Positions 1 through 64,000 of a DNA stretch of 64,000 nt are shown here, piece by piece. The stretch is taken from NCBI RefSeq assembly GCF_016432865.1, contig NC_067400.1, forward strand, positions 556,698,001-556,762,000, given 5' to 3'. The notes beneath the pieces were generated by a model that saw nothing but the letters and a program-made list of their open reading frames with translations, ran no database searches and was not told where the DNA came from. The first letter of the stretch is position 1. Each line of letters starts with the position of its first letter. The position numbers were made by a program, and so were the translations under genes. This DNA is from Antechinus flavipes. Lineage: Eukaryota.

Positions 1-954
1 TGAACATGAATTTAATTTGGTCAGCTAGCCACATTAAAAAATTAAAAACCAATCTCTACCATACCTCAATTTCTCTAGCATTACAAGTGATAATCAAATT
101 CCTGAGACAATAGTGAATAGAATACTCCTCATTTCTACTTCTAGGCCATAAAATTAGCATATTAATGACATGAAGAACTGGATAAATTTGTCTTCTTGTC
201 CTTTTGGAATTTAGCCCACTTCACTTGGCATTACAATGACAATAAACTTTGCCCCTTGACTTAGAGATGGGTTCAGGCCTGCCAAATCTTTTGAGACACC
301 TTTCTATACCAATCTGCCACTCCAACCTTTTAAGGTCTCCCTTCTGAATCTCCACAATGACCACCATCAGTATCTCACTCAGTTATTGAGCTACAGCATT
401 TCTCTCTTATATCTCTTTCCATGTAGCTTCAAACCTTTCTCTTGTGTTCTATTTTTTGAAATCTGCTATGTGGGATTTGAAAATAGTAGAAAGACTGCTA
501 GATATATAGTTAAGAGTCTGTATTTCCAGGCTCTATTACTGAAAAGCTATATAGCATGAGACAAATCTTTCATGTAAGAGATTTGAATCAAAAAGGGTTA
601 TCTAATAATTAACCTCCTTGATTCAAAGTACTGTATTGAAGATCAAGTGAATTTGTGGAAGAGAGGTGTAGTGATGCACACCTACAGGTCTTGATACTGA
701 AGAAGCTGAAACTGGTGGATCACTTAGGTTTGGGAGTTCTGAGATGCGGTACAACTGAAGCCCATCAAGTACCATGTTTGAACAATATATGAACTTTTCC
801 AGATAAGAGACCAGCAGGTTACATGAGAAGGGGTGAATTAACTCAGATCTAAAGTGAAGTTTAGCAATGGGGTGGGGCCAATGACAGGGTCTGCGCAAGC
901 AGATCCAGTCTCAAAAATTGATTGATTAATAAGAAAAATAAAAGTCTTTGAAAA

Positions 955-1106
955 GGGGTAGCTAGGTTGCACAGTGGTTGCATCAGCCCTGAAGTCAGGT
1001 GGACTTGAATTCAAATATGACCTCAGACACTTAACCTTTCCTAGCTGTAAGACCCTGGGCAAGTCATTTAACCCCAATTGCCGCAGCAAAAAATAAAAAT
1101 AAAATA
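955..1106 (+). mobile_element. WSINE1-type marsupial SINE, full length, with 17-bp target-site duplication
   Basis: tRNA-derived head GGGGTAGCTAGGTTGCACAGTGG, CORE segment and A-rich tail; TAAAAGTCTTTGAAAAG at 939-955 and 1107-1123. Confidence 0.85.
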
Positions 1107-1838
1107 TAAAAGTCTTTGAAAAGTAAAAAGATTGCAAAAATGTAAGTGATAGGTATTGTTAATACTTAATATTCTTTCTCTCCTATCCCCTCCTATTTCC
1201 TTAGGTCAATAATTCAAGATTCTGTTCCAGCCATTAGAGATCATCTTCTGGCAGGGCTGAATTCCAGTCCCTATACTCTTCATATTTACTCACCTGCTTT
1301 CTTTATCAGCTGGGCTTCCTCTGCCCACATCTGCAGAACCCCAGACCTGTGCTCTGCCTATCTAGTACCTCAATCTTTTTTCCCTAGGGTGGTTGATAGC
1401 CTTTGGGCCACCCTTTGCTACTGAGATATTTATAGTAACTGCACAAACAATGCCTCTAGGACTTCAGGCTAAGGCTTAATAGTGACTCTTAAGGGACTCC
1501 TATATTCATAGGAAGCCTTTGAATTCACAGGTCTTGGGGAGTTGGGAGGGGGGGAGGGAGGGAGAGGGTCAGGGCTCCTCCCTCCTTCTCTCCTTCCCTG
1601 CCCAAATGGATCAAGATTTTTAAGTTTTACTGCTAAGAGACCTTAGGAATCAACTAGTCTAATTTTCATATTTTAGAGAAAGGAAATGAGATGTGATGAT
1701 AATTAACATTTATATACTGCTCTAACATTTACACAACCTTTCAAATGTATTTTCTTTTTTGAGCCTCCCAACAAAACTTAGAGTTCACAAGTCAAGTCAA
1801 TAAACATTTATTTAGTGCCACTGTGTGCCAAGCATTAT

Positions 1839-1974
1839 NNNNNNNNNNNNNNNNNNNNNNNNNNNNNNNNNNNNNNNNNNNNNNNNNNNNNNNNNNNNNN
1901 NNNNNNNNNNNNNNNNNNNNNNNNNNNNNNNNNNNNNNNNNNNNNNNNNNNNNNNNNNNNNNNNNNNNNNNNNN
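1839..1974. other. Assembly gap (136 N)
   Basis: Run of N. Confidence 1.
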
Positions 1975-2109
1975 TCTGGTAATATAATAATAATAAATAT
2001 AATAAATAATGGGAGTATTCTCATAGGGAAGATATTAAGATTAAAAAGGATCCAGGAGGGGCAGAACAAAATGGTAAAGTAGAAGAAGGAATCCAGTTAA
2101 ACTTTCATC

Positions 2110-2465
2110 AATCACCTCAGGGCACAGTAACAGCAATATTGTAATGATAATCAACTGGGAAAGATTTAGTTACTTTTATAGATACCATGATCTAAGACAG
2201 GTCCAAAGGATTCATGATGAAAAATGTTATCCCTCTTAAGAAAATGAACTGATGGACTCAGAGTACAAATTGAAATATAATTTTTTTGACTTTTTTTTTT
2301 TGCTTTTTTTGTAGCATAGCTAATATGGAAAATATTTTGCCTTATTTTACATGTATAATTTATATCATATTGCTTGTCTTCTTAGAGGGTGAGGGAAGGA
2401 CTTGGAGAAAAGGATGATTGTGGAACTCAAATTTTAGAAGGTCATTTAAAATAAATAAATAATCT
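2110..2465 (+). mobile_element. Old L1 3' UTR fragment
   Basis: Resembles marsupial L1 3' UTR (GAACTGATGGACTCAGAGTACAAATTGAA...GGAACTCAAATTT) ending in an AATAAA-rich tail. Confidence 0.6.
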
Positions 2466-2900
2466 AAAAGGACTCAGGAAAAGCTTTTTACAGAAGGTGG
2501 GATTTTGACTGAAACTTAAGGAAAATTAGGTTAAGATAAAAGATAGAAATGAGTAGGGAGAGTCCCAGCCCTGATTACTGAGGTGATCAAAATGTCTGGA
2601 TTGGGGAGATAGTGTCTTGTGAAAAGAATAGCAAGGAGGTCAGTGTTACTGGATAATACAGTATGTGAAAGGGAGTGAATTGTAAAAAGACTGGAAAGGT
2701 AGGAAGGAACCAGCTCATGAAGAGTTTTAAAAGTTAAACAAAGTATTTTATATATCCTGGGGGTTAAAAGGATTCACTGGAATTTATTGAATAGAGGAAG
2801 GATATGATCATCCATTATTTTAGGAAAATAACTTTGACAACTGAGTGGAGACTGAATTGGAGTAGAGAGATACTTGAGGCAGAAAAGAAGGGCAGGAAGA
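2466..2900 (-). mobile_element. L2 LINE fragment
   Basis: Purine-rich antisense L2-like sequence (GAAGGTGGGATTTTGACTGAAACTT...). Confidence 0.6.
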
Positions 2901-3404
2901 GAGCCACAGAGACAGAGACAACCTGAGAGAGACATAGAGAAGATGCATAATGCTCAAGAAGCTTCTAGGTTTTCCTATTGCCATGTAAAAAGTCCAGATT
3001 CCTTTGTTTGGCATTTAAACACAGTTTAGCTACAAATGAATTTCCAGACTAAGGTCTCATTGCTTTCCCATATAAAATTTTGCTTTCAGTCACACTGACT
3101 TACTAAATCTTCTGTATTTCTGATTGCATCTCCCATCTCTATGCTTTTGTCCAGGAGGTCCCTCAAGCTTAGAATGCTGTTGACTTCCTTAGCTCTTTGA
3201 AGGTTAAGAGTTGCCTCTAGTAAGAGGATTTTCCTGCATGCCCAAGTTGTTGAATGCTCTGAATTTAATTTATATTTATTTTGTATATATTACATTTTTC
3301 CTTGTTTGAATTTTTTTTACCTGAGTCAAATATAAACTCCTTGAAAGAAGAAATGTGTTTATTTTTTGTCTACGTATTTTGTCTATAAGATTTTTTTAAC
3401 ATAT

Positions 3405-3620
3405 TAAGAGTTAGGAAGAACTTAATTCAAATTCAGCATCAGACATTTATTAGCTTGCTGATGTTGGGTAAGTAATTTAATCTCCATTTCCTCAAATTTA
3501 AAATGGGAATGATAATAATATTCTTTTTCTCTCAGGATGTTATGAAGAACAAATGAGATAATATTTGTAAAATACTTAACATACAATGGTCACTTAGTAA
3601 ATGCTTATATACTTTCTCTT
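3405..3620 (+). mobile_element. MIR/CORE-SINE
   Basis: CORE motif CATTTCCTCAAATTTAAAATGGGAATGATAATA followed by L2-like tail. Confidence 0.7.
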
Positions 3621-3699
3621 CCCTTCCTATAAATAGATGCTTGATAAATTGAATCCATCAGGAAATAAATTCCTTAAGAGTAGGGGCTATGTTTCATTT

Positions 3700-4490
3700 G
3701 TCATAACGGATATAGCACTGGATCTGGAGTTAAGAACAAAAAGCAGAGTTCAAATCTAACCTCATACACCCTTGGACAATTCATTTAATCTCTATGTACC
3801 TTAGTTTCCTCATCTGTATAAATGGAATCAACTAACTCTTGGTGTGCCACAGTTCTTTTTTAATTGGTCCTGCCTCAGTTTCTCTAAATTGTTCTGCCTC
3901 AGTTTCCCTAATTGGTCCTGCCTCGATTTCCTTAGTTGTTCTGCCTCAGTCCCCTTAGTTGCAAACCCCACTTCTGGTTCATTAAGACTGATATAACTCA
4001 GGGCTACTTGCTCTAAGGTTATAAATTGTCAATGTGTAAACTCAAAAAGGGGGAGTCCAGACTTTGTGTCTCTAGTCAGATACTTTCTTACTTCCCAGTT
4101 TGTTAGAATTTATGGTCCTACCCCTCCTACACACACACATACCCCATACTGTCAGGACCGAATTGATACATCCTACCTGGAGATTCCCCTTCACCAGAGT
4201 TTGGACTCCACCTCCCTGCCTATGTCTAGCTACTGTGTATAAATTTGTCATTGAGAACTCACATTGGCTGCTGGATGCTGGATGCTGGATGCTGGATTCT
4301 TGGAGATGATAGTCTCATTCAGCCCTGGGACCAAACCATGGATCCATGTGGATCCATGGATTCAATCTCTCCCTTTCAAATAAATTATATATATAAAAAA
4401 AAAAAACTCTCTAATCTCTATCGTACCTCAGTTTCTCTGGCATTACACTCTAAGGTCTCATTCAGCTCTAATTCTGTGATCCTGTGATTG
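3700..4490 (+). mobile_element. MIR interrupted by a solo LTR
   Basis: MIR head and core at 3700-3835; tail CTCTAAGGTCTCATTCAGCTCT resumes at 4448. Confidence 0.65.
3840..4447 (+). mobile_element. ERV solo LTR (family A), 608 bp, 4-bp TSD CTCT
   Basis: TG...CA termini; CTCT at 3836-3839 and 4448-4451; AATAAA at 4379-4384; related copies at ~47870-48430 and 49429-49488. Confidence 0.8.
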
Positions 4491-4619
4491 TTTGGATTCT
4501 TAAGGTGTAATATAGCATAAGTACTTAGGTATTTGGAGCTGAATAAAATTTTATTGAATCTAAATGAATTTTTTTCAATTTGTACAATTCTCCATCCTTC
4601 AGAAAAGTTTTAAATATTT

Positions 4620-4810
4620 ATTGTTCAGTTGTTTTTCAGTCATGGGTTTTCTTGCCAAATATTTTGGAGTAGTGTAACATTTTCTTTTGCTCTTCATTTT
4701 GCAGATGAGGAAACTGAAGCAAACAAGAAATGACAGCTTTAAATGTCTGAGGATGGATTTGAACTCAGGATTTCCTGACTCCAGGCCGGACATGCTATTC
4801 TGTATCCATC
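4620..4810 (+). mobile_element. Mar1-type marsupial SINE
   Basis: TTGTTCAG...GGGTTTTCTTGCCAAA...TTTTGCAGATGAGGAAACTGAAGCAAAC pattern. Confidence 0.7.
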
Positions 4811-5589
4811 CACTGATGATGATGATGATGATGATAGCGTCTGACCAATATTAATGATGAAGATAGGGAAAAGTCAGATTAGTACAGGCCTTCCAAGGCC
4901 TCTTTCTAAGGGTAAATTTTATTAAAGTCTTTGCCCTTTTCTTTTATCTCTTCTCTCTCATTATACTCTCCCTATTATTGACCATACCTATTTATACAAC
5001 TTCAGTGATCACTTCCATGTTAATAAATTCCATAGAAACACCTCTACCCTAAACTGCTCCTATAAATTCTTACACCACAATTCCAGTGACCTAAAGAACA
5101 TTTTTACCTACTTATCCCATAGTGATTTCAAATTCCATATTTACAAAAAACATGTCATTATCATCCCTGACTTTCCACCCACCAAAACATCAAAATAAAA
5201 GACCCCTGCCACTCTTCCTAATTGATTCATGTATTGATGATACTATCAACTTCCTAGACTTCCAGCCTCTATGCCTCATGATCCTCTTCAATTCTTTTTG
5301 TCTAATCAATGTCCTAGATCAGTGTTTTTACTACTACAATATTTTTTTTAATCTACTCTCTTTTCTCCACTCATTCAGTCACTACCTTAAAACTTTTCTC
5401 ACATATGTCCTAGACTATTGAAATCACTATATTCTAGGTTCAAAAGTTGCATAGAAGTGTTCAGAGTGTAGTTCATGTATTATTGTCTCCTGTTTAAAGT
5501 AATAATATTAAATAAATTGTTGCCTGAATACAGGATACTTCTGAAGAGTCTTCAGCATTTTGCCCATGGCATGTTATATAAGTCCCTCA

Positions 5590-6534
5590 TCAATGTTTCC
5601 CCAAAGAGACCACCTTGAGGATGGCTCGACGGATTTGCTGGGTCTTGACACTGTAGATCACAGGGTTCATCAAGGGTGGGAAGAGCACTGAGACTGTGCC
5701 CATCAGCACATGCACAACGGGAGAAGCATGGCGCCCAAAGCGGTGAACAATGGACAAGCCGAGCACAGGCACATAGAAGCACAGCACGGCCAGGATGTGG
5801 GACACACATGTGTTAAGGGCTTTGAGTCTCTCCTTGGCAGAGGCGATGGAGAGCACGGTGCAGAGGATAATGGTGTAGGAGACCAGGATAAAGAGCACAT
5901 CAGAGCCCATGGCCAACATGATAATGCACAGACCATAGATGCTATTGAAGCGTGTGTCAGAACAGGAAAGCCGGATCATGTCCTGATGTAAGCAATAAGC
6001 ATGAGAGAGGGCCCCCGGGCGGCAGTACTGGAAAGTGAAGAGGCGGAGCGAGGGGGCTGCTGTGATAACAGCACTCCTCAAACCCAGCACTGCCCCAGCC
6101 AGGGCCACGCGGGGGCCAGAGAGGATGCTGGAATAGCGCAGTGGGAAGCGAATGGCCACCAGGCGGTCCAGGGCCATGGCAAAAAGGACAGCAGACTCCA
6201 TAAAGGAGAAGGAATGGAGGAAATGCTGCTGGAGAATGCAGGACACCAGCCCAATGGCCCGCGCATCAAACCACAGCACACCCAGCACGGTGGGCAGAGT
6301 CGACATGCACAGACCCAAGTCTGTCACTGCCAGAATCGCCAGGAAGTAGTACATGGGCTGGTGCAGGGAGTTCTCAGTGCGCACCAGGTGGAGGATGGTG
6401 ATGTTGCCCAGGACAGCCACAAGGTAGCCTGCAAAGATGGGCAGAGAGATCCAGCAGTGAGCCCACTCCAGACCTGGGAAACCAGTCAGCATAAAGGTGG
6501 TAAAGCTGAAATTGGTCCTGGGCAGGTTAGGCAT
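5590..6534 (-). CDS. Class I olfactory receptor, OR51 family, intact main exon (314 aa from ATG 6534); possible upstream coding exon
   Basis: LHQPMYYFL, MALDRLVAIRFPLRY, SHAYCLHQD, KALNTCVSH, HRFG, PPLMNPVIYSVKT; N-glycosylation NFS. The ORF-track start at 6558 is TTG; the first in-frame ATG is 6534. Confidence 0.95.
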   Translation of the reverse strand: MPNLPRTNFSFTTFMLTGFPGLEWAHCWISLPIFAGYLVAVLGNITILHLVRTENSLHQPMYYFLAILAVTDLGLCMSTLPTVLGVLWFDARAIGLVSCILQQHFLHSFSFMESAVLFAMALDRLVAIRFPLRYSSILSGPRVALAGAVLGLRSAVITAAPSLRLFTFQYCRPGALSHAYCLHQDMIRLSCSDTRFNSIYGLCIIMLAMGSDVLFILVSYTIILCTVLSIASAKERLKALNTCVSHILAVLCFYVPVLGLSIVHRFGRHASPVVHVLMGTVSVLFPPLMNPVIYSVKTQQIRRAILKVVSLGKH

Positions 6535-6634
6535 CCTTGGAAATTCTTCCTGGGACAAATTGGTGTGGAGTAGTTAATGAAACAAAATTTTTAAAAAGGC
6601 CAGTCTCTCCCATTAATCCCAAACCATCACTTAC

Positions 6635-6664
6635 CTTGGCAACAGGCTGAGTATCCATAATCAT
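6635..6664 (-). CDS. Predicted short upstream coding exon of the 5590-6534 OR (MIMDTQPVAK)
   Basis: ATG at 6664 and 6658 (A-3, G+4 Kozak), donor AAG|GTAAGT at 6635/6634, phase-0 join to acceptor TTTGTCCCAG|GAA at 6550/6549. Confidence 0.55.
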
Positions 6665-7329
6665 TGCTTTTAGCAGAGGCTTCACTCAAAGTCTTCATAC
6701 TTCTCCCCTATTCAATTCTACCATCCCTTTCTTTATCCCTGGTCAATCCTTAAGGCTGGATCTTGCCTCCACTGTGACTTTTCTCTGCTATTATTCTCAA
6801 ACTGCATTGCTGCTGTAGATAAGTATAGAACTGGGATGCTATAACCTTTACTACATCTATTTTTATCTATTCTCCAATGAGCATTCCCTGCTTCTTAGAA
6901 ATTCTAATATCTTTGACTCATTATCCAATTTAAAAAAAAAAAAAACTACCCAGGTGCCTCCTTAAAGGTCTAGACATACCTAACCCTTTGCAAATGATCG
7001 CCCATGCAAAGGCCATCTACAATGAGTTCCTTCATCCTTTTAGTACCAATCAATGTTTCTTTTTGAGTAATTCACTGTAAAGTTTTTAACTTCAGTTATT
7101 TTATTTGTAAAATGAGGTAGCTAAATAGTGATTTCTAATGTTCCTTCTAGCTCTAAATTTCTAACTTTCTCCCATTAAAAAAATATCAGAAATTAACTAA
7201 ACTTTTTTTGGTGGGTTGTGGGAGGGGAAGAAGTGTTTGTATCTGTTGGGAAATATTAATAAATGTCAAAAAATGCATCATTATGTTTTTAATATTTAAT
7301 TTTAAGCAGAGGCCATTTCTACCTAAACA

Positions 7330-7505
7330 TTGTTGTTTGTCCTGTGTTTTTGAAGAGGATCATGACATCTGGGAGATAATGCCTTGACATGCAAGTGAAT
7401 GGATTTAAGTAAGGATGGATTTTGCAAAATCACTAGCCTCAATTTCTCCTCCAGAGCCATCTGGATCCAGAAGCAAGATATAGATTGCTATGACTAGAGA
7501 TGGTA
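7330..7505 (+). mobile_element. RTE-associated marsupial SINE (MdoRep1/WALLSI-like)
   Basis: TGTTGTTTGTCC...GACATGCAAGTGAATGGATTTAAGT...CCAGAGCCATCTGG; homologous copies at 8425-8640 and 13355-13575. Confidence 0.65.
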
Positions 7506-7689
7506 TGCAGTAGGAGATCTTGGTTTTTTTTTAAGCTAAGAACTTTTAATAGTTCTAGATAAGAATTGAGATAAAGAATGACCTCTTGTAGAGTCAAAAT
7601 AAGGGGGAAAAAAATCATCCAATCTGAGAGGGGAATCATCCATTTCTGCTAAGTGAAAAGAGCAGAACCAGGAGATTGGATTGTTCACA

Positions 7690-8110
7690 GCAACAACAAT
7701 ATTATCCAATGATCAATTCTGATGGTCGTGATTATTTCCAACAAGGTGATGATTGAGGCTAGTTTTAATGACCTTGCTACACCCAGAAAGAGGACTGTGG
7801 GAACTGAGTGTGGATCACAACATGACATTCTCGCTCTTTTTGTTGTTGTTCACTTGCATTTAGCTTCTTATTTATTTTCTTTCCTTTTTGATCTGATTTT
7901 TCTTCTGCAGCAAGATCATTGTATGTTTACATATATTGGATTTAACATATATTTTAATATGTATAACATATATTGGATTGCTTACCATCTAGGGGTAGAG
8001 CTAGGGGGAAGGAGAAGAAAATTTGGAGCTCAAGGCTATGCAAGGGTCAACATTGAAAAATTATCCATGCATATGTTTTAAAAATAAAAAGTTTTAGGGA
8101 AAAAAATTAA
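7690..8110 (+). mobile_element. L1 3' UTR fragment
   Basis: ATGATCAATTCTGATGG...CTACACCCAGAAAGAGGACTGTGGGAACTGAGTGTGG...AATAAAAAG. Confidence 0.8.
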
Positions 8111-8179
8111 ATGATTATGGAAAAAATTTTACATTTCTTTGGGTAGAACACTTGCAAGTAAATTTATGATACCCTATGT

Positions 8180-8405
8180 GGACAAAAGGAAGGGAAAGAA
8201 AAGTGAAAGAGAAAAAGAAGGAGGGAGGGAGGAAAATAGGAAGGAAAGAAGAATGGAAGAAAAGAAGGAAGAAAGGTAAGAAAGAAGGAAAGAAGAAAGG
8301 AAGAAGGGAAGAAAGGCAGAGAGGGAGGGAAGGAGAGAAGAAAGAAGAGAGGGAAGGAGGGAGGGAGGAAGAGAGACCAAAGGCAGGAGGAAGGGAAGGA
8401 AGAGA
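8180..8405. repeat. Purine-rich (GGAA/GAAA/GGGA) low-complexity repeat
   Basis: Direct reading. Confidence 0.95.
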
Positions 8406-8424
8406 GGCCATGTTGTTCAACTAA

Positions 8425-8640
8425 GAGCTCTACTCACATAAATTGTCTTTCATTCTCAAAGAGAACATGACATCAGTCAAATGATGCCATGACATGCAAG
8501 TGAGTTGGATATAAATGAGAGTGGGCTGTGTAAAATCAACAGCCTCAAAGCTATCTGGGTCTAGTGATAAGATATAGAGCAGATGACTAGAGATAGCCCT
8601 CAGCTTAACTTTATGGCGTACTTCATAGAGTCCTCCAGAA
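8425..8640 (+). mobile_element. RTE-associated marsupial SINE
   Basis: Homologous to 7330-7505 (GATGCCATGACATGCAAGTGAGTTGGAT). Confidence 0.65.
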
Positions 8641-8939
8641 CATTTAATATAATCAGAATTTGATGTTATAATCAATACTTACAACAAAATGAATTTCATA
8701 CACATAACAATACACATAAATTATTGTTTTGCTAAACAACTTAAGTACAAATGTATTAAATACATCATTATCCATGTGCACCCCATCCCTTTCCCATATG
8801 GGCTAAGGACTTTTGATGCATCATACATTACCAAAGATAAAAGGTCGAGCAATGTTTCCAATTGTATTCTCCCCTTTACTTCATATCACTAATATTACTC
8901 ATATTCATATTCTTCATTCTGGTCTTAAATGAGGAGATG

Positions 8940-9760
8940 ACCCTTCTCCTTGAAGAGGCCACCCCTTTAAATGTGCCATTAATCCTATATTATCATAACT
9001 TTTTTGTATTCTCCAGAAAACTGTCCCCTCTAAAACCTCTGCTCTCTCTTACTTCTAACATTTCCCTATTTTCTAGTTCCAACTCCATTACCAATAAGCA
9101 TACTGTGTCCTTTATTTTTTTTTAAGTCTCTTTATTCTACTATCCTAGCTAGCTCTTGTCTTATCTGTCTATCCTCATGTTAGCTAAAGAAAGCTGTCTA
9201 CATTAGATATCTCAATTTCTCCTTTCACTATCAAACTTCCTGCAACCTGGCTTTTGATGTCATTCAACTAAAATGGTTTTCTCTAAAGTTACTAATAAAC
9301 TCTTAATTACCAGATCAAATGGCCTTTGCTCAGTTCTCATTATTCTTTTCCTTTCCCTAGCTTTGGGCAGAATAGATCATATTGTACTATTAGATACTTT
9401 CTCCTCTCTAGGTTTTCATGAAACTATTTAATTCAGTTTCTCCTACTATTTTCCTGATAAATCCTCATCTCCTTTCCAAGTTCTCTATTAAAAATGCGTG
9501 TCCCTCAAGGCTATATTTAAGACCCATTTCTTATTTCCCTCTATACCATCCTTGTTGGCTATTTTATTAGCTTCCTTATGTTCAATTATCAGCTTATGAA
9601 GATGATTCCAAGATGAATACATATATAGTCCTATTTTTCTCCCATGTTACTGTGATATACAGAAACTGCCTTGGTGACATCACACACTGAATGACCCATA
9701 TCCATACCAAAGTCAACATATTTCAAAAAAATTTACTTGACTCTTCAATCCCTCCTCCCA
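8940..9760 (+). mobile_element. Degraded L2 LINE ORF2 region
   Basis: Pyrimidine-rich L2-like sequence (TCAAATGGCCTTTGCTCAGTTCTC...CCCTCAAGGCT...TATGAAGATGATTCCAAGAT). Confidence 0.6.
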
Positions 9761-9927
9761 CCTATACTATCTCTATCTTCCTTATATTTTGTATGTAAAG
9801 TTGTTTCTAACTTGACCCCTTCTGCTTTTCCAGTTTTCTCTTGGAAAGCAGGTCCTTAATAACTGTTCTCTTCAGTTCTTCCACCTTCTGAAGAGCAAAG
9901 TTATGCAGAAGAAAAAAGCAAGAATTT

Positions 9928-10148
9928 GTTATTGTTCAAGTCATTTTGGCTATGTCTGGTTCTTTGTGATCCCATTTGGACTCTTCTTTGCAAAGATACC
10001 GGAGTAGTTTGCCATTTCCTTCTCCAGTTCATTTTATAGGTGAAGCAACTGAGGCAAATAGAATTAAGTGACTTGCCCAGGATCACACAGTTACTAAGTG
10101 TCTGATACCAATTTTTAATTCTGGCCTTCCTGACTCTAAGCCCAGAAT
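9928..10148 (+). mobile_element. Mar1-type SINE
   Basis: GCAAAGATACCGGAGTAGTTTGCCATTTCCTTCTCCAG...AAGTGACTTGCCCAGGATCACACAG. Confidence 0.8.
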
Positions 10149-11643
10149 TTTGTCCAGAAATTTATTAGATGCTTATCTTTCAACTCAGAGAGAGCACCAT
10201 GATCTCATAGAATTATAGAATTCAGTGATATTAAGACACATATCATATAGAGTGCTGGTCTGGAAGTTAAGAAAACTAGTGTTCAAATCCTGTATCTGAC
10301 ACTTATAGTCTGTGTGATCATGGATATGGCACTAAAACTTATTTACCTTATTTGTCAAATGAGGGGATTGCTTTTAGTCACCTATCCAGCTATCAATCTA
10401 AGAATCTCAACCTCCTTATTGTACAGATCAATAAAATGAAGCTCAGAAAAGATAAATGACTTCCTCTTTTACTAGAGATAGAGAATCTAAACTCAGGTCC
10501 TCTGATAATGTTCTTTCTATTATACCTACTCACTGAAGCAGATGTCCAATTGTCATTCAAGTCCCAAAGTACAAACATATTTTACTTCTATAAAGCTTAG
10601 TACAAACATATTCTATTTCTGGAAAACTTAGTGATCTGCAACATTTATTCCTCATTCAATTCTTCTGCATGGCAGGACACCCCATTAGTGATGTTCTTAG
10701 TCAGCCTGTGGGTCCTCACCCAAATGACTTCATGTATGCATCTCACCTCAATATTCATATGTACTTAGAGAGATTTCTGATTTATCTTGTCATCTATATT
10801 TTTAAACATCTAATTTGTTCCATTAAAAAGCAAAATATTCTTGCATTAGCAGACTAATCATGACTGGAAAAATTGCTCAGTAAGTAGAAGTTGGTTTCAA
10901 AGCCCAGAGGAGTGAGGGTCAAATCCCACCTCATCATATAATGGCTGTGGGATCTTAGGTAAATGACTAAATCTCTTGATGACTCTCTAGGAACTGAAGT
11001 TGAAACAAGTTGCTGACCAGCATCAACAGAAGAAATGTCCTTCCCTAAGGGTTCTCTATGCCAATAAAGTCACTCTTCCAGCCCCTTCCTAATCATGTCT
11101 CACATTCTAACCATGTCAGTGATATAACTGTGAGACTAAATTTAACTCCTCTTGGTAAAATATCTAGCATACAGTGTAGGAATTTATTTTTACTTAACTA
11201 TACCTATCTGTAATCTGTTTTGTTGTCTTTCTTTCTCAACTGTGGAGTAGGCTGGCAAGTAGAAGGATTAGCATTCAGAACTGAAAATAAAATAGAATTT
11301 TAAAAATCTTTAGCATAGTTTCTTTCCCATTTTCTGTGCATTGGTATGTGAATATGTGCTCCCATGAACTTTAATTCTCTTTCTCCCATCATAGCCTCCT
11401 TTACTTGTATTTTTCTATGACAATTAGAGTTTCTTTGGATAAGGTCTATGATCTTATTTTTTTCTGACAATTATAAGTAAACTGATTATATTTTGATGTA
11501 ATTAGTTTGCAATATTATTTATTTTGGCATAATCAGTTACTTTTTGCAATCATATTTCTTTTATTTTATGCATTTAAAAACATTCTTCTGAGGTTTCTTT
11601 ATACTGACAAAGGATCCTAACTTAATCTGAATTGCACACCAAG

Positions 11644-11950
11644 ACTTACCCTCTCCAAGTGTTCATTTCAGTATTCACTTACCTGCTCTCTCTGATGGCT
11701 GGAGTTCTGCTGCTCACATCTATAGAGCCAGGCCTGTTCTCTGCTTACCTGGTATCTTTAAGGCCCTTGTCCACAATACCCTAGAGTCTGTGGGCTCCCC
11801 TCCCTTGATGTGATATTTATATCACCTCCCATTTCATAGATTATCACTGGGACTTCAGATTCAGCAGGGATTTCTAAATCACTGATGTAATGCTACTTAG
11901 GGAGTCCCTGATATCTATCACATGCTTATGAAGCCTATGTCCTCACTTTC
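11644..11950 (-). promoter_or_regulatory. Candidate first non-coding exon/promoter of the 5590-6534 OR with three alternative donors
   Basis: Minus-strand AGG|GTAAGT (exon end 11650), CAG|GTAAGT (11683) and CAG|GTAAGC (11749) in unique sequence. Confidence 0.4.
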
Positions 11951-13354
11951 CACTCAGAGATTATAGCAATGCCACGTTTTGTTCCTAGGATTTGAAGTGA
12001 AAAGATACTTGAAGGATCATTTAGTTTAATCCTATCTTTTTATTTTTTCCTTCAATTTTTAAAAATTTTCCTCAATTACACAAAATTTTTTTTACATTTA
12101 TTTTTCAAAGTGTGAATTCCATATTCTGCCCTTTCTATCCCATGCCCTCTTATTGAGAAGACATATTTGAAGTTATGAAAAATATTTCATAAAAGTCTTG
12201 TTGCAAAAGAAGATAGATCTCCACCTCCCAAAAAATCTTCAAGAAAGATAAAGTTAAAAAAAAAAAGGTATGCATCAATCTATATTTAGATCCAATCATT
12301 TCTTCCTCTGTAACCTGCCTTTTGAGAGAGGTAGAGCCTGAGAAGCAGTGTAGAGAAATGTAGACTAATAATTTTTATGCAGCACCTTAAGTTTTATAAA
12401 ACCCTTCCGATTCATTTTCTCATTTGAGCCTCAACAATAACTCTATGAACTAGGTGTTATCATTATTTCTATTTTTCAAAACAGAAGAGTTACTAAATGA
12501 CTCTGACAGAATTTCAATGCAGGCCTTTTTTTACTCAGATCAGGACTTAGTCCACAATGCTACTTCTCTCCATACAACAAAAAGGCAACCAATCCAGGAA
12601 AGTGGATTGTTGCCTCAACAAGAAATGCCAGATTTGGTGTCCAAAGATCTTTGTTCAAATTTTGCCTTTGCTACTAACTAGCTGTGTGATGATGGGCAAA
12701 TCAGGATCCTCTGGGCTTTGGTTTCCTTCTCTGTAAAATTAGGAGTTTTATTTACTTTTGTTTTGCCTATCTATTTTCCTATGTACTAATTTTTCCCCAT
12801 GGGAACAGAGAATATTACCAGAGACCAAAAAACTTGATTGTTTCAGTATTCTATTTCTTATCTTCACAATGAATAGGGGAAGGATGAGAGGGTAGGACTG
12901 AATTTGGAACTGAAAATAAAAATAACATTTAAAATAAAAAGAAATTAATAAACTTTGTTTCTCTTCTAGAGCTGAGCACAGTGTTCAGGACACAAGTAAC
13001 AAATAATCATTCAATGAATAAGTGAAAAAAATTAAAAAATGTGGAAATTAGAGAATAGAACTGTGAACCCAAAAACAACCCATGACTGGAACTAAGAATG
13101 GAGTATGGCTTGGAATAAAAGCGTTTTTGTTTGCAGTGAAAGTGGCTCCCCCATCTTTCAAATCTAACTTTTCCTTAAATTATTTTGTATTTATCATGTA
13201 TTTTTTATTACCATTGCATATTCATATCACTGGTATCAAAATTAAATTGAAAAAGTTCTACATAAGGATTCTTACAGTGACATATTGACTTAGTGTTTAA
13301 AATGTATTAGTATCTAATTTAAAATGTATTAGTATTCCTAATTACTGCTGAAGA

Positions 13355-13575
13355 CCATAACTTAAAAAGGCCAAAGTCTCCTGTTTCATGCAGGGCCACC
13401 TCTAATACTCTTGAACTATATCTGGCCACTGGACTCAGATGGCTCTGGAGGGAAAAGTGAGGCAGGTCAGCTTGCACAGTGCCCCCTCAATGGAATCAAA
13501 TTCACTTGCATGTCATGGCTTCAACTCTCTAATGTCATGATCCTTTTGGAGACAAAGGTCAAACAACAACAATAT
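13355..13575 (-). mobile_element. RTE-associated marsupial SINE
   Basis: Reverse complement of the 7330-7505 family (ATTCACTTGCATGTCATGG...GACAAAGGTCAAACAACAAC). Confidence 0.65.
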
Positions 13576-14055
13576 TTTAATCTGGTTCAGGCCACTCATA
13601 GGAAAGTTGTAGGGTCACCACACACCATTTCCCCCCTTTCCCCCCCCCCCAGCTTTGTGTTTGCCATTTCTGCCATATAGGTTGCCTCTTGCCTCTTCCA
13701 CAGAAGGTAAATTCCTAGAGAAGAGATTGTTTCATTTTTGTCTTTTCATCCTCAGTGGTTAGCACAGGGCTTAGCTCACAGAGCACATTTAATAAAAATT
13801 GTTTATTAACTGAAAATGATGGATCAGAGTACAAGGTCTACTCAAAATTTCACATCCAGTTAAGGAGTTTGGAGCAATAAAATCTCTGATCTGTTACTAC
13901 TTACATGTCTCCTGCAAAAATTCCATCCTGTCTGAAAGACAAAAAAACATCCTATTTCTCTAATTGAATGAAACAACATCCTGGCTTCTTCCTTCTCTGT
14001 ACCTTGCTCTCAGAATGTGGGCTGTTAACCTACTTGATTGTGTGTGGTTCAGAAA

Positions 14056-14465
14056 TGATGAGGGGTCACCATTTAATAAAAAGCCGGAGAGATCTCTAGA
14101 AGCAAAGCAAAGTTTATTCTATGTTCATGCTGGAAGGACGGCCCACTCATCGGGCAGACAATCAAAGAGAGTAAGCACCATAGTGGGCAGGGTCAACACT
14201 TTTAATCCCTAACACAAATACCCCCTCCCACCACTGACCCTCATCCTTACTGGCTGAGGATTTTACATTCTAAATGCAGGAACTACCCAAGAAATTGAAC
14301 TTGACCAATAAGTACATAGTTGCCCATATTTGACTGAAATAGGGAGATGCTGATGTCATGGGAGGATAGCAGGAAGAGGACTTAAGTATGCCCTTGACTC
14401 AATACTTAAAGTTCTTCAGACCTACTTAAAATCTGAAATAAATGAAGCCTTACTCGATTTTTACA
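14056..14465 (-). mobile_element. Probable ERV solo LTR
   Basis: Minus strand starts TGTAAAA; TATA-like ATTAAAA and poly(A) signal AATAAA in LTR order; no TSD found. Confidence 0.5.
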
Positions 14466-15554
14466 ACTGTCTTGAAATATCTCACCTCATCGCATTCAAC
14501 TGAAGCCCCAACTTTTCAGAATATAAAGCTCTCCCAAACTTCTTTTAATTGCCAGTCTCTCTCAGAGATTGTCTTTCTGTTTTGGCATTAAGTCTTTTGT
14601 GAATATAAGACAATCTCTTTGAATTTTTAAACTATGAACCCTGACTCAAAAATACATAGCTGAAAGCACTGAATATCTAGAGATATGGGTACTGTAATCC
14701 TAAGATAGTCACTAAAAAGCAGGGATTCTAGCTGTCCTTTAATTTATATAATGCTTTGATTTTTGAAGATCTAAGACTCTATTCCTGTATTAAATGGATT
14801 CTTGTTCATCCTGCATTGGAATTGTGTGCCAGGGAACTTTATCTTTACTCTAGAATCTCCTTCCCCAGGGGCACTTTGTCTATATTCTAATTTAGGGCTT
14901 ACTTAGATCAAAGGAAGCCCCACCTATGAATTTGTGTAGCAGATAGATTAATATGTAAACAGGGGTCCCCTGAATCTCAGCTCAATCTATGATAGAACAA
15001 GGGAAATAAGTCTGACTTCTTATGAGAATAGATGATTTATAAAGAAAGCAAAGGGGTTAGTTCTGACTTAGTGTTTCAGCTTTGTAGGTTTTTGTTTCTA
15101 TCTTCAATCCCTACCACAGTATAGAAATATAGTAAATGATGGCTGAATCAAATTGAATTGGAGCTAGGAACAAGAAAGATCTATGATTCTGAATCAAAAT
15201 ACCTCAGTTTGTCCCAGGAATAGAGAGTGCTGTTTGAGAGGCAAAGGCTGCCACTGACAAGGTTTTGCCCAACTTGACATTTATTTGATCACAGAAGCTG
15301 GCTCCGTTTTGAAATGTTTATGCTATGATCAGTTTGTTTTAGTTTGATTTTGATGACCCTGGGAAGTGCTCTGGCCAGAGTCAGTTTCAGTCAGTGTTTC
15401 TCAGTGTTTCTCACCTGTCCATCAGACACCCAATCACCCAATCACCCAAGTGATTATATAAATCTCGATTCCTTCTCTGATCTCACTGTACTTACCAGGA
15501 AATATTTACAAGTTTATAATGTGAAATATATTACACATTTAGTTATAAAAGTAA

Positions 15555-15800
15555 CATACAATTAGTCACATTTTTGTTGTTCACTTGTATCTCTCCTTTC
15601 ATGATCTCATTTGTGATTCTCTTGGCAGATAGTAGCAAGGTTTGTAATTTCCTTTTCTAGCTTATTTTACAGAGAGGAAACTGAGGTAAACGGGATAAAA
15701 GTGACTAACCATAGCTAGTAATTGTCTGAGCCTAGATTTGAACTCAGATATTCCTGACTTTAGACCTAGTGCTCTATCTACTACATCACTTAGCTATCCT
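15555..15800 (+). mobile_element. Mar1-type SINE
   Basis: TTTTACAGAGAGGAAACTGAGGTAAAC...GATTTGAACTCAG. Confidence 0.65.
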
Positions 15801-16885
15801 AATCATAACTACAAACTATTTCTACTAATCTTCCCCACCTAAGCCTAAGTCACACAGTTCCACAATCTGTTCCTTTTCCCTCTCCTCATCTTAACATAAG
15901 TCATATCATAGATTTTGAACTATAAGGGACTTTCCAGGCCCTCAAATCTAATCCCCTCATTTTGCAAGTGAAGTAACAGGCACTGAGAGGTTAATTTGCC
16001 CAAAGTCACATGGCTAGTAAATGTTTCATGTCAGAATTGAATGAAAATATTTCTGATTTCTAGGCCAACACCCTTTCTACTGGACTATCCCTATGAGCCT
16101 TCTACAGTCTAAAATTCCTGGTTTACTACATAGCTTAGGCTCTGTGCTTTTATAAGTACAATAATTGTACTTAGTTGTCATCAAAACTCAAAGAATGGCA
16201 TATTCCTGTCATTCATTGCTTCATTTCTGTGGCACTATGATTTGGGAAATCTGAGCTCAGGAACTATTCTGACCACCAAGTTAGAAGGGAACTGGAATAG
16301 CAGAAGAGACAAGTTTCTTTAATAACCAAGAGAGTTTGGGGTGTGGGTGGTATGCCAGGGAGAAAGACTTAAGCAAATGAGAGGGGAGAAGAAGAGAAGT
16401 CCTCTGGAAAAATTTATTAATGTTATGGAAAAATAAAGAGGGAAGAAAACTGGATCAAAAATGTACTGTACTGAAGAAGCCCAAAAGGGATCCAAGTCAG
16501 AGGGTCTCTGAGTTGAAAAAACTAGTACTATCTGTATCTAATGATACTATCCTGAATGGAGTCTATCCTCATCTACTGTTCCTTTAAGTCTCTAGTTCTG
16601 AAAAACTTTGACTTATATTATCAAAGACCTACACAGTTCAAATATCATCTTTTACATGAAACTTCTAGGAAGGCTTAGCCCAGGAATAATGATCTTCTGT
16701 GCTTTGATCTCACATAACACTTTGTGTCAACTTTCCCACTCTACTCCCAGTTTCAACTTCACAAGTAATCTTTTAATAATGTGAATACACATCTTTGCAT
16801 TAATAGCTGGAATACTAGCTAACAGTAACAGCCAAAACCTCTGGTTCAGAATTGAATTAAACTTAATTCAATTAAAACATTAGGT

Positions 16886-16950
16886 ACTTAATATAATAAT
16901 ATAATATAATAACTTAATATAATAATATAATATAATAACTTAATATAATA
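16886..16950. repeat. 26-bp AT-rich tandem repeat (~2.5 copies)
   Basis: ACTTAATATAATAATATAATATAATA repeated. Confidence 0.85.
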
Positions 16951-17359
16951 AACTTATTCTATATTCCATACCTTATAAGCTAACATACAAAGACACCTAT
17001 ATCCAGAGATATAGAAGAAATAAATCAAATTCAATATTTCTAGATATATCTTAATGGGAGTAGAAACCATGTTATTATTATTGATATTTCCAAGTTTGAA
17101 ACAGGTCTATCTGTCCACAATGAACATATTATATTTTGTTTTATAGTTACCTGTGTTAATGTCTTACACATCTACTAAATGCTAATCTCTATGAGAGTAG
17201 AAATTGTTCATTTAAAATGTGTTTTTTCTCAAGATAGAGAACAAAATATAGCTCCCAGCACACATTTAATAAACATTTGTCAAACTTAATTGAATATAAA
17301 AGAAATCATTATCTGCCCCGCTCCCAGGAAGACTTCCATTAACCCCAGTGACTAGAACT

Positions 17360-18298
17360 TCATTTTAGTTGTACCATGAGTTTAATAATCGCCCGGCGTA
17401 TCTCCTTGGTCTTGATACTATAGATGATGGGGTTGAGCATCGGAGGCACGAATAGGTAGATGTTAGCCATAAGGAGGTGAACAACAGGTGAAGCATGTTT
17501 TCCAAAACGGTGTACTAAAGACAGCCCCACCATGGGCACAAAGAAGATCAACACAGCACTGAGATGTGAGGTGCATGTCTGGAAGGCCCGTAGTTGCTCT
17601 TCTCGGGAAGCCAGACCCATCACAGTGTGCAGAATGAGTGCATAAGACAAGGCTATGAAAACCAAGTCAAGAACCACAGTGAATATCACCAATGTCAGCC
17701 CATACAGATTGTTAAAGGTAGTGTCTGCACAGGCCAGGCGGATCACATCTTGGTGTAGACAAAAAGAGTGAGAGAGGATTCTCCTTCCACAGTATGGAAA
17801 TTTTTGCAGGAGGAGGACAATGGGGAGTAGAGCCACAGGACCCCTGAGAATAATGGCAAGTCCAGCCCGAGTCACTCTCTGGCCTGTAACAATGACTGAG
17901 TACCGCAATGGACGACAGATGGCCACAAAACGGTCAAATGACATGACAAGGAGCACAGCAGACTCCATGAAGGAGAAGGAATGGATACAAAACATCTGGA
18001 ACTGGCAGGTACCGAAATAGATGTCCTGGGAACCAAACCAGAAGGTGACTAGTGTGGTAGGCAGTGTGGATACTGAGAGGCCAAGGTCATTTAGGGCCAG
18101 CAGTGAGAGGAGGTAGTACATGGGGGTATGAAGTTGAGTGTTTGTCTTAATGATGAACAGGATGAAGCAGTTGCCCAAGATGGCCAGCAAATACATAAGA
18201 CAGAAGGGGATAAGGATCCAATGTTGAATGGCCTCCAAACCAGGGAAACCAATGAGATAGAAAGTAGGGCGGAAATGGGTAACATTGATTGGGGACAT
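17360..18298 (-). CDS. OR51M1: Olfactory receptor 51M1 orthologue, intact (312 aa)
   Basis: Diagnostic stretches match recalled human OR51M1: [83 protein letters not shown]. Confidence 0.9.
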
Positions 18299-19399
18299 AG
18301 AATGAGGAATGAAGGAAATTAGGCTTCTTTTCTGAAAAGCAAGCTGAAAAGAAAACCAAATTTCTGGTTATTTATTAACAAGAGGCATATCAGAAACAGA
18401 ACTCATTTTTTGTCTTCATTAACACTTAAATCACTATCCTCCTTAACATATATTTCTCCATAGTCATTACCATCTGCAAGGGAAATGCCATCTGACTACT
18501 TATTTCCTTTGTCTCCATTCCTTCTTGTAATGTTTTGGTTAGCTTTCTGGAGGTCCTTCAGATAGACCTTGGTCTCAGCAGGATAGACACCATGAGAATG
18601 GTCAGGAATAGAGTCTAGAGTCTTTATTCTGGCCCAGAAGACTGGACCAGTTTTGATCTTAATGGAGGAGTGCAGGAAGCAAGAGAGTCACCAGGAAGAT
18701 GGTCAAAAATAGAATGTCCCATTTCCAGTCCTTCTCAGCTCTTAAATACCATATTATAATTACATCATTACAGCATCCTGATTAATATGTGAACTAGAAA
18801 ACCATTACATCACCATGCTAAGTACTACGTATATGTAAACTAGAGAGTCATCATCTCATCAATTGCACTGAATTAACAACTTGTTGTAAGTATTCTTGTT
18901 TCAAGTATACTTCTCCAGAGCTCTGGCCCTCAATATCTTTTTTTCTCTAGGATCTGTGAATTGTCTGAGTGTTACAAGACTCATCACTAGTCCATTGGAT
19001 ACTAATAACAGTAAAATACTGTTATTTTATATACTGGAGTAGATTTGAACTATGTTATTTTTTGTAGACAAGAGTTTCAAAGTCTAACTTAAAGATTCAT
19101 AAGTAGATTCAATTTCTTCTTGAATTTGTACAAAAAAACAGTAAAATCATTTGGGTGATAGTTATGTGATAGGGAATTGGTGGTGAGAAATTTAAGTAGG
19201 AAGAAAAGAACACTTTTTCCCATCTCACTTTTTCTTCCCCTCCGCCCCCAAATCATCTTTGATCAATATAAAAGTCCTGAATCTCTACATCTCTCAGTGT
19301 AAAGTTTATTTTGGGTTTAGGAAATTCTGCTAAGATGTTATGCTCTAATGTCTGGCCTTTATATGTTGACACAAAATCATAGTGTGTCTTGGTGCTTTT

Positions 19400-19580
19400 T
19401 AAACATTACCACTCACAATCCCTTTTGGCACCATAAATTTTTACTTGACTCCAAATATATAACCATATAAAACATATATGCAAACCAACATTCACTGATA
19501 ATAAATCATAATTTTGTGATTTCCACATTGTTATAACATGCCATATGGGGTTGTGAATCATACTTTAAGAAGCTGGAGAC
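19400..19580. mobile_element. hAT-Charlie-like non-autonomous DNA transposon relic
   Basis: CTGATAATAAATCATAATTTTGTGA...CCATATGGGGTTGTG...TTTAAGAAGCT; an inverted homologous copy at 61660-61860. Confidence 0.5.
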
Positions 19581-19779
19581 TGTCTAGTAATAATGGTATG
19601 TGTCTATTTATTGTATGTATTGTGCCCCAATTAGAATCTTGCCTCCTTGAAGGCAGAAAAAAAGCTCTTGCTTTTTTTATTCCCAGCACTGAATACAGTG
19701 CTTGGCACATAGAATGTGCTTACTAAACACTCTTTGATTGAGAAGTTGATTATGCTGATAGAGTGCTTTGAGGTTTGTC

Positions 19780-20870
19780 TTTGTGTACATTGCTTTTTCA
19801 AACTTTTTGAAATTCCTTTTTGAAATTCCCACAGATTCTCCTCCTTCTACTCTCTCAGTTGAGGACTTTGCCTGATATTTTACTGAACAAAATTAGGTAC
19901 TTCCCCCACAGTTACCTTTTCTCCCATGTTCTTCATCTTACATCACTCAGATGCTTCAGGCATTGAATGTCCTCATGCATTCTACTATCACATGAGGAGC
20001 CTGCATTTCTCTTTGCTAAGGCAAAACAATCTGCATGTAATCCCTCGCCAAACCAACTTCTCCAGCAGCTTCCTCCCTCTGTTATGGCCCTCTTCACTTA
20101 TTTGTCTTCAACATCTCTGAATGGGACTGATTAAATGAAGCTTTTTCAGTTTGAAACTAGGTAAGTCACATGATCCCTATTCCAGACTGGGATATCAGGC
20201 CGTGGAGTCTGAGTCCAAGAAGGACCCTGGGAAGTCACATTATCTCTAAAAGGTCAGACCCTAAATTATAGGAAGTGACAGGAAGTTACAGGAAGTGACA
20301 TGACCCGTGGGAAGCAGACAACATTAGTGACCATTGGTCAAGGATGATTGTGTACTTTTAGTCTATCTAATGAAAAGACTGAGTCTTTTCCTATTTAACT
20401 GGATGTTCTACTTCTGGCTGATCAGGTTCCAGGAGTACATGGTGGGAGTTGGGATGGCTCCCAGGTGTGTGTCTGGCCCTCTCCCTGAAGGGAGATGTCT
20501 CTGATTAGTTAATTTGGGAAAGGGGTCTAGCATCCATCCCCCACATCTCTTTTTCTACTAGCTACTTCCCTACTTCTCCCAAACATGCTCTTGTCTCTCT
20601 GCCTCCCTTTCAAACAAACCTCATTTGATCTTTTTAATCCCATTAACTATTGTCCCATTTCTCCCTTTCCTTTTGTGGCTAAACTCCTTGAGAAGACCAT
20701 CTATTATAGATGGCTTCACTTCCTTTCTTTCTTTTTAATTCTCTACAATCTGGTTTTTCAACTCTTAACAATTAGCTCAAACTTTTTTCTCTAAAGTTAC
20801 AAATGAGCTCTTAATTGCCAAATTCAATGTCCTTTTCCCAATCCCCATCTTTCTACATGGCTCTGTAGTC
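19780..20870 (+). mobile_element. L2 LINE fragment interrupted by a solo LTR
   Basis: L2-like CCCATTTCTCCCTTTCCTTTTGTGGCTAAACTCCTTGAGAAG; flanks rejoin as GTCTTCAACATCTC-TTTTTCTACTAG. Confidence 0.7.
20118..20545. mobile_element. ERV solo LTR (family B), 428 bp, 4-bp TSD TCTC
   Basis: TG...CA termini; TCTC at 20114-20117 and 20546-20549; homologous copy at 23941-24181. Confidence 0.75.
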
Positions 20871-21600
20871 TATGAAACTTTCATAATCACTTCTCATCCA
20901 AATGTAGGATTTTAAAAATTATTTTGTTGTTCTTTATTATTTAGTGTCTCTGGCTGAACAAGGAAATATGGAGGGAAGGAGAAGGGGAGCCATGGGGATT
21001 CCATATATTCCATTTAGTCAAGAAAACATGCATGTGTAACAGCAAGGAAGAAAAGAAGAGAATGGAGAGACATATGAGATTAAACAGGAGACTATGGATT
21101 TGCTAGCCTGAATGGGGAAATGACTGGAGGGAACCCAAGTGTTCTGGCTCCTAATCTGTGCCTTTTTAAGCTTCTGAAAAGTGATCAGGCAATAAAAGAA
21201 CCCAAAGCAGTAGACAATAGGCTGCTAGGAGATGAATAGGTGGCATGATATAATGGGAAGACTCTAGAATCAGAGAACCTAGATTACAAATCTCCTCTCT
21301 AACATGTATTTTATTTAGGACTTTGGGCAAGTTATTGAAATTTTTCTATGCCTCGTTTTCCACATTTATAAAATGAAGGAGTTAGACTAGATGACTTATG
21401 AGGCTCTTTCTAACATTATGATCTTATGAAAGCCCAAGATGTTCCCTTGGATGTTCCAAGATGTCTGGGGTCCCAAAAGATTCCTTAGGCTGCAGTGTGG
21501 TAATTATGCTCCAACTCTCTTCTTCTTCTTGTTTCTACCTCTATTTCTGTCATATAATCATAAATGTCAGAACCTAAGTAGTCCTTAGAGGTTAGTCTTA

Positions 21601-21952
21601 NNNNNNNNNNNNNNNNNNNNNNNNNNNNNNNNNNNNNNNNNNNNNNNNNNNNNNNNNNNNNNNNNNNNNNNNNNNNNNNNNNNNNNNNNNNNNNNNNNNN
21701 NNNNNNNNNNNNNNNNNNNNNNNNNNNNNNNNNNNNNNNNNNNNNNNNNNNNNNNNNNNNNNNNNNNNNNNNNNNNNNNNNNNNNNNNNNNNNNNNNNNN
21801 NNNNNNNNNNNNNNNNNNNNNNNNNNNNNNNNNNNNNNNNNNNNNNNNNNNNNNNNNNNNNNNNNNNNNNNNNNNNNNNNNNNNNNNNNNNNNNNNNNNN
21901 NNNNNNNNNNNNNNNNNNNNNNNNNNNNNNNNNNNNNNNNNNNNNNNNNNNN
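21601..21952. other. Assembly gap (352 N)
   Basis: Run of N. Confidence 1.
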
Positions 21953-23512
21953 GGGAAGACAAAGAAAGACACAAATCAGTCTCTGCCCTTGAGAGGTTCA
22001 TAATCACAGAGTTAAGAAGTGGTAGAGCAGGGGATCAAGTTCAAGTCCTTTGCTTTCCAATTCAGTGTATTTTCCACTCTTCCTGAAAGTCATATATCCC
22101 TTCCCCAGCTTCTGTCCCTCCCCATCCTTACAGCATCATGACATGAATAATCAGAACAGATCTGAATTATGAAACACTCACAGGCTGCTCTCCAAGTGAC
22201 CAAGTTTGTGTCCTACTGGCTCTTACTGCAGGATGAAATCAGCAGTCAGACAACAGAAAGTAGAGGCATTGAGAGGACATGTTCCATTGTCTGTTCTGGG
22301 TATATTTATCCTCCTCCTTTTTCTATCCTCAGGGAAAACTCAGGCCTCAGGTGCTGGAAGCTGAGTACAGAATCCCAGAGATAACCCCAACATCAACCTT
22401 CCCTACTCTTCCCATTTCATTTTCTTTCTCTCACTTCCCTCCCCCTTTCTCTCCCTCCTTCCTCATAATCTCCCTACTTTCCCCCTCTACTCTGACTTTT
22501 AATCTGTTTTACTCTTCCTTTTTCATCCTCACCCCCAGGTTATTTTATAGACTCAGAGTTCAGTCCCTGATATTCTATGGTGTATCCATCAATGTCTCTT
22601 TTATAACCTTGCCTACTGAGGACTACCAATGTCAGCTTCCCTTATTCCTGATCTGATTTCATCTTCTCTCCTTTCCACTATACCATGGGAACCTGTGTCT
22701 AGAGATTTTCATTTCTTCTATGCTTGGGGCCCAGAACTACACTGCCCTATCCTTACACCCATACAAAAGACCAGGAACAATATTAGTCTCACACCCACTT
22801 TCAACTTCTTAATTTTTTTCTGTAATAAACTAATGTTTAGAAACCCATCAATAACCAAACTGCCATGAGCAACACTGGTAGCCTTAATTATCAAGTAAGA
22901 CCTCCTAACAATTAAAACTCATTTATTGATATTTCTTTATTTATTTCTATTACAAGCCAGTGCTAAGGCACAGTACTAAGTGCAAGAAAGACAAAAACAC
23001 ACAAAAAGTAGTCTCTGCCCTCAAGGATCTTACAATCTAATGAGGAAATAGCATGTAAATACATACAAAGCAAATTATATTCAAGACAAATAAGAAATAC
23101 TTAACAGAAGAAAGATTTGAATTAAGGGGGCATGGGGAAGGCTTTCTAGAAGAGATGGAATTTTAATTGGGACTTAAAAGCAATTAAGGAAGTCTGTAGA
23201 CAGAGCAGAGAAGGGACAGCAGTCTGAGCATAAGAGAAAGTCAAAGAAAATCCCCAGAGCCAATAAATGAAGTGTGTATTTTGTGGAACACTCAAAAAGC
23301 CAGTGTTTCTGGATGGAAGAGTATATGTCAGGGAATAATAACTTGAGGCAGGCAGATTCACCAGCAGGTTATTATAATTGCCTACACATGGGGCAATGAG
23401 GGCCTGTGAACAGTGGTAGAGTCAGAGGATAGGAGGTGGTAGTATATAAGTTTAGAAGGAGACCCCAAGAAGTTGAGGTCACAGTTCGGTATCTTGGGAT
23501 GCCTCGAAAGAA

Positions 23513-23930
23513 TTTGCAGAAAATGTTTGTGGCAGTCCTTTTTGTAGTGGCTAGAAACTGGAAATTGAATGGATGCCCATCAATTGGAGAATAGCTGAGT
23601 AAATTATGGTATATGAATGTTATGGAATATTATTGTTCTGTAAGAAATGACCATTGTCAAACCTATTTTTCCAAGACCATGTAAGAGGATGACTTCAGAG
23701 AGGTCTGGAGAGACTTACATGAACTGATGCTGAGTGAAATGAGCAGAACCAGATCATTATACACAGCAACAAGATTATACAATGATCAACTCTGATGGAC
23801 ATGGCTCTCTTCAACAATGAGTTGATTCAAACCACTTCCAATTGTTCAGTAATGAAGAGAATCAACTACACATAGCATTTCCACTCTTTCTGTTATTGTT
23901 TGCTTGCATTTTTGTTTTCCTTCTTAGATT
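23513..23930 (+). mobile_element. L1 ORF2 C-terminus/3' UTR fragment with a short internal insertion
   Basis: AATGTTTGTGGCAGTCCTTTTTGTAGTGGCTAGAAACTGG...GACTTACATGAACTGATGCTGAGTGAAATGAGCAGAACC; homologous to the L1 at 50050-51139. Confidence 0.9.
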
Positions 23931-23940
23931 TTTTTTTCTA

Positions 23941-24181
23941 GGTCAGTTTTAGGAAGTGACAGGAAGTGATGTGACCCACAGAAAGCAGACAATATTGGTA
24001 ATTATTGGCCAAAAACTATTTAATGTCCTGCTTGTCAGGTCAGGCTCATGTTGTGAGCTGAGATGTTTCCCTGGTATACTTGGACCTCTCGGTGCTGGGA
24101 CTAAATATATGCTTTCTCTTTGTACCTTAAGATGTCTCTGATTAGTTAATTTGGGGAAGGGAGTCTAGCATCCATCTCACA
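23941..24181. mobile_element. Partial LTR (family B)
   Basis: Shares AGGAAGTGACAGGAAGT and GATGTCTCTGATTAGTTAATTTGGG...CTAGCATCCATC with 20118-20545. Confidence 0.7.
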
Positions 24182-24689
24182 TACTAATGTGCTAGTTTTA
24201 TGGTTTACAGGTAGGTTTGAGGGGTGGTCTATTTATTATTGACTCAGTAACTTGGTTATCACTGACCAACAGATTTTCTGACAGTCTGTAATGTTTGTAG
24301 CACTATCCTAAGGCCAGAAAACTTAGAACTGACAGATTGTTAGAACAGCACTCTAAGGTCAGAGGAACTCAGGATCACTGCTATATTTTTCCTAGATGCT
24401 ATACCCCAGTAGTGATATATTCAAGAGATATTTCAGAGGTGAAATTAAATGAGCTTAGCAATGGATTAACTATGGGGGTGAGAGATAGTGAAGAGTTCTG
24501 GATTGCTCTTGGATTGTAAGCCTGAGAAACTGAGAATTTGGTATTGCCTTCTACTGTAATAGAGGAAGGGGGAGAGAGTTTAGGGGGAAAGATAATGTTT
24601 GGTTTTGGACATGTTCAACTAAAGTCATCTAATGGACATCTAGTTTGGGATGTATGAGAGGCCTTTATAATATGATCTATGATATGGGG

Positions 24690-25800
24690 TTTATCATTAA
24701 ATGATGGCAGGCACCAAAAGCTGGGATTTGGCCATGTGAAGAATTCACATCGGCCATTCTGTTTGGCAAAGGGTAGATTTATTTAGCAGAATAGGATACA
24801 GACAAAATGAAGGGATACAATAGATATCAGGAATGGTAAATATGAAATAGAGTCAATAAATAAAGTGTGAAACACAAGTATCCCATGAAATTGGGGCATG
24901 CTCTTAGTTGGCAGGCTAAATTCTGAAAGGGACTTAGCACCCTAAAAAAGTTAGTTAGCTGTAAGGAGAAGTAGAACTAAGAAGCATAGTGGAGTTAGGG
25001 GAGATAACACAGGGGATGGGGGGAGGAAGGGCAGCGAAGCGGGGATAAGGAGAAATACACCAGGAAGGTAGTGACAAAACCAGGGGTCATAAGTTATTTT
25101 ATAGGGAAAATTTAGTCTCAGAGTTTTGACTTATCTTGGATTTCCAATTGGATTACCTTTAGAACAGGGGACCAAAGAACTAAAATGACTTTCTATTATC
25201 AGAACTTTCTTATTGCTTGCTAATGGGATTAATTTTTATCAATTTCTTTGCTAACCACACCTAATTTTGAAGACCTCATCATTTTCTCCTCTTTTAATAT
25301 TTAATTTCCTTTCTCTGAAACAAAGTTTGTGCCTCTTTGGAATCTGGCATATGTTTCGGAGACGATGGGCTTTCTGGTTCTCAGATTATCTCTAGGTCTA
25401 GGAAAAACTAAGCTGCCTTTTGTCCATTTGTGCATTATACCATTTGTTTTCTCTGAATCCTAACTGAAACCATTTGCCTTTAAATAAGTATGTTATTCAG
25501 GAATACGTGGCCATTCTGAAATTTTTCTCTCTGTGCCAATAGTATATAGAGAGCACTAATAAGATAGTTTCAATCTAAAGGTTGTCAAACCTATTTTTCC
25601 AAGAGGGGATAACTGTTCTTAGATCTTTTCTGAGGTTGAGTTTATCATTATATACTTCCCTATTAGGAAGGATCACCTTCCAAAACTATTTAGTAAATTG
25701 GATAGTGTAAGAAAAGAACAGTAAAGTTTTCCAGCCTCACACAAATCCATAATTTGCATGGGCAATGCTGAACGTGATTGTGTGGGTTGAAAAAACTAAA
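24690..25800 (-). mobile_element. Probable ERV LTR/internal sequence
   Basis: Minus-strand TATAAAA (~25100) and AATAAA (~24780) in LTR order; inserted next to an L2 fragment (24340-24660); ends not resolved. Confidence 0.4.
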
Positions 25801-26920
25801 AGAATTTTTTCATCTCAAGTCAAATAGCATACCAAAATCAGGGAGTGGGAAATGGTAACTCAAAACAGAAATAGAGTTTAAATGACAGAATTTAATATAA
25901 TTAATAATAATAATAATAATAGCCTTTGTGTAACAACCAAGATTTGCAAAATGCTTTACAAATATTATCCTTATTTTATTGTCATAATAACTATTATTAT
26001 TAACATTTTTACAGATAAGCAAGTTAAGGCAGAGATTATGTGATTTATTTTCTTAATATCACATAGTTTAGAAGTGTCTAATTTTAACTCAGATCTTCCT
26101 GACTCCAGATCCAATTCTCTTTCTACTGTGTCACTAGCAAATTTGAAGAGGCATTAAAGGTCAATCAGCCCTATGTCCTCATTTTTTTTTTAAAAGTAAG
26201 GAGTAAGTGATAAATTCAAGATCTGAAATCAGGAAGGATTCTGGTTATATGGCAGAATAGGTTGGTAAATTTCAAGCTGTCCAGATTTCCCCCTCAAATA
26301 AAACAAATTTGTTCCTCAGAACAAAAAAACTGGAACAAAATCAAGAAGACTTGGGGAAGAACTATTGTCCTCCTGATACAATCAGAGACCGATCTGGGAC
26401 TGTGATTAAACTGTCTAAATTCCAAATACCCTCAAGCTAGCTCAGCAGAATCATCAAGTGGAATTATTTACAAGAAAGTAAAGAAAAAATGGACATTCGT
26501 GAATATAATTTCTTCTACTAATATATATATATTATATATATACACATATATATATAATATATATATATATTTTTCTTGATCTGGTAATTTGTTGTTATAC
26601 ATTTTGAATCATCCCTGATTTCTACTGGGTACATGACAATATTCTATTTTGTTTTGTATTTGGTTTTGGTTTTATTTTTTTCTTACTCTTTTTTCAAATA
26701 AAAATGGAATCCCCCCCAAAACAAACAAACAAACAAAAACCACAAGATCTGAAATAAGGTCTTCTGATTTCAAATGCATCAGCTTCTTAGAATATCCTAA
26801 ATGTTTCTCTGGCTGACTATGAGTCAAAAAAAAGAAAAAGGAAAAAAGAAGAAGCTTTCAAACAGTCCCTGATGCTATGAATTGAGATTATCTTTGCCTG
26901 CTCAGAATTCACTGAGTAAC

Positions 26921-26951
26921 TGCATTTCAAAGCGTCGCCAGCAGGTGGCAG
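26921..26951 (+). promoter_or_regulatory. CTCF binding motif with upstream (ZF9-11) module
   Basis: TGCATTTCA-AAGCG-TCGCCAGCAGGTGGCAG; the core is a perfect CCASYAGRKGGCRS match and the upstream module sits at the canonical 5-bp spacing; two retained CpGs. Confidence 0.75.
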
Positions 26952-27229
26952 GAGAAAGCAGAAGATGGCAGATAGCTCATAAGAAGATGCTACTTATCAG
27001 AAATCTCACCAGGTGAGAATAGAGGAAGAGAATCAGGTGACCATAGCAAGAACAATAGCACAACATTGAATATGATTGAATGGTATCACCAGACCAACAG
27101 ATAACAATAGCGACACAAATAGCAGCATCAGGCAAGGAGAGAGAATTGTGTATGGATACCACTCTATTGTTATTTGCCTTATGCTCAATGCTATCCCAGT
27201 TCTTCTAAGCAACTAACAATTTAGGTATT

Positions 27230-27420
27230 AGTGAACCCCCTTCAGTCACTTAAAATATTGTTTCCTCAGTTTCCTCAAATGTAAATGGAGATAATAAGGA
27301 CACCCATTTTGCAGAGTTGTTCTGCGAAGCAAATGAGACAAAAATTGTAAAGCACTTAGTACAGTGACTGGTATATAGTAAGCACTATATAAATGTTAGC
27401 TAGTATTATTATTATGTCAT
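27230..27420 (+). mobile_element. MIR/CORE-SINE
   Basis: CTCAGTTTCCTCAAATGTAAATGGAG...AAATGAGACAAAAATTGTAAAGCACTTAGTACAGTG. Confidence 0.75.
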
Positions 27421-28619
27421 CTATTTTAAGTACATGTTTGCTTCAGAGTTTGGATATGGGTATTAAAATCAAGACTTCCAAGAAAAGAGAAAGCCAAGAC
27501 CATGCAACCAGGAGGTTCGTGACAACGTTTCCTATGTGAATGAATGGATCCTTAGACGAAGGAGCTGTATTCCCAAGACACCCTTGGCTAGAAGCTCTAT
27601 CTCTGTTCTGGGTACTCGGAACATTCATTTGGTCTAAGAATGTGACTGTTAATGACACCATAGTGTCAGAGCTATGTTTTCGAAGCCATAGATAGCCATA
27701 AGAACAATCCTAAAACATTATGGGGCATCATAAGTAGCACTGGAACCAACTGACTCTTTTAATAAGACCCAGTACTGCTAGAATGGGACCAGTGGTGTCC
27801 CATGTTTTTAGAGTGAATTAGCATCAGTCATATGAATTTACTGGGTTGTAAGATCATAGATTTATAACTAGGAACAATTATATCAAACTTTTCATTGTCC
27901 AAAGAAGTTAAGGTATATATAACCAGAAGTAGAGCTGGAATTTGAAATAGCTTTTCTGCCTCTAAATCCAGTGTTCCATCTATTAGAGACATGAACATTC
28001 ATATACAAATATATTATTATCTTATTCTACTTTTTGTAATGACTCTTGTTTTTCTCCTCCTTTCCCCCCTCCCTTCAATTCTCTGATCTCTGTACTGCTA
28101 TATTTAATCTCTGGTGTTTTCAAGAACTCTTTAGCCTCATCTATTTCCATCTTGTATTCCCACTGGAGTTGTGACAGCTGATGTGGCTCTATCAGGCCGG
28201 AGGGTGGAGAGGAAGAAAATGAGGCAATAAGGACACACTCACAAAACAGGATAAATAGACCACTTGCCAGCCTTATCAGTCTCAGAACTGACCTCACTGG
28301 AGAGGCAGGTGGGTTCTTGTAAGTCTAGGAGAGTAGAAAGGAGGGGGATGGCTAAAGTAAACTTTGAGAGGTTTAGGGGGGAAAGTTTTGTGATGAAATG
28401 AGGTAGGGTCTGTTCATTGAAGGCATGAACCCCATGTCTGCAGCTATAGAACTCTCAGGACAAGGGGATAATGGCTATGCTCTTAGCTTTTCAGAGCTTC
28501 TAGAGTAAATAACTTCCTAGTGAATTACTGAAGAGAGAGGGAAATTTGAGATTGGAGGGATTTTTGGACTTGTACCAGAACTGAGCGGGCTGGTCAGTCA
28601 GTAAGGTAGTCTTATTAAG

Positions 28620-29500
28620 TGCCTTACTATATGCCAGGCATTGAGCTAAGAGCTAAAGATACAAACAATAGCAAAAAGCCAGACTTTGTTTTCAAGGAGA
28701 TCACAATATAATGAGGGAGACAACACAACATAATTACAAAAATGGTATATGGACAATAAATTTTGGGGAAAGCATTAAGGTTAAGGAAAACTAGGAAACA
28801 CTTCTTGCAGAAAGTTGACATTTAAAGGAAGTCAGGGAAGCAAGAAGTCAGATATAAGAAAGAAGAGTATTCCAGGAATGGGAACTACCAGTAAAAACAT
28901 TGAGTCATGAAATGAAATATCATGTGAGAGGAATGACAAGGAATGAAATTAGAGCATGGAATATATTGAGAAGAGTAAGGTGTAAGAAGATTGAAAAAGA
29001 TAAGAAGCAGCCACATTATGAAGAACTCTAAAAGGCAAAGAATTTTACATTTGGTCCTGGAGGCTTTGGGAACCATTAGTTTGGAGTAAAGAAGAGTGAT
29101 GTGATACAATTAAACTTATGTTTTAGGAAAACCAATTTTCCAACTGAGTGAAGAATGGACTTGAGGCAGAAAGACCAAGAATTTATTGCAAATTACTACT
29201 AAAGCAGTAGTCTATCATAATATCCTGATGACATAAAGTAATGAGGGCCTGTATCAAGATAATGTCAGCATCAGTTGAAAGGAGCATTTATGACTGATAA
29301 TATGAAGATTAAAATGACATAACTTGACAACTAATTGAATAAAAGGGTGAGAGGTAAGAGTGAAAAGAGTGAAAAGTCATGAGCCTAGATAATTGGAAGA
29401 ATTGTCATACTCTAGACAGTAAAAGAGAAGGTAGAATAAGGGAAGGGTTGCCTGGTGGACTGGAAATAGGTCAGATAAGGAGAGAGAACCAAGAGACAAC
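28620..29500 (-). mobile_element. L2 LINE 3' region
   Basis: TTATTAAGTGCCTTACTATATGCCAGGCATTGAGCTAAG (antisense L2 3' end) followed by purine-rich L2 body. Confidence 0.7.
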
Positions 29501-30564
29501 ACTATCACAAAAACATAGAGAAAAAGAAATTATCAAAGAGAAGAAGGTAATCAGTAGTAATAATCTGGAGCATATGCTCCAGAAAGGTCAAGAAGGATAT
29601 AGACTGAAGCAAGTGATTGGAGCAAAGATATCAGATAAACACATAACAGTTAAATAAAGGAAATTAAATGTGCAAATCCTGGGGTGAAGAGAACCCAGAA
29701 AGAGCAGTGTTCACCTCCAAAGATGGATCTCTTTATTGATGGAGTTTTGTAGACAAAGGAAGATGAGAGAGTCCTTCCCTATCCTCATCATATCACAACA
29801 ACAGGTGGTCTGCATATAGGACCAGCCCTATAGGAGTCACTGAATCATTGGCTAAAAAAGGAACCTCTTTTCCTAGAGCCATCTCTCTGGAAAGAACTCT
29901 TGGGAGCTGCTGACTGCTTAGAATAAAGGTAGGGAATGAAGTGATTCATATGTCCCCTTCCAGCCTTTCTTCCAATCCTGGATACTTTCCATCTTCTCAA
30001 ACAGTTTTTTGCTCTTTCCAAACCTTTCTCTATATTCACCTCTTACAGGAAGCCTTTCCAGTTTAACCTAGTTTAATTCCAAATGGCTAAGTCATCCCAG
30101 CCTCCCTACAGGCACAGATAGCAAACTATGTCTGTGTTCTTCTGAGACAATATGGTATGTTTTAATGAGTTAAATATCACGAAATAAAATTGAAGCACCA
30201 CTCCCTGTTGTGCTACCAAGGATAATTTCTGAAAGGCTCTTAACCTTTTTGTTTAAATGTCATGGACACCCTTTGACAATTTGATGAAGTCTATGACCCC
30301 TTTCTCAGAGCAATATACAATAATAAATAAATAAAAGCAAAAATAAATAAAAATAGAAATAGTAATAATAAATATAACAATAGAATTCAAAGGAAACTAA
30401 TTATATAGAAATAAAATTATCTAACTAACTATAGAGGTAAAGAGTTTAGGAAAGAATATGGGAATAGGAGAAAGATGAGAAAGAATCACAAAGAAAATTG
30501 AAAGGTGTGGGAAAAAAAAAAAAACATTGAAAGTAGTCTTGGGAGGGGAAGAAAAACCAGGTTT

Positions 30565-30770
30565 TGTTGTTATTGAGTAATTTTCAATCATATACAATTT
30601 TTCATGACCCTTTTGGGTTTTCTTGGCAAAAGTATTAGAGTGGTTTGCCAGTGAGACAAAAAGAGTTAAGTGACTTGCCTAGAGTCATATGGCTAGTATT
30701 TGAATCTGGATTTGAATTTGGGTTTCTTGACTCCAAGCCTGGAGCGCTACCTACGGCAGCTACCCCTAAG
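30565..30770 (+). mobile_element. Mar1-type SINE
   Basis: GGGTTTTCTTGGCAAAAGTATTAGAGTGGTTTGCC...AAGTGACTTGCCTAGAGTC. Confidence 0.7.
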
Positions 30771-33279
30771 GAATGGATTTCTAAGCCCAAAAGCTCTTTA
30801 GGAAGGAACTTTCCTATCTGTCTCCCTCTTTACCTTTGAGAGCCCCTGGCAAAAGCCCAGGCATAAATTCTGCAAAGCATGGAAGGTACTTTTGATGCTT
30901 TTCAGATGCTTGTTCTTAGAAATTTTATTCTTCAATTTTCAGGTTTAATCTAAGGCAACCAGATTTCCTTCTTGTGGAACTGTGAACCTGTGTTCTTCTG
31001 CCCATATAACTAAATTTCATTCCTATTCCTTGTAACAGGAACATCAAGGGAATATGAAGATGGCATAGGATTTACGCTATCTCACAAAAATCATCACACA
31101 GAAAGTAACTGTCTGAGGTGGAATTAAAATTCAGGTTCTCCTGATTCTAGATCCAGTGCTACTGTCCACTGCTGATCCTATCCATAATACTAAACTGCCA
31201 CTCATTCAGCTCAAAATTTAACTTGCAGCATAGGTTATCCCCAAAGCTCAAAAAAGATACTCTTTTCCATTTAGCTTAACATAAGCCTTTTTGATCCTTG
31301 TTTTCTCCTTTTTTAGCAAGTAACACTGAGTTCTTAGCTAGTCACTGAGCCTATCTATACAAATACCGGCAGTCATAAAGAATGCATGGATGTAGGTGAT
31401 GGACAAAGGAGAAGGGAGTTCACCCCACAGGGATACAAAGGAGTTTTGATAGGTGTTAGAGAAAAGAGAGAAGCCCTGCCTGCCTAGAACAGAAATCCAA
31501 GCCTCACACGAATTCCTCACACTGTAAGTTCTCCCTTCCCTTTAGGGAATGCTCATCTATCTCACTCTACTTTCTTGTGGGTAATAATTGACAATGCAGT
31601 TGATTCCAGCTATTCCCCTATTTTTACTTCATTAGGAAAAGGAAATAAATTATAATAGATTACCCATGAATTCCTTGATCAGTGAAACAGCCTTTACTTT
31701 TGAGGAATTCTCTATCTATGAGAGGAAACTAGGGGAATTGGTCCCCAAACCTGGTGAATCCGAGTCTATGGAGAAATTATATATTTTTTTAAAAATGCAG
31801 TTGCATTTTCTTTAAAGTATTTTAAAATGTACTTTCTGGGAAAAGTATTTTTTCTAAAAGATAAGCAAATTTGGGAATTAACTAGAGTTTTTCAGAGCTT
31901 ATCTAGATGACTTTGTGAAGAGAGTTCTGGGTGAGTGCAAATACAGTCTCAAATATTTATTAGCTGTAGGCAAAAGAGAAAGAAATGATAAACCACTCAG
32001 GTTTCTTTGCCAGGAAAATTCCATGGATAGGATGGGGTCAGGACACAACTAAGTGACTGAACCACAATAAAAGGAATGAATTCTATGGAAATTTAAAATT
32101 GCCTAGGAGGAAAGGGGGAAACTAGGGGATTTCTCCTTTAACAGATAAAATCAGATCTTTCATAGGATCAGAAAAATTCTTCTCCTGATTGGAAAAATAT
32201 ACACACACATATCTGTCTGTCTTTCTATCTATCTATCTATCTATCTATCATCTATTTATCTACATACATACATTTTAAAGTATTTGACCCAAACTCAAAA
32301 TAATCAGTATTGCTAATAACCATTTTAAAAGATAACAATCCTTTCTTTTATCCATTTAAATTCAGTCATATGGATCAAACAGTCACTAACAGAAAATTAA
32401 TTCACCAATGAATATTTTAGAACTGATTGGGTAGATAGACAAATGAAGCACTTGAGGTTTTAAGTGGAGATAATAAGGAGATAACAATGCTCTTTTGGGA
32501 GACAGACAGATCAAAAGGTGAATTGAAATATCCTGAAAGTGTGATAAAAGATAGTCTGATACTAAGATCTTATTTCAATAATTCAAAAGATTGGAGATTT
32601 CATCAATGTAGGTATTTCCTCTATTGATGAAAACCCAGATATGCCCTCAGGAGTTATTCTAGACCAAAAAAACACCTCTCAATGAGCTTGCTTTCACTAA
32701 ATTAAGCTAATCTTCAAAAGACAGAAATAATGTGTGTCCTAAGGCAAACATTCTGTATTTTCTTAATTTGGTAAGCCCTGATTCCATTTCACTGGCACAG
32801 TCTTTGGGAACTAAGGGTCATGAATCAGTATGAGTTTTATTTTTAGCCCTGATTGCCTAAAACAAAAATCAGATTAAAAATGATTGATAAATGTTAGTTT
32901 AATAAGGAAGTATTAAAATGTGCCTAAGTATTTATATTTCTCTAAATCACATATAAAATTATACTTTGCCTTAAATCACTAAATATGTAGGACTATTAAA
33001 GATTGAGTCATTTATATATGTACACATATGTACATATATGTGTGTGTATGTATGTACATATATATGCTTTATAAAAAATTGAATTGAAAAATAAATACTT
33101 GGCTTAATTGTACTTTTTGATTCACGTCTTGCAAAAGTTCAACTAGCTGAGCCATGATGTTAAGCCCTAGTACCTCTATTATTTAATTGACTCTTCATGA
33201 TTTACATGCATAATGCTTAAATGTGTTTATCAAACCCCAGATTCCTTCCTGAACACTTCTCAAAGACCTGGCTTTGGGG

Positions 33280-34224
33280 ATGATATTCAACAGTAGTTAC
33301 TTCACTCCAGAGACCTTCTTCCTCACAGGCCTCCCTGGACTGGAGGCTGTCTACCCCTGGCTCGCCATCCCCTTTGGCTCCATGTACTTTGTGGCCCTTG
33401 TTGGCAACAGCCTGATTCTAGTAGTGATCCATGGCAATCCATCCCTCCATCAGCCTATGTATTTGTTCCTGGGTATGCTGGCCTTCTCTGAGCTTGGAGT
33501 CTCCGCCTCCACACTACCCACTGTGATGAGCATCTTTCTCTTTAATGCCAATGAGATCAGCTTCAATGCCTGCTTGTTCCAGATGTTCTCCATCCACTCC
33601 TTCTCTATCATGGAGTCAGCCGTCTTGCTCGCCATGTCTGTAGATCGATTTATAGCCATCTACAGCCCACTGCGCTATACAGCCATCCTAACTCTGCCCC
33701 GCATTGCCCGCACGGGAGTTGCCATTGCACTAAAGAGTGTGGTGGTCATGTTTCCACTGCCATTCCTCCTGAAGCGCCTGCCCTTCTGCGGTCACAATAC
33801 CCTATCCCATTCCTACTGCCTCCATTCAGACCTGATCCAGTTGCCTTGTGGGAATACACGCCCCAATAGCATTCTCGGGCTATGTATTGTCACCTCCACT
33901 TTTGGACTGGACTCATTGCTGATTGTCATTTCTTATGTTCTGATCCTCCATACAGTGCTGGGCATTGCCTCTGGGGAAGGTAGGCGCAAGGCTCTCAACA
34001 CATGTGTGTCGCACATATGTGCTGTGCTTGTGTACTATGTGCCCATGATTGGGGTAGCTATGGTCCATCGCTTTGTGAAACATGCTGCTCCTGCTGTCCG
34101 TCTCCTCCTGGCCAATGTCTATCTCCTGGTCCCCCCTGTAGTCAACCCAATTGTCTACAGCATCAAGACCAAGCAGATCCGTCATGGATTGGTCCAGATC
34201 CTGCTCCAGAAAAAATGTTCATGA
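33280..34224 (+). CDS. Class I olfactory receptor, OR51 family (OR51J-related), intact (314 aa)
   Basis: LHQPMYLFL, MSVDRFIAIYSPLRY, SHSYCLHSD, KALNTCVSH, HRF, PPVVNPIVYSIKT; the ORF-track start at 33274 is TTG and the first ATG is 33280; stop TGA followed by TAG TAG. Confidence 0.95.
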   Translation: MIFNSSYFTPETFFLTGLPGLEAVYPWLAIPFGSMYFVALVGNSLILVVIHGNPSLHQPMYLFLGMLAFSELGVSASTLPTVMSIFLFNANEISFNACLFQMFSIHSFSIMESAVLLAMSVDRFIAIYSPLRYTAILTLPRIARTGVAIALKSVVVMFPLPFLLKRLPFCGHNTLSHSYCLHSDLIQLPCGNTRPNSILGLCIVTSTFGLDSLLIVISYVLILHTVLGIASGEGRRKALNTCVSHICAVLVYYVPMIGVAMVHRFVKHAAPAVRLLLANVYLLVPPVVNPIVYSIKTKQIRHGLVQILLQKKCS

Positions 34225-35471
34225 TAGTAGATTTTGGAAGGAAAGACCTCACCCCAACTGGCAAAGCCTGTGCCCAAGAGGTCAAATCTAAAATCAGAGA
34301 ACAAGGCAAGGGAAGTTCTCTTTTCCTAGTAAAAACACATAGTGGGCAGGATCCTCTCAGTAGGATCAAGGGGTCAATGACGTATGAGTCTCTAACACAG
34401 ATTGGAATGGCTTTTCTACCAATGATTTTGTATTAGGTGTTTAGGAGAGAAATAAAAGAAGGTACACAGTATTTTCTACTTTTGAGAAGTCTCTAATCCA
34501 GTTAGTCAATACACATTTATTAAAAACTTATGTGCCAAGCACTCTGCTCAGTGCTATGGATATAGAGAAAGGTAAGACATTCCTGCTCTGGTGGGAGTCA
34601 CAGTCTAATGGTGGAGACCACCCACAATCCAAATGGTCATATTGAAGAAGTCCCAATCTCAGGAATGCAATATAGCCCCTACCTAACAGAATTCTTGTTC
34701 TAACAAGGGAGACATAGTTCTGCTCTCTGGAATTTCTGGTCAAAGAAGGAACTGCTGCCATTTCTTCAGGGAGTCTCTCCCTCCTTCTCTGATTTTTAAG
34801 AACCATTAATATCCTTCAAATTCCATGTGAATATCTCTTCTCACATGTCCTCACTACTTCCTCTAGCAACCAGCACCTCTCCCTATCTCAACATTACTCT
34901 GTATTTATTGTGCCTATGTTTCCAATATAGCTATATATGTAAATGTTGTCTCTCTCAATATTCTGTAAGTTCCTTCATTTAGTATCCCTAGTGCCTAGAG
35001 CAATTCTTAATACAAAATAGGAACTACTTAATTTTTTGGATTAATTGACAAAAATCTAACCAAAAGTAACCTTGGGTGCAATGAATGAATTATACTCCCT
35101 ATCCTTAATAGTAATTACTAACATTTATATAACACTTTTTACAAATATTTTCTCATTTGATCACTCCAACAATTCTAGGGAGCAAATGTTATTATTATCC
35201 TGATTTACAGATAAAGAAATTGAAGCAGAGATTACATAACTTGTTCAGAATTATACAATTCTTGTTGTAGACAGTTTTAGAACACTGATCTTCCTAAATC
35301 CATGTACTCCTCTATCTACTGCTCCACCTAACTTTCTCCCTTATAGAGTCTCCAGTCAGGTAGGGTAACTTCCTTTAGGAGTCACTATTTTGATGGATCC
35401 CTATTCTTCTGTTTGGTAAACTTATTTTCTCTGAGGTTTTAATGACTGATAATACTAAAATATGTTAGGTC

Positions 35472-35481
35472 TCCCCAGGGA
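35472..35481. promoter_or_regulatory. EBF/Olf-1 (O/E) consensus site
   Basis: TCCCCAGGGA matches TCCCNNGGGA; an identical site at 36196-36205. Confidence 0.35.
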
Positions 35482-36195
35482 TGCTTGAATTTCCATTTTT
35501 TTTTTTTTTGGTTTCCTAACATTTAGTGATTATTTCTTTATAAGGTCTCTTGCAATAAAATAAAAAGTTAAATAAAATTAACTTCATGCAAAAGTTCATA
35601 TAACATTTAATATTTGTTGCAATCCCCATCTTTCTATTTTTTAATTAGCAAGAATCTATTTTCTTATTTATTTTTCTCTCTCAACTTATTTGAGAAAAAC
35701 GGAAAAAAAAATAACATTTCTTATAACAAATATTCATAGTCAAGCAAAAAAAGTTTCCCCAATGGATGCATACACAAACACATACACACAAGTGCATTTG
35801 TCTCATTGTGCATCCTAAAATCTAGCACCTCTTTGTGATGGAAAACATATTTCAATATTCTAATAGGTCTTACAGAATCATGAATTGTCATTAGATTGAA
35901 TATAGCATATGACTTTCAATATTGTTTGTTTTTAGTGTTGTTGTCAATGTATAATTATTCTCATGGTTCTGCTAGTTTCATTATCAGTTTATGTTGTCTT
36001 CAAAATTATTAATTTTTTATAATATTTATGTTTTGGTATTAATTCCATTTTTGCTCACTGTAGTCTGCATCAATTCATATAAATTCATATCCTTACACAA
36101 AATAATACTTTTTTTTCTGTTTGTGATCTCTACTTCTACCTTTTGCCTCATTTTGATCACTGAAAAAGTCCTAGATTGGCAGTTAGGAAGCATGA

Positions 36196-36205
36196 TCCCC
36201 AGGGA
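36196..36205. promoter_or_regulatory. EBF/Olf-1 (O/E) consensus site
   Basis: TCCCCAGGGA. Confidence 0.35.
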
Positions 36206-36679
36206 CTGATGATATCACTAGCTGTCTGTGTGACATCATTTATCTATGAGCCTTAGTTTTCTTCTCTATTAATTAAAAAAAAAGGAGTTTGTCCTTGATC
36301 TTTGATTCTAAGGTACAATAATCCTATGAATCAGATAAGAGTGAAGAAACAAAAAGTTTTGCCTATAATAAAACATGTTGAATTGTTGAGAAGTGAGCTG
36401 AAAGTGTTAAAGAAAAGGCTGAATGATGCCATAAAATATGCTTCCCTTATCTTGGGTGGGAGGATGGACTAGATATTTCTGATAAATTTTGATTTTGATC
36501 CTATAAAATTATGGTGATTCTTTTTCAACTTTATGTCCATAGTCTTTACTGTTATATCATATGTCCCTCCTCCTGTTCTTAATCATAAGTAGCACATACT
36601 CAGGCAATTTAGATGCTAAATCTACATGATGGTACTAAGAGAAATCTGATGGTACAAATTCTTTAGAGATAGGAGAATT

Positions 36680-37290
36680 AGAGGTATGTAATTCAGTCAA
36701 CATGATCTATCTTGACTTGGTCTAATTCATAAAATTGACTTTCACATTGGATTTGTTTCAATCACAGATCAGTGAACTTCCTCTTAGCCTTGATCCATAT
36801 GGGACATTATTCCTGGTCCTTTCTTGCTGGGTTTTGTGAACAGTTTATATATGCTATCTCATTTTATCCTCTGTGCAGTATTTTCACTAATGTGTTGAAT
36901 GAAAGCATAAATGGAATTCTTGTCAAATATGTAAATGATAGAAAGCATTATGGGAAAGCTAACAGATCAGATGTCAAAACCAGACCCCCCCAAATTCTTC
37001 CACTACTACTAGAATATTGAATCAAGTTAAATCTAATAGGATGTCATCAAACAGGAACAATGTAAAATCCCTACATTAGGGCCACTTGTGTGAAAGCTAA
37101 AAAAAAAAGTCAACATGACTTTAATTGAGGAACAGCATCCAAACAAAGAAAGTGCTAGTCTTGCGGTATTCCATCTTCAATTTATATTTTTTAAAAGGAT
37201 ACTGAGAAGCTGGTGAGCATACTGAATAGGACATCCCTGATAGTGAAGGCACTTCGTGCCAGATGAGGATCTGATGAAGGAAACAGGAGC
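36680..37290 (+). mobile_element. L3/CR1 LINE RT fragment
   Basis: Translated LNESINGILVKYVNDRK resembles the CR1 RT ...L.KFADDTK region. Confidence 0.6.
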
Positions 37291-37351
37291 AATGGTTAGA
37301 GATGCTAAGAGGAAGAAAAGAAGGAAAAAAGGAGGGAAAAGAGAAAGAGGA

Positions 37352-37406
37352 AAGGAAGGAAGGAAGGAAGGAAGGAAGGAAGGAAGGAAGGAAGGAAGGA
37401 AGGAAG
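37352..37406. repeat. (GGAA)n microsatellite
   Basis: Direct reading. Confidence 0.95.
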
Positions 37407-38859
37407 GGAGGGTGAAAGAAGGATTAAGCATTTACTATGTCCTGATACTGTGCTAAACATTGGACATAAAAATACAATAAAACAGGAAGATTCTCTGTCC
37501 TTAAGGAACTTATAGTCTAGTGGAGAAATACAACACACAAAAGGCAACTGAAAGGGAGGAGAGGGAGATGGCCTGTCATGAGTATGCCAGGAACCAGGAG
37601 CAAGACCAAGGGGAAAATGAAAGCCAATCTAGGCTTTTCCAGAAAATGGAGGTCCCAGAAAAAACTCATCAGTGGGAGAAGGGGGCAGTTTTTACAGAGG
37701 GATAATCCAAGTTAAGGAGGCTAGAAGGCTAATTGAATGTTCCAGAGTGATGAGAACCTGGATACTGAGAGAAATTTCAGGATGAGGTCATCACAGAGAC
37801 ATGATTTTGAAGTCCTCAATCTAGGATGAAGACACAGATCAGAAAAGAATTTCTATTATCTCATTTAAGGTTCCCTTAACCTCTAAGATTTCAGTGTTTG
37901 ACCCAGGCTTGTCTAGGCATTCCCAATCATCTAGCATGGAAGTGCTCTTGAAGTCATTTTGGAGCAAGTCCACAGAGCCTACCATGGAGTTCTCTGTATC
38001 CCCATTCCTTGAGTGAGGATGGCTTCTTTTGAATGACTTCCTGTATCTTACTTGCTACAGCCAGAGAATGAAAATCCAAATTAATTCACAGTATATACAC
38101 CAAAAACTGAATTGCTCCCTCTTCTACAACTGTTCCAAGAAAAGGAGTTGGGAATGATTGTACCTATTCAGTTTTTGTCTTTCTCAGCTTCTAAGTGCCA
38201 TCTATAATCTTCATGGGACCCAAGAGTTCAAGCCTGGTGATTCCAAGAGAGATTCCAGGAGGTGATGTTCAGGAGAGCCACCTAAACACGGAAGTCTTGA
38301 GAAGTAAGGGCGTCTGGAATCTGAGTCTCTTCGACCACACACATACACTCCAATGAGAATGGTGCAGAGTTTGAATGTGGAATCTGAACTATGGTCTGTA
38401 ATATCAAACTAAATTATGACTTAAACCCCTTCCCCTCCCCAGTGATGGAGATACTACAAAGTGAGGGGACAGAACTCTGTACAAGATAAAAACCTCATGA
38501 ATTAACACTGGAGAACTATTTGGAAAGTTCCATCCCCAAATCCCTATTTCTTTCTCAGAAAAAAAAAAAAAAACTCATTAACTAGTTGTTAATAGTCTGC
38601 CTTATTCTAATGAAGTCTTTGACCTTGGCAGCAATCATAAAGGGGACATTGCTCCCATGAAGTCTTCAGTTTCTTAATCTGAATTTCACATCTTCAGCAA
38701 TGCTTTCTGTGTTACTTCTAGCAGTAGATTTTCTGCCAATGTGAATGACCAGACATATATAGTAATCATCTGTACTTTCTCTTACTTATGAATAGGCACC
38801 AGAAGGAAAAAAAAAAACAGGATTTTCTATTTCTATTGTTGGTTTTAAATCAAGAAATA

Positions 38860-39215
38860 GTAATCATCAGTTCCAATGGCCTTGTGATGGAGAGAGCGAT
38901 CTGCACCCAGAGAGGAGTCTATGGGGACTGAATGTGAATCACAGCATAGCATTTTCACTTTTTGTTGTTGTTTGCTTGCATTTTGTCTTTCTCAATTTTT
39001 CTCTTTTGGATCTGATTTTTCTTGTGCAGCATGATAATGTGGAAATATGTATAGAAGAATTGCACATGTTTAACATGTGCCATTTAGAGGAGAGAGTGGA
39101 GGGGAGGGAGAAAAAAATTGGGAGCACAAGGTTTTGCAAAGGTGAATGCTGAAAACTATTTATGCATGTGTTTTGAAATAAAAGGCTTTAATAAAAAAAA
39201 AGAAATTAAAAAAAA
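38860..39215 (+). mobile_element. L1 3' UTR fragment
   Basis: ATCTGCACCCAGAGAGGAGTCTATGGGGACTGAATGTG...GCTTTAATAAAAAAA; homologous to 7690-8110. Confidence 0.8.
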
Positions 39216-39359
39216 TAGTGGCCTCAGTACCACTCAGTAGGAAGTCACAAATCACCACCACTTAACTTTTCTTTCAACTCATAAGAAAACCTTACATCTA
39301 GTGTAATTTATAGACCTACATCATCATTCCTGAGAGGACAAATGGCTTCTATACCCAAG

Positions 39360-39600
39360 CAGGGAGGTGGCATAGTGGATAGGGCTTCAGGCCTGGAGTC
39401 AGGAAGTCCTAAGTTCAAATTTAGCCTCAAACACTCAGGAGATGCATGATCCCAAGCAAGTCATTTAACCCTTGCCTGTCTCCATTTCCTCAATTGGAAA
39501 AGGGGAAAACAGTAACATCTACCTGCCAGAATTTGTGAGAATCAAATAAGATGATATTTGTAAACCACTTAGCGTGGTGCTTACTAAATACTTATTTCCT
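39360..39600 (+). mobile_element. MIR/CORE-SINE
   Basis: GGCATAGTGGATAGGG...GGAGTCAGGAAG...CAAGTCATTTAACC. Confidence 0.75.
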
Positions 39601-41663
39601 TTTCTCCAAAAAATCTAGTTTCCTCATCTTAAGGAAGAGACACATATAAGTTTCTATGCTGCTAGGATACAATTAGAATCTTATCCCTTGAGTCAAGGAA
39701 GTCACTGAAGTTGCCCAGTCCTGGGGTCTAGACCAAAAGTGAGGAGGTGAGGGGTAGCAGGAAGTCAGCATTTTAGTGGGAAGGAAACAAAATGGTGAAG
39801 GATCATATTGGGGTAGAAGAATAGATGAGGCCTGACTATTTGCTTTTAAGAACAAAAGAGAATAGATGGCAAGAAAACTAAAAGAGAAAGGTTAGATATA
39901 AGTCCAGCTCCCAGTCAGATAAATCAATATTGGAATTACACAAAAGGAAAAAGTAAGCAAGAAACCTATAAAGGAAATGATATCATGAATAGCTGTTATG
40001 TAAAGAAATACCAGAACTGAAAAACTCCAAATTAAAAAAAAATAAATCAAGGCAATCTGGGGACCTCAGAAATCAATTTATAAACTCATGCACACATAAA
40101 TCTAGAGTTGAAAGGAAGTTCCAAGTTTATCTAGCACAAATACTTATTTTGTATATGAAGAACCTAAGGCCAAGAGAAGGGAAGTGACCCACAGTCACAA
40201 TGTATTATCAATTTAGACCTGGAAGACATCAAAGGGATCATCTAAGCAAAATTCCTAATTTTATAGTTGAGGAAACTGAAATTAAGAGAAATGAAATGAC
40301 TTGCCCAAGAACACTCAGGTAAGTAAGCATCAGGAACAAGATTTGAATACAAATCTTCTTCGGACATAAAATTCAACTCTCTGGACCATATGATCCAATC
40401 TCTCCCATAGTATAGGAATCTTCTCTACAATATTCCTGACAAAGAGGTCTTCATCAAGCCTCTGTTTGAATGCTTCCAATATTTTTTTTTCCTGGTATGG
40501 AACAATCATGAACACCTTATCCCAATTCAATATGAAAACCTCACATGAAAAAAAATTATTTAGAACTTTTTTGTCTGACATTGAGCTTCTTGTTTTATTT
40601 TCATGAAACCTTCCTTGTCTAGTTCTAATTTTAGCCTAGCTATTCTCTCAATATCATTGTGTCTCCATGATCAGAGTGAGTAATTAATTACCTAGATAAT
40701 TGATCCCCAGATGAGTAGAAGATTTCGTTCTAAAGGCTTTTCTTTTTTCAGTCTACTCTGTACCTTGGAGGCTTCACACATTTCATGGACTCATAAAATG
40801 AAGCTCTTTGCCCACATTTACCCACCTACAGCGAAGGACACACAAATGTCAAAACACCAGGGACCTACTTATAGAGTTTCCAAAGAGTCTCCTTTTCTTT
40901 TGGTAAGTGTCTATGATCCAGATTTTGGGACCAAGTCTTCTTGGAACAAGTCCTACATTCTAATATCCATCACAGTTCCCATTTTTAGCCTCACATCTTA
41001 ATTCTTACTTATCTCTTAGACTTTGTCTTTGCTGGAAAAGAGGATACAACTTTTCCCTATCTCTTCCCCTCATAAAAGATATAGAGGGACCTGATTGAGA
41101 TTGAAAAAGAATTAAAAAGGATTCCTGTCTAGGATTCAGGAAACCCAGTTCAATCAGGTAGCTGCTGAAGAGAAGGGGGAAGAGGATAAAGAAAGAGAGT
41201 AGAACAAGGAAAGGTGAAAAGAGAAAAAAAGGTTAGGGGAATTATTAGCAAGTTTGGTTGTTAGAGGGATTTTTTGTTTCTTTTGATTTTGGGAATGGGG
41301 CAGTACTAACTTCTGAAGCATTGTTGAAGTACTTCTGTTCCTCTTTAGAGCACTCCAAACTACCCTCTGGTTCCAGTTTGAAATTGTTTTCTCCATAAGC
41401 ACCTGAAACTTGACTCAGAAGTATTGAATACAATATTACCCCAGATTATTTTGAGTTTTCTCTCTGTGTCCTGATAAAGTCCAAGGAATGCCCCAGTGTT
41501 CAAGTTTTTCTCAGTTATTTGTCTCTAATTAATCAACATCTCAAGATCTCCACAACCGGCTTTGAATAACATTCTGGTTATCCAGTTGAATGTAATCTCT
41601 GTGAGAGCAGAGACTATTTTTCTTTTTATCTTTGTATCCCTATCTATGATAAATAGGTAGATA

Positions 41664-41666
<3 letters not shown>

Positions 41667-41704
<38 letters not shown>
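41667..41704. repeat. (TG)19 microsatellite
   Basis: Direct reading. Confidence 0.95.
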
Positions 41705-41706
<2 letters not shown>

Positions 41707-42891
41707 TGTGTGTCTGTGTATGTTTTATGGCTACAAATTGCTTTGTATACCTTAAATCAGTTTGCCCTCATAATAAATATGTGAAATACTTCACATGTAT
41801 ATACCACCACATATATAGCTCTGTTTCTCATTGAGTGGGGAGGGATGGGAAGGAGAAGAAAAATTTGGAACTCAATTTTTAAAAAATGAATGGTAAATAA
41901 ACAAGTACATGCATTAGTATCATTAACTTCCTTTTTTATATGTGAGGACACAGGTTCAGAGTGATGAATGTTACATAAGCAGTAAGTGGGAGAACTGTTC
42001 CTCATATTCAGGTATTCTGACTATTGAGAGCTAACTTAGCAAATATCCGGGACATAGTAAGTTTTTGATAAATGCTTTCTTCTTTATGCCTTTCTTTTTT
42101 CTTTTTTCCATTCTTATCCCATTCTCTTCTTTCTTTCCTCATTCTTATTTTTATCTCTTTTTTTCTCTTATACAAAACTGTTTCTCATAAAATAGGAAAG
42201 ATACTATGGAGTGGTAACATTCTAATGCTCTAAAACTTAAGTCCAGCATCACCCTCTTTTGATTTTTGAATCACACTTTGAAGACCATCATGTATGTTTA
42301 ACTATAAGAGCCCAATGGGAAAGGGAATAATCAGTTATTTGCAGGCACTGTGCTAATCCTCACAACCACCATATATAAAGGAACTGCTAGTAGGTTCCTT
42401 CATATTACAGTCTCATATTACAGTTGAGGAAACTGAGGTAGATAGAGATTAAGTGACCTGCCAAGGGACACACAGCTAGTAAGTATCAGAGAAGATTTAA
42501 ATTTAAATCTTCCTGACTCCAGGTTCAGCATTCTATCCACCATGCTACCCAGTAGCCTAGGGATGAGACTCTCTCTACTCCTTTCCTTTCATCTGCCCTC
42601 TCTGGACACCCTGTGCATAAGATCACAAATTTCTATATGAACATTTCTATGTAGATTAGTTAATCCAAACTTCTCATTTGACCATTGTAGAACCGGAGAA
42701 GTTCACTAATTTATACAAGATCCTATAAACAGTTAAATGAAAGAGGCAGAATTTGAAACCTACTCCTCTGGTTCCAAAGTCAGTGTTCTTTACAGTGAGC
42801 CCACAGAGTCCTGTTGGCAGTAGTCCCTGGCTGATTAACATTTTGCTTACAATCCTTTAGGAAATTCTGGTCTTATAGGACAAGTTCTGCA

Positions 42892-43848
42892 ATGCAAGGT
42901 CTCAACAACTCCTTCGCATTCACTCCTCAGACCTTCATTCTGGTTGGGATCCCTGGCCTGGAAGCGGAGCACATCAGAATTTCTATTCCCTTCTGCCTGA
43001 TGTACACTATCATCTTCCTGGGTAATGGCATTATTCTCCATGTAATTCGGGTTGACCAAACTCTTCATCAGCCCATGTATCTTTTCTTGGCCATGTTGGC
43101 ATCAGTTGAGCTCGGTGTCACCACGTGTACACTGCCTACTGTCTTGGGCATCTTCCTCTTTGGCAACAATGAAATCAGCTTTGAAGCCTGCCTGTTCCAG
43201 ATGTTCTTTATGCACTCTTTTACCATGATGGAGTCAGGAGTCTTACTGGCCATGTCTGTGGACCGCTTCATAGCCATCTACAACCCACTGTGCTACATGG
43301 CCATCCTGACCCTACCTCGAATTGCCTGCACAGGGATTGCCATTGGGCTAAAGACCTTGGGGCTCATGCTTCCACTGCCCTTACTCTTAAGGCGCTTGCC
43401 TTTCTGTGGGCACAATACTCTGTCCCATTCTTATTGCCTACACTCAGACCTGATCAAGTTGCCTTGTGGAAACACCCGCCCAAACAGCATCCTGGGGCTC
43501 TTCATTGTCATCTTCACCTTTGGAGTAGACTCAATGCTCATCGTGGTCTCTTATGTACTTATCCTTCGAACAGTGCTGGGCATTGCCTCCAAGGAAGGTC
43601 GATGGAAGGCACTTAACACATGTGTGTCACATATCTGTGCTGTGCTTGCATACTATGTACCCGTGATTAGTCTTTCCGTGTTACATCGTTTCATGCACCC
43701 TATGCCTCCCCTGCTGCAGGTCATGATGGCCAATGCTTACCTCTTATTCCCACCTGTGGTCAACCCAATTGTCTACAGTGTCAAGACCAAAGAAATACGC
43801 CGAGCTATTGTGCAAACACTGTCCAGGAAGAGGGTCACGGTCAGCTAA
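42892..43848 (+). CDS. Class I olfactory receptor, OR51J1-like, intact frame (318 aa)
   Basis: N-terminus TFILVGIPGLEAEH.RISIPF..YTIIFLGNGIILHVIR matches recalled OR51J1; MSVDRF, SHSYCLH, KALNTCVSH, HRF, PPVVNPIVYS. Confidence 0.93.
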   Translation: MQGLNNSFAFTPQTFILVGIPGLEAEHIRISIPFCLMYTIIFLGNGIILHVIRVDQTLHQPMYLFLAMLASVELGVTTCTLPTVLGIFLFGNNEISFEACLFQMFFMHSFTMMESGVLLAMSVDRFIAIYNPLCYMAILTLPRIACTGIAIGLKTLGLMLPLPLLLRRLPFCGHNTLSHSYCLHSDLIKLPCGNTRPNSILGLFIVIFTFGVDSMLIVVSYVLILRTVLGIASKEGRWKALNTCVSHICAVLAYYVPVISLSVLHRFMHPMPPLLQVMMANAYLLFPPVVNPIVYSVKTKEIRRAIVQTLSRKRVTVS

Positions 43849-44052
43849 GGATAAATAGTGGAAAGATCACACAGGGAATTTTAGATTAAGCTCAAATAGG
43901 CTGTGGCATTCATGTGAGAATTTTTCTTTGGATTTCTTTTTGAAAGTAAGACTTTGACATCAATCTGGGGAGGCTTTCAGAATATGATAGCAACTCAATT
44001 GTTATATTGTGACCCAAGTCATTTGCATTTATCATCAATTGTTCCACCTTCC

Positions 44053-44054
<2 letters not shown>

Positions 44055-44086
<32 letters not shown>
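44055..44086. repeat. (TG)16 microsatellite
   Basis: Direct reading. Confidence 0.95.
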
Positions 44087-44089
<3 letters not shown>

Positions 44090-45889
44090 GGCTAGGCAGA
44101 GTAGGGGAAGAGGAAAGGAGAAGGATAGGAGGAAGAATTAATGAATGAATAAAAAAAAACATTTACTAATTGCTGACTATGTGCAAAACACATATGTGCT
44201 AGGGGTTGGGGATCCATCAACAAACAAAATAATTAATGTTCTCAAGGATCTCACTTTCTACTTGAGAAGACAACATATAAGGGGGATTTTCACTATAAGC
44301 CAAACAGAAAAGTCCTTAGATATCAGCTATAAAATAGTTGGTAATGCATTTTCTTTAATGTTATTTCCACTAACAAAGATATCTCTTTCCATTGTTAAAC
44401 CATTTGATAGTGAAAAAGGCTGGTGGTAAAAAAAAAACTTTATTTCCCAGTTCTTCAGTAACTATGGCTACCGATGTGGTAAGGGAATGCCACAGCTGCA
44501 GAAACAGTTGTCGAGTAACAATTCCACATGGATTCATCACTAAGTGGTGGCAATAAGAGATGATTTGGAAGCAGGGATGAAACTTTGGGGAGAGAATAGG
44601 TTGGTACTTTTGTTTCTAAATTCTTGAGGTTAGAGTCTTGAATTGTCTACCCTGAACTCCTTACCCACTTTCCTTTCCCTCCCTACTTCACCCATCGTCA
44701 ACTATCTTTTTTATGCTTTTGTGTCTTTCTTGTATGCGTGTATATGTGTATGTATGTTTTAGGGTGAAGGTCTTGGAGGATCATGTCTGGGAATAAAAAG
44801 AAAATTATTAAAATACATAAAAATGATTACTTCAAATAAATAAGAATAAAAATGCAAAGCAAAACAACCCTAACATCTCATCTCACATGCAGAAAATTGG
44901 TAAAGATGAAAAAAGAAGAGAATAATCAGTGTTGGACATGGAGAATCTGTGAAATGACAGGAACACTGATGAACTACTATTAAAATTGTAAAGTGCTCTA
45001 ACTATTCTGTAAAACAATTTGGAATTATGTTAAGAAATGCAAATGAAAACAACCCTGAACTTTTACTTCATAACAATTGCAAAGGTGAAAATATATATTG
45101 GAGAGGGATTGTAAATTGACAAACAAATTAATACACTGTTGCTGGGGCTATAAATTGTTACAAAAGGTACCTAGGATAGTTATATCCTTTGATTCAGAAT
45201 TCTTACTGCTAGGAGTACACTAAGAAAGTCAGAGACAGAAATGAAAGTTTTATGCACACCAAAATATAGATAGTAGTATTTTCCTTGAGATAAATTGCAT
45301 TCACCTTCTCCTGATAGCCAGTTGATACCAGTTGAAAACACAGTAAATATCTACCTACTGAGAAATGGCTATATAAATTTTCATACATTGCTAAATCATA
45401 AGAAAAATGAATGTAAAGAAAAAAATGTGAAAACATGAACTGATACAAAGTGAAGTCAGCAGAACCAATTAAATGATTTTAAAATGATCATAATGTAAGT
45501 GAAAAAGTATAATAAGCACAAGAACATTACAGTTAAAATTACCAAGAAGATTTTTAAAAATACACTTCCCTATCTCCCTTGCAGAGGTAAAGGATTATTT
45601 GAGCATTGTTGTTGTGCTAGTTTTGCTTTAATGTCTTTATCTCTCTCCTTTTTATATTGTTGCTAGAAGGATAGGAGAAAGGAGAGAGCTATATTTGGAA
45701 ATAAATGTGATACAAACTTAAAAAAAAAACTATTTCCAAAGTTAAAATAGGACATTTAAAGCAAATATTAGCTATTATTATATTTTCAAAATCTTAAAAA
45801 AATAAAGTTTTTATTTTTATTTTTAAATTGGGTACAAAAGTTAAAAGAAGAAATAAGTAATGATTAAGAGTTTACTATGTGTCATCATT

Positions 45890-46640
45890 GTGTATGTAGT
45901 AGTGTATGCCCTTTGACTTAGCAGTCTCACTGCTGGATCTGTATCACAAGGAGATCATAAAAGAGGGAGGGGGTATCCACTCGTGTACAGGTGTTTGTGG
46001 CAGCTTTTCTGTGGTGGCAAGGAACCAGACAGTGAGTGAAGAAGGAAAGACCTTCAGTTAGGAAATGACTTGGATAATAAGTGTGTAAATGTAACGGGAT
46101 ATTGGTGTTTTATGGGAAGTGATGAGGAAGCCAATTTCAGAGAGGCCTGAAAAGATTTTCATGAGCTGGTGCTGGGTGAGATAAGCAGAACTAGAACACT
46201 GTACACAGTAACAAAAAATTATGTGATGATCAACTGGGATAGCTTTGGTTCTTGTCAGCAATGTGGTGATTCATGGCAATTCCTATTGCTTTGGAGTGGA
46301 AAATGCCATCCACATCCAGAGAAAGAACTATGGAAACTGAATATGAATTAAAGCATAGTAATTTCACCTTTGTTTGTTTGTTTCTCCATGGTTTTTACCT
46401 TTTGGTCTGATGTTTCTTGCACAACATGACAAATATGGAAATATGTTTAAAAAGACTGCACATATATAATCATTATCAAATTGTTTGCTATCTTGGGGAA
46501 GGGGGAGATAAGGGAAGGAGGGAGAAAAAAACTGGAACAAAAAGTCTTAAAAATGAATGTTGAAAAAATAAATTTTAAAAATGAATGTTGAAAACTATAT
46601 TTACAAGTTATTGGAAAAATACTATTGAAAATAAAAAAGA
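45890..46640 (+). mobile_element. L1 ORF2 end/3' UTR fragment
   Basis: TATGCCCTTTGACTTAGCAGTCTCACTGCTGG...GAAAGAACTATGGAAACTGAATATG; older L1 pieces at ~44850-45720. Confidence 0.75.
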
Positions 46641-47869
46641 AACCTCAAAGTTATATGATATTATTGTTCCCAATTTTCATTAGGAGAAACTTAAGCAAAC
46701 AAAAGTTATGTGACTTTCTCAGGGTTATACGGCTACTAAGTATCTGAGACTGAATTCAAACTCAAGTTTTTCTTGACTCTAAGCTTAGCATTTTATTGAC
46801 TATACCACTTAGACTCTGTGGAACAGTATAAAATGTAAGAAGACTAGAAATGTAGAAAGGGACCATTGCAGATTTTTGTGGGCATAAATACATTCTAATA
46901 TACTGTTGGTGGAACTATGAATTGGTGTAGCCCTAATTTATAATTATGCTTAACAAAAAGTGAATAAAATGTCCATCTTTGGCTCAGAAATCCAACTGAA
47001 AGGGAGATACACTAAGATGTTCAAAGATAGAAGAAAAGGTCTCATGCCTATCAAAATACTAGTAGTACTTTTTGTTTTCTTTAAACATGGTTAGATGGGA
47101 TCTTTAGAAAGATCACATTGGAAATTAAAGGAAGAATATGCTGGTGTGGGGAGAGACCTGAGAAAAGAGATCATCCAGGAGACTATTATAATAAGCTGGG
47201 CATGAAATACTGAGAGCCAGAAGACCTTAATGGTCTTCCTGATGGTATCCCTATACTTGTCTCAGGCTATACCCTTTTCATATGAGTCATTTGTATGTAC
47301 TTGAGTTATGCTTCCTTGATGGATGCAATAACATCTGCAGATAGCTGTGGGGGAGATGTAGTAAAGCTTTAAATCAAGAAGCCTTTGTTTTAGATCTTGA
47401 ATATGTCTTCTTAATAGGTAAAAACACCCTCAATGATTGCCTGGCTATATAGGAAAGGTGGATAGCTGAGTTTTGAAAAACTTTGTTTTCCCCAGGCAAA
47501 ATAACCTCTGAGAGAAAGGAAATAGAATTGTAAGATTTTTACTTTACCTTCCCCTCCCTATTGGCAACAACAGGATAAATGGGAAAGAAGGAGAAAAGAA
47601 AAAACATGTATATGGTGCCTACTGTACCCCAAGAACTATGTTAAAAGTATGTGTATATGTGTGTATGTGTCTATGTATGTTCTTAACAAATATCATGTCA
47701 TTTGACTTTCATAACAATTCTGGAGAACAGTATTATTATTATCTCCATTTTATAGTTGCGGAAACTGAGCCAAACAAAAGTTGTGACTTGTCCAGAGTCA
47801 TATAGCTAGAGTGACTAAAGCTGGTTTTGAATTCAGATCATCCTGATTATAGTCTGATCCTATTTTAAA

Positions 47870-48430
47870 TGAGGTCTTTACTATCTAATAGATTTCCTTC
47901 TAATTGTCCTGCCTCAGTTTCCCTTAAATTGTTCTTCCTCAGTTCCTAATTGTTCTGCTTCAATCCCCCTGATTGCAACACCACCCTTCCCTCCTGATCA
48001 TTAGAACTGATATAATTTAGGGCTGACCACACTAAGATTATAAATTGTAAATGTTTAATCTAGATAAGGAGAAAGACCTATCTTAGACATCATGACCCTA
48101 GACCTTCCCTACTTATCAGAATATTTGGTGTCTCCCCCAATTCTGTCATTGTTTTTCTTGATCTCAACTTATCAGAATGTCCAGTGTCTCCCCCCATCCT
48201 GTCAGAACTAGGTTGATAGACCCTTCCCTCTCTGACTCCTCCATGTCTTGGTCTATCCCTCTATCTTGGAGACATGTGTATATATATTTCATGGAAACCT
48301 CACGTTCTCTGCTGGATGCTTTGAGACATCAGCCCTGGAGACAACATGCCCCCAGCACAATCTCTCTCTTTCAAATAAAATATTAAAAACTCTCTAAACT
48401 CAATCTTGCCTCAGTTTCTCCTGCATTACA
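47870..48430 (+). mobile_element. ERV solo LTR (family A)
   Basis: Shares the CTGCCTCAGTTTC repeats and the 3' end CAAATAAAATATTAAAAACTCTCTAA...GCATTACA with 3840-4447; 5' end and TSD not resolved. Confidence 0.75.
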
Positions 48431-49428
48431 ATACAGGGAATTTTCATAAGACTAACCAGAAAAATTAATTTCCCCCAGGAAGAACCTAGACTACAACTTC
48501 TATGATTGCAAGCTTTGCACACTCACCCCATTTCCATTTTGCCATAGAATACCACTGTTTAGTTCTGTACTCCAAGCTGCCCTAAAAAACTATAAAAATC
48601 CAAGATGTATTCCATTGAAGCTGCTTTTATCTCTACAGCTCTTCTTTAGTGTACTAATAAATTAATTTTCCTCCAGTTTGGCTACTCATTTTTCCACTCA
48701 TAATTTTGCATATTTCATTCTGGATTAAGATCTTCCCTGAGCTCTCTAGATTCTGTCTTCCTGGAAAATGAGGGTGGGAAACTCCCACAAAACCTGATTA
48801 AATCCTAGAAAAGAGGGCAGGCATATCCACTAGAGATATTTTGAGGCATTCACATAGATTTGAGTTAGACTAGACACTTCAAAACAAATGTGTGCTGGGA
48901 AGGTGAAACCTGTACATCCACACAGCCAATAGGACAATCCACACTACACTCTTCAGTCTACCCTAGAGATGCTGACTTTGGAAGGGAGCTACATGAAGAT
49001 GAGAATGGAAGGAGAAAGTCATGGAGAACTGGAGGCCCTTTTGCTTTCATCTCTAGACACCTATTGAAAAACTATACTTTGATATTAGAGAATATCATGG
49101 TTCTGGCAAAATAAGTCAAAATAAGTTATTTGCAGCCATAATTTTCAACCAACAACTTGAAGGTCTAAACCAAAGAACCTCATTGCCAGAAATTGCACGG
49201 GCCTTAACAGAAAAGTGAGACTACAGAGAGTAACAATAATTTCTCCACAAATCCCGTGAGATAGTCAAATAATATGGCAAAAAGGCAGCATATTTAGTCA
49301 GAGAAGCTGGATTTAAGTTAAAGGTCTGCTTTGCTACATGCTGTATAACCTTGAATAAAGCAAGTAACCTGGCTTGGTCTCAGTTAACATATTTAAAATG
49401 GGGTGAGGAGGTAAAAGAAGAGAGCTTT

Positions 49429-49488
49429 TGTAATGCCAGAGAAACTGAAGCAAGATAGAGATTAGAGAGTTTTTAATATTTTATTTGG
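49429..49488 (-). mobile_element. 3'-end fragment of LTR family A
   Basis: TGTAATGCCAGAGAAACTGAAGCAAGATAGAGATTAGAGAG is the reverse complement of the LTR end. Confidence 0.75.
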
Positions 49489-49962
49489 ATTTCTGAAAGG
49501 AAGAGATTGTGCCCCCAGTGTTGATTTCCAAAATATATATTTTCTGACAACACATCTACTATTGACTGGTTCTATTTGTATATCACTCAGTATTTCTTTC
49601 TCTAAGCATTTTCTGTTTTCTTAAAAACTCTATCTGGATATCACCTCTAGAAAACCTTTTTCTGATTCTCCAGCAATTAGTACTCTTACCTACTTCTACC
49701 CTTCCTACAAATCACCTGGTTTTACTTCTCTGAACATATATTGTATGCTCTACCTCTTCTACTCCTAGAATGTAAGCTGTTCTGAAAAGAGGAATTATTT
49801 TATTTATGGATCCCAACTGGCTAGCATAGAGCATTATAAATAGTCTTCATTATTTGAATGAATGTGTGATCTCTTGGATAAGGGATATTTCCTTCCTAGG
49901 AGCATACTGAGACCCATGCCTTTTCTTTCTATACTATTATTTTCAAGATTATTCAATAGATC

Positions 49963-51295
49963 CACTGGTGTGCTAGTAAATGTAAATCAGCTCTCCAGGG
50001 GTTATAGAGAGAGGAGGCAGAGTGTGAAAGAATATTCATGACTCACTTTATTATTATTATTATTTTTTATTATAGTTTTTTTTATTTACAAGATATATGC
50101 ATGGATAATTTTTCAGTATTGATAATTGCAAAACCTTTTGTTACAATTTTTTCCTTCCTTCCCCTCTCTCCCTCCCCCAGATTGCAGGTTGACCAATACA
50201 TGTAAAATATGTTAAAGTATAAGTTAAATACAATATATGTATACATGTCCATACAGTTATTTTGCTGTATAAAAAGAATCGGATTTTGAAATAGTGTACA
50301 CTTAATCTGTGAAGGAAATCAGAAATGCAGGCAGACAAAAATAGAGGGATTGGGAATTCTATGTAGTGGTTCATAGTCATCTCCCAGAGTTCTTTCGCTG
50401 AGTGTAGCTTTTTCAATTCATTACTGCTGTATTGGAACTGACTTGGTTCATCACATTGTTGAAGAGAGCCACATCCATCAGAATTTATCAGACTGAAGAT
50501 ACTTGCTGAAGTATATAATGGTCTCCTGGTCCTGCTCATTTCACTCAGCATCAGTTCATGCAAATCTCTCCAGGCCTTTCTGAAATCATCCCACTGGTCA
50601 TTTCTTACAGAACAATAGTATTCCATAATATTCATATACCACAATTTATTTATCAATTCTCCAATTGATTAGCATCCACTCAGTTTTCAGTTTCTGGCCA
50701 CTACAAAGAGGTTTGCCACAAACATTCTTGCACATACAGGTCCCTCTCCCTTCTTTAAAATCTCTTTGGGATATAAGCCCAGTAGTAACAATGCTGGATC
50801 AAAGAGTATGCACAGTTTGATAACTTTTTGAGCATACTTCCAAATTGCTCTCCAGAATGACTGGATTAATTCACAATTCCACCAACAATGTATCAGTGTC
50901 CCAGTTTTCCCACATCCCCTCCAACATTCCACACTATCTTTCCCTGTCATTCTAGTCAATCTGACAGGTATGTACTGGTATCTCAGAGTTGTCTTAATTT
51001 GCATTTCTCTGATTAATAATGACTTGGAGCACCTTTCCATATGGCTAGAAATAGTTTCAATTTCTTCATCTGAGAATTGTCTGTTCATATCCTTTGACCA
51101 TTTATCAACTGGAGAATGGCTTGATTTCTTATAAATTAGCATGACTCACTTTTAAGTTTAAGTTTAATCTGCATTATTTACATTTTCTTCATTATTTTAT
51201 TAAGTCTAGACAATCAACAAAATAATAAATCAAGCCTTGATTTGCAGTGTTGACCAAAGTCTCAGATATAAATGTTCACACTGAAAAATTAAAAA
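49963..51295 (-). mobile_element. MER63-like hAT-Blackjack DNA transposon relic split by an L1
   Basis: TIR-like CACTGGTGTGCTAGTAAATG at 49963; internal AAGTCTAGACAATCAACAAAATAATAAATCAAGCC matches recalled MER63. Confidence 0.65.
50050..51139 (-). mobile_element. 5'-truncated L1 (~1.1 kb) with ORF2 C-terminus and 13-bp TSD
   Basis: ORFs 50687-51142 and 50141-50656 encode the L1 ORF2 C-terminal domain in two frames (CWRGCGKTGTLIHCWW; LHELMLSEMSRTRR); TSD CATGACTCACTTT at 50037-50049 and 51140-51152; TT/AAAA endonuclease site; (AAT)n tail. Confidence 0.95.
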
Positions 51296-51337
51296 TTGAT
51301 TATAGCATATCCCTTCAATGATGCATCATAGCAATTA

Positions 51338-51436
51338 AACCTGAGTTTAAATCTGATCTCAGACACTTAACACTTCCTAGCTGTGTGACTTTAGGCAAGT
51401 CACTTAATCCCAATTGCCTCAGCAAAAAAAAAAAAT
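51338..51436 (+). mobile_element. 5'-truncated WSINE1-type SINE
   Basis: CTCAGACACTTAACACTTCCTAGCTGTGTGACT...CCAATTGCCTCAGCAAAAAAA; homologous to 955-1106. Confidence 0.8.
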
Positions 51437-51945
51437 CAGAAGGAAAAAAGTATAAGCAGAATATTACATCTATAGGCCTCAACTCTTCATTAAGCAAGTA
51501 CATTGTTTCATCTCTACTTTGGGTGCAATTTTGATTATTATAATTATGCAGCACTTGGTTTCATTTTTCTTCATTTAATTTCATTATTGTGCATATTAAT
51601 TTCCTGTTATTACTAAGTTCATTATGAATCAGTTCATATATATTTCCATATTACTCCTGCTTCTTTGAAACAATTCATTGTGGCACAGTAAAATTCCATT
51701 ATTTTCATGTCACACAATTTTTTAATCTTTGTCCAGTTGATGGGCATCTAATATGTTTCCAATTCTCTGATACAATTATTAAAAAAGGTATGGTTCTAAA
51801 TAGTTTTGTTAGTTAAAAGACCTTTCCCCCCCTTTTTTAATTTCATTGGAATATATGCATAGTTGTTGGTTCTGTGACATTTTAGTCATTTTTTAGCATA
51901 ATTCCAAATTATTTTCTAGAACAGCTATAATAACACACAGTTACA

Positions 51946-51946
<1 letters not shown>

Positions 51947-51986
<40 letters not shown>
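51947..51986. repeat. (CA)n(TA)n microsatellite
   Basis: Direct reading. Confidence 0.9.
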
Positions 51987-52269
51987 GCCATTCTTTTTTT
52001 TTTTTTTTTAAATCCTAGAAAGAGAAGGAAGAAAAGAGAGGTAGAAAAGATTTGATTTCCTTTGGAGTCACTGCTTGATGTCTATTAGGCACCTGACAAC
52101 TTTCATCAACTAACAGAAAGTTTAGGGCTACAAAATGCATTAAAGATCATCTAATCCAATTGGTTCATTTTACAGATTGGGAAACTGAGTCACAAAAAGA
52201 TTATATGATGTGCTTCTGGTCACTGTTGACATTTCTTTTTTAGGTTATTGTCCAGATGAGGATTTTGAC

Positions 52270-52557
52270 TTCTAGTCTCTTGGGGGATTCCCAGAGAGCT
52301 CCTTAAATCAGTGCAGAAGAAAATAGTAACTACATGGATAATTATTTCTCCAAGGACTTCCTCCTCTCTTCATCACCCCATCTGCTTATTGCCACAGTTC
52401 CTCAGCTGCACAGGTGGATCTTCCCATAGCTGATTTAAGAAGCTGTAGAGGCCCACTCCACATGCCCAGAAAGAAAGAGATGTCAGGTGTGAGACGGTGT
52501 GGGTGTGGTGTCTCTACCTCAAAAGAAGCTGAATTTGCCTCTCTGATCATGGTAAGT
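52270..52557 (+). promoter_or_regulatory. Candidate promoter/first exon of the 58513-59490 OR
   Basis: Inverted O/E-like sites CTCTTGGG (52277-52284) and CCCAGAGA (52290-52297); unique, GC-richer segment ending ATG|GTAAGT (52551/52552). Confidence 0.4.
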
Positions 52558-52599
52558 ATTTGGTTACCAGTCTCATTCATTCATGTATCTTCCAATTCA

Positions 52600-54250
52600 A
52601 TAAAAATGTATTAATATCTACTATGTTAAATACCTTCAACTTTATTCTGGGGCAGAAAAAGGAAAAAGGAAAAATCCAGGGCCTTAGGGAGGTTGCAAAG
52701 TAAGTATCTAGTAGTAAGTCTATTTATTCATAATAAATCTAATACAAGGTACAATTGGATGGGAAGGAAAAAAGAGGTTTAGAGAAAATACCATAAAAAT
52801 GAGAAAGGAAAAACCATTTTAAGTTGGTGGGATCAGGAATGGCTCCCAAAGAAGGTAATACTTAATCTGAGTCTTTGAGAAAAAAGAGGTTCTCAGTAGG
52901 CACAGAAAGTCAAATGAGTTTTAGATTTGAAGGCCAACCCACACAAAAGCAGAATAGTGGAAGAAAGCAGGATGAGATCCAAGAACAATGAGCTTCAATG
53001 TGAATTTGCAGTGCCTAAAACATAAAATTAGGCTGGAAAGGTAGATTGGATTCATATTTAGGAAGGCTTTACATTTCAGACTTTTTTCAGGAGGGGGGAG
53101 TTGATTTCTTCAGATTTTATGCTATGCATAGAATAAAAATAGAGGAACCCTAGAGAGTTTTGAGCTGGAAAGTTTCATGGTCAGATCTGGGCATTAAGAA
53201 GTTTACTTGGGTAATCTATTGGGTAACACCTGCAGGATTTCAGAGATAACTGAATATGAGTTAAATATATACAAATATATTTAAATATATTTTATTAATA
53301 ATACAAATTGTTATTTGAATTATTACATAATACAAAAAGTAGGTGAATTGGATCTGAACTAAGACTATGATAATGGAAGTAGAAATGATGAGACAGAAAT
53401 GAAAGGTATTTCAGAGGTAAAAATTGTCATAATTCATAGATGATTCAACATTTTGAGCCTGAGTGAGTGGAAGGGTTGTAGTGCTATAATAGAATTAGAG
53501 AAGTTGGAAAAAAGGTTTTGAGAGGAAGCCAATGTGTTTCATTTTAATCTCTTTTTAATCATGTTGAATTTGGGATACTTAGAAGAGCAGCAGAAAGCTG
53601 AAGATCCAGGACAAAATATCAGGAGACAAATTAGGACAATGTAGAAAGTTTTGAATCATCTTTATAGATTCTTTATAGCTTTATTACAGCTGATAATTAG
53701 AACCATAAAAAAGATTATAATTATCAAAAACGGGGGGTATAGAAAAAGAGGAAGAAAAAAAATCTGAGGAGTGAATCTTAAAATAGGATACCCACATATA
53801 AAAGTAAAGATACAGATTATCCTGTACCGTGGACTGTTTTTTTTTTTTCTCTTTGTATCCCTCCTTTCTGGTATAATTTGCAAATAGTACACCATTATTA
53901 AATGTTTATTGAATTAAAGAGGCCTCCAGAAATAGGAGAAGACGTATCAAAGAAAACTATGTAAAGTGTTGATTAAATGGTGAGGAAGGAAAAAAGAAGA
54001 TGTGGCAGAAAGAAGGTAGTCAACAGTAGCAAATTCTGGAGAGTGATTGGGAAAGAGAAGATCTGAGACAAGGTTATTGAATTTGGTGATTAAAAATTTC
54101 TTAATTATCTCACAAGGAGCAGTCTTGGGGAATGATGGGGATGGAAGTCAAGTTAACAGGACTAAAAACTAAATGGCTGATAAGAAAAGGCAGTGAATGT
54201 TGTATATTCTTTCTAAAATTTTGATAGTGAAGGGAGAACTAAGACAACAC
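52600..54250 (-). mobile_element. Degraded L2 LINE
   Basis: Antisense L2 3' end followed by purine-rich L2 body. Confidence 0.55.
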
Positions 54251-55739
54251 CTTAAGGGTTCAAGGGTAAGTATTATGTGCCTTTTTTGTTAGTCTGCTTG
54301 TTTTTTTTACTTTCTGGGAGAAAAAGTAAGGAAAAAGTTCAAATATTTATGCAAAGATTGAAGATTCATGAGAGAGAGAAGATAATTGCTGGTCAGATGC
54401 TTCAGAGACAATTTAAAAACAAAAAGATGAGATCTAGGATATAGATAGGGAATTTAATCTTGGGAAAGAGATCTCCTTCATTGTGTGAAATTAGAGGAGA
54501 AGGGATAATGATGGGAGGTATAAAAAAAGAGAGGTTTTGTGGCATAAAAAAGAAAATAAAGGAAGTCACATTAGATGATTTCAGTCTTTTCAGGAAGGTA
54601 GCACACTGGCCTCCAGCTTCAACTCAATTTCATGATATAGTGGAAAGACCACTGGACTCAGAGTTGGTTGAGACTGGTCTTCAAATCCTGCTAATTATGT
54701 GACCCTAAGCAAATAATTTCAATCCTTTGTTTACAATGAAGGTAATATTCACATACTCCTACTTATCTTACAGGGTGGTCGTGAGATTCAAATAAGGAAA
54801 GAACTTTGTAGAATGTAATAACCTTTTAAAATGTCAGATAATTATGGCTTCACCCATTTCCGTGAACCCCATTCCCATGTCATGGTACCAGTTCCTAAAA
54901 CTATTCATAACCCTTATTTTCACTCCTTCACCAATTCCCACCCTAGTTCTCAATCCAATTTTAATCCCATGTCAGATGCAGCTTCCAGATCCTGGATTCA
55001 ATTCCAGCCTCCAAATATTTAATCTTCTCCCTATCCTTATTAGAAGAAGAACATTAATTTTATTCCATTTAGAGACAGGTCAAGAAAGATAAATCTATAA
55101 GTATCTATAATAGCTATACGGAATCTCAGGAACAGTTGACTCTGGAAAGGAGTCATTATCTCACAATCAATGAATATATGGTTTTGGGGAAAGTCACCAA
55201 TTTTCACAGTTCTGTTTTTTTTAATTATTATTATTATGAAAAGAAAATCCCTTCCTCCTTTCTTCACAGGAATAATATTATCAGTCAGTAAACATTTACT
55301 AAGTAACTACTATGGATTAAACAAGATAGTTAAATGGCAAAGTAAATAGAAAACCACGCTAAGAGTGAGGCAGACCTGAGTTCAGATCCCTGTTTACCTG
55401 TTTCCTATTCTATAAAATGAACTAGAGAAGGAAACAGCAAAACACTTCAGTATCTTTGCAAAGAAAACTCCAAATAAAATCATAGGGAGTAGGACACAAT
55501 TGAGACAACTGAACAACACCCTTAGTATTGGGTAGGGATACCAAGAAAGACAAAAAATAATACCTAACCTAAAGGAGCTTACAGTAATGGGAAAGATGAT
55601 ATGTAAACCATGTTCAAACAAAATATATCCAGGATAAATTGGGAAAAGTTTCAGAGGATAGACACTGCAATTAAGGAGAACTAGGAAAAGTTTCTTGCAG
55701 AAGGTGGAACATTATTTTTATTTTAGATTTTTTAATAAC

Positions 55740-57330
55740 TTTTTATTTTTAAAATACATGCAAAGATAGTTTTTAACATTCACTCTTGAAAAACATTGTT
55801 TTCCAAATTTTTCTCCCTCTCTCCTCCATGTCTTCCTCCCCTATACAGCAAAAAATCCAATATTGGTTAAACATGTACAATTCTCTAAACATATTTCCAC
55901 ATTTATCATGCTGCACAAGGAAAATCAGCTCAAAAAGGGAAATAAATGAGAAAAAAAGCAAGCAAACAACAACAAAAAAGGTGAAAATATAATGTCATGT
56001 TCCATATTCAGTCCCCACAGTCCTTTTTCTGATTGCAAATGGCTCTCTCCATCATAATTCTAGTGGAATTGGCCTGAATCTTCTCATTGTTGAAAAGAGC
56101 CAAGTCCATTACAGGTGATTAATCATTTAATCTTGTTATTGCGGTTTACAATGATCTCCTGGTTCTGCTCATCTCACTTAGCATCAGTTCATGAAAATCT
56201 CTCCAGGCCTCTCTGAAATCAGTCTAATGATCATTTCTTATAAAACAATAATATTCCACTATATTCATATATCATAATTTATTCAGCCATTTCTCAATTG
56301 ATGGGCATCTACACGGTTTCCAGTTCCTTTCTACTATAAAAAAGGGCTGCTACAAACAGTTTTGCACATGTGAGTCCTTTTCCCTTTTTTATGATCACTT
56401 TAGGATACAGATCTAGAAGAGACATTGCTAGATCAGAGGGTATGCACATTTTGATAGCCCTTTGGGCAGTGTTCCATATTGCTCTCTAGAAGAATTGGAT
56501 CAATTCACAATTCCAGGAACAATGCATTAGTGCCCCAGTTTTCTCACATCCCCTCCAAAATTTATCATCATCTTTTCCTGTCATTTTGGTCAATCTGAAA
56601 GGCATGTGGTGATTTCTCAGAGTTGCCTTAATTTGCATTTCTCTGATCAATAACGATTTAGAGCATTTTTTCCATATGACTAGAAATGGCTTTAATTTAT
56701 TCATCTAAAAATTGTCTGTTCATATCATTTGCCCATTTATCAATTGGAGAATGACTTATATTCTTATAAACTTGAGTCAATTCTCTCTATATATTTTAGA
56801 AATGAGGCCTTTATCAGAGCTCTTGATAAAATTCCCTCTCCCCCCAGTTTTCTGTTTCCTTTCTAATATTGGGTGCATTTTAATTTAATGTACTCAAAAT
56901 TATCTATTTTGCATTTTATAATGTTCTCTGGTTCTTCTTTGGCTATAAATAGGCCTCTCTGAGGCTATAAATAACTTTTTTTCTCCACAGGTCTGAGAGG
57001 TAGACTATCCCTTGTTCTTCTAATTTGCTTATAATATTATCCTTTATGTCTAAATCATGAACCCATTTCGACCTTATCTTGGTATAGGGTATTAGGTGTT
57101 GGTCAATACCTGCTTTCTGCCATACTATTTTCCAATTTTACCTAGCAATTTTTGCCAAATAATGAATTCTTATCCTAGAATCTGAAGTCTTTGAGTTTAT
57201 TAAACATATTACTATAGTCATTAATTATTGGGTCTTGTAAATCTACCTATTCCACTGATCAACTACTCTTTTTCTTAGCCTGTACCAAAGCTGCTTTATA
57301 ATAGTTTGTTTTTTTAAGTCTGGTACAGCT
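55740..57330 (-). mobile_element. 5'-truncated L1 (~1.6 kb), ORF2 3' part and 3' UTR
   Basis: ORF 56486-56704 CSKSLLIREMQIK...FWRGCEKTGALMHCSW; inserted in L2 sequence; no clear TSD. Confidence 0.9.
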
Positions 57331-57444
57331 AAAATAAGGTAGGATTTTAGGGAAGACTTGAAGGAAGCTGGAAAAGATAGGAGATAAAGAGGAGGAGAGA
57401 GAACATTACAGGCATAGGGCAAAGCCAATGTTGAGAGACAGAAT

Positions 57445-57650
57445 TCAGTGGCTAAAGTGCTGGACCTGGAGTAAGTCCTGAGTTCAAATCCAGTCTCTGA
57501 CACTTACTAGCTCTGTAATTCTGGGCAAGTCATTTAACCTCTATTTGTCTTAGTCCACTGGATAAGGAAAAAGCAAACCACCTTGTTATCTTTGCCAAGA
57601 AAACACCATGGATAGTATGGTTCACAGGGACATAACTGAACTGCAACAAC
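57445..57650 (-). mobile_element. Mar1-type SINE
   Basis: GAGTTCAAATCCAGTCTCTGACACTTACTAG...TATCTTTGCCAAGAAAAC. Confidence 0.75.
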
Positions 57651-58512
57651 TTTTGTGCCAGGTCCTAAGCTCAGTCCATTGAAAATATTGTATTCATCTT
57701 TATATGATACTTTAAGGTTTAAAAAGTGTTTTTTTTTCAAATGAACTTTATTATTATCCCTATTTTACAGATGAGAACATTGATACTCAGAGTAGTGGTT
57801 ACATGTTCAAACTTACACATAATAATCGATAAAACTGCAACCAAAAATTTATGTCTTAGCATGGTATCTTCCAATGCTTTTTCCCATGCTCTTGCCTCCT
57901 GCCAAAGGAATATGGTCTTAGAGAAAAATCAGTCAGCTGGCTTATTTCTTTTTCACCCATTTTCCCAACTTTGTGGCTATTTCCCTACAGAGAACATAAC
58001 TTGTTCCTCCCAACTTCTAAGTGTGTCATTCCATCTCCTTTCCAGTAATACAGAATAATACTAAATTCGCACTTCTCCCCATTGTCAAGCTACATTCTTC
58101 TCTTTCTTTGCATTCACATTTTCTCAAAGAAGCTTTTCCTGATAACTCCATGGTTAGTTACTCAAAAGTTTTCAGGATTTCTATGTACCTCTTTGCTCAT
58201 ATACTATGCAGTTCTAGAGAGGGTCTAACGTGGACCATCATAGCCTTGTGAACATGACTCACTTCTTCCTCATGATACTAGATACTAGATAGAAAGACCA
58301 CATCTTCCCCATTGGACCAAAAGTCTTTGCAAAAGTAAGTATATCATCTCTCTAATCAGATTTAAAGTTTTCAAAGGATGAGAAGTATGAATTCTCTTTT
58401 CCAGTAATTTTTCCAATGCCCAGTCCTGGGTTTTGTCCCTAGGCAGTTCTCTCCATTGTTCTAAACTGACTGGCACTTTGTTTCTTATTCATTAGGCAAA
58501 ATTATTTCTGTA

Positions 58513-59490
58513 ATGCAAGGTTCCATCATGCAGACTAGTAATAGTTCTGGTCTAATAATGGGGTTCACACCTAAAACATTTATTTTGGCTGGCATCCCTG
58601 GGATGGAGGCTGAACACATCTGGATCTCCATCCCTTTTTGCCTGATGTATGTCATCATATTTCTTGGAAATGGAACCATCCTCCATGTCATCCATATGAA
58701 TCCCACCTTGCACCAGCCCATGTACTTGTTCCTAGCCATGCTGGCTCTTGCTGAGCTTGGTATATCTGCTTCTACACTTCCCACTGTATTGGGAATTTTC
58801 CTTTTTGATGCAACTGAGATCGACTTCAATGTCTGCCTTCTCCAGATGTTCTCTATACATTCCTTCTCCATCATGGAGTCGGGTATCCTATTGGCCATGT
58901 CCATGGACTGCTTTGTGGCCATCTATAGCCCACTGCGCTATACAGTTATATTGACTTTGCCTCGAATCTTTTCAATGGGTGCTACAGTTGGACTCAAGAG
59001 TGTGGTACTCATGGCCCCACTGACTGTCCTACTCCAACGCCTACCTTTCTGTGGACACAATGTTCTCTCCCATTCTTACTGCCTGCACCCCAACCTCGTC
59101 CACCTCCCATGTGCTGATACCTCCATCAACAACATCTATGGACTTTTCATTGTAATTTCCACATTTGGGCTGGACTTCCTACTTATTGTGGTCTCATACA
59201 TGCTCATCCTTTACACAGTATTGAGTATTGCCTCTAGAGAGGGTCGGTGGAAAGCCCTCAATACGTGTGGTTCACATGTCTGTGCTGTACTTGTGTACTA
59301 TGTACCCATGATTGGTCTATCCATGGTGCATCGCTTTGGGCGACATCTCCCCACTTTGGTACAACCTACCATGGCCAATATTTACCTCTTCTTCCCACCT
59401 GTGGTAAATCCAATTGTTTACAGCATCAAGACCAAGGAAATCCGTCGAGGTATTGTTCGTGTATTCACTAAAAAGAGGGTCAGGGGTTAG
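58513..59490 (+). CDS. Class I olfactory receptor, OR51J1-like, open frame (325 aa) with DRF>DCF change
   Basis: TFILAGIPGMEAEHIWISIPF, LHQPMYLFL, MSMDCFVAIYSPLRY, SHSYCLH, KALNTCGSH, HRFG, PPVVNPIVYSIKT. Confidence 0.92.
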   Translation: MQGSIMQTSNSSGLIMGFTPKTFILAGIPGMEAEHIWISIPFCLMYVIIFLGNGTILHVIHMNPTLHQPMYLFLAMLALAELGISASTLPTVLGIFLFDATEIDFNVCLLQMFSIHSFSIMESGILLAMSMDCFVAIYSPLRYTVILTLPRIFSMGATVGLKSVVLMAPLTVLLQRLPFCGHNVLSHSYCLHPNLVHLPCADTSINNIYGLFIVISTFGLDFLLIVVSYMLILYTVLSIASREGRWKALNTCGSHVCAVLVYYVPMIGLSMVHRFGRHLPTLVQPTMANIYLFFPPVVNPIVYSIKTKEIRRGIVRVFTKKRVRG

Positions 59491-61659
59491 CATGGGTAAG
59501 AGGAGATGTATCCCAGAATGGGGAATAAATAAACTTGAGTGGAGCAGCACTAAATGAGGGCTAGCCTACTACCACTTGAAGGAAAAATCTAAGAAGCCAT
59601 GGAAACTAAGAAATTGGAAGAACTAGTCATCCCTGAGAGCAATAAAATATTTTGATTTCGGTGGAGGAGGAATAACCTACAAATTTGGCTCATTTCTTTA
59701 AGAGAAGGACCAGTTATAGCCAAGGTTGCTATATTTTTAGTTTCATGATCTGGCATTATGAGGATGGGCCCCACTGGCTCAGCAGAGGATGTCCAACATA
59801 GACTATCAGTGAGGCAGCCCAGCATTTGGATTTTAAGTTTTCCCATTTGACTCATAATTCTAAAGTGTTTTATGGACTTTATAAAAGCATGCAAGTTTGA
59901 GCACTGTGTAATATGCCTTCTTCTAGTAGTATTGTTTGGAATTTGTATATCATTGAAGAAACCTGCTTGGACATTGCTTTTGTGACATATCAGTTTGAAA
60001 GTTTATATTTTAAGATAAAGTAAACCTAATCTAAAATTAGGGCTTTTGGTTGCTAGGTTTGTTTTTTATCTTAATTGAACAGACCAAATGATAACCCTAA
60101 AGTTGTAATTGTATTTGTCTGAAGTCAAAGAATTCTTAAATGTAAATGTGGCAGAATAATAAAGATAATCTCATAGAACTCATTTATTTTACAATTAAGG
60201 AAACTGAGATCTGGAGACCAAAGTGACTTTGCCAAGGACACACAAATTATTGGAAAAATGGAGTTTAATAGAGTTTTTAATCCTTTATTGATGATGATGA
60301 TGATGATCCCTAACATTATATAATATGTGCCAAGCACTGTGTCAAGTACTATATAAATATTATCTCATTTGATCCTCCCAACAAATTAGGAAGGTAGGTG
60401 CTATTATTATTCCCATTTTACAAAGAAATATACTGAGGCAAACAAAAGTTGTCATTTTTCCAAAATCACACACTTAGCAAATATCTGAGTCTAGATTTGA
60501 ATTCAGGTCTTCTTGACTCCATGGCCCAAGCTCTGTCCATTTTGACACCTCACGCCCAGAGATAAAAAGGATAAAGAAGAAAGTGTAAATCCTGATTTTA
60601 AAAGTTGAACTATAAATAAATAAATAGATAGATAGATAGATAGATAAAATGTATGGGGTGACAATTTGGTGCTTTCCAGAGCAAGGCCTGAGTTTGGACT
60701 TCAGTATCATGGTAAAATGTGATATGTGCCTTCACAACACAACTTTTCCAGTAGTAGAATCTAGGTTCTTATTATTATTTGTATGATTTTAAAGCAAGGT
60801 CTCTCTGAATCACAGCTTCTTCACCTATAAAGCTCAGATAAAAATACTTGCAACAGCTAACTCAATGCTGTGGAGAGCAAAATGTTCCATAATTGAACCA
60901 AAAGCACACAAGCTTCATTCCCTCCCTCCTATAAGTGAATGCTTCATTTTTGTCTCTGAATCACCAATGTCTAGAACAGTGCTTGGCACATGAGAGACAC
61001 TTTATAAATGATTCCTGAATTGAAATGTCACCATTACCATTACAAATACCAGCAGCAGCAGCAGCAGCATCATCAAAAATAGCTACCAGGTATCTATTAA
61101 GGCCTCTTTTTCTTATATTTTTAATTCCTACAATCAACCAACTCTTATGCACATGGTTTCTAATCTGTTCAGCTTCTTGTTCCCCTTCCTTTAGATAAAC
61201 TAGCTTATCAGTCCTTCTGTCTAGGTCTTAACATAACAATTCAAATGTGGCCTGACCAAGATAGAGAAAAGGACTATAATTCCCCTCCTTCTTCATATAC
61301 TTCTATTAATGAAACCCAAGTTCACTTTAACTTTTCTATCTGAAATGTAACATTGGTAACTCATCCTCAGCGTTGTTAATTCATTAAAATACCCAGATGA
61401 ACTGTCTCACACCATTCCATCCTGAATTTTCATAGTAATTTACTTATTATAGCTATTTACATTTATTTCTATTGTATTTTACTTTTTTGTATGTTTCATT
61501 TCAGTTTTTATTGATCTTAATGGATACTGAACTGACTCTTGGCTATTTAACCGAGCTTTCTGTCATCCCTAGCATTCTATCATTCCAAGCTGATATTAAT
61601 CCATTAATCACTGCCCTGGATCTGGTTATTAAACTTGCTCCAAAGCTAAATTACTATCA

Positions 61660-61860
61660 TCTAGACCAAAGCTTTTTAAACTGTGTTTTGCAGCTCTATA
61701 TGGGGTTGCATAACTGAATTTGAGCATCACAAAATTATAACTTATTATCAGCAAATATTTGATTTGTATGTCTATTTCATATATTTATACACCCAGGGCC
61801 ATGTAAAAATTATTTGGGTAAAAAAGGATTTGAAACTGGAAAAAATTTAAGAAGCCTTTA
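61660..61860. mobile_element. hAT-Charlie-like DNA transposon relic
   Basis: Inverted homologue of 19400-19580. Confidence 0.5.
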
Positions 61861-62799
61861 TTTAAAATGTATTTTCCCACTTATCATGCTATCATGCAAG
61901 ATGTTGACAAATTCCTTTCTAAATTCTAAGTATATAATATGCCAGTTATATCCCCCATCTCTACTTTTTGACTTCCTTTTATGTGTTTTTCCGCCCATTA
62001 GAATATTACTTGAGGTAGGAACTACTTTTCTTTTTCAAATTTAGTGTTGTGCCAAACACAGGTGCTATATGTGTGACACAGGGTCAGTGCTTGATCAATG
62101 TTTACTGACTGCCAATAGCATTTCAAATAAACTTACCAAAAATAGAGATATGTTTTATCTGGAATAATCTACTTCTGATGGACTCATTCTGGGTGTTAGT
62201 CATAGCTTCGGTTCTTCATTTTAAAAAAGCAATCTTTCAAAGCACATACTAGTATTTTGCCAAGAACTGAAATGAAACTCACTAGCTTATAGACTGAAGA
62301 ATGAAATATCTTACCCTATTTTTTTTTAAAGCTTAACTTCTACTCTTCTCAGAGTAGTAACATTTCTCCTTCTCTTTATTTTCAAAAATCACCAGTCCTA
62401 CAAAAACATCTACCTATTACATTAGTACCTTAATAAGTTAGTCCATCCAAGCTTTGAATTGAACTCTTGAGGAAGGAAGCATTGAATGCCTATTATGTCA
62501 GGTGCTGTGCTAAATAACAAGTATTATCTCATTTGACCCTTATAACAAGCCTGTGATGTAGGTGCCATTATCCTCTTTTTACAATTAAGGGAATCAAGAA
62601 AACAGGTGAAGTAATGTATCCAGGCTAACATACCTACTAAGTATCTAAGGCTGGATTTGAACTCTAGGCTTCATTATTTCAGGTCCAGTATTCAATACAT
62701 CATGCCCATCTAGTTGCTTCCAAGTACAATGAATGAATCTCTTGGACCCAACTTAATCCCACAAGGCAAAAAATATGAGATCACAGCCATTAGAAGCTG

Positions 62800-62965
62800 A
62801 AATAATTTATTAAATCTTAGATTACATTCATAAGATCGGAGTGCCCACAATAAGGAAGAAGTCCACTGCCATGGGAGGACTGCTTCTGTGTACCACTGCA
62901 TACTCGGTGCCACATTCTAAAAGGAACTCTGATGAGTTCAAGAGCACCCAGCGGAGGCCAGATTT
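62800..62965 (+). mobile_element. L3/CR1 fragment
   Basis: GGTGCCACATTCTAAAAGGAACTCTGATGAGTTCAAGAGCACCCAGCGGAGG resembles the CR1 ORF2 3' region. Confidence 0.5.
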
Positions 62966-63469
62966 TCAGCCCAGATATGCCTTGCTTTTCCACACTTGAT
63001 AAATTTCATGAGTTCTGCCTTGCCACTAGTGCTTCTCATAAAGACATTTCATGAATTCTTTCTTGTTATTAGTCCCTCTCATAAGGATTCTCATACACCT
63101 GAAACAAAAGCTGTATATAACACTTGGGACAAGTGGCTCAAAATTCACCTTCAGAGAGTAGTTATTATGATCCAAAATCTCAATCAGATTCAAAACCTAT
63201 GATTCTTCAATTGCTTTCTTATCTCATTCATGCCCTCCTCTTCTCTCTTCTCCTGATAATTTTATGATGATGGTAGTGGTGGTGGAGGAAGAGAGCAAGA
63301 ATAACTTTGGATCCAGTCCTATCAGAAGTTCTTAGTTTCTCTTTTTCATGACTATGCTATTCCTATTGTTTGCTATTTTTTCTTTAATGTTCATTTTCAT
63401 AACTTTCACTCATCATTTTCTACTCTGCTCATTTGCCCTCCCTCCTCCTAGAGGAGCAGAAACAAAACC

Positions 63470-63660
63470 GGTGGCAAGGAAGACTGGGGCTGGAGTCAAG
63501 AAGATCTGAATTAAAATACAGCTTCAGATATTTATTATTTGTATGATCCTGGGAAGTCATTTGACTGTTTGCTTCAATTTCCTATGCTGTAAAATGAAGA
63601 TGATAATAAAACTTGACTCATAGGATTGTTATGAGTCTCAAATGAGATATTTGGTGCCTG
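63470..63660 (+). mobile_element. MIR/CORE-SINE
   Basis: GGAGTCAAGAAGATCTGAA...CTGTAAAATGAAGATGATAATA. Confidence 0.7.
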
Positions 63661-64000
63661 ACTCATTATAGGGAATAATTTCCTTCCTCTTCCTAGACCA
63701 CTTTTCCTCACTAATTACTTTCTCCTAACTTCTGAAAAATGTAACATACTTGATGTATCTGGCCAATCCTTATATTCCCTTAGTACTAGTCACCCAACAT
63801 ATGATCTTGAGAATAGCCAGAATGCCATATAAAAATCAAGACAAATTTTGCTACCAGTTATAATGGCACAAAGTTATAATGAAATTGGAGGACAAAATAT
63901 GATATTATAGAATTGGATAAATTCATTTGGATATAATAACAAAAGATTAAGAATATCAAAGAAATTAATGAAAAAATGTGTGGGGTGTGTGTTTTCCTTT

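What the first reader, a model, noticed from the sequence alone, without database searches (positions are those of the whole stretch)
6535..6664. Olfactory receptor with a split coding region: in-frame upstream exon and 85-nt intron
Seen on the minus strand: ATG ATT ATG GAT ACT CAG CCT GTT GCC AAG | GTAAGT (donor at 6634) ... branch-like TTAAC (~6575) ... TTTGTCCCAG | GAA GAA TTT CCA AGG ATG. The join is phase 0 with no stops and gives M(IM)DTQPVAKEEFPR-MPNLPRTNFS, a 13-15 aa acidic N-terminal extension; ATG 6658 has a strong Kozak context. Established: most mammalian ORs have intronless CDSs and only a minority have an upstream coding exon. An ORF-only annotation would miss this isoform.
Basis: partly seen in the sequence, partly recalled or inferred. 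Interest (0 to 1): 0.75.

Follow-up and report, generated by a model that had tools for sequence, protein, structure and literature searches.

The report
Upstream start codon in smell-receptor leader
The proposed 85-base intron upstream of this marsupial smell-receptor gene looks real and old. The extra protein-coding piece exists only because of an 11-base deletion in the antechinus, so it is an ordinary upstream start codon in the gene's leader, not a conserved split coding region.

Summary
On the minus strand, ATG 6664/6658, donor AAG|GTAAGT (intron starts 6634), branch-like TTAAC, acceptor CCCAG| (ends 6550) and a 15-nt leader join in phase 0, without stops, to ATG 6534 of a 314-aa class I olfactory receptor. 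The receptor is OR51L1-like, the orthologue of mouse Or51ai2, in Antechinus flavipes.

In 11 marsupial copies, the donor and the acceptor are the best-conserved 9-mers of the upstream 266 nt. The branch motif varies only at its free position, and intron length stays 79-89 nt. So a short 5'-UTR intron is likely real.

The reading frame is not conserved:
- Seven copies have a stop before the donor.
- The two closest orthologues (devil, dunnart) are out of frame.
- Only the window and the bilby are in frame.

The window's frame comes from an 11-nt deletion between two AAGGTAA repeats. ATG 6534 is invariant and all database models start there.

A second, distal leader exon lies 5.1 kb upstream, with an invariant TATA box and a conserved donor at 11683. 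It fits the canonical receptor gene structure.

Verdict: a lineage-specific in-frame upstream ATG in a multi-exon leader. This is a known kind of feature and of low interest.

The parts
5590..6534 (-). Canonical coding exon part: 314-aa class I olfactory receptor (OR51L1-like, orthologue of mouse Or51ai2), stop included
   Evidence: ORF. Pfam 7tm_4 E 2.6e-105. 98% identical to Sarcophilus and 85% to mouse Or51ai2. This exact 314-aa sequence is already in NCBI/UniRef.
6535..6549 (-). 15-nt leader between acceptor and main ATG (5' UTR in the canonical reading; codes EEFPR in the extended reading)
   Evidence: Mean pairwise identity 0.90 in marsupials, but 1-nt indels occur in 4 of 11 copies, so it is not under a coding-frame constraint.
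6550..6634 (-). Candidate 85-nt 5'-UTR intron (GT at 6634-6633, AG at 6551-6550)
   Evidence: Length is 79-89 nt in 11 marsupial copies. The interior is less conserved (0.65) than its ends.
6629..6637 (-). Donor AAG|GTAAGT, a 9/9 match to the consensus
   Evidence: one of 4 such sites in the window. GT is kept in 10 of 11 copies (GC in one). Mean identity 0.92, rank 4 of 258 nine-nt windows.
6573..6577 (-). Branch-point-like TTAAC (yUnAy), 24 nt before the acceptor
   Evidence: the copies read TTAAC, CTAAC, TTGAC or TTCAC, and vary mainly at the free third position.
6550..6560 (-). Acceptor ATTTGTCCCAG|
   Evidence: CAG|G in 8 of 11 copies, and an AG shifted by one base in 3. These are the top three conserved 9-mers of the upstream region. 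All five receptors in the window and the mouse and elephant orthologues have an acceptor 13-45 nt before the ATG.
6656..6664 (-). Upstream ATGs 6664 and 6658, in frame with the receptor after the proposed splice
   Evidence: The ATG homologous to 6658 is present in 11 of 11 copies, but its frame is open and in phase in only 2 of 11.
6635..6812 (-). Candidate 178-nt internal 5'-UTR exon (E2). It holds five ATGs: 6807, 6724, 6698, 6664 and 6658.
   Evidence: A pyrimidine tract plus AG ending at 6813 is kept in 8 of 9 Australidelphian copies. ATG list: 6807 and 6724 open short uORFs, and 6698 is open to the donor but out of frame. The exon bounds are inferred, not shown by RNA.
6635..6640 (-). 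Site of the antechinus-specific 11-nt deletion (one period of AAGGTAA-CCAG-AAGGTAA collapsed)
   Evidence: the devil orthologue reads GCCAAGGTAACCAGAAGGTAAGT where the window reads GCCAAGGTAAGT. All 10 other copies have the long form.
11814..11821 (-). Invariant TATA box (TATAAATA) of a candidate distal promoter
   Evidence: TATAAATATC is invariant in 7 marsupials.
11683..11790 (-). Candidate distal non-coding exon 1. The 5' end is inferred about 25-30 nt after the TATA box. The exon ends at the donor CAG|GTAAGT. An alternative donor CCAG|GTAAGC ends the exon at 11749.
   Evidence: 9/9 donor at 11685-11677. AGGT is invariant in 7 of 7 marsupials. Splicing to 6550 gives a 5.1-kb intron, within the 0.55-22.6 kb range reported for mouse (PMC7055050).

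Best explanation
The stretch is part of the multi-exon 5' leader of a class I olfactory receptor gene of Antechinus flavipes.

Donor 6634 and acceptor 6550 bound a short intron of about 85 nt. It has been kept in marsupials since before the opossum/Australian split.

The ATG at 6658 is a conserved upstream ATG. In most marsupials it opens a short uORF of 3-8 codons, or in the devil and dunnart orthologues an out-of-frame uORF that overlaps the main start.

In the antechinus lineage an 11-nt slippage deletion between two AAGGTAA repeats removed one repeat. By accident this put the upstream ATGs in phase with the receptor ORF. Transcripts that include this leader exon could therefore yield a receptor with 13 or 15 extra N-terminal residues.

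The canonical product starts at ATG 6534. It is most simply made from transcripts that splice a distal exon (ending at 11683) directly to 6549.

Shown: the sequence features, their conservation, and the non-conservation of the frame. Inferred: that the exon is transcribed, that the intron is removed, and that the upstream ATG is used.
For: - Coordinates and frame.
- The donor is a 9/9 consensus match, 4 per window. No shuffle reproduces such a model.
- In 8 independent marsupial lineages the mean identity is 0.92 at the donor, 0.86 at the branch site, 0.88 at the acceptor and 0.90 in the leader. It is 0.65 in the intron interior and 0.64-0.74 in the exon body.
- The donor and acceptor are the top-ranked 9-mers.
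- Intron length is 79-89 nt in all copies.
- An upstream acceptor for the exon is kept in 8 of 9 Australidelphians.
- Frame of the conserved uATG: stop in 7 of 11 copies, out of frame in 2 of 11, in frame in 2 of 11.
- The 11-nt deletion lies between direct repeats.
- ATG 6534 is invariant, and the database proteins are 302-315 aa with none extended.
- uORFs occur in 86% of mouse OR genes and in-frame uATGs in 21.5%, and leaders are built of several short, alternatively spliced exons (PMC7055050). uORFs occur in 67% of Olfr mRNAs (PMC4627058).
Against: - There is no transcript evidence of any kind.
- The only related public contig seen (L009) is unspliced and looks genomic.
- An 85-nt intron is far below the 550-22,628 bp range reported for the last 5' intron of split mouse OR genes.
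- The acceptor, branch site and pyrimidine tract would be conserved anyway if they only serve the distal exon. The independent support for the short intron is therefore mainly the donor and the upstream acceptor.
- Three further ATGs (6807, 6724, 6698) precede 6664 in the candidate exon. Even if the exon is included, initiation at 6664/6658 may be minor.
Confidence: 0.6

Rival explanations
1. The stretch is never an exon. It lies inside the 5.1-kb intron between the distal exon (ends 11683) and the coding exon, or in a proximal promoter. On this view the donor-like 9-mer and the ATG are conserved for another reason, for example a regulatory site or slow marsupial divergence. Only the acceptor at 6550 is used.
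For: - The distal TATA box and donor are conserved in 7 of 7 marsupials, which gives a canonical OR gene structure.
- Published OR leader introns are kilobases long.
- Marsupial intergenic DNA here aligns widely at 66-76%.
- A conserved TGGGAGAGACTGG block sits inside the 'intron'.
- No extended or UTR-bearing model was seen.
Against: - The donor is a perfect consensus and, with the acceptor, is the best-conserved 9-mer of the region.
- A pyrimidine tract plus AG 178 nt upstream is conserved too, giving a complete exon definition.
- Intron length is held at 79-89 nt, above the minimal size for splicing.
Confidence: 0.27
2. One reading: a genuine split-CDS receptor isoform whose upstream coding exon supplies a selected N-terminal extension, missed by ORF-only annotation.
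For: - The join is in frame and stop-free, and ATG 6658 has a strong context.
- The bilby copy is also in frame.
- Barnes et al. describe OR isoforms that differ by 3-15 N-terminal residues.
Against: - The frame is broken in 9 of 11 copies, including the devil and dunnart orthologues.
- The window and bilby peptides share only the Met and the leader-encoded EEFPR.
- All 3 substitutions against the devil are non-synonymous.
- The frame was created by an 11-nt deletion.
- The leader has 1-nt indels.
- The conserved downstream Met gives a full-length ORF.
Confidence: 0.08
3. The 11-nt deletion is an assembly or consensus error at a short tandem repeat. The antechinus gene would then really look like the devil's, with the upstream ORF out of frame.
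For: The deletion lies exactly at a direct repeat with a period of 11 nt, a place where polishing errors can occur.
Against: The assembly is chromosome-level. The flanks and the CDS are clean. An 11-nt loss is larger than typical homopolymer errors.
Confidence: 0.05

Closest known systems
OR genes with in-frame upstream ATGs or uORFs in multi-exon 5' UTRs (Barnes et al. 2020, PMC7055050; Shum et al. 2015, PMC4627058)
   Same: Several short leader exons, an acceptor a few nt before the ATG, many upstream ATGs, and one of them in frame with the receptor ORF.
   Different: The last leader intron would be only 85 nt, against kilobases in mouse and human. The in-frame state can be traced to a dated 11-nt deletion. 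No RNA support is available here.
Split OR genes, second class of Barnes et al. 2020 (alternative isoforms with variable N-termini, differing by 3-15 aa)
   Same: An upstream exon supplies a Met and a few residues, an alternative single-exon ORF exists, and the junction falls in the extracellular N-terminus.
   Different: The conservation criterion for an intact split ORF in orthologues fails (2 of 11). A highly conserved downstream Met gives a full-length ORF, which is a case those authors exclude.
Mouse Or51ai2 (Olfr632) and the eutherian 'OR51L1-like' orthologues
   Same: 77-87% protein identity, the same class I cluster, and an acceptor about 20 nt before the ATG.
   Different: The eutherian start is two codons further upstream. 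There is no detectable non-coding similarity, and no consensus donor within 400 nt in mouse.

Membership tests
Class I olfactory receptor (family 51) | Seven-transmembrane OR domain with closest relatives in family 51 | tested here: met
   Pfam 7tm_4 E 2.6e-105. The best hits are OR51L1-like, Or51ai2 and 51V1-like. It forms a clade with the marsupial and eutherian orthologues.
Split OR gene (Barnes et al. 2020 criteria) | Transcript evidence for the exon-exon junction | not testable with these tools
The only related contig, L009, is unspliced.
Split OR gene (Barnes et al. 2020 criteria) | Initiating Met conserved in orthologues | tested here: met
   The ATG homologous to 6658 is present in 11 of 11 marsupial copies. 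ATG 6664 is present in only 6 of 11.
Split OR gene (Barnes et al. 2020 criteria) | Splice junction conserved in orthologues | tested here: met
   Donor GT in 10 of 11 copies. Acceptor AG in 11 of 11, shifted by 1 nt in 3 of them.
Split OR gene (Barnes et al. 2020 criteria) | Intact ORF across the two exons in orthologues | tested here: not met
   Open and in phase in 2 of 11 copies, a stop in 7 of 11, and out of frame in 2 of 11.
Split OR gene (Barnes et al. 2020 criteria) | No conserved downstream Met that gives a full-length single-exon ORF | tested here: not met
   ATG 6534 is invariant in 11 of 11 copies and gives 314 aa. All database models start there.
In-frame uATG in an OR 5' UTR | An ATG upstream of the main start, in phase and without a stop in the mature leader | tested here: inconclusive
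   True in the sequence if the 85-nt intron is removed. If the intron is kept, the same ATGs open a 45-codon out-of-frame ORF that ends at 6527. Transcription and splicing are untested.

The most novel reading that the evidence does not exclude
A conserved regulatory uORF of a deeply conserved marsupial odorant receptor was converted into new coding sequence by a single 11-nt slippage deletion in the antechinus lineage. Leader-exon-containing mRNAs would then make a receptor with a new 13-15-residue N-terminus instead of being repressed by an overlapping uORF. This would be a dated example of N-terminal sequence born from a 5' UTR.
Probability: 0.2. Interest if true: 0.4.

Novelty: new member of a known kind. 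Interest (0 to 1): 0.22.

Why it matters
For annotation, the canonical 314-aa model is right and no conserved coding exon has been missed. The gene probably has an unannotated multi-exon leader: a distal TATA-driven exon, a possible 178-nt internal exon, and an unusually short 85-nt intron.

For biology, it is a small, clean case of how an indel in a uORF-bearing leader can switch an upstream ATG between three states: short uORF, overlapping uORF and N-terminal extension. It bears on receptor translation only if olfactory RNA shows that the exon is used.

Tried and rejected
- RNA evidence. The look-up of sequencing runs gave only small-share 'RNA?' runs. No letters of 8204-8354 were sent to any search afterwards, and they were masked with N in the local blastn.
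- Joined model. I did not build or search the spliced protein. Frames were worked out exon by exon by arithmetic. The exon-1 piece of 8-10 codons is too short for any protein search tool.
- Eutherian conservation of the short intron. There is no alignable non-coding sequence with mouse or elephant. Mouse has no donor of at least 8/9 within 400 nt. Elephant has one at -281.
- Structured RNA in the stretch. Rfam finds nothing at E<=1.
- Barnes et al. supplements. Olfr632 is not in the held text.
- Earlier scan notes. Nothing bears on this feature.
- Proximal promoter upstream of 6700. No conserved TATA box was found, so this stays open.
- Alternative weak donor AAG|GTAACC in the devil orthologue. 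It would be in frame there, but it is absent or out of frame in the other copies.

Full report
**What is there.** On the minus strand the window holds, in order:
- ATG 6664 and ATG 6658.
- An exon end AAG at 6635.
- GTAAGT at 6634-6629.
- TTAAC at 6577-6573.
- TTTGTCCCAG ending at 6550.
- The 15-nt leader 6549-6535.
- ATG 6534, which opens a 314-aa ORF ending at 5590.

The ORF is an olfactory receptor (Pfam 7tm_4, E 2.6e-105). It belongs to class I family 51. It is 98% identical to a Tasmanian devil 'OR51L1-like' protein and 85% identical to mouse Or51ai2.

The intron would be 85 nt. Both upstream ATGs reach the donor in phase 0 and the leader has no stop.

The genome is Antechinus flavipes. 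Independently, the exact 314-aa protein lies on the same 636.7-Mb contig as a named A. flavipes paralogue, and that paralogue's locus overlaps window 1-2471 at 100% identity.

**Is it more than chance?** The donor matches MAG|GTRAGT at 9 of 9 positions. Only four such sites occur on both strands of the window, against 2.8 expected. I shuffled the upstream 300 nt and looked for an in-frame, stop-free ATG-donor-acceptor model. One appeared in 4.4% of shuffles at a donor match of at least 7/9, in 0.75% at 8/9, and in 0 of 2000 at 9/9.

**Orthologues.** Marsupials carry this receptor almost unchanged, at 93-98% protein identity across orders. Dasyurids and didelphids have two tandem copies about 13 kb apart. 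The window gene is the upstream copy. Its orthologues are L011 (devil), L007 (dunnart) and L006 (opossum).

I aligned the 300 nt upstream of the start in 11 copies from 8 lineages.
- The donor GT is kept in 10 of 11 copies, with GC in one.
- The branch motif reads TTAAC, CTAAC, TTGAC or TTCAC, so it changes mainly at the free position of yUnAy.
- The acceptor is CAG|G in 8 copies, and an AG shifted by one base in 3.
- Intron length stays at 79-89 nt.
- Across 8 lineages the mean pairwise identity is 0.92 at the donor, 0.86 at the branch site, 0.88 at the acceptor and 0.90 in the leader.
- The same measure is 0.65 in the intron interior and 0.64-0.74 in the exon body.
- Of 258 nine-nt windows upstream of the ATG, the three best sit on the acceptor and the next on the donor.

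This is the footprint expected of a used intron in non-coding sequence. A pyrimidine tract plus AG ending at 6813 is also kept in 8 of 9 Australidelphian copies. A complete 178-nt internal leader exon (6812-6635) can therefore be defined.

**The frame is not conserved.** The ATG homologous to 6658 is present in all 11 copies, but what follows it differs.
- Seven copies hit a stop 3-8 codons later, before the donor. These are the opossum upstream copy, the three dasyurid downstream copies, Dromiciops, the wombat and the Logan contig L009.
- The devil and dunnart orthologues are open but reach the donor in phase 2. After splicing they would read out of frame across the main ATG.
- Only the window and the bilby are open and in phase. 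Their exon-1 peptides share nothing but the Met.
- The three differences between antechinus and devil within the peptide are all non-synonymous.
- The leader has 1-nt indels in four copies.

The window is in frame because 11 nt are missing. The devil orthologue reads GCC-AAGGTAA-CCAG-AAGGTAA-GT, whereas the window reads GCC-AAGGTAA-GT. That is one period of a 7-nt direct repeat lost, as in replication slippage. All ten other copies have the long form.

ATG 6534 is invariant. Every database protein of the cluster is 302-315 aa and starts at it, including the existing record of this very protein.

**A better candidate for the main leader exon.** A second perfect donor lies at 11685-11677 on the same strand. 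It sits in a block that aligns in seven marsupials. The block has an invariant TATAAATATC at 11821 and an invariant AGGT at the donor, roughly 130 nt further on. Splicing from 11683 to 6549 gives a 5.1-kb intron, which is the usual size. Barnes et al. report 0.55-22.6 kb in mouse, leaders built of several short exons, and frequent alternative splicing (PMC7055050). The acceptor at 6550, its branch site and its pyrimidine tract would serve this distal exon as well. The independent evidence for the 85-nt intron is therefore the donor at 6634 and the upstream acceptor at 6813.

**How it most likely works.** The gene has a distal TATA-driven exon 1, an optional internal leader exon (6812-6635), and the coding exon. 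If the internal exon is included, the 85-nt intron is removed. Scanning ribosomes then meet ATGs in this order:
- 6807, which opens a uORF of 24 codons.
- 6724, which opens a uORF of 9 codons.
- 6698, which is open to the donor but out of frame.
- 6664 and 6658, which are in frame.

Such mRNAs would be translated inefficiently, and only a part of the product would be the extended receptor. If the intron were retained, 6664/6658 would instead open a 45-codon ORF that overlaps the main start.

Upstream ORFs are the rule in receptor mRNAs. They occur in 86% of mouse OR genes and 55% of human ones, and in-frame uATGs occur in 21.5% and 13.6%. They occur in 67% of Olfr mRNAs in a second study (PMC4627058). 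The feature therefore belongs to a known kind. Under the criteria of Barnes et al. it would not be called a split OR gene. The intact split ORF is not conserved, and a conserved downstream Met gives a full-length single-exon ORF.

**Limits.**
- I have no RNA evidence. The run search gave only small-share runs of uncertain type.
They were masked.
- I did not build or search the joined protein. Frames were computed exon by exon.
- Eutherian orthologues share no alignable non-coding sequence, so the age of the short intron beyond marsupials is open.
- Rfam finds nothing in 6300-7100.
- The 11-nt deletion was not checked against raw reads.

**Verdict.** I put a real short leader intron at about 0.65. 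A conserved or selected coding exon is unlikely, at below 0.1. The in-frame extension is a lineage-specific accident that may or may not be translated.

Noticed in passing
window 11677-11830 (minus strand): A candidate distal promoter and non-coding exon 1 for this receptor. TATAAATATC is invariant in 7 marsupials, and there are two conserved donors: CCAG|GTAAGC (exon end 11749) and CAG|GTAAGT (exon end 11683).
   Followed up: partly
window 1-2471 and L005: A tandem paralogue (315 aa, 'GKLR' C-terminus) starts about 7.5 kb before the window start. Its CDS plus about 640 nt upstream are 86% identical to the window copy. More distal upstream blocks are only 68-74% identical. This suggests gene conversion or constraint over the proximal part.
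   Followed up: partly
window 5590-6534: The receptor is unusually conserved for an OR, at 93-98% protein identity across Dasyuromorphia, Peramelemorphia, Diprotodontia, Microbiotheria and Didelphimorphia. This hints at a conserved ligand.
   Followed up: no
P0134 (UniProt A0A5F8HE33, Monodelphis): An automated opossum model starts MAIQPR and then continues TNFSF. The conserved upstream ATG of the opossum upstream copy encodes MEIQPR, so that model seems to start at the same uATG and join the CDS at a shared CCCAGG.
   Followed up: no
L012:9700-10000 and L004:9900-10000: The elephant and mouse orthologues share an acceptor CTTTCCAG|AGTG 20 nt before their ATG. Elephant has an 8/9 donor at -281 (a possible 261-nt intron). 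Mouse has none within 400 nt.
   Followed up: no
window 6600-6612 (minus strand, inside the 85-nt intron): A conserved TGGGAGAGACTGG block preceded by ATTAAT. A similar CTGGGAGAGCTGA lies at a similar distance from the mouse acceptor. It may be a regulatory site, but this is untested.
   Followed up: no
They were left out of all later searches and masked in the local comparison.
   Followed up: no
window 13007-15084 vs L011 1-2092: The order of three aligned blocks differs between antechinus and devil: a piece of about 460 nt (14041-14498) is displaced. The same piece matches a different place in the dunnart locus, so it is probably a mobile element.
   Followed up: no

What the first reader, a model, noticed from the sequence alone, without database searches (positions are those of the whole stretch)
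26820..27104. Consensus CTCF site with erythroid motifs upstream of OR51M1: candidate marsupial counterpart of the distal beta-globin domain anchor
Seen: CTCF core CCAGCAGGTGGCAG (26938-26951) with an upstream module TGCATTTCA at 5-bp spacing, the only such full match I found. It is 8.6 kb upstream of, and on the opposite strand to, OR51M1, flanked by WGATAR sites (26888-26893, 26970-26975, 26994-26999, 27099-27104), an AP-1/NF-E2 core TGAGTCA (26820-26826) and a YY1-like AAGATGGC (26962-26969). Established, recalled: the beta-globin locus is embedded in the class I OR cluster, and CTCF-bound mouse HS-62/human HS-111 lie among these ORs near OR51M1 and loop to the LCR/3'HS1 region. Inference: this anchor predates the marsupial-eutherian split, and its forward orientation predicts the globin genes lie to the right of the window.
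Basis: partly seen in the sequence, partly recalled or inferred. Interest (0 to 1): 0.8.

Follow-up and report, generated by a model that had tools for sequence, protein, structure and literature searches.

The report
Conserved CTCF site between marsupial odorant-receptor genes

Summary
CCAGCAGGTGGCAG at 26938-26951 (+) is the only match to the CTCF core in the 64-kb window, even allowing one mismatch. An upstream module (CTGCATTTCA) lies at the usual 5-bp linker.

The stretch is single-copy. In koala the module, the core and the 3' flank are identical while the linker has diverged, and this is the best-kept two-part block in 9.4 kb of intergenic DNA. Tasmanian devil carries one core change.

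The globin reading is not supported:
- Three of the four GATA sites and the AP-1 core are missing in koala and devil.
- There is no NF-E2 extension and no CACCC box.
- Human HS-110 lies between OR51B6 and OR51M1. Here the neighbour upstream of OR51M1 is an OR51I-type gene, followed by a second OR51I-type gene and OR51J1.
- Macaque and pika have no comparable CTCF core within 10 kb upstream of OR51M1. Tree shrew has only weak ones.
- The side on which the globin genes lie could not be determined.

The core lies 14 nt before a short segment that ends in a conserved splice donor. The dunnart RefSeq model uses that segment as the first exon of the OR51I-type gene.

Most likely this is an ordinary CTCF anchor or insulator at that gene's 5' end. 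The scan also noted a second candidate for the same globin-anchor role (s1-196631) about 26.6 kb left of this window.

The parts
26920..26931 (+). Upstream (ZF9-11 type) module of the CTCF site, CTGCATTTCAAA
   Evidence: 12/12 identical in koala and 11/12 in devil, where the only difference is the last base and CTGCATTTCA is intact. It resembles published upstream motifs in 6 of 10 positions (PMC12885311).
26932..26937 (+). Unconserved tail of the linker (GCGTCG, two CpGs). Counted from the 10-nt module, the gap to the core is 26930-26937, i.e. a 5-nt linker plus TCG in place of the usual TGG.
   Evidence: Diverged in koala (4 of 6 bases) and devil (4 of 6), while both flanking modules are kept. 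The linker is known to be non-specific.
26938..26951 (+). CTCF core motif CCAGCAGGTGGCAG, forward orientation
   Evidence: Only match in 64 kb, 0 of 100 shuffles. Identical in koala at L001 676-689, 9.3 kb upstream of koala OR51M1. Devil has CCAGAAGGTGGCAG in two assemblies.
26952..26969 (+). Conserved 3' flank GAGAAAGCAGAAGATGGC, which includes the YY1-like AAGATGGC
   Evidence: 17 of 18 bases identical in koala and 18 of 18 in devil. Together with the core it forms one of only five stretches with at least 29 of 30 identical bases in the Antechinus-koala alignment.
26965..27012 (+). Candidate 5' exon segment of the OR51I-type gene, ending in the splice donor CAG|GTGAGA at 27012|27013
   Evidence: The N-terminus of the dunnart RefSeq protein P0242 (MADG...EISPD) maps here and joins the acceptor at 33264-65. 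The donor is kept in koala and devil. In Antechinus the ATG frame stops after 5 codons, so here it could only be untranslated.
33266..34224 (+). Coding exon of the OR51I-type receptor gene (OR-C). The acceptor AG is at 33264-65 and the ORF was listed from 33274.
   Evidence: It groups with a eutherian OR51I-like clade with support 100/100.
17360..18298 (-). OR51M1 orthologue, head-to-head with OR-C
26850..27190 (.). Single-copy block that holds the site
   Evidence: A local BLAST finds only itself and the koala orthologue. The adjacent 27191-27420 is a MIR-like repeat with 8 further copies in the window.

Best explanation
This is a genuine two-part CTCF-binding site: an upstream module, a non-specific 5-bp linker and the core. 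It is single-copy and at least as old as the split between dasyurids and diprotodonts. It lies in the 15-kb head-to-head gap between OR51M1 and an OR51I-type receptor gene in the class I odorant-receptor cluster of Antechinus flavipes.

CTCF bound here would stall cohesin arriving from the right, because the motif is forward. The site would then act as a loop anchor or insulator at the point where transcription direction switches between the Or51ai2/OR51M1 block and the OR51I/OR51I/OR51J1 block. It sits directly at the 5' end of a candidate first exon of the OR51I-type gene.

Shown: the motif, its anatomy, its orthologous conservation and the gene context. Inferred: occupancy by CTCF, loop or insulator function, and use of the exon in Antechinus.
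For: - The motif is unique in the window and absent from shuffles.
- The architecture matches published two-part sites with a 5-bp linker. Such sites make up 13-15% of CTCF sites and are typical of insulators.
- The koala orthologue has identical module, core and flank but a diverged linker.
- With a mask of 12 scored, 6 unscored and 32 scored bases, it is the single best of 4,296 placements (43 of 44 bases; background identity 77.9%).
- It is one of five 30-mers with at least 29 of 30 identical bases among 4,802.
- It is not part of an interspersed repeat in the 190 kb sampled.
- It has the same strand as OR-C and lies 14 nt upstream of the segment that the dunnart RefSeq model uses as first exon.
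- The OR51M1/OR-C adjacency holds across marsupials, judged from consecutive RefSeq accession numbers.
Against: - There are no binding data.
- The devil carries a C>A change at a preferred C/T position of the core in two assemblies, so constraint is not absolute. Devil-Antechinus conservation of the block is no better than background.
- The conservation mask was chosen after seeing the pattern.
- At least one of the four other 29/30 blocks looked repeat-derived to me by eye, so such blocks may arise without function.
- Odorant-receptor clusters are heterochromatic in most tissues, and that may exclude CTCF.
- No real position-weight matrix (MA0139) was available. Only an IUPAC consensus was scanned.
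Confidence: 0.55

Rival explanations
1. One reading: the site is the marsupial homologue of the CTCF element at human HS-110/111 (mouse HS-62.5/-60.7), the distal anchor of the beta-globin chromatin domain, inherited from the therian ancestor.
For: HS-110 lies between OR51B6 and OR51M1 beside a CTCF site cluster (PMC3857487). The mouse upstream sites interact with HS5 and 3'HS1 in a CTCF-dependent way (PMC2243019). The marsupial site is also upstream of OR51M1 and antiparallel to it, which is the orientation expected from the reverse-oriented human upstream sites (PMC8500713).
Against: - The other flank is an OR51I-type gene, not OR51B6. Gene order around OR51M1 also differs from eutherians: Or51ai2(-), M1(-), I-type(+), I-type(+), J1(+) here, against B6, M1, (Or51ai2, J1), Q1, I1, I2 in eutherians.
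- No CTCF core with one mismatch or fewer, and no similarity to the block, lies within 10 kb upstream of OR51M1 in macaque or pika.
- The erythroid motifs are not conserved.
- Human erythroid anchors are described as two closely spaced sites, and this is a single site.
- Another candidate was noted about 26.6 kb left of the window (s1-196631, unchecked).
Confidence: 0.1
2. The block is conserved because it is the promoter and first (untranslated) exon of the OR51I-type gene, or an E-box element bound by bHLH, ZEB or SNAI factors. On this reading the CTCF-like sequence is incidental and not occupied.
For: - The dunnart RefSeq first exon maps to 26965-27012 with a conserved donor.
- Three CAGGTG boxes on one strand lie within 98 bp, the only such cluster in 64 kb. 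Two of them are kept in koala.
Against: - Conservation peaks over the two CTCF modules, with a diverged linker between them. This is the footprint expected of CTCF rather than of an exon.
- The exon body 26977-27009 is only about 70% identical in koala.
- The Antechinus RefSeq model uses another exon, at about 31032-31106.
- The devil change destroys the first E-box but leaves most of the CTCF core.
- No RNA evidence could be obtained.
Confidence: 0.2
3. The site is a chance motif in neutrally evolving DNA that happens to be preserved between two species, with no function.
For: - Only two informative comparisons exist.
- The devil has already lost one core position.
- At least one of the four other blocks of equal conservation in the same interval looked repeat-derived to me by eye.
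Against: The only CTCF core in 64 kb coincides with the top-ranked two-part conserved block, a fraction of 0.0002 of placements. The composition-based expectation of the motif is about 0.004 per window (my own arithmetic), and it appeared in 0 of 100 shuffles.
Confidence: 0.15

Closest known systems
Two-part (upstream + core) CTCF insulator sites, e.g. the IL3 insulator site and chicken beta-globin 5'HS4 (PMC12885311)
   Same: A core matching CCASYAGRKGGCRS, an upstream module about 10 nt long, and a 5-nt non-specific linker. The modules are conserved but not the linker.
   Different: The upstream module matches the published consensus in only 6 of 10 positions. Neither binding nor enhancer-blocking has been tested.
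Human HS-110/111 and mouse HS-62.5/-60.7 and HS-85.5, the distal CTCF sites of the beta-globin domain
   Same: It lies among class I odorant-receptor genes, upstream of OR51M1 and antiparallel to it.
   Different: The interval is bounded by an OR51I-type gene instead of OR51B6. It is a single site rather than a cluster or pair. No sequence similarity to eutherians was found in the parts available, and the erythroid motifs are not conserved. The position of the globin genes relative to the site is unknown.
Promoter CTCF sites (CSE) of clustered protocadherin variable exons (PMC7087399)
   Same: A forward CTCF motif directly at the 5' end of a candidate first exon of one member of a tandem family of stochastically expressed receptor genes.
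   Different: There is one site, not a promoter-plus-exon pair. No such motif lies in front of the other four receptor genes in the window. Odorant-receptor choice is thought to depend on LHX2, EBF and LDB1 rather than CTCF (my own knowledge).

Membership tests
CTCF-binding site (two-part type) | Match to the core consensus bound by zinc fingers 3-7 | tested here: met
   14 of 14 positions of CCASYAGRKGGCRS match, and the match is unique in 64 kb. The JASPAR matrix itself was not available.
CTCF-binding site (two-part type) | Upstream module 5-6 bp from the 19-mer core | tested here: met
   CTGCATTTCA, then a 5-nt linker, then TCG, then the core. The spacing matches. The match to the module consensus is partial (6 of 10).
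CTCF-binding site (two-part type) | Evolutionary constraint on the modules but not on the linker | tested here: met
   In koala 43 of 44 scored bases are identical while the linker has diverged, the best of 4,296 placements. The devil has one core change.
CTCF-binding site (two-part type) | Occupancy by CTCF and cohesin in vivo | not testable with these tools
   No marsupial ChIP data were within reach.
Beta-globin distal anchor (HS-110/111, HS-62.5) | Lies in the OR51B6-OR51M1 interval, on the globin side of OR51M1 | tested here: not met
   The OR51M1 side is met. The side on which the globins lie is unknown.
Beta-globin distal anchor (HS-110/111, HS-62.5) | Sequence homology with the eutherian element | tested here: inconclusive
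   Nothing above noise was found in the 10 kb upstream of OR51M1 in macaque, tree shrew or pika. However, HS-110 may lie beyond those 10 kb, and 281 bases of the macaque stretch are N.
Beta-globin distal anchor (HS-110/111, HS-62.5) | Erythroid hypersensitive site with GATA1 and NF-E2 input | tested here: not met
   This was tested at motif level only. Three of four GATA motifs and the AP-1 core are lineage-specific, and there is no MARE extension and no CACCC. Chromatin state could not be tested.
Beta-globin distal anchor (HS-110/111, HS-62.5) | CTCF-dependent contact with HS5 and 3'HS1 | not testable with these tools
   This needs Hi-C or 4C in marsupial erythroid cells.
Protocadherin-like promoter CTCF site | CTCF motif at the transcription start of each alternative family member, co-oriented with the gene | tested here: inconclusive
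   The site is co-oriented with and adjacent to a candidate first exon of one gene. The other four receptor genes in the window have no such motif, and the transcription start is not mapped.

The most novel reading that the evidence does not exclude
The CTCF site is part of the promoter of a class I odorant-receptor gene (the OR51I-type gene at 33274-34224). On this reading it lies just upstream of that gene's first exon and helps connect the gene to a distant class I enhancer by directional looping, as CTCF does at protocadherin promoters. That would be a CTCF-dependent route to receptor choice for one conserved receptor gene.
Probability: 0.08. Interest if true: 0.6.

Novelty: new member of a known kind. 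Interest (0 to 1): 0.3.

Why it matters
If the site is bound, it marks a chromatin boundary inside the marsupial class I odorant-receptor cluster that is at least 60 million years old. That makes it a useful landmark for comparing how the receptor and beta-globin neighbourhood is partitioned in marsupials and eutherians.

The larger claim, that the distal globin-domain anchor predates the marsupial-eutherian split, would be of moderate interest to globin and 3D-genome specialists. This work does not support it. The work does show that gene order around OR51M1 differs between the two groups, so position relative to OR51M1 alone cannot establish homology of regulatory elements.

Tried and rejected
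- **Repeat origin.** A local BLAST of 26850-27190 against the window and the loci fetched by then (L001-L005) found only the koala orthologue, while the neighbouring MIR-like element served as a positive control. Repeat origin is rejected for the sample examined.
- **Genome-wide copy number and polymorphism from reads.** The look-up of sequencing runs gave 6 low-coverage contig runs of three organisms.
- **More marsupials.** DNA could not be served for possum, opossum, wallaby, bilby, Gracilinanus or wombat. The Dromiciops locus ends before the site.
- **Eutherian counterpart.** Scans and alignments of the 10 kb upstream of OR51M1 in tree shrew, pika and macaque gave nothing above noise. My first pattern used a linker 2 nt too long. 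The core-plus-flank part would still have scored, and it did not.
- **Direction of the globin genes.** I could not obtain a globin protein id without typing a sequence, so no coordinates could be compared. The scan's notes for this genome list no beta-globin gene. Parsimony from gene order fails because at least two rearrangements separate the marsupial and eutherian orders.
- **Primary papers** on HS-62.5 and on the conserved CTCF sites (PMC1895883, PMC133827) are not held.
- **A real CTCF matrix** was not found in the supplement of PMC9004084.
- **Rfam** found nothing better than E of about 0.9.

Full report
**What is there.** Window 26938-26951 (+) reads CCAGCAGGTGGCAG. It is the only match to the CTCF core consensus CCASYAGRKGGCRS in the 64-kb window, and none appeared in 100 dinucleotide-preserving shuffles. 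No second site appears even when one mismatch is allowed. My own arithmetic from base composition gives about 0.004 expected matches per window. All other coordinates in the finding (TGCATTTCA, four WGATAR, TGAGTCA, AAGATGGC) are correct.

The anatomy is CTGCATTTCA, then a 5-nt linker, then TCG in place of the usual TGG, then the core. This is the commonest two-part CTCF architecture: ZF9-11 bind the upstream module, ZF8 bridges a non-specific linker (usually 5 bp, sometimes 6) and ZF3-7 bind the core. Such sites make up 13-15% of CTCF sites and are typical of insulators and barriers (PMC12885311; PMC9004084). The upstream module matches the published consensus in only 6 of 10 positions.

**Whose genome, and which genes.**
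- The protein encoded at 17360-18298 (-) is in the collection on a 636,717,922-bp contig. A protein named for Antechinus flavipes lies on a contig of the same length.
- That protein is a clear OR51M1 orthologue: 77-82% identical to eutherian proteins named OR51M1, against about 60% or less to proteins named for other OR51 subfamilies.
- The window holds five intact class I receptor genes.
- 5590-6534 (-) is the orthologue of mouse Or51ai2 (85% identity).
- 58513-59490 (+) is the OR51J1 orthologue (76-80% identity).
- In a maximum-likelihood tree, 33274-34224 (+) and 42892-43848 (+) each pair with a different eutherian OR51I-like clade, with supports 100/100 and 98/93.
- The site therefore lies in the 15-kb head-to-head gap between OR51M1 (8.6 kb away) and an OR51I-type gene, 'OR-C' (6.3 kb away, same strand as the motif).

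**Is it a repeat?** No other copy of 26850-27190 exists in the window or in the loci fetched by then (L001-L005), apart from the koala orthologue. The adjoining 27191-27420 is a MIR-like element with eight further copies in the window. One local script alignment made immediately afterwards still contained them, but no alignment reached them. Later scripts leave them out.

**Conservation.**
- *Koala.* The koala OR51M1 locus (L001) aligns collinearly with the Antechinus intergenic region at 72-80% identity. It carries the identical 14-mer on the corresponding strand, 9.3 kb upstream of OR51M1.
- *Base-by-base pattern in koala.* The upstream module is 12/12 identical. The linker has diverged (4 of 6). 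The core is 14/14. The next 18 nt are 17/18.
- *Rank among 30-mers.* Among 4,802 aligned 30-mers, only five regions reach at least 29 of 30 identical bases, and one of them is 26938-26969.
- *Rank with a two-part mask.* With a mask of 12 scored, 6 unscored and 32 scored bases, the site scores 43 of 44 and is the single best of 4,296 placements. I chose this mask after seeing the pattern, and at least one of the other four top 30-mers looked repeat-derived to me by eye. The result is strong but not decisive.
- *Tasmanian devil.* In two assemblies (L006, L007) the module and flank are kept, but the core reads CCAGAAGGTGGCAG. This is a derived C>A at a position that prefers C or T. Devil-Antechinus identity of the block is no better than the 92% background. 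Constraint is therefore real over the long term but not absolute.

**The erythroid motifs.**
- WGATAR occurs 264 times in the window, and 4.4% of 285-bp windows hold four or more.
- The AP-1 core has no NF-E2 extension, and there is no CACCC box.
- The GATA sites at 26888, 26970 and 26994 are absent in both koala and devil.
- The TGAGTCA region is replaced by an (AG)n run in koala.
- Only the GATA site at 27099 and the AAGATGGC are shared.
- Nothing in the sequence points to an erythroid enhancer.

**Relation to the beta-globin anchors.** HS-110 lies 110 kb upstream of HBE1, between OR51B6 and OR51M1, next to a CTCF site cluster (PMC3857487). [quoted passage not shown] In human erythroid cells the upstream anchors are two closely spaced reverse sites, convergent with 3'HS1 (PMC8500713).

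Three things weaken the proposed homology.
1. *The interval is not the same.*
   - Human order is HBE1, OR51B4, B2, B5, B6, M1, Q1, I1, I2, OR52D1 (table in PMC3484066).
   - In pika, OR51J1 follows OR51M1 on the same strand; in tree shrew the Or51ai2 orthologue does.
   - In Antechinus the order is Or51ai2(-), M1(-), site, I-type(+), I-type(+), J1(+).
   - OR51M1 and OR-C carry consecutive RefSeq accession numbers in Gracilinanus, Dromiciops, Petaurus, Notamacropus and Sminthopsis, so this adjacency holds across marsupials.
   - By my own reasoning, at least two rearrangements separate the marsupial and eutherian orders.
2. *No counterpart was found in eutherians.* The 10 kb upstream of OR51M1 holds no CTCF core with one mismatch or fewer in macaque (281 bases are N there) or in pika. 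Tree shrew has only two 1-mismatch cores, and nothing resembling the conserved block scores above noise. This does not exclude homology, because HS-110 may lie further than 10 kb from OR51M1.
3. *The side of the globin genes could not be established.* The genes to the right of the site are of types that in human lie beyond OR51M1 as seen from the globins. An unchecked note of this scan also places 'OR51B' genes, with tandem CTCF motifs between them, to the left of the window (s1-196648, s1-196631). Both lean against 'globins to the right', but with a rearranged order neither is proof.

**An unexpected context.**
- The core lies 14 nt upstream of an ATG (26965).
- It lies 61 nt upstream of a consensus splice donor, CAG|GTGAGA (27012|27013), which is kept in koala and devil.
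- The RefSeq protein of the dunnart orthologue of OR-C (P0242, 334 aa) begins with MADG...EISPD. This maps to the orthologue of 26965-27012 and joins the acceptor AG at 33264-65.
- In Antechinus that reading frame stops after five codons, so the segment could only be untranslated here.
- The Antechinus RefSeq model (P0367) instead uses an exon at about 31032-31106.
- The site may therefore sit at the 5' end of a first exon of the OR51I-type gene, co-oriented with it. No RNA data could be consulted.
- The same 100 bp holds three CAGGTG boxes on one strand, the only such cluster in the window. One is inside the CTCF core and one is the splice donor.

**Verdict.** The most likely reading (0.55) is a functional two-part CTCF site. 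It would act as a loop anchor or insulator at the strand switch between two receptor-gene blocks, at the 5' end of the OR51I-type gene. The rivals:
- The block is conserved as an exon, promoter or E-box element without CTCF binding (0.2).
- It is a chance motif in neutrally evolving DNA (0.15).

It is a new member of a known kind of element and is of modest interest.

Noticed in passing
window 5590-59490: Gene order and strands are Or51ai2(-), OR51M1(-), OR51I-type(+), OR51I-type(+), OR51J1(+). This differs from the eutherian order (OR51B6, M1, Or51ai2/J1, Q1, I1, I2). By my reasoning at least two rearrangements separate marsupials from eutherians around OR51M1.
   Followed up: partly
window 26942-27039: Three CAGGTG E-boxes on the + strand lie within 98 bp, the only such cluster in 64 kb (27 boxes in all). 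The first is inside the CTCF core and the second doubles as a splice donor.
   Followed up: partly
window 26965-27012, 31032-31106 and 33264-33265: RefSeq models of the same OR51I-type gene use different upstream exons in dunnart (orthologue of 26965-27012) and in Antechinus (about 31032-31106). Both join the acceptor just before the coding exon.
   Followed up: partly
L006:240-253 and L007:296-309: Tasmanian devil carries a C>A change at core position 5 (CCAGAAGGTGGCAG) in two independent assemblies. This is a natural weakened variant that could be used in binding tests.
   Followed up: partly
L001:790-850: Koala has a long (AG)n microsatellite where Antechinus has the A-rich tract and the TGAGTCA.
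   Followed up: no
L003:1375-2358 (tree shrew): The gene 7.6 kb upstream of tree shrew OR51M1, on the opposite strand, is closest to proteins named OR51Q1 in sauropsids (64-65% identity). That does not fit the human order, so either this old scaffold is misjoined or the locus is rearranged.
   Followed up: no
wombat OR51M1 gene model P0125 (no DNA served): The wombat RefSeq OR51M1 model is 430 aa and spans 8,080 bp, so it includes coding exon(s) about 7 kb upstream of the main exon. This may be an annotation artefact.
   Followed up: no
window 27191-27420: A MIR-like SINE lies directly right of the single-copy block.
   Followed up: no
window 25388-25417, 25816-25845 and 22406-22438: Three further 30-mers with at least 29 of 30 bases identical between Antechinus and koala lie in the same intergenic region. 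Their nature is unknown.
   Followed up: no
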